This document shows positions 1 to 32,376 of a DNA stretch of 32,376 bases, in pieces. The stretch lies in contig CAKPPA010000001.1 of assembly GCA_934177025.1 (NCBI GenBank), positions 1 through 32,376 of the forward strand, read 5' to 3'. Position numbers and translations under genes: made by a program. The notes beneath the pieces were generated by a model that was given only the letters and a program-made list of their open reading frames with translations, was not told where the DNA came from and ran no database searches. The stretch comes from an uncultured Clostridia bacterium. GTDB taxonomy: Bacteria > Bacillota > Clostridia > Christensenellales > CAG-314. How positions within the stretch are numbered: the first letter of the stretch is position 1; each line of letters begins with the position of its first letter.

Positions 1-75
1 GTAGCGGCGGTCGGATTCGAACCAACGACCTGCCGGGTATGAACCGGCCGCTATAACCATCTAAGCTACGCCGCC
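1..75 (-). tRNA. tRNA-Met, CAU anticodon, elongator type; 3' CCA cut by the window edge
   Basis: Reverse complement reads GGCGGCGTAGCTTAGATGGTTATAGCGGCCGGTTCATACCCGGCAGGTCGTTGGTTCGAATCCGACCGCCGCTAC. It folds as a cloverleaf with anticodon stem GCCGG/CCGGC, loop TTCATAC (CAT) and T-arm GTTGG-TTCGAAT-CCGAC. A CAU tRNA could also be tRNA-Ile2 if lysidinylated. Confidence 0.85.
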
Positions 76-81
76 ATGAAT

Positions 82-159
<78 letters not shown>

Positions 160-178
160 ATATCACTTCAGCCTAATG

Positions 179-207
179 ATAGTAACAAATTCTTTATTCT
201 TTGTCAA
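179..207 (-). promoter_or_regulatory. sigma-A type promoter for the tRNA-fMet/tRNA-Met pair
   Basis: Minus strand reads TTGACA (207..202), 17-nt spacer, TACTAT (184..179), about 20 nt upstream of the initiator tRNA 5' end. Confidence 0.55.
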
Positions 208-270
208 GTTTTTATCGTGACTTTTTCTTTTAATTGTCCTGCCTTTTTCCGCAAGGGTTTTTTACCGATT

Positions 271-1545
271 TTAACGCCCTTCGCTTCCGGGGACGCTCGG
301 CGCAAAATCCAAAAACTTGTTGTTGCCCTTCACGTTGCCCCGAACGTCCGTCGGCAACAAAACCACGTAGTTTTCGCTGTCGGTGCCGATGAGTTCGACG
401 GAATCCACCACCACTTTTTTGCCCCTGCCGGACGACGCGCTTTCAAACCGCGCCTTTAGTTTGCCTACGCCGACAAAATCCCCGTCCAGCACCCCTTCGA
501 GCGTCCCTGCCGCCGCAAAGGATACCGCCGTTGTGCCGTCGTATATTTTGTCGTTTAATTTCAGCCCCGTAAGCCGCAAGGGGTTCGGGCAAATTTTGCC
601 GCGCGCTTCCGCCGCCTCGATGCGATAGTTTTTTGCCTTGTCGCCCGTAAGTTTTAACCCCGAAAGCACAATGCGTCGTTCGCCGACGGCGGCGTTGTCA
701 AAGGCAATCGCATCGTATTCCGCCGACACGTCGTCCCCCTCCAACGTGTCGAGGCAAAGCGTTCCGCAAAAACTTGCCGTGCCGTCGTAAACTTTTTCCG
801 TTTCGGTAAAGTGCAACGCAAGGACTTTCGGCAAAATCGTCAACGTCCCTTCCCGCACGGTTACGTCGTATTTTTCCGTTTCCACGCCTACTACGGTAAC
901 GGGGTACGTTCCGACGTCCGAATTTTGTTGTGCGTCCGTTTGCAGCGTGGGGCTGAAGTTCAAACTTTCTGCCGTGTCGCCGTCCACAAACCCCTGAAAC
1001 GTTACTTTTAGCGGCGGATTTGCCGTGCCGTACTCCTTTTGACAGGAAGTTACTTCCGCTACAAGCAACGGTTTTTGCACAATGACGACTTTTTTTGCGA
1101 TTTCCCTTGCCGAAACTTCGACGGAAATCGTCACTTCGCCCGTCCGATTCGGGCAAAAGTCAAAAGCGTGCGTCGAGGCATGCCCCGCTTTTTCGCGAAA
1201 CGCTTCCTTGCCGTTTACCTTCCACACGATTTCGTCCGTTTCCTTCACCGACGTACTGCGTAAACGCACTTCGTAGGTGGCGTGTTCGCCGTAACGTAGT
1301 TCCGCTACGCCGACCAATTCCCCTTTTTTTTCCGCGGGTTTTTGCGGCAGGACGAGTGCCGTCACCAAAATCGTTAAAAGCACAACAACGCCGATCAAGG
1401 CCAGCCACAGTCCGCCGTAAAACCCTTTTGCGTCCTGCGCCGTTTCCCCCTGCGGCGTTGTGTTTTGTTGTTTGCTGTGTTCCGAACGAGCAACGTTTTT
1501 CGTGCGTTCGTTCGTTGTTTTTTTGTTTTTTTGCGCCTGTTTCAT
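271..1545 (-). CDS. membrane-anchored surface protein with MBG-type and YDG-type repeat domains (adhesin-like)
   Basis: ORF 271..1575. I prefer the internal ATG at 1545, which is preceded by GGAGGAG with a 5-nt spacer; the ATG at 1575 has no purine-rich site. The protein has a basic N-terminus, one TM helix (GLWLALIGVVVLLTILVTALVL), then KEYGTANPPLKVTFQGFVDGDTAESL...VGTYPVTV (MBG-like) and EKVYDGTASF / DKIYDGTTAVSF (YDG-like) repeats. Confidence 0.7.
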   Translation of the reverse strand: MKQAQKNKKTTNERTKNVARSEHSKQQNTTPQGETAQDAKGFYGGLWLALIGVVVLLTILVTALVLPQKPAEKKGELVGVAELRYGEHATYEVRLRSTSVKETDEIVWKVNGKEAFREKAGHASTHAFDFCPNRTGEVTISVEVSAREIAKKVVIVQKPLLVAEVTSCQKEYGTANPPLKVTFQGFVDGDTAESLNFSPTLQTDAQQNSDVGTYPVTVVGVETEKYDVTVREGTLTILPKVLALHFTETEKVYDGTASFCGTLCLDTLEGDDVSAEYDAIAFDNAAVGERRIVLSGLKLTGDKAKNYRIEAAEARGKICPNPLRLTGLKLNDKIYDGTTAVSFAAAGTLEGVLDGDFVGVGKLKARFESASSGRGKKVVVDSVELIGTDSENYVVLLPTDVRGNVKGNNKFLDFAPSVPGSEGR

Positions 1546-1596
1546 AAACTCCTCCGCAAGGTCAGTTTGTGCCATGCGGAAAAATTTATTACGCTG

Positions 1597-2967
1597 TTAG
1601 GAAATGCCTACAATGCGCTTGTTTTCCCATTTTTTCGAAAAATAGCGAATTAATCCGAACAAAACGGAAATCGACCAGCCGATCGGGATTGCCAGCGAAA
1701 CGGAAAGATGCTTCAGTTCCGGCGGCAAAATGACAAAATACATTAAGTACTGCGAGCCGATGCGCCCTACAAGCCCGCTAATGGTGCAAAGCAGGAAGTA
1801 GCGAATGTCGCCCACCCCGCGCAACAAGCCGTTTACTACAAACATAATACCTGCCAAAACGTAAAACGGGCTAACCCAACGCAACATTTCCACGCCGAAG
1901 TCGATGGCGGCACGGGAAGTGTCCCCTTCCAAAAACACGCCGAGGAGCGGCTCCCCAAACAGGTACAACACGCCGCAAACCGCAACGGCAATGGCGGAGG
2001 AAGTTAAAATCCCCGCGCGGAACCCGCGCCTCACGCGATCCGGCAGTTCGGCACCGATGTTTTGCCCCGTAAACGAGGACATCGCCGTCGAAATGTTGAC
2101 AAACGGCATTGTGGCAAAGGAATCCAAGCGGAACCCTGCGGTAACCCCTGCAATAAAGTCGTCGCCGCATTTGTTAATGATGTTTTGCGAAAACATCATG
2201 CCGATGGACACAATGGACTGTTGCAAAATGGACGGAACGCCGATGCGAATCATTTTGGAGGCAATTTCCTTGTCGAAAATTTGCGGCTTTTCCGCTTCGT
2301 CCTCCGATTTTAGCATACGCATTTTGAATTTCAGCAAAATCATTAAAATCGCCGCCGAAATTCCTTGGCTGATAATGGTGGCAAGTGCCGCACCGCCGAC
2401 ACTCATTTGCAGCACCATAACAAACAGCAAATCCAGCCCGACGTTTACAACCGTTGTTGCCATAAGGATGTAAAGCGGCGTTTTGGAGTCGCCCAGCGCA
2501 TTGTAAACGGCAGTAATGCCGTTGTACATCATTACAAACAGCGATCCGCCGAACACGATTTTTAAGTAACTGTCCGACATGTCGATAAAGGACGCCGGCG
2601 TATCCAAAAGTTGCAGGAGCGGACGCGAAATCAGGATTCCGATGCCGGTCAGTAGCACCCCCGCCGCGGCGGAAAGGATTAACGCCGTTGTAATGGCCTC
2701 TTTCACCTTGCCGATTTTACGCGCGCCGAACAATTGCGAAACGACAACGGAAATTCCGATGCTCATTCCGGCACCGACGGCAATCATAAGGAAAAAAATT
2801 GCAAAACTTGCGCCGATGGCGGCAAGCCCCAATTTTCCGACCACTTGCCCCACGACGATAAAATCCACCAAATTGTACAACTGTTGAAACACGTTTCCGA
2901 TAAACATCGGCAGTGCAAACATCAACAGCACTTTTCCGGCGTTTCCTTTTGTTAAATCTCGAACCAT
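1597..2967 (-). CDS. MATE family efflux transporter
   Basis: 456 aa and polytopic. The N-terminus GKVLLMFALPMFIGNVFQQLYNLVDFIVVGQ is typical of MATE proteins. SD GGGAGAAA lies upstream of the ATG. Confidence 0.85.
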   Translation of the reverse strand: MVRDLTKGNAGKVLLMFALPMFIGNVFQQLYNLVDFIVVGQVVGKLGLAAIGASFAIFFLMIAVGAGMSIGISVVVSQLFGARKIGKVKEAITTALILSAAAGVLLTGIGILISRPLLQLLDTPASFIDMSDSYLKIVFGGSLFVMMYNGITAVYNALGDSKTPLYILMATTVVNVGLDLLFVMVLQMSVGGAALATIISQGISAAILMILLKFKMRMLKSEDEAEKPQIFDKEIASKMIRIGVPSILQQSIVSIGMMFSQNIINKCGDDFIAGVTAGFRLDSFATMPFVNISTAMSSFTGQNIGAELPDRVRRGFRAGILTSSAIAVAVCGVLYLFGEPLLGVFLEGDTSRAAIDFGVEMLRWVSPFYVLAGIMFVVNGLLRGVGDIRYFLLCTISGLVGRIGSQYLMYFVILPPELKHLSVSLAIPIGWSISVLFGLIRYFSKKWENKRIVGIS

Positions 2968-3070
2968 AAATTTCTCCCGTAAAAATCCTTTTAAGAGTAA
3001 TACATCTTGTTTATTTTGTAAAACAATTTTTTCTTTTTTAAAAATCTTTTATGAAAAATCGATTACTTGT

Positions 3071-3099
3071 TTGCCAGAACCGTTTGCTTATGCTAGTAT
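3071..3099 (+). promoter_or_regulatory. candidate promoter of the second MATE gene
   Basis: TTGCCA (3071..3076), 17-nt spacer ending in TGC (extended -10), TAGTAT (3094..3099). GGAG at 3109 and ATG at 3122 follow. Confidence 0.45.
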
Positions 3100-3121
3100 C
3101 AAAAGCACGGAGTACTGTGAA

Positions 3122-4567
3122 ATGAAATTTTACAAGGATAAGGAATTTGTTCGGCACATTACGCGGCTGGCAGTGCCGATTGCCCTGCAAAACCTGTTGA
3201 CAAGCGTAGTAAACATTGTGGATCAGGTTATGGTAGGTGCGTTGCCGGCGGAAATCGCAAACTATGCGATGTCCGCCGTTTTGTTGGTCAATCAAATCGT
3301 GTTTATTTTCCAAATCGTTATTTTTGCCATTTGCAACACGAACAACGTGTTTATCAGTCAGTACTGGGGCAAAAACGATCGGGATGCCATTCCGCCTGCC
3401 GTCGGGTTCGGGCTGTGCTTAAGCATTGCAATTGCACTCCTGACCACGCTTGTTTGCATGTTGTTCCCGCACTTTGTGGTGGGTCTGTTCGCCCCGAAGG
3501 CGGAAATTTTGCGCTATGCCGAGGAGTTCCTGCGCGTGGTGGCACTCAGCTTTTTGCCGTCCACCATTTCCATTGTGTTAACGTTCGCTTTACGCGGACT
3601 CAAACAAATGAAACTTGCCCTCATCGCCAACGGCGCAGCCATTGTCGTCAACTGCTTTTTGAACTTTAGCTTAATGTTCGGAAAATTCGGTTTTCCGGAA
3701 ATGGGGCTGGTCGGTGCGGCATGGGGTACCGCTTTTTCCCGCATTGTAGAAATGGCAATTGTTTTGGTGGGGCTCCTCATTGCGAAATATCCGATTACCG
3801 CGCGCTTGCCGAAAATGGTAGCGTGGTCGAAGGACTATTTGAAAAAATTTTCCAAAATGTTTTTGCCGATTTTGTCCAACGAAGTGTTTTGGGTGCTGGG
3901 TGCGTCCATTTACCTCGCGGTGTTTGCACAACTGCCGGATAGCGAAAACGTCCTTGCCGCCGTCAACGTAACGCAAAGCGTCGACAAATTGGTGGGCGTC
4001 GCTATGATCGGGCTAGGCTCCGCTACCAGCGTTGTTATCGGCAACATTTTAGGCATGAACGACGTGGAAAAAGCCAAAGCCTATGCCAAAATGTCCGTGC
4101 AGTATTCGCTCGTCGTCGGCATTTTGATTGCGGCGGTTATGTTTGCCTTAAGTTTTTGCGTGCAGTTTTTCTTCGTCAACCTCAATGCGGAAAGTTTGGC
4201 GTATGCGCGCAACCTCATGATGATTTTCGCCGTCGCCGCCATTGTGCGCACGCTGACGTTTAACCTCATGATCGGCGTTTTGCGGGCAGGCGGGGACACC
4301 ACCTTTTGCTTTATCACGGAAACTTGCACCGTTTGGTTGATTGCCGTGCCGATTTGCTGCCTGACGGGGCTTTTGTTCCAATGGCGCGTGGAAATTATTT
4401 ATTCCCTCATTTACGTGGAGGAAGCCTTAAAATCCTTGATCCTTTACTTGCGGCAACGTTCGGGCAAATGGATTCGCGTTTTGGTTGGCAAGGATACCCC
4501 TGCCGTCGAACAGGCCGCCGCACAAGGAATCGAAGCGGAATCCGAACAGGAGTCCGACCCGTCCTAA
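3122..4567 (+). CDS. MATE family efflux transporter
   Basis: ORF track starts at TTG 3071. The ATG at 3122 (MKFYKDKEFVRHITRLAVPIALQNLLTSVVNIVDQVMVG) is the likely start, with GGAG 9 nt upstream. The protein is polytopic with an acidic C-terminal tail. Confidence 0.8.
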   Translation: MKFYKDKEFVRHITRLAVPIALQNLLTSVVNIVDQVMVGALPAEIANYAMSAVLLVNQIVFIFQIVIFAICNTNNVFISQYWGKNDRDAIPPAVGFGLCLSIAIALLTTLVCMLFPHFVVGLFAPKAEILRYAEEFLRVVALSFLPSTISIVLTFALRGLKQMKLALIANGAAIVVNCFLNFSLMFGKFGFPEMGLVGAAWGTAFSRIVEMAIVLVGLLIAKYPITARLPKMVAWSKDYLKKFSKMFLPILSNEVFWVLGASIYLAVFAQLPDSENVLAAVNVTQSVDKLVGVAMIGLGSATSVVIGNILGMNDVEKAKAYAKMSVQYSLVVGILIAAVMFALSFCVQFFFVNLNAESLAYARNLMMIFAVAAIVRTLTFNLMIGVLRAGGDTTFCFITETCTVWLIAVPICCLTGLLFQWRVEIIYSLIYVEEALKSLILYLRQRSGKWIRVLVGKDTPAVEQAAAQGIEAESEQESDPS

Positions 4568-4608
4568 CACAAAAAAGCCGCTTTTCGTAGAAAACAAACG
4601 TAAAAAAA

Positions 4609-4640
4609 CCGTTGAATTTTCAACGGTTTTTGTTTTTTTG
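4609..4640 (+). terminator. rho-independent terminator of the MATE gene
   Basis: CCGTTGA-ATTT-TCAACGG hairpin (4609..4626) followed by TTTTTGTTTTTTTG. Confidence 0.8.
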
Positions 4641-4655
4641 TTTTCCTAACTTGCT

Positions 4656-4798
4656 TTTTACGATTTCGCTTTTTAAAGTTTTTGCGACTTCGCTTTTTTC
4701 AAGGTTTTGTGACTTCCTTTTTCAAAAGTTTACGATTTCCTTATTTCAAAAGTTTACGATTCCTCTTTTTTTAAGTTTTTGTGATTTCGTTTTTTCAA
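4656..4798. repeat. six degenerate tandem repeats, period 23-26 nt
   Basis: Units are tttacgatttcgctttttaaag / tttttgcgacttcgcttttttcaagg / ttttgtgacttcctttttcaaaag / tttacgatttccttatttcaaaag / tttacgattcctctttttttaag / tttttgtgatttcgttttttcaac. Confidence 0.75.
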
Positions 4799-4940
4799 CT
4801 CTGTTGCGGTTGTTCTTTTTTAGCCATCCCTGCGCTTTCGCAACGAAACGTTTTTCCTCCTTAAAAGGCTTCCATCCATTTTTGGGTTCCCTGTCTCACA
4901 GCAAACGGAGCCTTGCAACAGTGCTGTCCCTTAACGCCCC

Positions 4941-5981
4941 TTATTTTACGGTTTTTTCGTAAATCCGATGTACGGCAGTCACTTCGGCGTGGAGCCGCTC
5001 GGCCATTTCCAACTCCGTAAAGGCGTTCTCCGCAATTTTGTGTAGCACAATCTTTTCGCAGGAGGACGGAATGCGCCGCCGCATTTGCTCCAAAATGACG
5101 TAAAACATATCCTTTTGCAAGTACGTTTGTTTGCAACAAAGCGCAAGGACGTGGAACGTCGACCGATCCGCCGAATCTTCCTCCTTTCGTCGTGCAAAAA
5201 TTCGTTTCCTTTTCCCCAGCGTGTCCTCAAAGCCGCCGGCACAAAAACCTACCGGATGCGAAAGTTCGTCCTTAAGTAGCAACATCACGTTCGGTTTTCG
5301 CAGCATCCCCAACAACTCCGGATAGCCGTTTAAAAACGCTTCGGAAATGCTTACGGTACTTTCCTCGTACTTGTCCTTATCCGCAATGGAAACCAAATCC
5401 TTAATTTGTGCGCATTTACTCGTGCGGAACGGCTCCGCCGCAATTCCTTCCGGCAGTTCGTCCTTTAACGCCTCGTTACGAAACGCCACGGTAAACACGT
5501 CCTTGTACTTGCCAAAACCCATTTCCTCAAACAACTGACGGTAGTATGGCGGTTGACGGAAAAAGAATTTTTCCTCGCCGAAAATCGGGCAGCCGTCGCC
5601 GTTAAACGGATTAAACGTGCAAACCGGCCCTTTCAGCCGCGACACCCCGTACTTTTTCATTTGCAAAAACACACTTTCGAACAGCAGTTGCGCCGTCGCA
5701 ACGGAATCCTCACAGTAAAAATAACAAAAATAACACGTCGGGCAATCGCCGCAATGCTTGTCGTTTTCAAAATAAAACAACGTTTGCGCCTTAATTTGAC
5801 CGCCGTCCCTTACGGCAACCGCAAAAACGTTGCGCTTGGAAAGCACCGCCCCGCTTAATTTTTTAAAATAATGGCGGAACAAAAGATTCGCCGTTTTTTC
5901 CTTTTCGGCGGCGACGTATGGGAATTGCGAATAGACGAATTTTTTTAATTCTCTTTTCGTCGAAATGAGTTTTACTTCCAT
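4941..5981 (-). CDS. hypothetical protein, probably a GNAT-like acyltransferase-fold family member
   Basis: 346 aa. The segment LKGPVCTFNPFNGDGCPIFGEEKFFFRQPPYYRQLFEEMGFGKYKDVF resembles the GPI..S.N...G.L..GF......M.YNPPYY..L.E..GF.K pattern of an uncharacterised GNAT-like family, recalled from memory. It also has a Cys cluster, HCGDCPTCYFCYFYC. Confidence 0.4.
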   Translation of the reverse strand: MEVKLISTKRELKKFVYSQFPYVAAEKEKTANLLFRHYFKKLSGAVLSKRNVFAVAVRDGGQIKAQTLFYFENDKHCGDCPTCYFCYFYCEDSVATAQLLFESVFLQMKKYGVSRLKGPVCTFNPFNGDGCPIFGEEKFFFRQPPYYRQLFEEMGFGKYKDVFTVAFRNEALKDELPEGIAAEPFRTSKCAQIKDLVSIADKDKYEESTVSISEAFLNGYPELLGMLRKPNVMLLLKDELSHPVGFCAGGFEDTLGKRKRIFARRKEEDSADRSTFHVLALCCKQTYLQKDMFYVILEQMRRRIPSSCEKIVLHKIAENAFTELEMAERLHAEVTAVHRIYEKTVK

Positions 5982-6074
5982 AATGTAACCTTATTTTTCA
6001 AATTTTAAGTTTTTTCCCAACCGATGTCAACAGCCAAACCGCTTCCATCACGTTTTTTCAGATAATCTTCACAA

Positions 6075-6345
6075 TACTTCCTTTTTTCTCCCTGATTTTT
6101 CCTTGTTTCCGCCGTTTTTTCGTCCCTTTTTGGTTGCTTTGCCGTTCCGCATTCGTTCCCCTTTTGTTGTTTTTCCACTGCAGTTACTCCTATTTTTTCC
6201 TCCCCTTGTTTTTGCTTTTTTCCCTTGCTCTTTTCCTCGCTCTTTTCCTTTCCTCTTTTTTCCCTTTCTCTTTCCTTTTTGATCCCGCTTTTTTCTTTTC
6301 TTTTTCTCTCTTTCCTTTTTTCGCTTTTTCCCTACGCTGTGCGTT
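6075..6345. repeat. long homopyrimidine (plus strand) / homopurine (minus strand) low-complexity tract
   Basis: About 270 nt is almost only T and C on the plus strand. Uninterrupted pyrimidine runs occur at 6240..6280 (41 nt) and 6288..6322 (35 nt). Confidence 0.8.
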
Positions 6346-6397
6346 CCTACGGAAGGAATCATTTTTTTGAAAAAAGGTTTTTTCGGAAAAACTCCTT

Positions 6398-6426
6398 TTG
6401 ACTTACGGCGCAAAAATCGGTATAAT
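6398..6426 (+). promoter_or_regulatory. near-consensus promoter of the methyltransferase gene
   Basis: TTGACT (6398..6403), 17-nt spacer, TATAAT (6421..6426). The ATG at 6433 is only 6 nt downstream and has no SD. Confidence 0.6.
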
Positions 6427-6432
6427 CATTTT

Positions 6433-8556
6433 ATGGAACGAACCTATTTTACTTGTGAAGAAATTGCAACAAAATGGAACATCTCCGAACGTCGCGTGCA
6501 GGAGCTTTGCGCCGAAAACCGCATCACGGGGGCGGTAAAAGTAGGCAACCGCTGGCAAATTCCGCAAAACGCACTTTGTCCGACCGACCTACGCAAGCAC
6601 ATCCCTTCGGGGCAAATGGATTTGTGGCAGGACGTCCTTTCCCTTGCCGATGCGGCGCAGGAATTGCACGTTTCGCCGGGAACCTTGCGGAATTGGGTGA
6701 AAGCCGAACGCATTGTACCTGCACTTCGCTCGGAAAACAAGTTATATTTTTTAAAAAAGGACGTGAATGCGCTAAAAACCGCTTCCACCTCCCGCCTCAA
6801 ACACCGCCGCAACAAAACGCGGACGGAGGGGCGCACGCTTTATGCGGAATATTTGGAGGAAACGCGCAACGTGCCGCTTGTCGAAAGCGTTTTGCAAAAA
6901 GCGGACGAATTGGACGAGGCGGACATCCGCATTGTGCTGGCGGAGTTTTCCTTAAAACTGTTTTGCCAAAAATTCGCCCTGCCCTGCCGCACCGTTGCGT
7001 TAACGGATTTTTTGGACGGAACGCTGTCGTTGCCGCTGTATCGGCCGCTGGTGGAGGAACTTTTGCCGCCGCACCCCGAAACGCGGATTACCAAACTAAC
7101 CGAAATTCTGTCGCAAACGCCGATGCTTTTCCCGAAGGAGGATTTCCTCGGGTTTTTGTACATTTCCTTAAAGCAACTGTCCGTCCGCAAGCAGGAAGGC
7201 ATTTACTACACCCCGGTTGCCGTGGTGCGCGAACTCCTGCAAAATGCGCATCCGACGCAAACCGACCGCATTTTGGATCCGTGCTGCGGCACGGGAAATT
7301 TCCTGATTTACTTTAGCGACGTTTTGTCGTCGCCGCAAAATTTGTACGGTTGGGACACGGATGAATGCAGCATTTTACTGCTACGCATTAACGTTGCGCT
7401 TCATTACCAAACGGCGGATTTAAAAACGCTGTACGAAAATTTTCGTTGTTTGGATTCGTTGGAACGTACCCCGAAGGAAACGTTCGACTACGTCCTTGGC
7501 AATCCGCCGTGGGGCGCGGCGTATCCCGCTTGCGTGTTCCGTCGCTTGGAAAAGCATTTTCAAACAGCCTCCACAAAGGAATCCTTCGACATTTTTACGG
7601 AATTTGCGTTCCTCTCCCTAAAACCGAACGGCGAACTGCTGTTTGTGCTGCCGCAAGCGGTAACAAACGTCGGCAAGCACCTGCCGTTACGCCGATTTTT
7701 ACTGCCACAAGCGGCGTTTTGCAGTGTAAAATTTTTGGACGGCTCCTTTTACGGGGTGCAATGCCCTGCACTTCTCCTCCACTTAAAAAAAGCGACGCCA
7801 ACCGTTGTCGGATGCGTCGTAACGTATGCGGATCGCGCCTTTGTCCTACAAAAAGAGCGCACGTTTACCGACGTTTTTGATTTTTCGGCGGACGATGCGG
7901 AAACGGAACTCCTGCAAAAAATGAGGGACGGCGTGCGGGAGTATTTGACCGACGCCGAATTTGCGCTCGGCATCGTGACGGGCGACAACGCCGCATTCCT
8001 TTCCGACAACCCTACAAACGGCGAGCCGGTGCTCAAGGGAAGCGACGTGTTCCGCTTTTCCCTAGGGGAACCGAAAACATATTTAACCTTTGCGCCGCAA
8101 AAATTTCAACAATGCGCCGAGGAAGGGAAGTATCGCGCGGCGGAAAAAATCGTTTACCGCTTTATTTGCAACACCCCCGTGTTTGCTTACGACAACGCAC
8201 AACGGCTGACGTTAAACAGCGCAAACATTTTCATTCCGCACTCCGAAACGCTTTCCATAAAGTATATCCTTGGCGTACTCAACGCCAAAACCACGCATTT
8301 TTACTGGAAAAAAACTTACGCCTCCGTAAAAATGCTTAAGTCGCACCTCAAAAGCATTCCCCTCCCCGTTGTAGAAAAGGACGTGCAGCAGCGCATCGAA
8401 GCATTGGTCGATGCCCTCCGAAATAAGGAAAACGTAACGGAAAATTACGAACGCCTGAATCGGGAAGTGTACGCTTTGTACGCCCTAACGCCGGAACAAA
8501 TCCTTTGTGTGGAAAACTCCGTAAAAAATCAAAACTTGTTTTTGGCGGAATCGTAA
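6433..8556 (+). CDS. solitary gamma-class N6-adenine DNA methyltransferase (Eco57I/TaqI-like) with two N-terminal HTH domains and a C-terminal TaqI-like specificity domain
   Basis: Two excisionase/MerR-like HTH units: YFTCEEIATKWNISERRVQELCAENRITGAVKVGNRWQIP and LSLADAAQELHVSPGTLRNWVKAERIV. MTase motifs: GIYYTPVAVV, motif I ILDPCCGTGNFL (7276..), motif IV GNPPWG (NPPW at 7501..7512), LKPNGELLFVLP. The TRD has GIVTGDNAAFL, LKGSDVFRF and ILGVLNAKTTHFYW. The ORF track start at TTG 6367 is replaced by ATG 6433. Confidence 0.85.
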   Translation: MERTYFTCEEIATKWNISERRVQELCAENRITGAVKVGNRWQIPQNALCPTDLRKHIPSGQMDLWQDVLSLADAAQELHVSPGTLRNWVKAERIVPALRSENKLYFLKKDVNALKTASTSRLKHRRNKTRTEGRTLYAEYLEETRNVPLVESVLQKADELDEADIRIVLAEFSLKLFCQKFALPCRTVALTDFLDGTLSLPLYRPLVEELLPPHPETRITKLTEILSQTPMLFPKEDFLGFLYISLKQLSVRKQEGIYYTPVAVVRELLQNAHPTQTDRILDPCCGTGNFLIYFSDVLSSPQNLYGWDTDECSILLLRINVALHYQTADLKTLYENFRCLDSLERTPKETFDYVLGNPPWGAAYPACVFRRLEKHFQTASTKESFDIFTEFAFLSLKPNGELLFVLPQAVTNVGKHLPLRRFLLPQAAFCSVKFLDGSFYGVQCPALLLHLKKATPTVVGCVVTYADRAFVLQKERTFTDVFDFSADDAETELLQKMRDGVREYLTDAEFALGIVTGDNAAFLSDNPTNGEPVLKGSDVFRFSLGEPKTYLTFAPQKFQQCAEEGKYRAAEKIVYRFICNTPVFAYDNAQRLTLNSANIFIPHSETLSIKYILGVLNAKTTHFYWKKTYASVKMLKSHLKSIPLPVVEKDVQQRIEALVDALRNKENVTENYERLNREVYALYALTPEQILCVENSVKNQNLFLAES

Positions 8557-8584
8557 TTTTTCCTCGGCTTCGGGGCTACCTCAC

Positions 8585-8677
8585 GTTACGAAAAAGTCGT
8601 CCGTGCGGCACAGTCGATTTGAATGGTCATCATGGTATCTTTCTACCGCAGGTTACAAAAAAGTCGTCGTGCGACAC
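8585..8677. repeat. two copies of a 26/27-nt direct repeat 67 nt apart
   Basis: gttacgaaaaagtcgtccgtgcggcac (8585..8611) and gttacaaaaaagtcgtcgtgcgacac (8652..8677). Confidence 0.7.
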
Positions 8678-8869
8678 CTCTGTCTCCTTCCCTTTTTCGT
8701 CAGACCCTTGTCGCAACGGCAAGGAAACCCGACGAACGGAAACAAAAAACCCAAAACCGAACGACGGTTTTTAAAAACCTCACTTCAAAAAACCAATCCG
8801 TACCCGTTGCAAAACAACCCCCGCAACAAACGTACGAAAAACAAGCCCTTCCCACCATTTACAAACTCA

Positions 8870-8912
8870 AAACGACAAAAAACAAGCGCACCTTCCCTTT
8901 TCGAAGTGTGCT
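8870..8912 (-). terminator. terminator of the 8953..9381 gene
   Basis: Minus strand has AGCACAC-loop-GTGCGCT (plus-strand arms 8885..8891 and 8906..8912) followed by TGTTTTTTGTCGTTTT. Confidence 0.6.
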
Positions 8913-8952
8913 CTTAACTTTTTTACAAAAATTTTTTCCTTTTCCGTCGGCG

Positions 8953-9381
8953 TTACTTTTGCTGTTCCGCCGTCATTCCGAACTTTTCGAGTAAAGTCTC
9001 CTTCACGTCTCCTACCGTTTCCTCTGCCGCTTTTCGCAACGTAGCATGGATTCGCCTTTCGTCCCACCCGAAAAAGGCTTTTGCGGCAAGTTGGCGTTCC
9101 GCCTCGTTTTCCGAAAGTTTTGCAACGTACCGTTCGGTTTTTCCGTCCCGCACCGCATCGAAGGCATAGCCTTCCTTTTTTAAAAAGCAGTACGTTTCCA
9201 TAAACGGCTTAACGTACCCGTAGGTGCGATCCACCACACGAAACGTGTCGGAGCCGCGCGCGCGTGTGTCCGCAACGACCAAAATACTCCCTTTCGGCGT
9301 TTTTTTAAAGCCGGATAACGCAAATCCCGCTATCACAAGGAGGATAACCCCCGCAACCAACAACAATCCCTGTGCACCCAT
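8953..9381 (-). CDS. hypothetical small membrane-anchored protein
   Basis: The internal ATG at 9381 is preceded by AAGGAGTAAGGAAAAC. The product, MGAQGLLLVAGVILLVIAGFAL..., has one N-terminal TM helix plus a roughly 115-aa soluble domain. The longer ORF (to 9513) only adds a K/R/E-rich translation of the purine-rich leader. Confidence 0.6.
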   Translation of the reverse strand: MGAQGLLLVAGVILLVIAGFALSGFKKTPKGSILVVADTRARGSDTFRVVDRTYGYVKPFMETYCFLKKEGYAFDAVRDGKTERYVAKLSENEAERQLAAKAFFGWDERRIHATLRKAAEETVGDVKETLLEKFGMTAEQQK

Positions 9382-9502
9382 GTTTTCCTTACTCCTTTCC
9401 CTTTCCTCGGCTGTCCCCCGTGAAACCCTACGATCCTGTCGGTTTTTTTCGCGTGCTTCCGTACGCCGAGCGGAACCCTTGTTCGAGTTTTTCGTTCCGC
9501 CG

Positions 9503-9595
9503 CTTTTCGGCACGGCTTTTTCCTACTTTTCGGCACGGCATTTCCCTACTTTTGGATGAAGTTTTTCCTGCTTTTCGGTTATGCCCGTTTTCCCC
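9503..9595. repeat. about four degenerate tandem repeats, period about 23 nt
   Basis: cttttcggcacggctttttcctac / ttttcggcacggcatttccctac / ttttggatgaagtttttcctgc / ttttcggttatgcccgttttcccc. Confidence 0.7.
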
Positions 9596-9616
9596 TTGGC
9601 TCCGTTTTGCGGGTTT

Positions 9617-9645
9617 ATTATACCTTGTTTCGCTTTTCGACGCAA
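9617..9645 (-). promoter_or_regulatory. candidate promoter giving a roughly 230-nt leader for the 8953..9381 gene
   Basis: Minus strand reads TTGCGT (9645..9640), 17-nt spacer, TATAAT (9622..9617). Confidence 0.5.
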
Positions 9646-9676
9646 CTTTTTCCTTTCGTCTCAAAAAAACCGACAC

Positions 9677-9700
9677 AAAAAAAGGAAGGTGTTCCTTCCT
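9677..9700 (-). terminator. nadE terminator (bidirectional shape)
   Basis: AGGAAGG (9683..9689) - TGTT - CCTTCCT (9694..9700), flanked by an A-run on one side and a T-run on the other, immediately after the nadE stop. Confidence 0.75.
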
Positions 9701-9706
9701 TTTTGG

Positions 9707-10444
9707 CTATTTTTCGGTTTTTTCGTAAATTTTCGCCGCTTCCCGCTTGTGTTCGGTGGCACGATGCATTTTAAAAAATTTTTCCTTGTTTTGCTCCGAC
9801 GCTTCGCCGTGTAAAATCCACCGATCGAGTTCCTGATAGGTAAAGCCCAAGTCCTCCTCGTCCGTTTGCCCTTCGAACAGTCCTGCCGACGGGGCTTTTT
9901 TCACAATGGATTCCGGCGCACCCAAAAACTTCAAAAACTCCGTTACTTCCGTTGCGCACAAATCCCCAATCGGGTTAAAGTCGTAAGCACCGTCCCCCCA
10001 TTTGGTAAAATAGCCGACGTACCGCTCCGAACGGTTTCCCGTCCCCGCAACCAAACTGTTTCGACTTTGCGCCACGGTGTAAAGCACCGTCATGCGCAAC
10101 CGCGGATTCACGTTTTGCAACGCCGCCGCACTCGGTGTCGGCTTTAACGGTAAGGCATCGCACAAAGCACGCTTCGTTGCCGTTACGTCCACGGTGTAAC
10201 TTTCAATGCCGTAGCGTTGCGCCAAAGCAAGGGCATCGACGGAATCCTCGCCGAAGTTTCGCGAACTTTCGCACGGCAAAAGAACCCCCAGCGTGTTGTC
10301 GCAGGCGGCTTTGCACAAAATGCCCGTCAAGGCGGAGTCCTTGCCGCCGCTGTTGCCGAACACAATGCCTTGAGCCCCACTTTGTTTCATCACGTTGCGA
10401 ATCCATTCCACGCGAAGTCGAAATTCTTCCTCGTAATTCCTCAT
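9707..10444 (-). CDS. nadE: NH3-dependent NAD+ synthetase
   Basis: PP-loop motif FGNSGGKDSA, 245 aa, SD GGAAGGAGAGG upstream of the ATG. Confidence 0.85.
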   Translation of the reverse strand: MRNYEEEFRLRVEWIRNVMKQSGAQGIVFGNSGGKDSALTGILCKAACDNTLGVLLPCESSRNFGEDSVDALALAQRYGIESYTVDVTATKRALCDALPLKPTPSAAALQNVNPRLRMTVLYTVAQSRNSLVAGTGNRSERYVGYFTKWGDGAYDFNPIGDLCATEVTEFLKFLGAPESIVKKAPSAGLFEGQTDEEDLGFTYQELDRWILHGEASEQNKEKFFKMHRATEHKREAAKIYEKTEK

Positions 10445-10574
10445 AACCTCTCCTTCCGTAACATTAACCCTTGCTTCCGGTTCGCCGGTTTAACGTTTGC
10501 CGCGGCGTTTCCCCCGCATGCCTTTTTGCGTTTTGCGGGCGTAGGAATGCTCCCTTTTTTGCCGCTATCGAAAC

Positions 10575-10597
10575 GGCGAAGCGACGGTCGCTTCGCC
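10575..10597 (-). terminator. perfect GC-rich palindrome downstream of the MFS gene, possible terminator
   Basis: GGCGAAGCGAC-G-GTCGCTTCGCC. On the minus strand only GTTTCG follows, so there is no strong T-run. Confidence 0.35.
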
Positions 10598-10682
10598 GCT
10601 CAAAGGTTTTTGTTTCAGGTTTTTGTTTTTTGAACCGAATCCTTCCATGTTTCGCTTCAATCGCTTTTTGCGTTCGACGAAA

Positions 10683-12221
10683 CTATTCGTTCAAGTCCGA
10701 ATCCGCAAAGGATTCCAGCCTGCTGGTTTTCGGCGGTTTGTTGTCGCCGTGCATTACGAACAACATGGTAACAATGGCAAGTGCCACGCACACCGCCCCG
10801 TAAGGGAACAATGCCGTCATGCCGAGTTTATCCATTAACGCACCGCTTAAAATCGGCGTTACGATTTGCGCCGCCATACTTGCGGTGTAGTAGTAACCGG
10901 TGTATTTGCCCACGTTGCCGCCTTTTGCCAATTCCACCACCATCGGGTAGGAGTTAACGTTGATGGACGCCCAGCCGATTCCTGCCATTGCAAACAGCAC
11001 GTACATAAAAATCGGGGAAGTTTCCGCCCGCACGAACACCGCGCCGACAAAAGCACACGTCAAAAGTCCAATGCCGCCCAAAATCGTTTTTTTCCGTCCG
11101 ATTTTGCTCGACAGCATTCCGATCGGAATAAACGCCACGATTGCCGCCGCTTGCGCCACGATTAACGTGGAGTTAAAGTCCTTGCTCAGCACCGCCCCCG
11201 CATACACGGAAAATTTGCTTGTTACGGCGTTGTAACCCATAAACCACAGCACGACGGACGCCAACAAAAACACCAACGAAACTTTTTGCCCTTTGTTGAG
11301 TTTCGCATCCGTTTGCTCTGTCGACTTTTCTTCCACGATGCCGTATTTTTCCGACTCCTCCTCCGCTTCGCGGACAAGTTTCGGTTCCTTGACTTTCCAC
11401 AAAAACACCGCAAGTGCAAGGAGCATAATCCCCGCGATGACCGCGAAAAACGCCGTGTAACTCATCAGCGAATTCGTCACTTTGCCCGTGCCGAACAGCA
11501 TCCCGAGCAGTAGCACGATAATGCCTCCCGCCGCCCCCATAAGATTAATGACGGCGTTTGCTTTACTTCGTAGCGGCTTCGGCGTAACGTCCGGCATCAA
11601 CGCCACCGCAGGCGAGCGGAACACCGACATACTAAGCAGCACCGCCACCAGCAAAATCATAAAAAACACCAGCGTCACAGGGTTTTCCACCGTTTGCTTC
11701 CACGCATAAGCCTGCCGTGCCGGCACGAAAAACTCGTTGTAAGCGGGATCCGCCACTTTTTTGCCGTCCACGACTTTCGTCCCGTCCAAACTGATTTCAA
11801 AAAATTCCGTTTTCGAAATTTGCGATTGCAGCGTCCCCTTCCCCGGGATTTCCGGATTCAGTTCCCACAAAATTTCATGCGCCGCTTCGGGATTTTTCAT
11901 TTCGTTTAAGCGAATCAACTGTGCGTTGTCCGCAAAGGACGTCCCGACGAACAGCACTGCCGCCAAAACGGTGCCGATGACGATAAACGGCGTACGTTTG
12001 CCGTGTTTCGTGTTGGTTTTGTCCGAAATCGAACCGAACAACGGCAACAGGAACAATGCCAAAATGTTGTCCAACGCCATAATGATTCCCGACGACGTTT
12101 GGTCCATACCGAACTGGTCGACCAAAATTTTCGGGATAATGGAATCATACGTCTGCCAAAACAGGCTGATGATGAAAAACGCCAGCCCGACGTAAAAGGT
12201 TTTTTTGTAATTTAGTTTCAT
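10683..12221 (-). CDS. MFS transporter, GPH/SLC45-like
   Basis: The ATG at 12221 is preceded by GGGGGAGAGG. The protein is polytopic. The loop motif SDKTNTKHGKRTPF resembles the GPH/SLC45 D-x-x-x-x-W-G-R-R-R-P-F signature. A long hydrophilic insert sits mid-protein. Confidence 0.75.
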   Translation of the reverse strand: MKLNYKKTFYVGLAFFIISLFWQTYDSIIPKILVDQFGMDQTSSGIIMALDNILALFLLPLFGSISDKTNTKHGKRTPFIVIGTVLAAVLFVGTSFADNAQLIRLNEMKNPEAAHEILWELNPEIPGKGTLQSQISKTEFFEISLDGTKVVDGKKVADPAYNEFFVPARQAYAWKQTVENPVTLVFFMILLVAVLLSMSVFRSPAVALMPDVTPKPLRSKANAVINLMGAAGGIIVLLLGMLFGTGKVTNSLMSYTAFFAVIAGIMLLALAVFLWKVKEPKLVREAEEESEKYGIVEEKSTEQTDAKLNKGQKVSLVFLLASVVLWFMGYNAVTSKFSVYAGAVLSKDFNSTLIVAQAAAIVAFIPIGMLSSKIGRKKTILGGIGLLTCAFVGAVFVRAETSPIFMYVLFAMAGIGWASINVNSYPMVVELAKGGNVGKYTGYYYTASMAAQIVTPILSGALMDKLGMTALFPYGAVCVALAIVTMLFVMHGDNKPPKTSRLESFADSDLNE

Positions 12222-12248
12222 GACCTCTCCCCCGTATGTGTTGACAAC

Positions 12249-12277
12249 AGTATAAAGGTTTTGCCGCAAGGAATCAA
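12249..12277 (-). promoter_or_regulatory. candidate promoter of the MFS gene
   Basis: Minus strand reads TTGATT (12277..12272), 17-nt spacer, TATACT (12254..12249), about 28 nt upstream of the ATG. Confidence 0.5.
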
Positions 12278-12440
12278 CGGTTTCCGAAAAACTTTTTGCG
12301 AATTTCCGTGAAAGTCGAACCGAAGTTCCTTTTGTTAAAAAAAAGGGCGGTTTTTCCGTCCTTTTTTTGCCATCGTTCCTTTTTTTTCGTTTTCTCTCCC
12401 ACCCTTTTTCGGTTTTGAAAAACGCTTTTTTTGAAGCAAC

Positions 12441-12465
12441 AAAAAACGTCCGCCAAAAGCGGACG
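12441..12465 (-). terminator. gcvH terminator
   Basis: CGTCCGC-CAAAA-GCGGACG (12447..12465). On the minus strand it is followed by TTTTTTGTTG and begins 5 nt after the gcvH stop. Confidence 0.8.
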
Positions 12466-12470
12466 GTTTT

Positions 12471-12836
12471 TTACTTTAACAATTTTTCGTATTCCTCGGC
12501 GGTCAGTAACCCTTCGCTTTCGGCATTCCTTACGGCGCAAATCCAATTCCCGTAAGCGTCGGCGTTCAACACTTCCGGCGTTTCGAACACCACTTCGTTA
12601 ATTTTTTCCACAATGCCGTTCACGGGGCTATCCAATTCGTTCAAGGTTTTGACGGACTCCAACTCCGCAAACGTTTCGCCTTGCTTCAGTTGTCGCCCCT
12701 CCTCCGGAAGGGAAGCAAACATCAACATCCCCAGCTGTTTTGCGGCGTAGTCCGTAATGCCGACGTACGTCAAGTCGCCGTCCCGCTTCACCCATTTGTG
12801 CGTTTTGGAATAAAGTAAATCCTTCGGTACGTTCAT
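12471..12836 (-). CDS. gcvH: glycine cleavage system H protein / lipoyl carrier
   Basis: 121 aa with lipoyl-lysine motif ELESVKTLNELDSPVNG. SD AAGGAGGGTG lies upstream. Confidence 0.85.
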   Translation of the reverse strand: MNVPKDLLYSKTHKWVKRDGDLTYVGITDYAAKQLGMLMFASLPEEGRQLKQGETFAELESVKTLNELDSPVNGIVEKINEVVFETPEVLNADAYGNWICAVRNAESEGLLTAEEYEKLLK

Positions 12837-12845
12837 ACACCCTCC

Positions 12846-14201
12846 TTATTGCGCATTCCGTGCGCATTCCGTCAAAATTTCGCACACCGTCGGGTGCGGA
12901 TAAACGGTTTTTAAAATGTCGTCGCGCGTCAATCGATTGACAATCGCCAGCGTCAGTTCCCCGATAAAATCCGTCGCGCGGTCGCACAGTAAGGACGCCC
13001 CCAAAATTCGCCCCGATTCCCGCTCGAACAAAACTTTGGCAAAGCCGCGGTCTTTACCGGAAATCACACACTTGCCGTTGCTGCTTAACGGGGCTTTGCC
13101 CACCACGTAGGCAAGGTTTTCCCTTTTGCATTGCTCCTCGTTTTTGCCCGTTTCCGCAATTTCCAACGACGTGTACACACAGCGCGGCATTGCGGAAAGA
13201 TCCTTGCCTTCCCGAATGCCTAACAAGTAATCCATTGCCGTTTCCGCCTGCGCCGCCGCGGCATGCGCCAACTGCATTTTGCCGTTGCAGTCGCCCACGG
13301 CGTAAACATGGGAATTGCTTGTGACAAAATTTTCGTCCGTCGTAATGCCGTTCGGGGTAAAAGCAACGTGCGCTTTTTCCAAATGCAGCCCCTCCAAATT
13401 CGGAATTCTGCCGGCACTGAACAAAACGAACTCCGTGTTTACCACGGTTTCGCCGGACGGCGTTTCAAACACCACGTCGAAGCCGGTTTCGGCTTTGCAA
13501 ATTTTTTTCGTTAAAGCACGGGTTAAAATGTTTACCTTTTCCCGACGGAACAAACTTGCGGTGTACTGCGACACGTCGCCGTCGAATCCTTTTAAAATGC
13601 GATCCGTCATTTCCGCAATCGTCACGTTTTTGCCGAATCCGCGGAAAGCGGAAGCAAACTCCGCCCCGATGACGCCGCCGCCAATAATCAGGATATTGTC
13701 CGGAATGGCAAGGTTTTGGAGCAGTAAGTCGTCGGAAACGTGCGCGAACTCAATTCCTTCGATTTCCGGCACGTAGGGTTTTGCTCCCACGGCCAGCACA
13801 ATGTCGTCGCCTTTTACCAGCCGATTCGCTTGTTTTAGGCGTAGCACGTTTTCGTCCGCAAACTCCGCTTCGTCCGTAATCATTTCGATTCCGGCGTTTT
13901 GCAGCATGCCGACAAGCCCGTCGCGTAGCCGCTTTACCACGCCGTTGCGGTACTCCGCAATTTTTGTAAAGTCCGCTTTCGGTTCGCACAAAATGCCGAA
14001 TTGCTCCCCGCGCGACGCTTCGCGGAACAGTTCCGCACTATGCACAAACGCCTTGGTCGGAATGCACCCTTTGTTTAAGCAGGTGCCGCCCCATTCGGTT
14101 TTTTCGATGAGTGCCACGCTCAAGCCGTTTTTCGCCGCTTTTAATGCCGCCGTGTAGCCGCCGATGCCGCCGCCCACCACAATTAAATCAAACTGTTTCA
14201 T
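12846..14201 (-). CDS. lpd: dihydrolipoyl dehydrogenase
   Basis: FAD fold VVGGGIGGY, redox disulfide CLNKGCIPTK, NAD fold IIGGGVIGAEFA, C-terminal HPHPT motif. Confidence 0.85.
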   Translation of the reverse strand: MKQFDLIVVGGGIGGYTAALKAAKNGLSVALIEKTEWGGTCLNKGCIPTKAFVHSAELFREASRGEQFGILCEPKADFTKIAEYRNGVVKRLRDGLVGMLQNAGIEMITDEAEFADENVLRLKQANRLVKGDDIVLAVGAKPYVPEIEGIEFAHVSDDLLLQNLAIPDNILIIGGGVIGAEFASAFRGFGKNVTIAEMTDRILKGFDGDVSQYTASLFRREKVNILTRALTKKICKAETGFDVVFETPSGETVVNTEFVLFSAGRIPNLEGLHLEKAHVAFTPNGITTDENFVTSNSHVYAVGDCNGKMQLAHAAAAQAETAMDYLLGIREGKDLSAMPRCVYTSLEIAETGKNEEQCKRENLAYVVGKAPLSSNGKCVISGKDRGFAKVLFERESGRILGASLLCDRATDFIGELTLAIVNRLTRDDILKTVYPHPTVCEILTECARNAQ

Positions 14202-15111
14202 TTGCTCCTCCGATCCAATCCTTTAAATCCCGATACATTTCCCGTTCCGTTTCCTTTTGCAAATTTTTGTCGGTGCCGTTTTTCCATGCCGCTGCGGCAT
14301 TTCGAAAGGACTCCGCATCCATCGCGTCCGAATAAACCGTCGCTCCCGCTACTTCCGCCGTCCCCCAGCCGAACCGCCGCACCAAGCCGCTTTCGTCCGT
14401 TTCCGGCACGGACGCACGCTTTAACGCCGCAGCAAACGGTTCCGTCCCCGTCGGGAGTGCCCTCGGCGTTCCGTCAAACCGCAAACAAAATTGTTCCAGC
14501 ACGGTGTTTTTCCACTTTTCCACCGTCAGCGACGGCACGCTTTCCGTCAAATTTTGCACACGCGCGCGAACGGATGCCACCCCGTGCGCCGCACGTTTTT
14601 CCGCCGACGGCGTCAGGCATTTTCGCATTTTTTCCAAATTGACCGCAATTAAAAAGGTTCCGTGCAACAAGGTTTTGTTCCCCTGCTTGCGGTACGCACA
14701 GCCCGACACCTTTTTTCCGTTGACCGTCAAATCGTTTCGCCCCGATTTTTCCATTTGCAAGCCGAACGCCGAAAACACGGCGACAATTCCTTCCCAAAAC
14801 AATGCTTCCTCCGCAGGGCGGAAAAAAAGAAAGGAAAAATTTAAATTCCCTTCGTCCTGAAACACCGCGCCCCCGCCGCTTTGCCGACGGCAAACGGCAA
14901 CGCCGTGTTCCTTTGCGTAATGCAAATCGCACTCCGACGAAATGCGTTGGTTTTTGCCAACCACCACGCAGTCGGCGTTTTGCCACAAAAACAGCGTCGG
15001 AAGGGACGCCGTTTCGAACAATGCCGCTTCCGTCGCAAGGTTTTGCCAAGGATCCGTGCAAACGGATTCCAAAAATTCCGCCGATGGTTTTGTTTTCACG
15101 GGTTTTCGCAC
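14188..15111 (-). CDS. lplA: lipoate-protein ligase A
   Basis: Motifs RRQSGGGAVFQDEGNLNFSF and NGKKVSGCAYR (lipoyl-AMP lysine). GTG start at 15111. It overlaps lpd by 14 nt and the upstream gene by 16 nt. Confidence 0.8.
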   Translation of the reverse strand: MRKPVKTKPSAEFLESVCTDPWQNLATEAALFETASLPTLFLWQNADCVVVGKNQRISSECDLHYAKEHGVAVCRRQSGGGAVFQDEGNLNFSFLFFRPAEEALFWEGIVAVFSAFGLQMEKSGRNDLTVNGKKVSGCAYRKQGNKTLLHGTFLIAVNLEKMRKCLTPSAEKRAAHGVASVRARVQNLTESVPSLTVEKWKNTVLEQFCLRFDGTPRALPTGTEPFAAALKRASVPETDESGLVRRFGWGTAEVAGATVYSDAMDAESFRNAAAAWKNGTDKNLQKETEREMYRDLKDWIGGANETV

Positions 15112-15740
15112 CTCAAACTTTCGCGAATTTTACGGCGTGCCATGTTCGCCGTGGGTTCGTCGATTTTTTCTATCGTTTGCAACGTTTTTTGCCGAAACCG
15201 CACGCAAGCATCCGCCAAAAGCCACGCACGCGCCATGTTCACGTAGTAGCGCGTTTCGTCGTTTTTGTTCGTTACTTCCGTAAGTACGTCCTCCACGTGC
15301 ACTTCGTCCAAATAAAATTTTCGTAAAAACACAAAGCCGAAGCGAGCCGCAAACTCCTCGGGGCGGCGGCACGCCTCACAACCGAAGGCAAAGTACCTTT
15401 CCCTTTCCGCTTGCGGAACGCGAAAGGCGGAAACAAACCCGTCGCACAACGCCCAATTGTCGATTTTTTCCCATGCGGCAACGGTTTTCACGTGTTTTTG
15501 CGCAAAAGGCAACGCTTCGTTTGCCGTTAAGTACAAGTACGTCCATGCTTCCTCAAAACTATCCCCGCGGTACTGCCGAAAAAAATCCTCCGCATCCAAA
15601 GTTTTTGCAAACTTTTTTAACAAAGGAATCCTTACCCCGCAAATTTCGCGGGACACGGGAATCAATTTTTTTTGAAACAACCGGTAAGGTTCCTCCGCAT
15701 TTTCGGTTAGGAATTTGCGAAAATCGTCGTACGTGTTCAT
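15096..15740 (-). CDS. DNA alkylation repair protein (AlkD-like HEAT-repeat family)
   Basis: 214 aa with YRLFQKKLIPVSREICGVRIPLLKKFAKTL, NWALCDGF, FGFVFLRKFY, YYVNMARAWLL and RKIRES, as in the DNA alkylation repair enzyme family. Confidence 0.7.
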   Translation of the reverse strand: MNTYDDFRKFLTENAEEPYRLFQKKLIPVSREICGVRIPLLKKFAKTLDAEDFFRQYRGDSFEEAWTYLYLTANEALPFAQKHVKTVAAWEKIDNWALCDGFVSAFRVPQAERERYFAFGCEACRRPEEFAARFGFVFLRKFYLDEVHVEDVLTEVTNKNDETRYYVNMARAWLLADACVRFRQKTLQTIEKIDEPTANMARRKIRESLRCENP

Positions 15741-15896
15741 AACGGTATTTTAGCACAATTCCCCGCTTTTTGTAAACGGTCAACCCAAAGGAAACTCTTT
15801 TCCGTTGCCGCAAAATCACAAAAACGCAAAAAACCATGTTTTTTCGGAAAAACTTTGCCACAACGGCAAAATACTTCGCTCGTTCGCGCCGAGTTA

Positions 15897-15905
15897 TGCT
15901 ATAAT
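15897..15905 (+). promoter_or_regulatory. extended -10 element upstream of the M20 peptidase gene
   Basis: TGCTATAAT (TG at 15897..15898, TATAAT at 15900..15905), then AAGGAGAG and ATG at 15924. No good -35 seen. Confidence 0.4.
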
Positions 15906-15923
15906 TTTTTTAAGGAGAGAATT

Positions 15924-17108
15924 ATGCAAAAAATTACGGATCCAACAGTGGAATTGTTTTTAAAAGCGGTACAGGTGGACAGTCCGTCCTTTTCGGAAAA
16001 AGCCATGACGGACTTTTTGGCGGAGGAAATCGCACAGCGCGGCTGGGACTGCGAAATTCATCGCCAAACCATTTTTATGAAGGACTTGGACGAGGACTCG
16101 AAAGCACGCCTCAGCGCGGAGGAGCGCGAAAAAAGCACGGAGCAAATGCAAGTTGTCATCGAAGGCAACGATCCGAGCAAAGCGGCGGTGTTTTTTTGTG
16201 CGCACATCGACACGGTCGAACCGGGCAAAAACATTCGCCCCGTAATTGACGGGGACAAAATTCGCACGGACGGCACAACCGTCCTCGGCTCGGACGACAA
16301 AGCGGGCGTTTGCGCCATGATTACCGCCGTGGATCGTGCGCTGAAGGAAAACCTTCCGCACGGAAAAATCGTGCTGGTGTTCGACGCCTTGGAGGAAAAA
16401 GGGCTACTCGGGGCGCGCTTTGTGCCGATTCGCGAACTCGGCGTCGATTACGGCTTTGTGTTCGACACGACGGGCAGCGTCGGGCAATTGGTGGAGCGCG
16501 TGCAACATTCGCATTCCTTTGAAATTCGCCTCAAAGTGAAGGACATCCCAAACCATTCGCATGCGTTTTTGGTGCCGAACGCCTTAACGATTGCCAGCGA
16601 ACTCATTGTAAAACTGCCGAAAGGGCTTTGGAACAAGGAGGAGTACACGTTCCTGCAAGTTTCCAACCTCAAAACCTCGCGGGAAGCGGGCTACGGCGTG
16701 CCGAACGAAGCGGTGATTACGGGTACGATGCGCAGTTTCGTCAAAGGCGAGTTGGAATTACTGCGCATGCAGTTTGAGGAAATTGTAAAAAACTTTTCCG
16801 CACCGAACACGGAAATCACCTACGACGTGAAACCGCAACACACCTTGGGCTACGACCACACGCAAACGGAAACGGGCAGGCTGATGATTCAAAAAGCGGA
16901 GGAAGCGTTAACCGACCTCGGCCGCACGCCGGAGCATTCCCGCCACGGGCTGGGCGGCCATGACGCAAGCATTTTTGTGGAAAAAGGCGTGCCGACCATG
17001 GTGCTTTCCTGCGGCATGCAGGACATTCACACCACAAAAGAATGGATTTACCTGCAGGACTTGACAGATTCCTCGGAACTCATTTACCGACTCATCCGCT
17101 CGGCCTAA
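15924..17108 (+). CDS. M20 family metallopeptidase (peptidase T-like)
   Basis: The ATG at 15924 is preceded by AAGGAGAG. Motifs FCAHIDTV, LGSDDKAGV and DALEEKGLLG. The ORF track start at 15855 is rejected. Confidence 0.8.
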   Translation: MQKITDPTVELFLKAVQVDSPSFSEKAMTDFLAEEIAQRGWDCEIHRQTIFMKDLDEDSKARLSAEEREKSTEQMQVVIEGNDPSKAAVFFCAHIDTVEPGKNIRPVIDGDKIRTDGTTVLGSDDKAGVCAMITAVDRALKENLPHGKIVLVFDALEEKGLLGARFVPIRELGVDYGFVFDTTGSVGQLVERVQHSHSFEIRLKVKDIPNHSHAFLVPNALTIASELIVKLPKGLWNKEEYTFLQVSNLKTSREAGYGVPNEAVITGTMRSFVKGELELLRMQFEEIVKNFSAPNTEITYDVKPQHTLGYDHTQTETGRLMIQKAEEALTDLGRTPEHSRHGLGGHDASIFVEKGVPTMVLSCGMQDIHTTKEWIYLQDLTDSSELIYRLIRSA

Positions 17109-17126
17109 GGCAAAAGGAGGCTTAGT

Positions 17127-18023
17127 ATGAAACACTTTTTCCTGTTCGCCGACGCCACAACGGACGGCGCGGCGGGCGGCTCGACAAACGGCGTTGATCT
17201 CAATCAAATTTGGAATCAAATCGTGCAGTTTTTCATCACTTCGGGTTGGAGCTTGGTGTGGTTTTTCATTGCGCTGATCCTCGGAGTAATCCTCGTAAAA
17301 ATTTTGCGAAAAATCATTCACAAACTGTTTGCCCGTAGCAAAATCGACCACACGATTTTGGACTTTTTTGAACAAATCATCAAATTCACTATGGATTTGA
17401 TTTTGATCATCATTTTGGCAAACATCATCGGCATCAACACCACTTCGCTGGTAACCATGCTCGGTGCCGCAGGCTTGGCTGTCGGCCTCGCCGTGCAGGA
17501 TTCGCTCAGCAACTTTGCCAACGGCATGATTTTGATTTTTACCAAACCGTTTAAGGAAGGCAATTACGTGGACGTTGCCGGCACCAGCGGCGTAATTCAA
17601 TCCGTAGGGCTGATTGTAACCACCTTAAAAACCTACGACAACAAAATCATCACCGTGCCGAACAGTTTGATTACCAAGGACGTCATCGTCAACTACGAAG
17701 CCTCCGAAACGCGGCGGCTGAACATGTCCATTTCCATCGCCATCGGCGAGGATTTCGACAAGGTAAAACGCGTGCTCGACAACGTGATGCGCAATCACCC
17801 GATGGTGCTGAAAAATCCCGAACCGTACATTAAGCTGGATTCCTTCAATTCGTCGAGTTTAACGGTAATTTACCGTTGCTACGTCAAAACGCCGGACTAC
17901 TGGTCGGCTTACTGGGATTTTAACGAATTGGTGTACAAAGCGTTCCGCGAAAACGGCATCAACATCCCTTACAACAAGTTGGACGTACGCGTGGTTTCCG
18001 ATGCGTTAAACAACGTCGATTAA
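17127..18023 (+). CDS. mechanosensitive ion channel (MscS family)
   Basis: Three N-terminal TM helices, then GAAGLAVGLAVQDSLSNFANGMILIFTKPFKEGNYVDVAGTSGVIQSVGLIVTTLKTYDNKIITVPNS. SD AAAGGAGG lies upstream. Confidence 0.85.
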   Translation: MKHFFLFADATTDGAAGGSTNGVDLNQIWNQIVQFFITSGWSLVWFFIALILGVILVKILRKIIHKLFARSKIDHTILDFFEQIIKFTMDLILIIILANIIGINTTSLVTMLGAAGLAVGLAVQDSLSNFANGMILIFTKPFKEGNYVDVAGTSGVIQSVGLIVTTLKTYDNKIITVPNSLITKDVIVNYEASETRRLNMSISIAIGEDFDKVKRVLDNVMRNHPMVLKNPEPYIKLDSFNSSSLTVIYRCYVKTPDYWSAYWDFNELVYKAFRENGINIPYNKLDVRVVSDALNNVD

Positions 18024-18046
18024 TCCCACCCCCTATTCCCTACGTT

Positions 18047-18073
18047 GTCCCCGTTTTTACGGGGACTTTTTTT
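18047..18073 (+). terminator. terminator of the MscS-family channel gene
   Basis: GTCCCCG-TTTTTA-CGGGGAC followed by seven T. Confidence 0.85.
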
Positions 18074-18246
18074 GCCTTTTTTGCGCATCCGCTTTTTCGT
18101 CCCCCTTTTCGTAAGTTTTTGGAATGGAACGGCTTTTCCTTTTTCGTAAGGTTTCACGGTTTTTCTTTTTCCTTGTTTTCCCCTGTTCCGTACCGACGCT
18201 TCCCTTCCTTTTTTCCTTTTTCCCTTGTTTTGCCTTTTTTACTCGT

Positions 18247-18276
18247 AAAAAAAGCGAGGAACGTTTTGTTCCCCGC
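18247..18276 (-). terminator. pepV terminator
   Basis: Arms GCGAGGAAC (18254..18262) and GTTCCCCGC (18268..18276) with one mismatch. On the minus strand it is followed by TTTTTTT. Confidence 0.65.
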
Positions 18277-18332
18277 TTACTTTCGGTTTCCTTTTTTACG
18301 TTGTTTTTCGCAAACGCAAGTGTATTTTTTTG

Positions 18333-19670
18333 TTACTCGCAAAGACGGCGAAATGCTTCGTAGTACATTTCCGTCATTTGCATCAGGCGCGTAATCGAAA
18401 TGTACTCGTTCGTCATGTGTTCCACCATTTCGTCGCCCGGGAACATCGGCCCGAACGCCACGCACAACGGCAACATACGGCTATACGTACCGCCGCCGAT
18501 GGCGATTGCGTGCGCTTCGGTGTGCGTAATGTCCGAGTACACTTTCAGCAACGTTTGCACCAATTCCGATTCCTCCGGCACCCACAACGGTTTGTTTGCG
18601 TGACCGCCCAAAATACGGAAGCCCGCCGGCGAATTTTCCTTCATTTTTTCCGTCAGTTGTTCGGACGTAAACGTTACCGGATAGCGAATGTCCAGCCCCA
18701 GCACCAACGTGCCGTTGTCCGTTTTTACGGTACCGATGTTAACGGAAATGCGCCCGCTTTCCTTATCCTCAAACGGGAAGCCCCAAGCCCCCGCAAACGT
18801 ATCCGCCGCGATTTTTTCGCTCACAAACCGAATCGTTTCGTCGTTCGGGAAGGTTTTTGCCAAAGCACGGAACATTGCCCACGTTGCGTTCACACCCTTT
18901 TCCGGTTGTGCGCCGTGCGCCGCCACACCGCGGGAGGTCAGGTAAATGCCGTCCTCACACTCCGCAATTTCAACGCCCTCTTCCTTAAAGAATTTCGTTT
19001 CGGTGCCCCGTTTCACTTTTGCCGTACACAAATCCGGCACAATGTTGATTCGGCTGCCTGCCGCAATTTCCAAAATGTTTTCGTCGATTTTCCCTGGGGT
19101 TACCATCATGGCGTAAATGCCTTTTTCCACGTTGATAACCGGAAAATCGCCGTCCGGCGAGATTGCCGCGGAAGGAATTTCCTCATGTTTTAAGTAGTAG
19201 CGCATGCAACCCATGCCGCTTTCCTCATTGCACCCGAAAATCAGGCGAATGCGCTTTTTCGGCTGAAAACCGTTGTCCTTCAATGCTTTTAACGCAAACA
19301 ACGCCGCCATCATCGGACCTTTGTCGTCAATCGTGCCTCGGCCGTAAATTTTGTCGCCGATCACTTCGCCGGAGAACGGAGGCGCAATCCAGCCGTCTTC
19401 CGACACAGGCACAACGTCCAAATGCCCCAAAACGCCGAACAGCTCTTCCCCTTCGCCGAATTCGATATGTCCCGCGTAATAATCGCAATTATGCGTTTGA
19501 AAACCCATTTTTTTCCCGAGTTCGAGGACGTAGTCGAGGCAATCCGCACAGCCTTGTCCGAACGGTGCGTTCGGCTTTGCTTCCGCCTGAATCGTGTTAA
19601 AACTTACCACGTTGCGAATTTCCCGAATTAATTCCTCCCGATAACCTTCGAGCAATTTTTTCGAATCCAT
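18333..19670 (-). CDS. pepV: dipeptidase PepV-type (M20 family)
   Basis: 445 aa with motifs GHLDVVP, GRGTIDDKGP and FGCNEESG. SD AAGGAGACGG lies upstream. Confidence 0.85.
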   Translation of the reverse strand: MDSKKLLEGYREELIREIRNVVSFNTIQAEAKPNAPFGQGCADCLDYVLELGKKMGFQTHNCDYYAGHIEFGEGEELFGVLGHLDVVPVSEDGWIAPPFSGEVIGDKIYGRGTIDDKGPMMAALFALKALKDNGFQPKKRIRLIFGCNEESGMGCMRYYLKHEEIPSAAISPDGDFPVINVEKGIYAMMVTPGKIDENILEIAAGSRINIVPDLCTAKVKRGTETKFFKEEGVEIAECEDGIYLTSRGVAAHGAQPEKGVNATWAMFRALAKTFPNDETIRFVSEKIAADTFAGAWGFPFEDKESGRISVNIGTVKTDNGTLVLGLDIRYPVTFTSEQLTEKMKENSPAGFRILGGHANKPLWVPEESELVQTLLKVYSDITHTEAHAIAIGGGTYSRMLPLCVAFGPMFPGDEMVEHMTNEYISITRLMQMTEMYYEAFRRLCE

Positions 19671-19716
19671 TTCCGTCTCCTTTCGGGCTTACCGCCCACA
19701 AATATCCTTATTATTA

Positions 19717-19745
19717 TACACAAAAACATTGGATTGTGCTATATT
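19717..19745 (+). promoter_or_regulatory. candidate radC-gltX promoter with extended -10
   Basis: TACACA (19717..19722), 17-nt spacer ending in TGC, TATATT (19740..19745). Confidence 0.4.
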
Positions 19746-19775
19746 ATTTATAAAATCGGTTAAAAAAGTACGAAG

Positions 19776-20552
19776 ATGGAAAAAAGAAAGAACGACAACG
19801 AAGGACATCGGGAACGCGTCCGTCAAAAAATTGAGGAAGGCGGCATAGAACACTTTCATCCGCACGAAGTGTTGGAGTATTTGCTGTTTCAAATTGTGCC
19901 TTACCGCGACACCAACAAAATCGCACACGAAATGTTGGACTATTTCGGCAGTTTTTCCGGCGTTTTAAACGCCCCGAAGGAGGAACTGATGAAATTCCCC
20001 TTCATTTCCGACCGCGGCGCACTGTTTTTAAACAGCCTCCCCGACATTTTTCGCTACTACTGCCGCGACAATTTAAGTAATCGCAAATGCCTGCAAACGG
20101 TGTCGCAAGTTTGGGAGTACTGCAAGGAACTGTTAAGTTTTTCGACGAACGAGGAATTGTACCTCATTTGCCTCGATGCCTCCAACGTCATTTTAGGGAC
20201 GTTCCGTTTGGCGGAAGGCAGCGTCAACACGGTGGAGGTTTCCGTTGTGGAAATCGTCCGCAAAATTTTAACGTTTCACGCATCCTCCGTCATCCTTGCG
20301 CACTCGCACCCGCGCGGCCATGCCAGCCCATCCATGCAGGACGAGCACATTACGCAAATTTTATGCAGCACCCTGATGGGGATTCAAGTGGATTTACTGG
20401 AACACATCATCATTGCGGGGACGGACAAATTTTACAGTTTTAACCACAGCGGCAAACTAAACGGTTACCGAAACACCTATCTGAACTACCATCATATGCC
20501 GAGTTTCACACAAAACAACGGAGGTCTTTACGACGATGTCACAGAAGATTGA
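19776..20552 (+). CDS. radC: RadC-family JAB/MPN domain protein
   Basis: JAMM motif AHSHPRGHASPSMQD. The N-terminal HhH-like region has HRERVRQK...EVLEYLL. Confidence 0.85.
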   Translation: MEKRKNDNEGHRERVRQKIEEGGIEHFHPHEVLEYLLFQIVPYRDTNKIAHEMLDYFGSFSGVLNAPKEELMKFPFISDRGALFLNSLPDIFRYYCRDNLSNRKCLQTVSQVWEYCKELLSFSTNEELYLICLDASNVILGTFRLAEGSVNTVEVSVVEIVRKILTFHASSVILAHSHPRGHASPSMQDEHITQILCSTLMGIQVDLLEHIIIAGTDKFYSFNHSGKLNGYRNTYLNYHHMPSFTQNNGGLYDDVTED

Positions 20553-21993
20553 AACCATACGCACGCGTTTTGCACCAAGCCCTACGGGGTACTTACATAT
20601 CGGCGGATTACGCACGGCACTGTATTCCTACCTTTATGCCAAAAAAACGGGAGGAAAGTTTATTTTGCGCATTGAGGATACCGACCTCGAACGCTACGTG
20701 GACGGGGCAGTGCAAATGATTATGGACACCCTGCACGAAACGGGCATCGACTACGACGAAGGTCCGGACGTCGGCGGCGACTACGGCCCTTACATTCAAA
20801 GCGAACGCAAAAACGAATACTTAAAGTACGCCTTGCAACTTGTGGAAAAGGGCGAAGCCTACTACTGCTTTTGCACCAAGGAACGGTTGGATTCGCTGAC
20901 GGACGAAACGGGCGCAAAAAAATACGATCGTCATTGCCTGAGCTTGTCCGCAGAGGAAATTCAAAGTAACTTAAAAAACGGCGTGCCTTACGTCATTCGT
21001 CAAAAAATGCCGACGGAAGGCGTCAGCACTTACGAGGATATGGTGTTCGGCACGATTTCGGTGGAAAACAAGGAATTGGAGGACAACATCCTCATCAAAT
21101 CGGACGGAATGCCGACGTACAATTTCGCCAACGTCATTGACGACCACCTCATGGGCATCAACTGCGTCATGCGCGGCACGGAGTACCTTTCCTCCACGCC
21201 GAAGTACAACCTGTTGTACGATGCGTTCGGGTGGGATCGCCCGATTTACGTGCATATGCCGCCGATCATGAAAGATGCTACCCACAAACTTTCCAAACGC
21301 AACGGCGACGCAAGTTATCAGGATTTAAAGGAAAAGGGCTTTGTAAAGGAAGCCATTTTGAACTACATTGCACTCCTCGGTTGGTCGCCGAAATCCAATC
21401 AGGAAAAAATGACCTTCGACGAACTGAAGGAAGCGTTTTCCTTGGAAGGTATTTCCAAATCCCCTTCCATTTTCGACGAAACGAAACTTCGTTGGTTAAA
21501 CGGCTTGTACTTAAAGGAAATGGATTTTGATGCTTTCGTTGCCGCCGCAAAACCGTACTTGGCACAATGCGAAGCGGGGCAAAAGTACGATGCGGAAAAA
21601 CTTTGCCGTTTGGCGCAACCGCGCGTCGAAACGCTGGCGGATGTTCCGCAACTTGTTTCCTTTTTGACGGAATTCGGTGCGTACGACCTGTCGCTGATGG
21701 AACACAAACGCTCCAAATCCAACGTGGAAACGGCAAAAACCTACTTGCCGATGGTGCTCGAAGCGTGGGAAGCCCTGCCGCAATGGAACGAGGAATCCCT
21801 CCACGGCGCACTGACGCATTTAATCGAACGCGAAAACGTCAAAACGGGCATCATCTTTTGGCCGGCACGCGTGGCGATTTCCGCAAAGGAATCCACCCCG
21901 GGCGGCCCTGTGGAACTTGCCGACCTGTTAGGCAGGGAGGAAACGCTGCGTCGCTTGCGGTTTTCCCTCGATTTACTCCACCGCGCCGAATAA
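20536..21993 (+). CDS. gltX: glutamate-tRNA ligase
   Basis: HIGH motif PSPTGYLHIGGLRTAL, KMSKS motif KLSKRNG. GGAGG lies 12 nt upstream of the ATG, inside the radC 3' end. Confidence 0.9.
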   Translation: MSQKIETIRTRFAPSPTGYLHIGGLRTALYSYLYAKKTGGKFILRIEDTDLERYVDGAVQMIMDTLHETGIDYDEGPDVGGDYGPYIQSERKNEYLKYALQLVEKGEAYYCFCTKERLDSLTDETGAKKYDRHCLSLSAEEIQSNLKNGVPYVIRQKMPTEGVSTYEDMVFGTISVENKELEDNILIKSDGMPTYNFANVIDDHLMGINCVMRGTEYLSSTPKYNLLYDAFGWDRPIYVHMPPIMKDATHKLSKRNGDASYQDLKEKGFVKEAILNYIALLGWSPKSNQEKMTFDELKEAFSLEGISKSPSIFDETKLRWLNGLYLKEMDFDAFVAAAKPYLAQCEAGQKYDAEKLCRLAQPRVETLADVPQLVSFLTEFGAYDLSLMEHKRSKSNVETAKTYLPMVLEAWEALPQWNEESLHGALTHLIERENVKTGIIFWPARVAISAKESTPGGPVELADLLGREETLRRLRFSLDLLHRAE

Positions 21994-22026
21994 CCTTTTT
22001 GCCCCTGCCGTTCGGCACACGAGGCG

Positions 22027-22071
22027 GAATCGGTTTTTTAAGCGTTACGAATTTACAAAAAAAGGAAGTGA
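22027..22071. repeat. left copy of the 45/46-nt direct repeat flanking the AT-rich islet
   Basis: GAATCGGTTTTTTAAGCGTTACGAATTTACAAAAAAAGGAAGTGA. The last 30 nt (22042..22071) are identical to 23271..23300. Confidence 0.85.
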
Positions 22072-22107
22072 TAGGGTTGTCACTTTTGAAACTAGTAGAA
22101 TAAAAAT

Positions 22108-22162
22108 AAGGAACAATGCTCTTTGGGGGTTCCCCTCATTTAAAAAGCAAAGTTCCTTTTTT
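22108..22162. terminator. long imperfect hairpin with flanking T/A runs, probable terminator of the XRE gene
   Basis: AAGGAAC (22108..22114) pairs with GTTCCTT (22152..22158) and encloses an inner GCTCTTT/AAAAAGC pairing. TTTT follows on the plus strand and ATTTTTATT on the minus strand. Confidence 0.4.
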
Positions 22163-22248
22163 ATTTGTTGCAAAAATGGTTGTCCAAGGGTTAAAATAAT
22201 TAAAACTAGTAAAAAAAGCATATTTTTAATATATATCCTTTTAATATT

Positions 22249-22458
22249 CTAATACGCTCCGACCAATTCATCAATAGAGATATTAAAAAATTTCGCAAGT
22301 ACAATTAAAGAATGCATGGTTGGTTCTCTAAGACCATTTTCCCACAAACTAATAACTCCTTTACTCACCCCTATTGCTTTAGCTAATTCAACTTGACCCA
22401 AAAATTTTTCTTGTCTTAATTCTTTTAAATTTTCTTTAAACTTATTTTGATATATCAT
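22249..22458 (-). CDS. XRE-family helix-turn-helix transcriptional regulator
   Basis: 69 aa. LRQEKFLGQVELAKAIGVSKGVISLWENGLREPTMHSLIVLAKFFNISIDELVG is a classic Cro/C1-type HTH. Confidence 0.85.
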   Translation of the reverse strand: MIYQNKFKENLKELRQEKFLGQVELAKAIGVSKGVISLWENGLREPTMHSLIVLAKFFNISIDELVGAY

Positions 22459-22469
22459 ATTTTGATGTT

Positions 22470-22520
22470 CTCACAAATGTAAGAAGAATACTTGACTTCT
22501 TACAAATGTAAGAATATAAT
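22470..22520 (+). promoter_or_regulatory. promoter of the zinc-ribbon gene with two palindromic operators
   Basis: TTGACT (22492..22497), 17-nt spacer, TATAAT (22515..22520). Operators are CTCACAAATGTAAG (22470..22483) and the perfect palindrome CTTACAAATGTAAG (22499..22512, inside the spacer), 29 nt apart. Confidence 0.6.
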
Positions 22521-22551
22521 ATGATTAAATTATAAAAGGAGGAAAAGTAAG

Positions 22552-22875
22552 ATGAAATGTTCAAAATGCGGAAAGGAAATCCATGATGATGCGGAAATTT
22601 GTGTTCATTGTGGTTGTAGGGTAAAAAATGAACCAATATTAACTTCAAATGATAGTAAAAACGCAGTAAGGTTTGCTTTAACATTTTTCTTAGGTTTTAT
22701 CGGCAGTTTTATTATAAATCACACAAATTTAAAACCTGATGGATGGAAATCAAGAACTTGTGCGTATTTTTTTCTTTCCCTTGTTACTTTTGGTATTTAT
22801 CAATTAGTTGCTTCAATTTGCAATTTTACCTTTAATGCTCAACAATCTTCAAACATAGGATATTTTAAAGATTAG
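22552..22875 (+). CDS. zinc-ribbon plus TM2-like two-helix membrane protein
   Basis: 107 aa. CSKCGKEIHDDAEICVHCGC provides four Cys. Hydrophobic segments FALTFFLGFIGSFIINH and CAYFFLSLVTFGIYQLVASI follow. SD AAGGAGG lies 9 nt upstream. Confidence 0.7.
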   Translation: MKCSKCGKEIHDDAEICVHCGCRVKNEPILTSNDSKNAVRFALTFFLGFIGSFIINHTNLKPDGWKSRTCAYFFLSLVTFGIYQLVASICNFTFNAQQSSNIGYFKD

Positions 22876-23015
22876 TAACTTATTTATAAATATATGAATA
22901 AAACAAACTAAAAAGCCACCTTAGTATTTAAACGTGTGCTTATCTTGATACAAGTGTTCTCGCTTCGCTCGAACAGACAAGCACGCTCCTATAACTAAAT
23001 TGAAGCAACCAAAAA

Positions 23016-23053
23016 GTGAAAGTGTTGGTGGACGTAACACACTTTCGCTTTTT
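23016..23053 (+). terminator. terminator downstream of the zinc-ribbon gene
   Basis: GTGAAAGTGT (23016..23025) pairs with ACACTTTCGC (23039..23048) around a 13-nt loop. TTTTT follows. Confidence 0.6.
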
Positions 23054-23254
23054 GCTGTTCTATACAATGTCTAATTTATTCTATGGTGCACTTGGCAAGG
23101 GGTTCTGAAATGATTTTTCTTTTGCTGGTTAAACCAGAGAAACGCTATTTGTGCTTGTGGGGCTTCGCCCTTTTCCTTTCTCTGCCTTTTTGTATTTTTT
23201 CATTTCTTCTCTTGTCAAGTACCTTTCACGGCATAAAATAGCCCATAAAAAAGC

Positions 23255-23300
23255 GAATCGGTTGTTTAAAGCGTTACGAATTTACAAAAAAAGGAAGTGA
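23255..23300. repeat. right copy of the direct repeat flanking the islet
   Basis: GAATCGGTTGTTTAAAGCGTTACGAATTTACAAAAAAAGGAAGTGA. It differs from the left copy by one substitution and one extra A. Confidence 0.85.
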
Positions 23301-23317
23301 CAACACTTCCTTTTTTT
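23286..23317. terminator. bidirectional terminator (argS, and ancestrally gltX)
   Basis: AAAAAAA-GGAAGTG-ACAA-CACTTCC-TTTTTTT, 20 nt from the argS stop. Confidence 0.8.
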
Positions 23318-23336
23318 CTTTTTTTGTTTTTTTCGA

Positions 23337-25028
23337 TTACATTTTTTCCGGTGCGCGAATGCCTAGTAGCCCTAAACCGGTTTTTAACACAATGCCTGTT
23401 GCTTCCGTCAAATTGCGCCGCGCCGCAAACACGCCGTCGCTGTCGTCAAGGATACGGCACGCCATGTAAAACTTGTTAAAGCGTTGGCTGACGTCGATTA
23501 AATATTTTGCCAAAACGGACGGCTCGTATTTTTCCGCCGCATCCCGAATCGTTTGCGGAAAGGCGTTCAAAAGTTTTGCCAATTCCATGCTTTCGGCATT
23601 TTCGTAGGCGTCCTTGTCCACCGTGCCGCAAAAGCGGCCTTCCGCCTTGCGTAGCACCGAACACGTGCGTGCGTAAGTGTACTGAATGTAAGGGGAAGTT
23701 TCGCCGTCGAAATTCAACACGCGATCGAAAGTAAACGTAATGTCCTTAATGCGTGCGTTTTGCAATGCGCTAAACACCACCGCACCGACGCCCACGTCCT
23801 CCGCGATTTCCTCCTTGCGTTCCAACTCCGGATTTTTTTCGGAAATAATGCGATAGGATTTTTCCACCGCCTGATCCAACACGTCGCTCAACCAAACGAC
23901 GTTGCCCTGACGGGTGGACATGCTGCCCTCCTCCAGCGACACCATGCCGTAAGCAACATGCACCAAATCCTTCGCCCAATCGTAGCCCATCAATTCCAGC
24001 ACTTTAAAAAATTGACGGAAATGCAAATTTTGCTGATACGCCACCACGTACAACGACTTATCGAAATCGTAAGTGTTTTTGCGGTAAATTGCCGCCGCTA
24101 AATCCCTCGTTGCATAAAGCGTGGCTCCGTCCGCCTTCACCAACAGGCACGGCGGCATGTCGAACTTGCTTAAATCCACGACTTTTGCGCCTTCGCTGGT
24201 TTGTAGCAACCCTTGTTGTTCCAACTCGTCCAACACGGGTTGCATTTTGTCGTTATAAAAACTTTCGCCGTTGTAGCTGTCAAAGGATACGCCCAGCCGC
24301 TCGTAAATTTTGCCTACTTCCGTGAGCGTAATTTCCTTAAACCAACGGAACAATTCCATTGCTTCCGCATCGCCGTCCTCAATTTTTTTAAACCAACCGC
24401 GCGCTTGCTCCGTCAATTCGGGCTGCGTTTCCTCCTCACGATGAAACCGCACGTAAATTTCCTGCAGGGCTTTTACGCCTTCGCGTTCGATTTTTTCCTT
24501 GTCGCCCCACAATTTGTAAGCGACAATCAGTTTGCCGAACTGCGTGCCCCAATCCCCCAAGTGATTGATTCCCACCACGCGATACCCTTCAAACCGCAAA
24601 AGTTTGCACAGTGCGTTGCCGATGGCCGTCGTGCCGAGGTGCCCGATGTGAAAGGGTTTTGCAATGTTGACGGACGAATAATCGATGCAAACGGTTTTGC
24701 CGCTCCCTACGTCGCTTTTGCCGAACGCTTCACCTAAGGACAAAATTTCCTCCGTCACGGTTTGGCAAAACGCGCCTTTTTTCAGCGTTACGTTAAAATA
24801 GCCGTTCACTGCTTCCACACGGCTTACCCACTCGTTTTGCGGAAACGCCGCAACGAACTCTTCCGCAATTTTTTGCGGCGGCTTCCGCAGCAATTTCGAA
24901 AATTTAAAACAAGGCAGCGACAAATCGCCCAGCGTAGGATCCGCCGTGTTCGTCAATGCCGCCAAAACTTCCTCCCGACTTGCTCCGTCGATGCAAATCA
25001 AATCCGCCACAATCCGTTTAAAATCCAT
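23337..25028 (-). CDS. argS: arginine-tRNA ligase
   Basis: 563 aa with HIGH region NIAKPFHIGHLGTTAIGNAL. The length and the C-terminal anticodon-binding region ending in M are typical of ArgS. Confidence 0.9.
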   Translation of the reverse strand: MDFKRIVADLICIDGASREEVLAALTNTADPTLGDLSLPCFKFSKLLRKPPQKIAEEFVAAFPQNEWVSRVEAVNGYFNVTLKKGAFCQTVTEEILSLGEAFGKSDVGSGKTVCIDYSSVNIAKPFHIGHLGTTAIGNALCKLLRFEGYRVVGINHLGDWGTQFGKLIVAYKLWGDKEKIEREGVKALQEIYVRFHREEETQPELTEQARGWFKKIEDGDAEAMELFRWFKEITLTEVGKIYERLGVSFDSYNGESFYNDKMQPVLDELEQQGLLQTSEGAKVVDLSKFDMPPCLLVKADGATLYATRDLAAAIYRKNTYDFDKSLYVVAYQQNLHFRQFFKVLELMGYDWAKDLVHVAYGMVSLEEGSMSTRQGNVVWLSDVLDQAVEKSYRIISEKNPELERKEEIAEDVGVGAVVFSALQNARIKDITFTFDRVLNFDGETSPYIQYTYARTCSVLRKAEGRFCGTVDKDAYENAESMELAKLLNAFPQTIRDAAEKYEPSVLAKYLIDVSQRFNKFYMACRILDDSDGVFAARRNLTEATGIVLKTGLGLLGIRAPEKM

Positions 25029-25085
25029 TCTTTTCCCTTCCGTTAAATAAGATTCGGCTTTATTTTAGCACAGCGCGCCCGAAAA

Positions 25086-25844
25086 TCAAAGTAAAATCAA
25101 AGAGATTAAAAACGGGATCGCCAGATACACCGCAAAATACTTCATTTTTGCGCTTTGCAACAACTTTTGCACAAACACAATGGCAATCGCCCCCGAAATC
25201 GCCGCGCAAATCACGCCGCTTACGGTCGGCAACACGGCAACGTTTTGCCATTCCGTGGCGGTCATCGTCAAGCCTTCCACCAAACCGCTGCCGCAAATAA
25301 TCGGAATGCTTAACAAAAAACTGAATTCCCCCGCGTCCTCACGCTTTACGCCGCACAAACACATGGCGGAAATCGTACTGCCGCTGCGCGACAACCCCGG
25401 TAACACTGCCAGCCCCTGCACAAATCCCGTCAACAGCGGCACCCAAGGTTGCGTTTCCTCCACGCTTTGCCGATTTTTGCCGAACGTTTCGCCCAGCACC
25501 AGCAAAATTGCGGTCAGTAAAAACCCTACCGGCAGGAGTGCCCCTTTTACCAAGTCCTCCAAATAAAACCGAAACACAAACGCCAAGCCGAACGTCGGCA
25601 CGCACGCCAACAGGAAGTACAGCGTTTTTTTGGAAAACGGGTGACGCACCAACGCCCAAATGCTTTTTCGGTACAAAAAAATCACGGCGGCAAGGCTGCC
25701 GAGATGCAACATTAAATGAAAAAACAAATTTTCCGGAATTTGAAACAATTTTTCCGCCAACAACAAATGTCCGCTGGAACTGACGGGCAAAAATTCCGTC
25801 AAGCCCTGCAACGTCCCTAACAAGATTCCTTCCCAAAAACTCAT
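25086..25844 (-). CDS. uppP: undecaprenyl-diphosphate phosphatase
   Basis: N-terminal GLTEFLPVSSSGHLLL motif, PGLSRSG motif, 252 aa, polytopic. Confidence 0.85.
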   Translation of the reverse strand: MSFWEGILLGTLQGLTEFLPVSSSGHLLLAEKLFQIPENLFFHLMLHLGSLAAVIFLYRKSIWALVRHPFSKKTLYFLLACVPTFGLAFVFRFYLEDLVKGALLPVGFLLTAILLVLGETFGKNRQSVEETQPWVPLLTGFVQGLAVLPGLSRSGSTISAMCLCGVKREDAGEFSFLLSIPIICGSGLVEGLTMTATEWQNVAVLPTVSGVICAAISGAIAIVFVQKLLQSAKMKYFAVYLAIPFLISLILL

Positions 25845-25861
25845 ACTTTCCCCGCAACCCT

Positions 25862-25890
25862 TTTACAAACCGACAAAAACGTTGTATAAT
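25862..25890 (+). promoter_or_regulatory. candidate ychF promoter
   Basis: TTTACA (25862..25867), 17-nt spacer, TATAAT (25885..25890). This implies a leader of about 110 nt. Confidence 0.45.
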
Positions 25891-26009
25891 ATTTTCGTTT
25901 TACGAACGTATTTTATCACAAAACCGTTTGCGAAAAAACCCTTTTTCGCTTCTCCCTAATTAATTGTAGCGAATTTTCGGGTTTTTAGACCGAGCGAGAG
26001 GAGATTTTT

Positions 26010-27107
26010 ATGGAATTGGGCGTAGTCGGACTACCGAACGTCGGCAAAAGTACCCTGTTTAACGCAATTACGCATGCGGGCGCGGAAAGCGCAAACTACC
26101 CGTTTTGCACCATTGAACCAAACGTCGGCATTGTGGACGTGCCGGACGAACGCTTGCAAAAACTTGCGGCGTTGTACCAAAGTCAAAAAATTACGCCGGC
26201 ATTTTTGAAATTTGTGGACATCGCCGGCCTTGTGAAAGGCGCAAGCAAAGGCGAAGGGCTCGGCAACAAATTTTTAAGCCACATCCGCGAAGTGGATGCC
26301 ATCGTGCACGTCGTGCGCTGTTTCGAGGATCCGAACGTAACGCACGTCGACAACAGCGTCGACCCGACGCGGGACATGGAAACAATTAACCTCGAATTGA
26401 TTTTTGCCGACATGGAAACCGTAACTTCCCGTTTGGACAAAGTAAAAAGTTTGTTTAAAACGGGGGACAAAATTTACCGTTTTCAGGCGGAAGTGTTGGA
26501 AAAATGCCTTGCGCAACTCGAAAAAGGCATGCCGGTGCGCACCCTTTCCTTCCATGAGGAGGAGGCCGCTTACGTACAAAGTTTGTTTTTACTGACCTCG
26601 AAGCCCGTCGTTTACGCCGCAAACATTGCGGAGGAGGATCTCGGCAAAGCGGAGGATTCCTTGCCGCTTGTCGCGCAAGTAAAAAAACAGGCGGAAAAGG
26701 AACAAGCGGAAGTGCTGGTGATTTGCGCCAAAACGGAGGAGGATTTAGCCCTCCTGAACGACGACGAACGGCAGGAGTTTTACTTGGAACTCGGCATTTC
26801 GGAAAGCGGCCTCAATCGCTTGGTGAAAAAATGCTATCATCTTTTGGGACTCATTTCCTACCTGACGGCGGGCGAAAAGGAAACGCGCGCATGGACGGTG
26901 AAGGAAGGCACCAAAGCCCCGCAAGCCGCGGGAAAAATTCACAGCGACTTCGAAAAAGGCTTTATTCGTGCGGAAATCGTCCCTTACGAAACCTTGCTCG
27001 AATGCGGCTCCTTCCACGCAGCCAAGGAAAAAGGCAAAGTGCGTAGCGAAGGCAAGGAGTACGTCATGAAGGACGGCGACGTGGTGCTGTTCCGCTTTAA
27101 CGTGTAA
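26010..27107 (+). CDS. ychF: redox-regulated ATPase YchF
   Basis: G1 motif GLPNVGKSTLFNA, DIAGLVKGAS, and a C-terminal TGS-like domain ending in DGDVVLFRFNV. SD GAGAGGAG lies upstream. Confidence 0.9.
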   Translation: MELGVVGLPNVGKSTLFNAITHAGAESANYPFCTIEPNVGIVDVPDERLQKLAALYQSQKITPAFLKFVDIAGLVKGASKGEGLGNKFLSHIREVDAIVHVVRCFEDPNVTHVDNSVDPTRDMETINLELIFADMETVTSRLDKVKSLFKTGDKIYRFQAEVLEKCLAQLEKGMPVRTLSFHEEEAAYVQSLFLLTSKPVVYAANIAEEDLGKAEDSLPLVAQVKKQAEKEQAEVLVICAKTEEDLALLNDDERQEFYLELGISESGLNRLVKKCYHLLGLISYLTAGEKETRAWTVKEGTKAPQAAGKIHSDFEKGFIRAEIVPYETLLECGSFHAAKEKGKVRSEGKEYVMKDGDVVLFRFNV

Positions 27108-27187
27108 TTTTTACCGCGTTTTTGCCCGAACCGACGGGGAAGCAACGTTCCATGCTTTTGTGAAAAACGAATCCAAAAAAGGAAGCA

Positions 27188-27365
27188 CCTAAAAACGCAA
27201 AAAAGTAGTCATAAGGAGCAACCATAAGGGATAACCCTAAAAAACAATCGAAAAAAGTAGTCTTTGGAAAAATCCCTAAAAACGCAAAAAAAGTAATCTT
27301 TGGGTGCAACCTTTAAAAATTCAATCGGAAAAAGTAGTCTCAGGCTACACTCCTTAAAAACCTTA
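27188..27365. repeat. four to five degenerate tandem repeats, period 36-48 nt
   Basis: Units start at 27188, 27236, 27275, 27311 and 27352. Each begins CCTAAAAA or CTTTAAAAA and contains (C)GNAAAAAGTAGTC or GTAATC. Confidence 0.75.
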
Positions 27366-27408
27366 AAAAACAACACCCCTCTCCGACTTTTTCGGAGAGG
27401 GGTTTTTT
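27365..27408. terminator. bidirectional terminator shared by convergent ychF and gyrA
   Basis: CCCCTCTCCGA (27376..27386) - CTTTT - TCGGAGAGGGG (27392..27402), with an A-run before and TTTTTT after. Confidence 0.85.
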
Positions 27409-27444
27409 GTTGCAAAAATTTTTTCTCGTACGGAACGTACGCTG

Positions 27445-29940
27445 TTATTCTTCCTCGCCTTCGTCCAATTCGTCCGCACCGGCAGGCGTGTTTGCCACGC
27501 AAACGACTTTGGCGGTTTCGTCCTTAAACTTCATAACCCTAACGCCCATGGTATCGCGGCCGATTTTGGAAATATCCTTTGCCCGCACGCGAATCACCAT
27601 GCCGTTGTCCGCAATCAGCATGACGTCGTCGTTTTCGGAAACCTGCTTCAAATTGACGAGTTTGCCCGTTTTTTGATTGAACACACCCGCTTTAATGCCT
27701 TTGCCCGCACGCGACTGCAACCGGTAGTCGCTCAAATCGCTGCGTTTGCCGTAGCCGTTTTCGCTGACCGTCAAAATTTCGTATCCGTGTTGCGGCACCG
27801 TCATATCCACAATGCATTCGCCTTCGTCCAATTTCATGCTTCGTACGCCCTGCGCTTCGCGTCCCATCGGGCGAACTTCCTCCTCCGAAAACCGAATACA
27901 TTTGCCGGAACTGCTTGCAATCAAAATTTCGTCGTGTCCGCTGGTGAACTGCACGCCGATGAGTTCGTCGCCTTCCAAAAGCGTAATGGCGATTTTGCCC
28001 ACTTTGCGAATGGATTCAAATTCCTTGAGCGGCGTTTTTTTCACAAGCCCGTGCTTCGTTGCCAAAAACAGATTTCCGTGCGTGCCTTCCTTTAACGGAA
28101 TCACTGCCGTAACTTTTTCCTCGGCACTTAATTGCAACAAGTTGATGATGGCGCGCCCTTTGGCGTTGCGTTGCGCTTCCGGCACTTCGTAGCCTTTAAT
28201 GCTGTACACTTTGCCGAAATTCGTAAAAAACAGCAGGTCGTCGTGCGTGTTGGAAAGGAACATGTTTTCCACAAAGTCCTCTTCCCGCGTTTTGTGTGCG
28301 TTGACTCCCTTGCCTCCGCGACGTTGCGTTTTGTACTCCGTCACCGGCAAGCGTTTCACGTACCCGAAATGCGTCATGGAAATAATCACGTCCTCGCGTT
28401 CGATTAAGTCCCCGATTTCGATATCCGCATAATCGTAGGAAATTTCCGTTCGGCGCGGCGTGTTGTACTTGTCCTTAATTTCCAACATTTCGGTTTTAAT
28501 GATTTCGTCCACTTTTTCCGGCGAACGAATGATGGATTTTAATTCTTCAATTGTTTTGCGCAATTGATCCAATTCCTGCTTGAGGCTTTCCACTTCGAGG
28601 CTCGTCAAGCGCGCAAGTTTCATATCGAGGATTGCCGCCGCCTGTTTTTCGCTCAAACGGAAAGTTTCCATTAAGCGTTCGCTTGCGACGCTGCGATCCT
28701 TGGAAGTTTTGATGATGTTTACCACTTCGTCGATGTTGTTTTCCGCAATCACCAACCCTTCCACAATGTGGCACTTTTCCTCCGCTTTGTGAAGGTCGTA
28801 CTTGGTGCGGCGCAAAATGACGTCCTGCTGATAGCGAATGTAATGCCCGATGATTTCGCGCAGCCCCATAATGCGCGGTTCGCCGTCCGCCAACGCAAGG
28901 AGGGTAATGCCGTTGGAAACTTGCAGTTGCGTGTGTTTAAACAACATGTTCAGCACAACTTGCGCATTTGCGTCCTTTTTGACGTCAATGACAATGCGCA
29001 TGCCGTTCCGGTCGCTTTCCTCCTTAATGTCCGAAATGCCTTCGATGCGTTTGTCCTTTACCAAGTCCGCAATGGTGCTAATCAACCGCGCCTTGTTCAC
29101 CTGATACGGCAATTCCGTTACGACAATGCGTTGCCGTCCGTTGTTAAACTCCTCAATGTCCGTTTTGGCACGCAGCACCACGCCGCCCCGCCCCGTTTTG
29201 TAGGCGTATTTAATGGCGGCACGTCCCATAATAATGCCCCCCGTCGGATAGTCCGGCGCAGGCATCACGTTCATCAACTCCTCCAGCGTAATTTCGGGGT
29301 TTTCCATGGTGGCAATGACGGCGTCAATCACTTCGCCGAGGTTGTGCGGCGGAATGTTTGTTGCCATGCCGACGGCAATTCCGTCCGCACCGTTGACGAG
29401 CAAGTTCGGAAAACGGCTCGGCAACACCGTCGGTTGCAGTAGCGTATCGTCAAAGTTCGGGTAAAAGTCCACCGTTTCCTTGTCGATATCCCTTAACAGT
29501 TCGCTTGCGATTTTCGACAGCCGCGCTTCCGTGTAACGTTGTGCGGCAGGAGGATCGCCGTCCACCGACCCGAAGTTTCCTTGCCCTTCCACCAGCGGGC
29601 AACGAATGGAAAAGTCCTGCGCCAAACGCACCAATGCGTCGTACACGGCGGAGTCGCCGTGCGGATGGTACTTTCCGAGGACATCCCCAACGATACGCGC
29701 GCTTTTACGGAACGGCTTGTCGTTGGTTAAATTCAATTCCCCCATCGAGTACAAAATGCGCCGATGCACGGGTTTTAACCCGTCGCGCACGTCCGGAATC
29801 GCGCGGGAAACGTTGACTGCCATGGCGTAGGCAATGAAGGAACGCTTCATTTCCTCCTCGACTTTTACCGTTTCGATTTTGGATTTTTGTAACGCCTCGA
29901 TATATGCAATTTCGTCTTTTTCGCTTACTTTTTTACCCAT
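27445..29940 (-). CDS. gyrA: DNA gyrase subunit A
   Basis: 831 aa with [18 protein letters not shown] and active-site [10 protein letters not shown]. The C-terminal beta-pinwheel repeats end in an acidic tail. Confidence 0.95.
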
Positions 29941-29948
29941 AATTCCCT

Positions 29949-31940
<1,992 letters not shown>

Positions 31941-32071
31941 TTATTTTTTTGCTTGTTTGCGTTTCGGGCGTTTAAAATGCCCTATTTTCCTTTAAAACCT
32001 TTTTTTTGAAAAAAATGTCGAAATTCGTTTTTCTTTCCTACGACGAAATTTTTTCTTTTGCCGACGCTTTC

Positions 32072-32215
32072 GCCTCCTTTTTTTCGAAAAGTTTTTTCTC
32101 TTTTTTTGCTCCTTTCAAAAAGAGAATTTTGCCTTTTTTTCCGTTCCTTTGAAAAAGAAAATTTTACCTTTTTTTTCGTTCCTTTTTAAAAGTATTTTCT
32201 CTTTCTCTTTTCTTT
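32072..32215. repeat. four degenerate tandem repeats, period 33-37 nt, running into homopyrimidine tracts
   Basis: gcctcctttttttcgaaaagttttttctcttttttt / gctcctttcaaaaagagaattttgccttttttt / ccgttcctttgaaaaagaaaattttacctttttttt / cgttcctttttaaaagtattttctc... Pure pyrimidine runs follow at 32195..32219 and 32241..32273. Confidence 0.7.
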
Positions 32216-32376
32216 TTTTGTCTTTTTCTCCAAAAAAACACTTTTTCTTTTTTCTCTTTTTTTCTTTCTTTTTGTCTCTTTTTTTCGAATTTTTTTTAAA
32301 AAACCTTTGCTTCGCATTTACTCCCAAAGTTTTCTCCCGCTACGGCGGGCGATAGCGATTGTAATGTATCCTTGTT

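Follow-up and report, generated by a model that had tools for sequence, protein, structure and literature searches.

What does a complete N6-adenine DNA methyltransferase (MTase) do when no restriction endonuclease lies beside it, and what purpose do the helix-turn-helix (HTH) domains at its N-terminus serve? The gene in question is in a chromosomal contig of an uncultured gut Clostridia bacterium, of which a stretch of 32,376 nucleotides, hereafter the window, was analysed. A sequence-only reading of the same DNA had singled the gene out as its best candidate for an uncharacterised system. Comparison with databases leads elsewhere: by its sequence the MTase belongs, as a divergent member, to a very large family already catalogued as Type II restriction-modification (R-M) methyltransferases. 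The reading favoured here, to which we assign a probability of about 70%, is that of a functional monomeric SAM-dependent N6-adenine MTase of the M.TaqI/CamA type, an old orphan of an R-M system that is probably expressed from a leaderless mRNA and marks the chromosome with m6A. This reading draws directly on the domains, the fold, family membership, the partner genes of homologues and promoter geometry, from which enzymatic activity, operator binding by the HTHs, the leaderless start and the biological role are predicted.

Gene and catalytic domains

The gene occupies positions 6433-8556 of the + strand (ATG start, 707 aa, stop included in the coordinates) within an intact open reading frame at 6367-8556. 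Gene callers choose an alternative start, TTG 6367 (729 aa), with a Shine-Dalgarno (SD)-like GGAAGGA 5' of it at 6351-6357, but in alignments the N-termini of homologues line up with ATG 6433 and not with TTG 6367. A longer, normally led isoform from TTG 6367 would be the alternative, given an upstream promoter that has escaped notice. From the N-terminus the order of domains is winged HTH 1 (wHTH1), wHTH2, a basic linker, a helical domain, a gamma-class MTase core and a TaqI-like specificity domain, and the AF2 model of the protein is of good overall quality (pLDDT 85, pTM 0.74).

The gamma-class N6-adenine catalytic domain (7243-7842, + strand; aa 271-470) was delimited by Pfam N6_Mtase and Eco57I, PDB sequence matches and Foldseek. 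The N6_Mtase match covers aa 252-468 (1.1e-20; 74.7 bits against a cut-off of 20.4), and Eco57I is matched at 1.5e-08. As had been read from the sequence, the core is complete: GIYYTP, DPCCGTGNF, NPPW and LKPNGELLFVLP are all found in the translation, and motif I (DPCCGTGNF) and motif IV (NPPW) both fall in family-invariant columns. Downstream, at 7843-8553 (+ strand), Pfam, AF2 and Foldseek define a TaqI-like target recognition domain (TRD; aa 471-645) and C-terminal helices (aa 646-707). The TaqI_C match (aa 532-644, 9.3e-26; 90.8 bits against a cut-off of 26.5) bears out the specificity domain proposed earlier. The top Foldseek matches are CamA, M.BseCI, M.TaqI and BrxX. Thus the layout first suggested, that of Eco57I or MmeI with the nuclease replaced by HTHs, gives way to a better match, the monomeric M.TaqI, CamA and M.BseCI type; Pfam MmeI_Mtase scores 16.4, under its cut-off of 27.

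The N-terminal module

Pfam HTH_17, NCBIfam excise and the AF2 model agree on the two N-terminal HTH units that the sequence-only reading had described. wHTH1, of MerR/excisionase type (6433-6582, + strand; aa 1-50), is identified by NCBIfam TIGR01764 excise at aa 5-48, by AF2 and by Foldseek, and its SxRRVQxLC recognition helix is invariant in the family. wHTH2, of HTH_17/MerR type (6634-6777, + strand; aa 68-115), rests on AF2, Foldseek and Pfam HTH_17 (9.4e-15), which is matched in two stretches, aa 68-115 being the best. In the AF2 model the pair appears as two beta-helix-helix-beta-beta units at aa 4-44 and aa 68-107. The basic linker that follows (6778-6870, + strand; aa 116-146) is modelled with low confidence (pLDDT <50 at aa 123-130) and carries the family-invariant pattern L-x2-RRNK ... 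G ... Y ... Y, that is, L122, R125, R126, N127, K128, G133, Y137 and Y140.

Between linker and catalytic core, at 6871-7242 (+ strand; aa 147-270), AF2 and DSSP place an all-helical domain, which lacks a beta-sheet core and is therefore not a PD-(D/E)xK nuclease. A nuclease hidden in the N-terminus was considered and rejected: when two AF2 models, one for the full protein and one for aa 1-270, were searched with Foldseek against the PDB, only wHTH and methylase matches came back, and the N-terminal 270 aa matched solely wHTH proteins of MerR, Xis, RacA, BldC and TraN type. These wHTH matches have weak E-values (0.03-1), as the domains are small. The earlier view that the N-terminus holds no nuclease accordingly stands, with no nuclease fold or match in aa 1-270 by AF2, DSSP or Foldseek.

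Against stand-alone proteins, single wHTH units of the MTase superpose on BldC, RacA and Xis at 1.7-2.0 Å. TraN of the Enterococcus plasmid pIP501 (PDB 4pm3) aligns over both units in 126 columns, with poor superposition (rmsd 13.4 Å). All of these proteins act free of an enzyme, whereas the wHTH pair of the MTase is enzyme-fused.

A family of HTH-fused methylases

The protein matches the PADLOC Type II methyltransferase model PDLC03348 (MTase_II) at E=2.6e-120, with aa 68-686 aligned to profile positions 10-701 of 727, and the proposal of an uncharacterised system falls with this match. A search of 5.8 billion proteins, with 8000 candidates scored, gave at least 1078 homologues at E<=1e-10. 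The 120 homologues listed are 714-763 aa long (most 720-732) and have the same Pfam architecture; with the ~720-aa homologues the window MTase is collinear over 99% of its length, sharing the order wHTH1-wHTH2-RRNK linker-helical domain-MTase-TaqI_C. Among the matches scored, the closest homologue is 38% identical and members are at ~34-39%. The window MTase forms the longest branch in the family tree, its divergence is even across domains, and it retains over 100 alignment columns that do not vary among 61 sequences, spread over all domains. Judged by sequence, then, the family is a large, horizontally mobile one of Type II R-M methylases with two N-terminal MerR/excisionase-type wHTHs. A full-text keyword search of the literature, with subscription journals and REBASE entries outside its coverage, found no paper on such a tandem-wHTH N6-adenine R-M family; searches on HTH_17-methylase fusions and on MADS (methylation-associated defence system) yielded nothing specific, the MADS hits being swamped by spindle-checkpoint Mad proteins.

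Restriction partners and their absence from the window

Orthologues standing consistently beside a restriction partner had been named at the outset as evidence against an orphan epigenetic methylase, and this is largely what the family displays. At least one convergent restriction endonuclease (REase) accompanies the methylase gene in 48 of the 72 informative homologue loci; of 80 loci, 33 have type A and 27 have type B. The detected REase is always downstream on the opposite strand, within the <=4 kb searched, and nearly always 0-600 bp from the methylase gene. A controller (C) protein is present in 24 of the 72 informative loci; the search for it, by similarity alone, reached <=4 kb from the methylase gene, and some may have been missed. 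PADLOC run on the homologue neighbours recognised REase_II (8.9e-29) and Control_protein (1.5e-20). The family endonuclease is typically convergent, small and PD-(D/E)xK-like, often with a C protein alongside. Members without a partner are scattered over the family tree, a pattern that fits repeated orphanisation, and three homologues (L042, L043 and L055) are syntenic chromosomal orphans.

In the window the position of the convergent REase gene is taken by a non-coding spacer of 396 bp (8557-8952), as judged by tblastn, HMMs and sequence. Neither tblastn nor HMMs of both REase types run against the six-frame translation found remnants of REase or C genes in the window; the sole match in this search was a generic XRE HTH at 22252-22470, 16 kb away. 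The claim that the methylase is solitary, with no nuclease neighbour, is upheld, the HMMs of the family's two REase types being blank across the 32-kb window.

Two multigene defence systems were also considered and set aside. For BREX, the best PglX model reached 30.3 bits against a cut-off of 500 (PglX cut-offs span 400-900) and the window has no brx-like genes; for MADS, MAD2 scored 43.5 bits against 720 and MAD1 19 against 80. Among the window genes with a Pfam annotation none was recognised as a defence gene, and apart from the MTase all are housekeeping. The suggestion that the MTase might be the remaining half of a dispersed defence system gains nothing from either result.

Genomic neighbourhood

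The location is chromosomal and its GC host-like. The downstream neighbour encodes a small protein with a single N-terminal hydrophobic helix, in line with the small membrane protein proposed there. For the neighbour at 4941-5981 (346 aa) the earlier GNAT-like label is unsupported: it has no match in Pfam, NCBIfam, PADLOC or PDB sequences, and only two homologues were found for it among 5.8 billion proteins. The contigs bearing those two, from related populations, end at about window position 6348, just 5' of the methylase gene. The host lineage, gut Clostridia, is very poorly sampled.

No synteny was found between the window and the homologue loci. A tblastn search of 50,697 phage records gave no match that would point to a phage origin, and in the plasmid collection the one relative, on an Acetobacter plasmid, is distant, has a single HTH and lies near no annotated endonuclease. 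Scanning metagenomes with a conserved 17-mer brought up 65 matches, all by chance and none of them a homologue.

Promoter and leaderless start

A sigma-70/sigma-A-type promoter, TTGACT-17-TATAAT, lies at 6398-6426 (+ strand), with 11 of 12 matches to consensus; it is the counterpart of the family's conserved promoter and the sole + strand consensus promoter in 5900-9800. Between its end and ATG 6433 lie 6 nt that contain no GGAGG-like motif, exactly the geometry first reported. In a comparison of 47 homologue promoters, leaders measure 11-40 nt (nearly all 18-40, and in all but two cases 21 nt or longer), as against 6 nt in the window copy, and most contain an evident GGAGG-type SD. The window copy thus has the -35 and -10 elements of its family without the leader and SD.

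These features suggest that the mRNA is probably leaderless, beginning at or adjacent to the A of ATG 6433. The prediction made from the promoter geometry is reasonable, but the contrast offered in its support, that nearly every other gene has an SD, was overstated: a clear SD precedes only about half of the 22 larger window genes, and TTG 6367 has an SD-like motif of its own. The same promoter-6 nt-ATG geometry recurs at a second window gene (15096-15740, - strand). Leaderless transcripts are documented in R-M regulation for C.PvuII (PMC2175313). Apart from its probable leaderless transcript, the gene is ordinary.

Operator-like boxes and self-regulation

Homologue promoters are bracketed by two conserved palindromic boxes, O1 and O2, that are CATTAATG-like; in one locus (L078) both read CACTAAT. 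Of 22 loci that have a C protein, 18 show both boxes, as do 18 of the 26 that lack one. Since the boxes are conserved with or without a C protein, they fit self-repression by the methylase's HTH domains, and from these sequences it is most likely that, in the family, the methylase's own HTH pair binds the boxes and represses its own transcription.

In the window copy the upstream box O1 is absent (3/6) and O2 is weak (4/6). The candidate for the latter, ATCATTTTATGG at 6425-6436 (+ strand), may be what is left of the family's downstream operator box (consensus ATCATTAAATG) and agrees with the CATTAA core at 4 of 6 positions. Its span overlaps both the -10 element and the ATG, as well as the predicted start of transcription, and the case for it is weakened by a shift of ~5 nt relative to the family. 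With O1 absent and the O2-like box weak and shifted, self-repression may have been lost in this copy. Of the two HTH roles put forward in the sequence-only reading, autoregulation and targeting, self-regulation is therefore the most likely where homologue boxes are concerned, while in the window copy those boxes are largely gone.

Operator-like TCATTAATGA sites with <=2 mismatches number 9 in the window against 8.7 expected, which is no enrichment. A 14-nt palindrome, TTTTTCGGAAAAAC, at 6379 recurs at 15840; its count is not significant at 2 mismatches, and it is taken as incidental.

Origin and role of the solitary methylase

A scheme that would accommodate these observations starts from an ancestral Type II R-M methylase with tandem wHTHs, a convergent endonuclease and often a C protein, in which the HTH pair would bind the CATTAATG-like boxes and repress transcription of the methylase. 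The window copy would be an old, evenly diverged orphan of this stock that has lost none of its catalytic, specificity-domain or HTH signature residues; endonuclease, C gene, upstream box, leader and SD would have gone and the promoter stayed, probably giving a leaderless mRNA whose 5' end is the A of ATG 6433 or a nucleotide beside it. The enzyme is predicted to place m6A marks on the chromosome in a sequence-specific manner, and the marks may serve either host epigenetic modification or immunity when R-M elements belonging to this family enter the cell.

Three other accounts compete with this scheme. Our view takes in 32 kb of the genome, and two thirds of the informative homologue loci have an endonuclease; hence the MTase could be half of a working R-M or other defence system with its nuclease partner encoded outside the window, and full conservation of the HTH pair is what would be expected if regulation still mattered. 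We consider this unlikely: in every homologue with a detected partner, that partner is downstream, on the opposite strand and within the 4 kb searched (nearly always within 0-600 bp), where the window has a remnant-free spacer of 396 bp, and neither a defence gene in the window nor MADS and BREX models, far under their cut-offs, lend it substance. The idea that the gene is a decaying relic, intact by chance and poorly expressed because leader, SD and operator have been deleted, is far less probable still. Loss of O1, leader and SD, the longest branch in the tree, and the break of related-population contigs at ~6348, which may reflect presence/absence variation, would all agree with decay; an uninterrupted 2.1-kb ORF with every family-invariant residue in place, NPPW and DPCCGTGNF included, a confident AF2 model, a promoter at 11/12 to consensus and a start codon that is ATG, as leaderless translation requires, would not.

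It is likewise doubtful, to about the same degree as an outside partner, that the orphan is now a regulator in the manner of CamA, CcrM or Dam, its tandem HTH targeting other loci or acting as a methylation-coupled transcription factor under leaderless, condition-dependent expression. HTH signature residues retained despite the lost upstream operator, a long branch with even divergence, a chromosomal site of host-like GC among housekeeping genes, the three syntenic chromosomal orphans among homologues, and an orphan regulator, CamA, as nearest solved structure all speak for such a role. However, the window has no excess of TCATTAATGA sites, related genomes supply no orthologues that would show core-gene conservation, and the resemblance to CamA is shared by the ordinary R-M methylases M.TaqI and M.BseCI. 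A bolder version, which we regard as a long shot, is a domesticated methylating transcription factor, in which the wHTH pair, released from its ancestral operator, would anchor the enzyme at chromosomal sites new to it or serve as a sensor of methylation state, enzyme levels would follow growth state through leaderless translation, and, family-wide, a single-chain pseudo-dimeric HTH would read the palindromic promoter boxes. If true, the uncultured gut Clostridium would have in the former an epigenetic writer directed to particular loci, and the latter would be a design not known to have been described for N6-adenine R-M methylases.

Under the preferred reading, that of an R-M orphan, the fitting annotation for the gene is that of an orphan Type II N6-adenine DNA MTase of R-M descent, with ATG 6433 as the start codon, rather than that of a new system. 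The comparison reveals a very large mobile R-M family of gut bacteria, with a tandem-wHTH methylase and boxes present with or without a C protein, that offers a testable case of self-regulation in an N6-adenine methylase. The window copy, an orphan that loses operator, leader and SD yet keeps a consensus promoter abutting the ATG, is a clean candidate for the study of leaderless expression in Clostridia.

Comparison with known systems

M.TaqI, M.BseCI and CamA have in common with the window MTase a catalytic domain followed by a TaqI-like TRD, at 15-20% sequence identity. Over aa ~147-707 CamA is the best structural match (E=3.3e-22, target-normalised TM-score 0.64), followed by M.BseCI (2e-18) and M.TaqI (1e-17). 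In a separate Foldseek search the HTH-bearing N-terminal 270 aa matched none of the three, which are not known to carry a tandem-HTH N-terminal module. CamA is an orphan, as the window MTase appears to be; it is found throughout its species and has a link to sporulation, whereas the window MTase has no known orthologues. Eco57I, MmeI and the BREX protein PglX share with it the Eco57I-type catalytic Pfam signature and TaqI_C, and BrxX/PglX is also among its Foldseek matches. In the type IIG/IIL enzymes Eco57I and MmeI, however, the N-terminus is a nuclease, in place of which the window MTase has two wHTHs and a helical domain.

Within its own PDLC03348 family, where an REase and C protein, an O1 box, a leader and an SD are often present, the window copy stands apart in having none of these, and its surroundings are chromosomal and housekeeping, in contrast to an integrase-bearing island. 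For regulation, the closest parallel is found among R-M methylases fused to an HTH repressor, an established regulatory design: in M.SsoII, M.Ecl18kI and M.EcoRII an N-terminal HTH binds the enzyme's own promoter and brings about auto-repression (review PMC12707154). The window MTase carries an N-terminal HTH fusion as they do, and by analogy the boxes at homologue promoters are consistent with a similar circuit. Those three methylate cytosine at C5 and have one HTH each, whereas this family combines an N6-adenine domain with two wHTHs and often a C protein; because its catalytic domain is of the N6-adenine type, it is an analogue of the SsoII/Ecl18kI/EcoRII regulatory methylases and not a member of their group.

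Gene start, domains and fold

The reading frame 6367..8556 (+) is uninterrupted in translation, and gene callers open it at TTG 6367 (P0001, 729 aa), a start preceded by GGAAGGA at 6351-6357. Because the first methionine of the homologues (MYISV...) aligns three residues past the ATG at 6433 (MERTYFTC...), and the 22 residues added by the TTG start have no counterpart in the 14 full-length homologues aligned, ATG 6433..8556 was taken as the gene (707 aa). Pfam assigns HTH_17 to two stretches (best aa 68-115, E 9.4e-15), N6_Mtase to aa 252-468 (E 1.1e-20), Eco57I to aa 303-427 (E 1.5e-08) and TaqI_C to aa 532-644 (E 9.3e-26), while NCBIfam places an excisionase-type HTH at aa 5-48. An AlphaFold2 model, built on an alignment of 61 sequences, is confident (mean pLDDT 85.4, pTM 0.74) and comprises two winged-HTH units of beta-helix-helix-beta-beta topology (aa 4-44 and 68-107), a basic linker of low confidence (aa 115-146), an all-helical domain (aa 147-270), a Rossmann-type methylase core (aa 275-470), a mixed specificity domain (aa 480-645) and three C-terminal helices (aa 649-696). 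The two N-terminal excisionase/MerR-like units proposed in the sequence-only reading are borne out, and the four motifs that it quoted are all found in the translation.

Comparison of the whole model with the PDB (Foldseek) placed CamA at the top (E=3.3e-22), followed by M.BseCI, M.TaqI and BrxX/PglX. When aa 1-270 were modelled separately (pLDDT 83.8), the matches were solely small MerR/excisionase-type DNA binders: TraN of pIP501, aligned over 126 columns that include both HTH units and poorly superposed (rmsd 13.4 Å), RacA, BldC, the N-terminal domains of MerR-family regulators, and the Xis proteins of Tn916, lambda and Pukovnik. Single HTH units superpose at 1.7-2.0 Å across about 50 residues; the Foldseek E-values are weak (0.03-1) because domains of 50 residues are small, and the probability for the same matches is 0.96-1.0. 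Since only DNA binders were matched and aa 147-270 of the model contain no beta-sheet whatever, no nuclease fold is found in the N-terminus, in agreement with the sequence-only reading.

Family membership and partner genes

The methylase matches the PADLOC REBASE-style model PDLC03348, 'Type II methyltransferase' (E=2.6e-120, aa 68-686), and a search of 5.8 billion proteins, with 8000 candidates scored, yielded at least 1078 homologues at E<=1e-10. The best 120 of these have 99% query coverage and are 714-763 aa long (most 720-732); nearly all share the order HTH_17, N6_Mtase, Eco57I, TaqI_C, and none exceeds 39% identity to the window copy. When one genome per species was scanned, at least 562 loci came to light, in Clostridia, Bacilli, Treponema, Succinivibrio, Sutterella, Bifidobacterium, Prevotella, Muribaculaceae and one Bdellovibrionota MAG, a patchy distribution such as a mobile gene would show. 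The window methylase keeps all of the more than 100 columns that do not vary across 61 sequences, including S18, R20, R21, Q23, L25 and C26 in the recognition helix of HTH1, S81, N87 and W88 in HTH2, L122, R125, R126, N127, K128, G133, Y137 and Y140 in the linker, DPCCGTGNF, GNPPWG and many specificity-domain residues. Identity to the family is reduced by a similar factor in each domain (ratio 0.55-0.76), which favours an old lineage still under constraint over the decay of one module, and the protein forms the longest, most basal branch of a neighbour-joining tree. The linker (aa 116-146, window 6778-6870), modelled with low confidence, carries the basic motif L-x2-RRNK-x4-G-x3-Y-x2-Y, strictly invariant family-wide, a possible DNA-contacting arm or intramolecular regulatory peptide.

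In Guopingia tenuis (locus L001) the methylase lies at the edge of an integrase/NikA/AAA-ATPase island adjoining guaA and is followed by a convergent 244-aa ORF, with a D...EVK motif and a match to PADLOC REase_II PDLC03414 (8.9e-29), and by a 71-aa HTH_3 protein that matches 'Control_protein' (1.5e-20); arrangements in [Clostridium] innocuum (L002) and a metagenomic contig (L004) are comparable. Over 80 loci, a type A endonuclease (~245 aa) occurs in 33, a type B endonuclease (~183 aa) in 27 and a C (controller) protein in 25, all on the opposite strand downstream of the methylase, the endonucleases nearly always 0-600 bp from its end. Orthologues lying consistently beside a restriction or helicase partner were named in the sequence-only reading as evidence against it; restriction partners are common, with type A and/or B present in 48 of the 72 informative loci (those whose downstream sequence extends for 1.5 kb or more) and neither in 24. 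Partner-less members, among them a syntenic trio in ctsR/mcsB chromosomal context (L042, L043, L055), are interspersed among partnered ones in the tree, a scatter that points to a Type II R-M family repeatedly yielding orphans.

Eight loci have both endonuclease types behind one methylase and some have two B paralogues (examples of extra endonucleases are L007, L008, L017, L069, L073 and L077); in L002 the second B-type ORF, of only 115 aa, corresponds solely to the C-terminal portion of the first. Types A and B could be alternative enzymes or subunits. The R-M module of L001 and L004 belongs to a small island with a tyrosine integrase, that of L001 also encoding NikA-like and AAA_25/DnaB-like ATPase proteins. 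The module directly follows guaA in L001 and L002, and L002 also has a Hachimoji-like HamA/helicase pair alongside it. It thus behaves as cargo carried by integrative mobilisable elements and by defence islands.

Window neighbourhood

Searches of the six-frame translation of the whole window, by tblastn with the partner proteins and by HMMs of type A (30 sequences), type B (25) and C (23), revealed no endonuclease or C gene; the sole match was a generic XRE-type HTH at 22252-22470 (-), 16 kb away. Within 32 kb, then, the methylase is solitary, as first described. Its stop is followed by 396 bp of non-coding DNA (8557-8952) and a protein of about 142 aa with a membrane anchor (8953-9381, -), again as described; the other flank, called GNAT-like, is a 346-aa ORFan (4941-5981, -) that matches nothing in Pfam, NCBIfam, PADLOC or PDB sequences and has only two homologues anywhere. 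Further out are MatE, nadE, an MFS transporter, lipoylation/glycine-cleavage genes, gltX, argS, uppP, ychF and gyrBA. GC around the methylase is that of its surroundings. No other sequence is more than 83% identical to GyrB; the named relatives are uncultured Clostridia/Eubacteriales such as Candidatus Limihabitans.

Two contigs from other metagenomes (L087, L088) contain the 346-aa gene, 96% and 92% identical in nucleotide sequence, and end within 1 nt of each other at window ~6348, stopping about 50 nt before the methylase promoter; strain-level presence or absence of the methylase could explain this, as could a break in assembly at the A/T hairpins. Between gltX and argS, a 1.3-kb AT-rich islet (22000-23300, GC 0.30 vs about 0.50 around it) looks like a small inserted module, with a 69-aa XRE/RstR-like HTH protein (22249-22458, -; NCBIfam phage_RstR 2e-14, under cut-off) and a divergent 107-aa protein (22552-22875, +) with hydrophobic segments and an N-terminal zinc-ribbon-like CxxC...CxxC. 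At the left edge, two tRNA genes (2-159, -) adjoin a 434-aa protein with MBG_2 and YDG domains and surface/adhesin-type repeats (271-1575, -). Long, pyrimidine-rich (CT) tracts of low complexity make up many of the intergenic spacers and contain degenerate tandem repeats with periods of 8-35 nt (4655-4798, a 24-nt unit x6; 6212-6331; 9503-9553; 18205-18240; 32086-32296, with a 35-nt unit x3 at 32086-32192); the 300 bp preceding the methylase promoter form one such tract, which is thus a genome-wide trait rather than a methylase-specific one. The exact 14-nt palindrome-like TTTTTCGGAAAAAC occurs at 6379-6392 and 15840-15853, each time in a promoter-proximal spacer directly upstream of a hexamer beginning TTG; at 2 mismatches its frequency in the window is not significant (11 found vs 4.4 expected, shuffle maximum 11).

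Promoter and leader

A consensus scan confirmed the promoter TTGACT-17-TATAAT at 6398-6426 (+), with 11/12 matches the sole plus-strand consensus promoter within 5900-9800. Its -10 hexamer ends 6 nt before ATG 6433 with no GGAGG-like element between, a geometry that fits a leaderless mRNA. The absence of a Shine-Dalgarno (SD) site stands, but the claim that this sets the methylase apart from nearly every other gene was overstated, because only about half of the 22 larger genes have a clear one. A DNA-alkylation-repair-like ORF (15096-15740, -) is a second candidate: its promoter (15741-15775, TTTACA-18-TAAAAT-6-ATG) has TG two bases upstream of the -10 and no SD, a shared layout that makes leaderless starts likelier in this organism, of which they may be a regular trait, and less particular to the methylase. 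Among 48 promoters compared the window's 6-nt 'leader' is the shortest, one homologue (L061) having 11 nt; homologue leaders span 11-40 nt, only two of them shorter than 21 nt, and most have an evident GGAGG-type SD, so that the leaderless layout of the window copy is a derived state of a normally led gene. Leaderless mRNAs have a precedent in R-M regulation, namely the strong transcript of C.PvuII (PMC2175313).

Candidate family operator and proposed role

Anchoring 47 homologue upstream regions on their promoters revealed the conserved layout (AT)CATTAATG – TTGACA – TTGTTCGC – N9 – TATAAT – N3 – ATCATTAAA(TG) – ~20 nt – GGAGG – N5-8 – ATG, with TTGTTCG conserved immediately past the -35. Two palindromic or near-palindromic boxes stand out, O1 (CATTAATG), abutting the -35, and O2 (ATCATTAAATG), over the expected transcription start. 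Surveyed in L006-L085 over the stretch from 40 nt before the -35 to 45 nt after it, they co-vary by clade (ATTAATAT and ATTATAAT in one, CACTAAT at both boxes in L078), and both occur in 18/22 loci with a detected C protein and in 18/26 without. Since the boxes occur irrespective of C protein, the most economical candidate to bind them is the HTH pair of the methylase itself. The window promoter keeps the -35, the -10 and some of the spacer (CGCA.AAA); O1 is absent (3/6), and the O2-like site, ATCATTTTATGG, whose ATG is the start codon, is weak and shifted.

We propose that transcription from 6398-6426 would begin at or beside A6433 and be followed by leaderless AUG translation, to which we give only slightly better than even odds because the TTG 6367 isoform is an alternative. 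Homology predicts with high confidence that the protein would act as a monomer, as do M.TaqI and CamA, with sequence choice by the TaqI-like domain, the target adenine flipped into the NPPW pocket and the methyl group moved to it from SAM. Across the family, the promoter boxes are probably what the HTH pair binds; that of the window copy may still occupy the O2-like site over the start, or be free for other sites. The role would be chromosome marking without restriction. One plausible selective value, judged from orphan methylases in general, would be protection against establishment or post-segregational killing by related R-M islands that circulate in gut Clostridia.

With only 32 kb of the genome in view, a nuclease partner encoded elsewhere is possible, but the family's strict methylase-endonuclease adjacency speaks against it. 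A domesticated regulatory role is possible too; operator-like sites are not enriched within the window, and the gene has no known orthologues, both of which count against that role. That the gene is a pseudogene in the making is unlikely, given its intact frame, retained invariant residues and consensus promoter. We regard the window methylase as a highly divergent orphan of a known, catalogued kind: an architecture found in more than 1000 database proteins, in clear R-M context, is not the uncharacterised system first suggested, and the finding does not indicate a new one. Modest interest is left in the derived leaderless promoter and in the family-level operator architecture, of which no description was found in the searchable literature. 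By analogy, O1 and O2 are a candidate operator through which the tandem winged HTH would repress its own gene, as is documented for M.SsoII, M.Ecl18kI and M.EcoRII (review PMC12707154). Unlike those enzymes, the HTH-fused family described here consists of N6-adenine methylases and carries its HTH in tandem.

Follow-up and report, generated by a model that had tools for sequence, protein, structure and literature searches.

A 1.18-kb low-GC insert with an XRE–ZnR cassette between gltX and argS, enclosed by a 45-bp host duplication that reaches into a terminator loop

The spacer between gltX and argS on contig CAKPPA010000001.1 of an uncultured Clostridia bacterium contains an AT-rich segment enclosed by two long direct repeats, and the question is how this DNA entered the chromosome and whether the repeats are attachment sites (attL/attR) of a mobile element, as the original prediction supposed. 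The window, i.e., the whole stretch of DNA that was analyzed, was 32,376 nt long. The inserted segment occupies positions 22072–23254 (1183 nt) and was delimited by GC content, GC3, and homology to cassettes found elsewhere. Its GC content was 0.24–0.30 over 22072–22875 and 0.35–0.38 over 22876–23254, against approximately 0.50 in both flanks (about 28% for the insert versus about 50% for the host), and this was the sole such trough in the window. The GC3 values of the islet genes were 0.18–0.21 compared with 0.61–0.64 for the neighboring genes, and both measures deviated from the flanks in the way expected of the AT-rich islet described earlier. Nucleotide identity to the cassette of locus L086, whose host has a GC content of 0.30, was 92.75%, with a dS of only 0.136; identity was 85–87% to the cassettes of L096, L097, and L098 and 84% to that of L195. 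No closer donor of the cassette was found. For the host GltX, one relative with about 90% identity is known (P0241), and all others are at or below 73%. The presence of similar cassettes in low-GC hosts, while GltX has so few close relatives, marks the insert at the sequence level as foreign DNA, and the claim that a foreign element had integrated here is upheld by its low GC and GC3 and by the 84–93% nucleotide-identical cassettes in hosts of 26–41% GC.

The left repeat copy (22027–22071, 45 nt) carries host sequence at its left edge, and the right copy (23255–23300, 46 nt) carries host sequence at its right edge; the repeat contains the sequence AAGCGTTACGAATTTACAAAAAAAGGAAGTGA. Alignment confirmed the direct repeat of 45/46 nt with one substitution and one 1-nt indel (95.7% identity), but the stretch of exact identity was 32 nt (22040–22071 = 23269–23300) and not the 30 nt given previously. 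Both differences fell within the gltX-proximal 16 nt. The 32-mer occurred at these two sites only in the 32-kb window (≤3 mismatches, both strands; 0 matches in 100 shuffles), as predicted for a repeat that is specific to the junction rather than dispersed, and local alignment of the 300-nt flanks gave a score of 80, whereas 300 dinucleotide shuffles averaged 18.6 and did not exceed 27. Leftward extension of the repeat into gltX was not significant in the alignment. The 45-mer was absent from all fetched loci and gave 0 matches in the IMG/VR and JGI metagenome contigs. The same repeat–insert structure was present in independent assemblies from other samples (L001 and L002/L004) with 99.995–100% identity and is thus not an assembly artefact.

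The position of the repeat ends is related to the host terminators. The gltX gene has its own intrinsic terminator, a hairpin followed by U6 (21994–22039, + strand; RNA folding and sequence), the 3′ side of which (GAATCGGTTTTTT) lies inside the left repeat copy; this feature had been overlooked. The bidirectional terminator common to gltX and argS lies at 23286–23317 and folds into a perfect A/T-extended hairpin with a 14-bp stem and the loop ACAA (z = −3.8 on the + strand), in agreement with the earlier statement that the right copy completes a clean bidirectional terminator. The repeat ends 1–2 bases into this loop, and the insertion point is the first loop base, so that the hairpin fold and the repeat end bear out an insertion in the loop of the gltX/argS terminator. 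The hybrid hairpin that had been proposed for the left copy, in which the half-terminator of the host pairs with the left cassette end, was present, although it proved longer than claimed, with 10 pairs including G–U and the loop GGGU (22064–22087, + strand; RNA folding). Without the left part of the left copy the gltX hairpin with its U6 would be incomplete, and the same holds for the 14-bp bidirectional terminator and the right part of the right copy. Since the outer edge of either copy is native, the 45 nt were present once before the insertion and were then duplicated. The two differences in 45 nt are compatible with neutral decay during a period similar to that indicated by the dS of the cassette. 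The insertion is neutral for the essential neighbors because the cassette has its own terminators and both host terminators survive.

On balance, the locus is probably explained by a one-off transfer of about 1.18 kb of low-GC DNA with a 45-bp target-site duplication, and not by att recombination. A single horizontal-transfer event would have placed this DNA in the gltX–argS spacer, at a join bounded by the own terminator of gltX on one side and the bidirectional terminator loop on the other; duplication of the 45 bp that separate the break points would have given the target-site duplication. The event may have been an illegitimate one, carried out once by the replication or repair machinery of the host where the DNA folds into hairpins; the hairpin loop may have been cleaved, or replication may have stalled there, with template switching or fill-in as the next step, and no site-specific recombination at an element-borne att site would be involved. 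To our knowledge, known transposases make target duplications far shorter than 45 bp, and we know of no established bacterial pathway by which foreign DNA would leave such a footprint. A literature search found no paper that deals with this cassette or with long duplications of the target at terminators. It should be noted that the insertion event was reconstructed from a single allele.

Several types of known insertion were considered and rejected. Insertion sequences, transposons, and MITEs produce target duplications of 2–15 bp; here the duplication is 45 bp, the terminal inverted repeat is the host terminator only, and there is no transposase ORF. A tRNA-targeting genomic island was rejected because the only tRNAs of the window are at 1–159, and no Rfam family reached the gathering threshold at the insertion site, where only chance-level matches appeared at E < 1. 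The insert also differs from an integron gene cassette in having its own consensus promoter and two terminators, with no array and no neighboring integrase.

The repeats might also be older than the cassette or unrelated to it, for example as a by-product of a gltX/argS rearrangement between the products of which the cassette landed, and we regard this as very improbable. The gltX–argS junction is indeed a rearrangement breakpoint: in the GltX protein search, the next cluster was at 73%, and its locus (L176) has an inverted ychF–uppP–argS block, while the locus of the relative P0241 (L194, GltX about 90%) has 82.8% nucleotide identity up to the gltX stop codon and is unrelated beyond it. In addition, the 195-nt segment beside the right copy has a GC content of 0.38, as host intergenic DNA might have. 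However, the start of the cassette within 3 nt of the left copy would then be a coincidence, and neither the left copy nor the cassette is followed by the right terminator half, so that a second, complete terminator never existed at the left copy. Moreover, no additional repeat copy, direct or inverted, was detected in the window, including the far end of the inverted block.

The inserted DNA contains two divergent genes. The first encodes an XRE/Cro-C1-type helix-turn-helix repressor of 69 aa (22249–22458, − strand), which belongs to Pfam family HTH_3 (PF01381; 55.3 bits with a cut-off of 23, E = 6.7e-15, residues 11–65). Its terminator, a hairpin with a U-tract (22099–22165, − strand; from folding), is the conserved left end of the cassette and is kept in L086 and L098. 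The second gene encodes ZnR, a putative zinc-ribbon membrane protein of 107 aa (22552–22875, + strand) with an N-terminal CxxC...CxxC motif, in which C3, C6, C17, and C20 are invariant in 28 homologues. ZnR scored just below the cut-off of 25 with PF13240 (Zn_Ribbon_1; 24.2 bits) and below that of 25.3 with the two-helix domain DUF4234 (20.3 bits), and two long transmembrane helices were predicted at residues 32–57 and 65–92 (AF2, low confidence, pLDDT 63). The ZnR terminator hairpin with 16-nt arms (23010–23054, + strand; fold z = −3.1) is the conserved right end, and homology to every sister cassette stops at 23053–23062. Two 18-bp palindromes 29 nt apart lie between the genes. The putative operator O1 (TTCTCACAAATGTAAGAA, 22468–22485, 7-nt inverted arms) overlaps the XRE promoter-like site on the minus strand (22454–22483), and the putative operator O2 (TTCTTACAAATGTAAGAA, 22497–22514) fills the spacer of the promoter of the membrane-protein gene (22492–22520, + strand; TTGACT-17-TATAAT, 11/12 matches). 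The operator motif was found at 0–2 sites per sister cassette, with two sites in L086, L096, and L100, and both operators and promoter are kept even in L100, which is GC-ameliorated. Thus arranged, the XRE repressor is predicted to bind both operators and to control the ZnR promoter as well as its own, and the operator and promoter layout suggests that ZnR expression is repressor-gated.

Besides the window, the XRE–ZnR cassette was found in at least 11 unrelated chromosomal contexts of low-GC gut Bacillota, with 72–93% nucleotide identity and with XRE partners beside ZnR that are 78–91% identical. These sister cassettes stand alone between housekeeping genes; pairwise blastn among ten contexts showed that only 0.6–0.85 kb is common, which is the cassette itself. 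The homologue search returned 785 protein clusters, built with a 90% identity threshold, of which the best 120 are 70–88% identical, and more distant ZnR homologues without XRE are ordinary chromosomal genes, for example behind tsaD in a secA–prfB–tsaD operon. The dN/dS values of the cassette (0.16–0.42) indicate that it is under purifying selection. On the left, its boundary (AGGGTT + 7 nt + TTGAAAC, a pattern also seen in L097) lies within approximately 3 nt of the left repeat end, which argues against a decayed larger element. The suggestion of a decayed remnant consequently gives way to that of a complete two-gene cassette with constrained sequence, the left end of which abuts the repeat. 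A BLAST search for phage or plasmid relatives, proposed together with that suggestion, gave no support for such an origin: the cassette family had no blastn or tblastn match in phages or plasmids and none in IMG/VR, including a protein-pattern scan. Derivation from an ICE, an IME, or a prophage was rejected for lack of remnants in 22072–23254 and of relatives on phages, plasmids, or IMG/VR contigs.

The part of the insert beyond the ZnR terminator (23060–23254, 195 nt, GC 0.38) is an orphan segment. Six-frame translation revealed no coding remnant with a long or convincing ORF, no homologue was found in any fetched locus, and there was no significant homology to the gltX 3′ end. The ORF list and the Pfam search contained no integrase or transposase gene or remnant inside the islet, just as the original prediction had stated, and no such gene was called over 12249–32376 of the window; a recombinase gene is absent from the islet.

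These observations bear directly on the att hypothesis, according to which a tyrosine or serine recombinase encoded elsewhere, be it on an ICE, an IME, a prophage, or the chromosome, integrated a small circle with a 45-nt match to the gltX–argS spacer, leaving attL and attR. The islet would then be a cis- or trans-mobilizable element, similar to a CIME or a pseudo-SCC, that is still excisable. We consider this possible but unlikely. The repeat has the length usual for att identity blocks and, as is also typical of these, lies immediately downstream of a housekeeping gene; the mismatches are gltX-proximal and the 32 junction-side nucleotides exact, as expected if crossover occurred near the hairpin; and the perfect inverted repeat at the junction could represent a pair of recombinase-binding arms with a short spacer between them. 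The orphan segment at the right repeat could be a P arm. Two of these points also count against the one-off insertion, namely, the unexplained segment 23060–23254, which could be an element arm, and the gltX-proximal clustering of differences, which an attB/attP crossover predicts as well. On the other hand, no recombinase was found in the islet or among the genes called over 12249–32376, the core is absent from the IMG/VR and JGI contigs, the family is absent from phages and plasmids, and the repeat stops within the hairpin loop, so that the identity does not extend across a central overlap region in the palindrome. Across the eight sister cassettes that were tested there was no common core, no flanking repeat above shuffle level (0/8), and no 45-mer, which means that the repeat is not carried along by the element; in L086, a seeming repeat of 25 + 15 nt was dismissed as chance, since 74 of 300 shuffles scored as high. 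No integrase was called in the annotated cassette contexts, and each of the seven exact ZnR variants looked up occurred in a single context.

Neither an empty site nor a circular junction was found, and the host lineage is too sparsely sampled for an empty site to be met with. The GTDB genome scan with GltX gave best matches of 67–69% identity without gltX–argS adjacency, and every contig with the GltX of the window also has ZnR (block counts). The Logan contig L003 (1164 nt) was rejected as a circle: its right end (23298) is a forced k = 31 graph break at the 32-nt repeat and its left end (22135) lies in a G5TTC4 run, so that it gives no evidence for a circle.

Among known systems, a CIME or decayed integrative element is likewise a small insert by the 3′ end of a housekeeping gene, with direct repeats and no recombinase of its own, and excision between the repeats is possible in principle. 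The islet differs in having no traces of ICE/IME genes and no known cognate integrase, in that the left end of the cassette abuts the repeat, and in that its cargo relatives form stand-alone cassettes on chromosomes and were not met with on any of the plasmids, phages, or IMG/VR contigs sampled, with no att-like repeats around the sister copies. IMEX, such as the CTX phage and the gonococcal genetic island, are integrated DNAs without their own recombinase that are flanked by a repeated host site, and the islet resembles them in both respects. An IMEX/dif interpretation was nevertheless rejected: the repeat has no 11-6-11 organization, ACTTCCT and GTAAAT being 6 nt and not 14 nt apart, and cumulative GC skew falls monotonically through the site, with gyrB and gyrA 4–9 kb from the insertion site and the locus thus near gyrB–gyrA and not at the terminus.

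The two-gene structure also invites comparison with regulatory and addiction modules. As in phage immunity switches and C-protein units, a 69-aa HTH_3 protein is combined with paired 18-bp palindromic operators and divergent promoters; the target, however, is a putative zinc-ribbon membrane protein and not cro, lytic functions, or a restriction enzyme, and the cassette family has no phage context anywhere. Type II toxin–antitoxin systems with XRE antitoxins (HigA, HipB, and MqsA) share with it two genes in less than 1 kb, an XRE-type binder, and a patchy spread over unrelated chromosomal sites with evidence of horizontal transfer. Assignment to this type was rejected because XRE and ZnR are divergent and not co-transcribed and the partner matches no toxin family (Pfam, NCBIfam, and PADLOC); in contrast to such systems, ZnR homologues also occur as ordinary operon genes without XRE.

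A broader proposal is that XRE–ZnR is a recombinase-less selfish unit of an addiction or defence-like kind, which spreads among gut Bacillota and prefers terminator hairpins through host repair, the 45-bp duplication being a fresh footprint that is already eroded at the older sister insertions. It appears distinctly unlikely to us, and just as doubtful is its corollary that XRE would silence ZnR as a toxin or defence effector acting on the membrane. The cassette of 0.85–1.0 kb, with its own two terminators, at no fewer than 11 unrelated intergenic sites in hosts of 26–54% GC is what such a unit would look like; its tight repressor-over-promoter layout resembles the control of a harmful product, and the copy in the window is the least ameliorated and alone has a footprint. 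Nonetheless, the distant ZnR homologues without XRE are ordinary chromosomal genes, no sign of toxicity or defence was found, PycTM (E = 0.017) being the sole PADLOC match of ZnR, no recent hopping was seen (one context per exact variant), and the footprints at the sister sites are absent and not merely weak.

Horizontally acquired inserts of a single gene or a few genes between essential genes are known as genomic islets, for example the pyolysin (plo) islet of Trueperella pyogenes (cited as ref. B27 in PMC3215231). The present islet is similarly on the kilobase scale, deviates in GC from the conserved housekeeping genes on either side, and lacks mobility genes, but it has a clean 45-bp duplication ending in a terminator loop, and its cargo is a regulator with a predicted membrane protein and not a virulence factor. 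As a footprint of horizontal gene transfer, the locus is clear yet fairly ordinary, and it represents a single well-documented case of a known phenomenon. It is at the same time an unusually clean footprint of tiny, mobility-gene-free foreign DNA entering a bacterial chromosome, with both junctions in hairpin-forming terminators and 45 bp of the target duplicated. If fresh insertions of the cassette family were to repeat this pattern, it would suggest that genes can be acquired by a host-driven route associated with terminators, and such a route, if true, could explain scattered integrase-less modules of a regulator and an effector. As a highly conserved and, judging by its predicted control region, tightly repressed small putative membrane protein, ZnR may merit functional study in gut Bacillota.

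The direct repeat was recovered by sequence alignment at 22027–22071 (left copy) and 23255–23300 (right copy), and the copies, in agreement with the original prediction, differed by one substitution (T/G) and one 1-nt indel, with an identity of 95.7% across 46 columns; the longest exact match between them was 32 nt (22040–22071 = 23269–23300) and not 30 nt as first read. This 32-mer (≤3 mismatches, both strands) occurred at two sites only in the window and had 0 matches in 100 shuffles, and the local alignment score of the 300-nt insert flanks was 80 (mean 18.6 and maximum 27 in 300 dinucleotide shuffles). The structure recurred in independent assemblies from other samples with 99.995–100% identity. 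The right copy runs into the expected bidirectional terminator, a hairpin (23286–23317) with a perfect 14-bp A/T-extended stem and the loop ACAA, and the right end of the repeat falls at about the first or second base of this loop. The hybrid hairpin proposed for the left copy was also present (22064–22087), and RNA folding gave it 10 pairs. The gltX gene has its own terminator (21994–22039, hairpin and U6), absent from the original prediction, the 3′ side of which lies inside the left copy: the leftward portion of that copy, GAATCGGTTTTTT, completes the gltX hairpin and provides its U-tract. The rightward portion of the right copy, AAAAAAAGGAAGTGA, serves as the 5′ arm in the bidirectional terminator. 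Since the copies are embedded in the host at their outer edges only and their inner edges adjoin foreign DNA, the simplest reconstruction is that the 45 nt were originally single, in the order gltX–terminator 1–spacer–terminator 2–argS, and that the insertion duplicated 45 bp, from the terminator 1 3′ stem to the terminator 2 loop. The reconstructed empty-site spacer of ~114 nt folded well (z = −3.6). It is very improbable that the repeats are older than the cassette and stem from the rearrangement that made the gltX–argS junction; compared with the two nearest relatives, this junction is indeed a breakpoint, but the cassette abuts the repeat directly, and no second right arm of the terminator is present.

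The insert (22072–23254) had a GC content of 0.24–0.30 at 22072–22875 and 0.35–0.38 at 22876–23254, compared with ~0.50 on either side, which bears out the AT-richness noted earlier; this was the only such trough across 32 kb. It is an intact cassette rather than a gene-poor remnant. On the minus strand, an XRE/Cro-C1 helix-turn-helix protein of 69 aa is encoded at 22249–22458 (Pfam HTH_3, 55.3 bits, E = 6.7 × 10−15), and a divergent gene at 22552–22875 encodes a 107-aa protein, named here ZnR, which has a CxxC...CxxC zinc ribbon at its N terminus and is predicted to have two membrane helices. No specific family match was obtained for ZnR in Pfam (Zn_Ribbon_1, 24.2 against a cut-off of 25; DUF4234, 20.3 against 25.3), its only PADLOC match was PycTM (E = 0.017), and its AlphaFold model was of low confidence (pLDDT 63). 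Each gene has its own terminator according to RNA folding (22099–22165, minus strand, for XRE; 23010–23054 for ZnR). The 93-nt divergent control region contains two 18-bp palindromes, TTCTyACAAATGTAAGAA, 29 nt apart; the second fills the spacer of the near-consensus ZnR promoter (22492–22520, TTGACT-17-TATAAT), and the first coincides in part with a weaker promoter-like site of the XRE gene. From this arrangement, XRE should repress the ZnR promoter via the spacer operator and its own gene via the other; this would be a switch of the Cro/C1 or C-protein type. A long imperfect hairpin, GTGTGCTTATCT...AGACAAGCACGC (22913–22990), separates the ZnR stop codon from the ZnR terminator and has no Rfam match; it is conserved in the loci L096, L098, and L195, where the stem is better, but its 5′ arm is deleted in L086. 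The 195-nt remainder (23060–23254; GC 0.38) contained no convincing ORF and had no homologue among the fetched loci; it could represent donor flank or something else.

The GC3 of the XRE and ZnR genes was 0.21 and 0.18, respectively, whereas that of pepV, radC, gltX, argS, and uppP in the 32 kb of host sequence examined was 0.61–0.64. The nucleotide identity of the cassette was 92.75% to L086 (host GC 0.30; dS = 0.136), 85–87% to L096, L097, and L098, and 84% to L195, while a search of 5.8 billion protein clusters revealed a single relative of the host GltX at ~90% identity (P0241), the remaining matches being ≤73% identical. Thus, the GC3 contrast and the closeness of the cassette to low-GC loci, set against a GltX with only one close relative, establish horizontal acquisition from a low-GC donor, and integration of foreign DNA at this site was correctly anticipated. 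The dN/dS of the cassette was 0.16–0.42, and its genes are intact and under purifying selection. No empty site, circle, or close donor emerged; the DNA-level searches covered IMG/VR and JGI contigs, and gene calling over window 12249–32376 gave no integrase or transposase.

ZnR-XRE units were also found in other contexts, which were gathered by exact-protein look-up and a metagenome scan. The ZnR subfamily with at least ~80% identity was always accompanied by a co-diverging XRE (78–91% identical) at a spacing of 76–110 nt, with the exception of L102, and most XRE-paired loci had one or two operator sites. The gene pairs that enclose these sister cassettes are ndk and a sigma-factor gene in L086, a DUF4432 gene and a low-molecular-weight phosphatase gene in L090, and sepF and rpiB in L092. 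In L096 and L098, the neighbours are hypothetical, acyltransferase-like, and leucine-rich-repeat genes of poor conservation; L200 has its cassette beside a Glug-domain protein gene and L195 beside IS21 and IS3 fragments, while L097, L099, L100, and L102 provide four more contexts. Pairwise blastn of ten loci showed that only the 0.6–0.85-kb cassette was shared (71–91% identity) and that the flanks had nothing in common. In L195:4650–6820 (also L196–L198), from MAGs labelled 'Mollicutes bacterium', XRE is cut to 50 aa, the operators are degenerate, the −35 box is weakened, and an IstB_IS21 fragment directly follows, then an IS3-like transposase gene. The spacer left of the L086 cassette (5415–5559) has a GC content of 13–18% and carries a 44-nt unit twice, in copies that have diverged to 75% identity; a third, weaker match lies at 5727. 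In several assemblies, contigs end on the left side of the cassette, at the XRE terminator or slightly beyond it (L088 and L089, whose start is L086:5623; L003, at window 22135; and L200–L203), and the break in the window strain is located within a G5TTC4 run; the breaks are probably due to low-complexity AT repeats, or to heterogeneity of homopolymers or loops, and not to structural polymorphism.

Cassette homology begins within ~3 nt of the left repeat (AGGGTT, 7 nt, and TTGAAAC are common to the window and L097), and its right limit to every sister cassette is at 23053–23062, just past the ZnR terminator. Since homology starts at the repeat, the target was joined to the cassette itself and not to the edge of a larger element deleted later; with both genes intact, the proposal of a decayed remnant is not supported. 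Direct repeats flanking the cassette did not exceed shuffle expectation in any of the eight sister contexts tested, and the 45-mer was absent from these eight contexts, IMG/VR, and JGI contigs; consequently, the repeat is not carried along with the cassette family. Each of the seven exact ZnR variants looked up had one genomic context, which gives no sign of recent hopping, and a selfish module targeting terminators, with its older footprints eroded, is considered improbable.

The main rival explanation, which is the original proposal and doubtful though less so, is that the repeats are attL/attR and that the recombinase is encoded elsewhere, as for a CIME or pseudo-SCC element. An attB/attP model predicts both copy differences in the gltX-proximal 16 nt, where they are indeed located; however, the probability of this placement under random decay is ~0.13, so it does not discriminate between the two, and the differences would also fit neutral decay on a time scale similar to that of the cassette dS. 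The cassette family gives this explanation no support: gene calls in the annotated contexts included no integrase, and the search for related phages and plasmids suggested with the prediction yielded no DNA or tblastn match in 50,697 phage and 72,556 plasmid records, nor was any member found in IMG/VR. The junction geometry is likewise unfavorable, since the repeat ends ~1–2 bases into the loop and the central overlap is not spanned. On balance, the account we favor is a single illegitimate insertion mediated by the host, with duplication of the target. Both junctions are in DNA that can form hairpins, and one falls in the loop of the perfect 14-bp palindrome; the hairpin loop may have been cleaved, or replication may have stalled at the hairpin, with foreign DNA copied and re-priming 45 nt upstream. 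Either of these inferred routes would yield exactly the observed footprint.

The radC stop and gltX start overlap by 17 nt (20536–20552), and the radC–gltX pairing is kept in the relatives L176, L194, L008, and L028. Downstream of gltX lies a hot spot of rearrangement (L176:6450–11449 and L194:5682–7453 versus window 21994–27000). In L176 (73% GltX identity), the orientation of the ychF-uppP-argS block is reversed, with an ArsB/CitMHS gene in between; in L194 (~90% GltX identity, 82.8% at the nucleotide level), homology ends at the gltX stop codon and is followed by ~1.8 kb of unrelated, mostly non-coding DNA, which includes an AT trough with TTGACA-17-TATAAT and has no Rfam match. Two adjacent tRNA-Met(CAT) genes at 1–75 and 82–159 (minus strand) are unrelated to the islet.

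The insert works like a genomic islet, small and horizontally acquired, whose insertion footprint is unusually well preserved. In outline it is similar to a CIME, but no derivation from an ICE, IME, or prophage was borne out. It is not an IMEX (no dif architecture or skew switch; locus near gyrBA), a tRNA island (the site lacks a tRNA), an IS or MITE (the host terminator provides the sole terminal inverted repeats, and the duplication spans 45 bp), an integron cassette, or a canonical type II toxin-antitoxin operon.

The cargo was rated as an uncharacterised but widespread cassette. ZnR homologues formed 785 protein clusters at 90% identity clustering (the 120 best being 70–88% identical) and 68 clusters with E ≤ 1 × 10−10 at 50% clustering, most of which share the membrane domain only. 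A homologue with 72% identity begins 20 nt beyond tsaD, in a secA-prfB-tsaD operon that lacks XRE (L177:2947–4327); 24 contigs share this arrangement, in which the protein behaves as the product of an ordinary conserved chromosomal gene. In mouse gut contigs (L185:60–170 and L186:150–270), an XRE-less homologue stands behind a TTGACA...TACAAT promoter with a G9–10 run in the spacer, a candidate for phase variation; contigs of different samples diverge just upstream, and a Fic-domain gene lies downstream. Since the more distant homologues (≤78% identity) occur without XRE, ZnR is a conserved membrane protein of gut Bacillota, of which the XRE-linked form is one subfamily.
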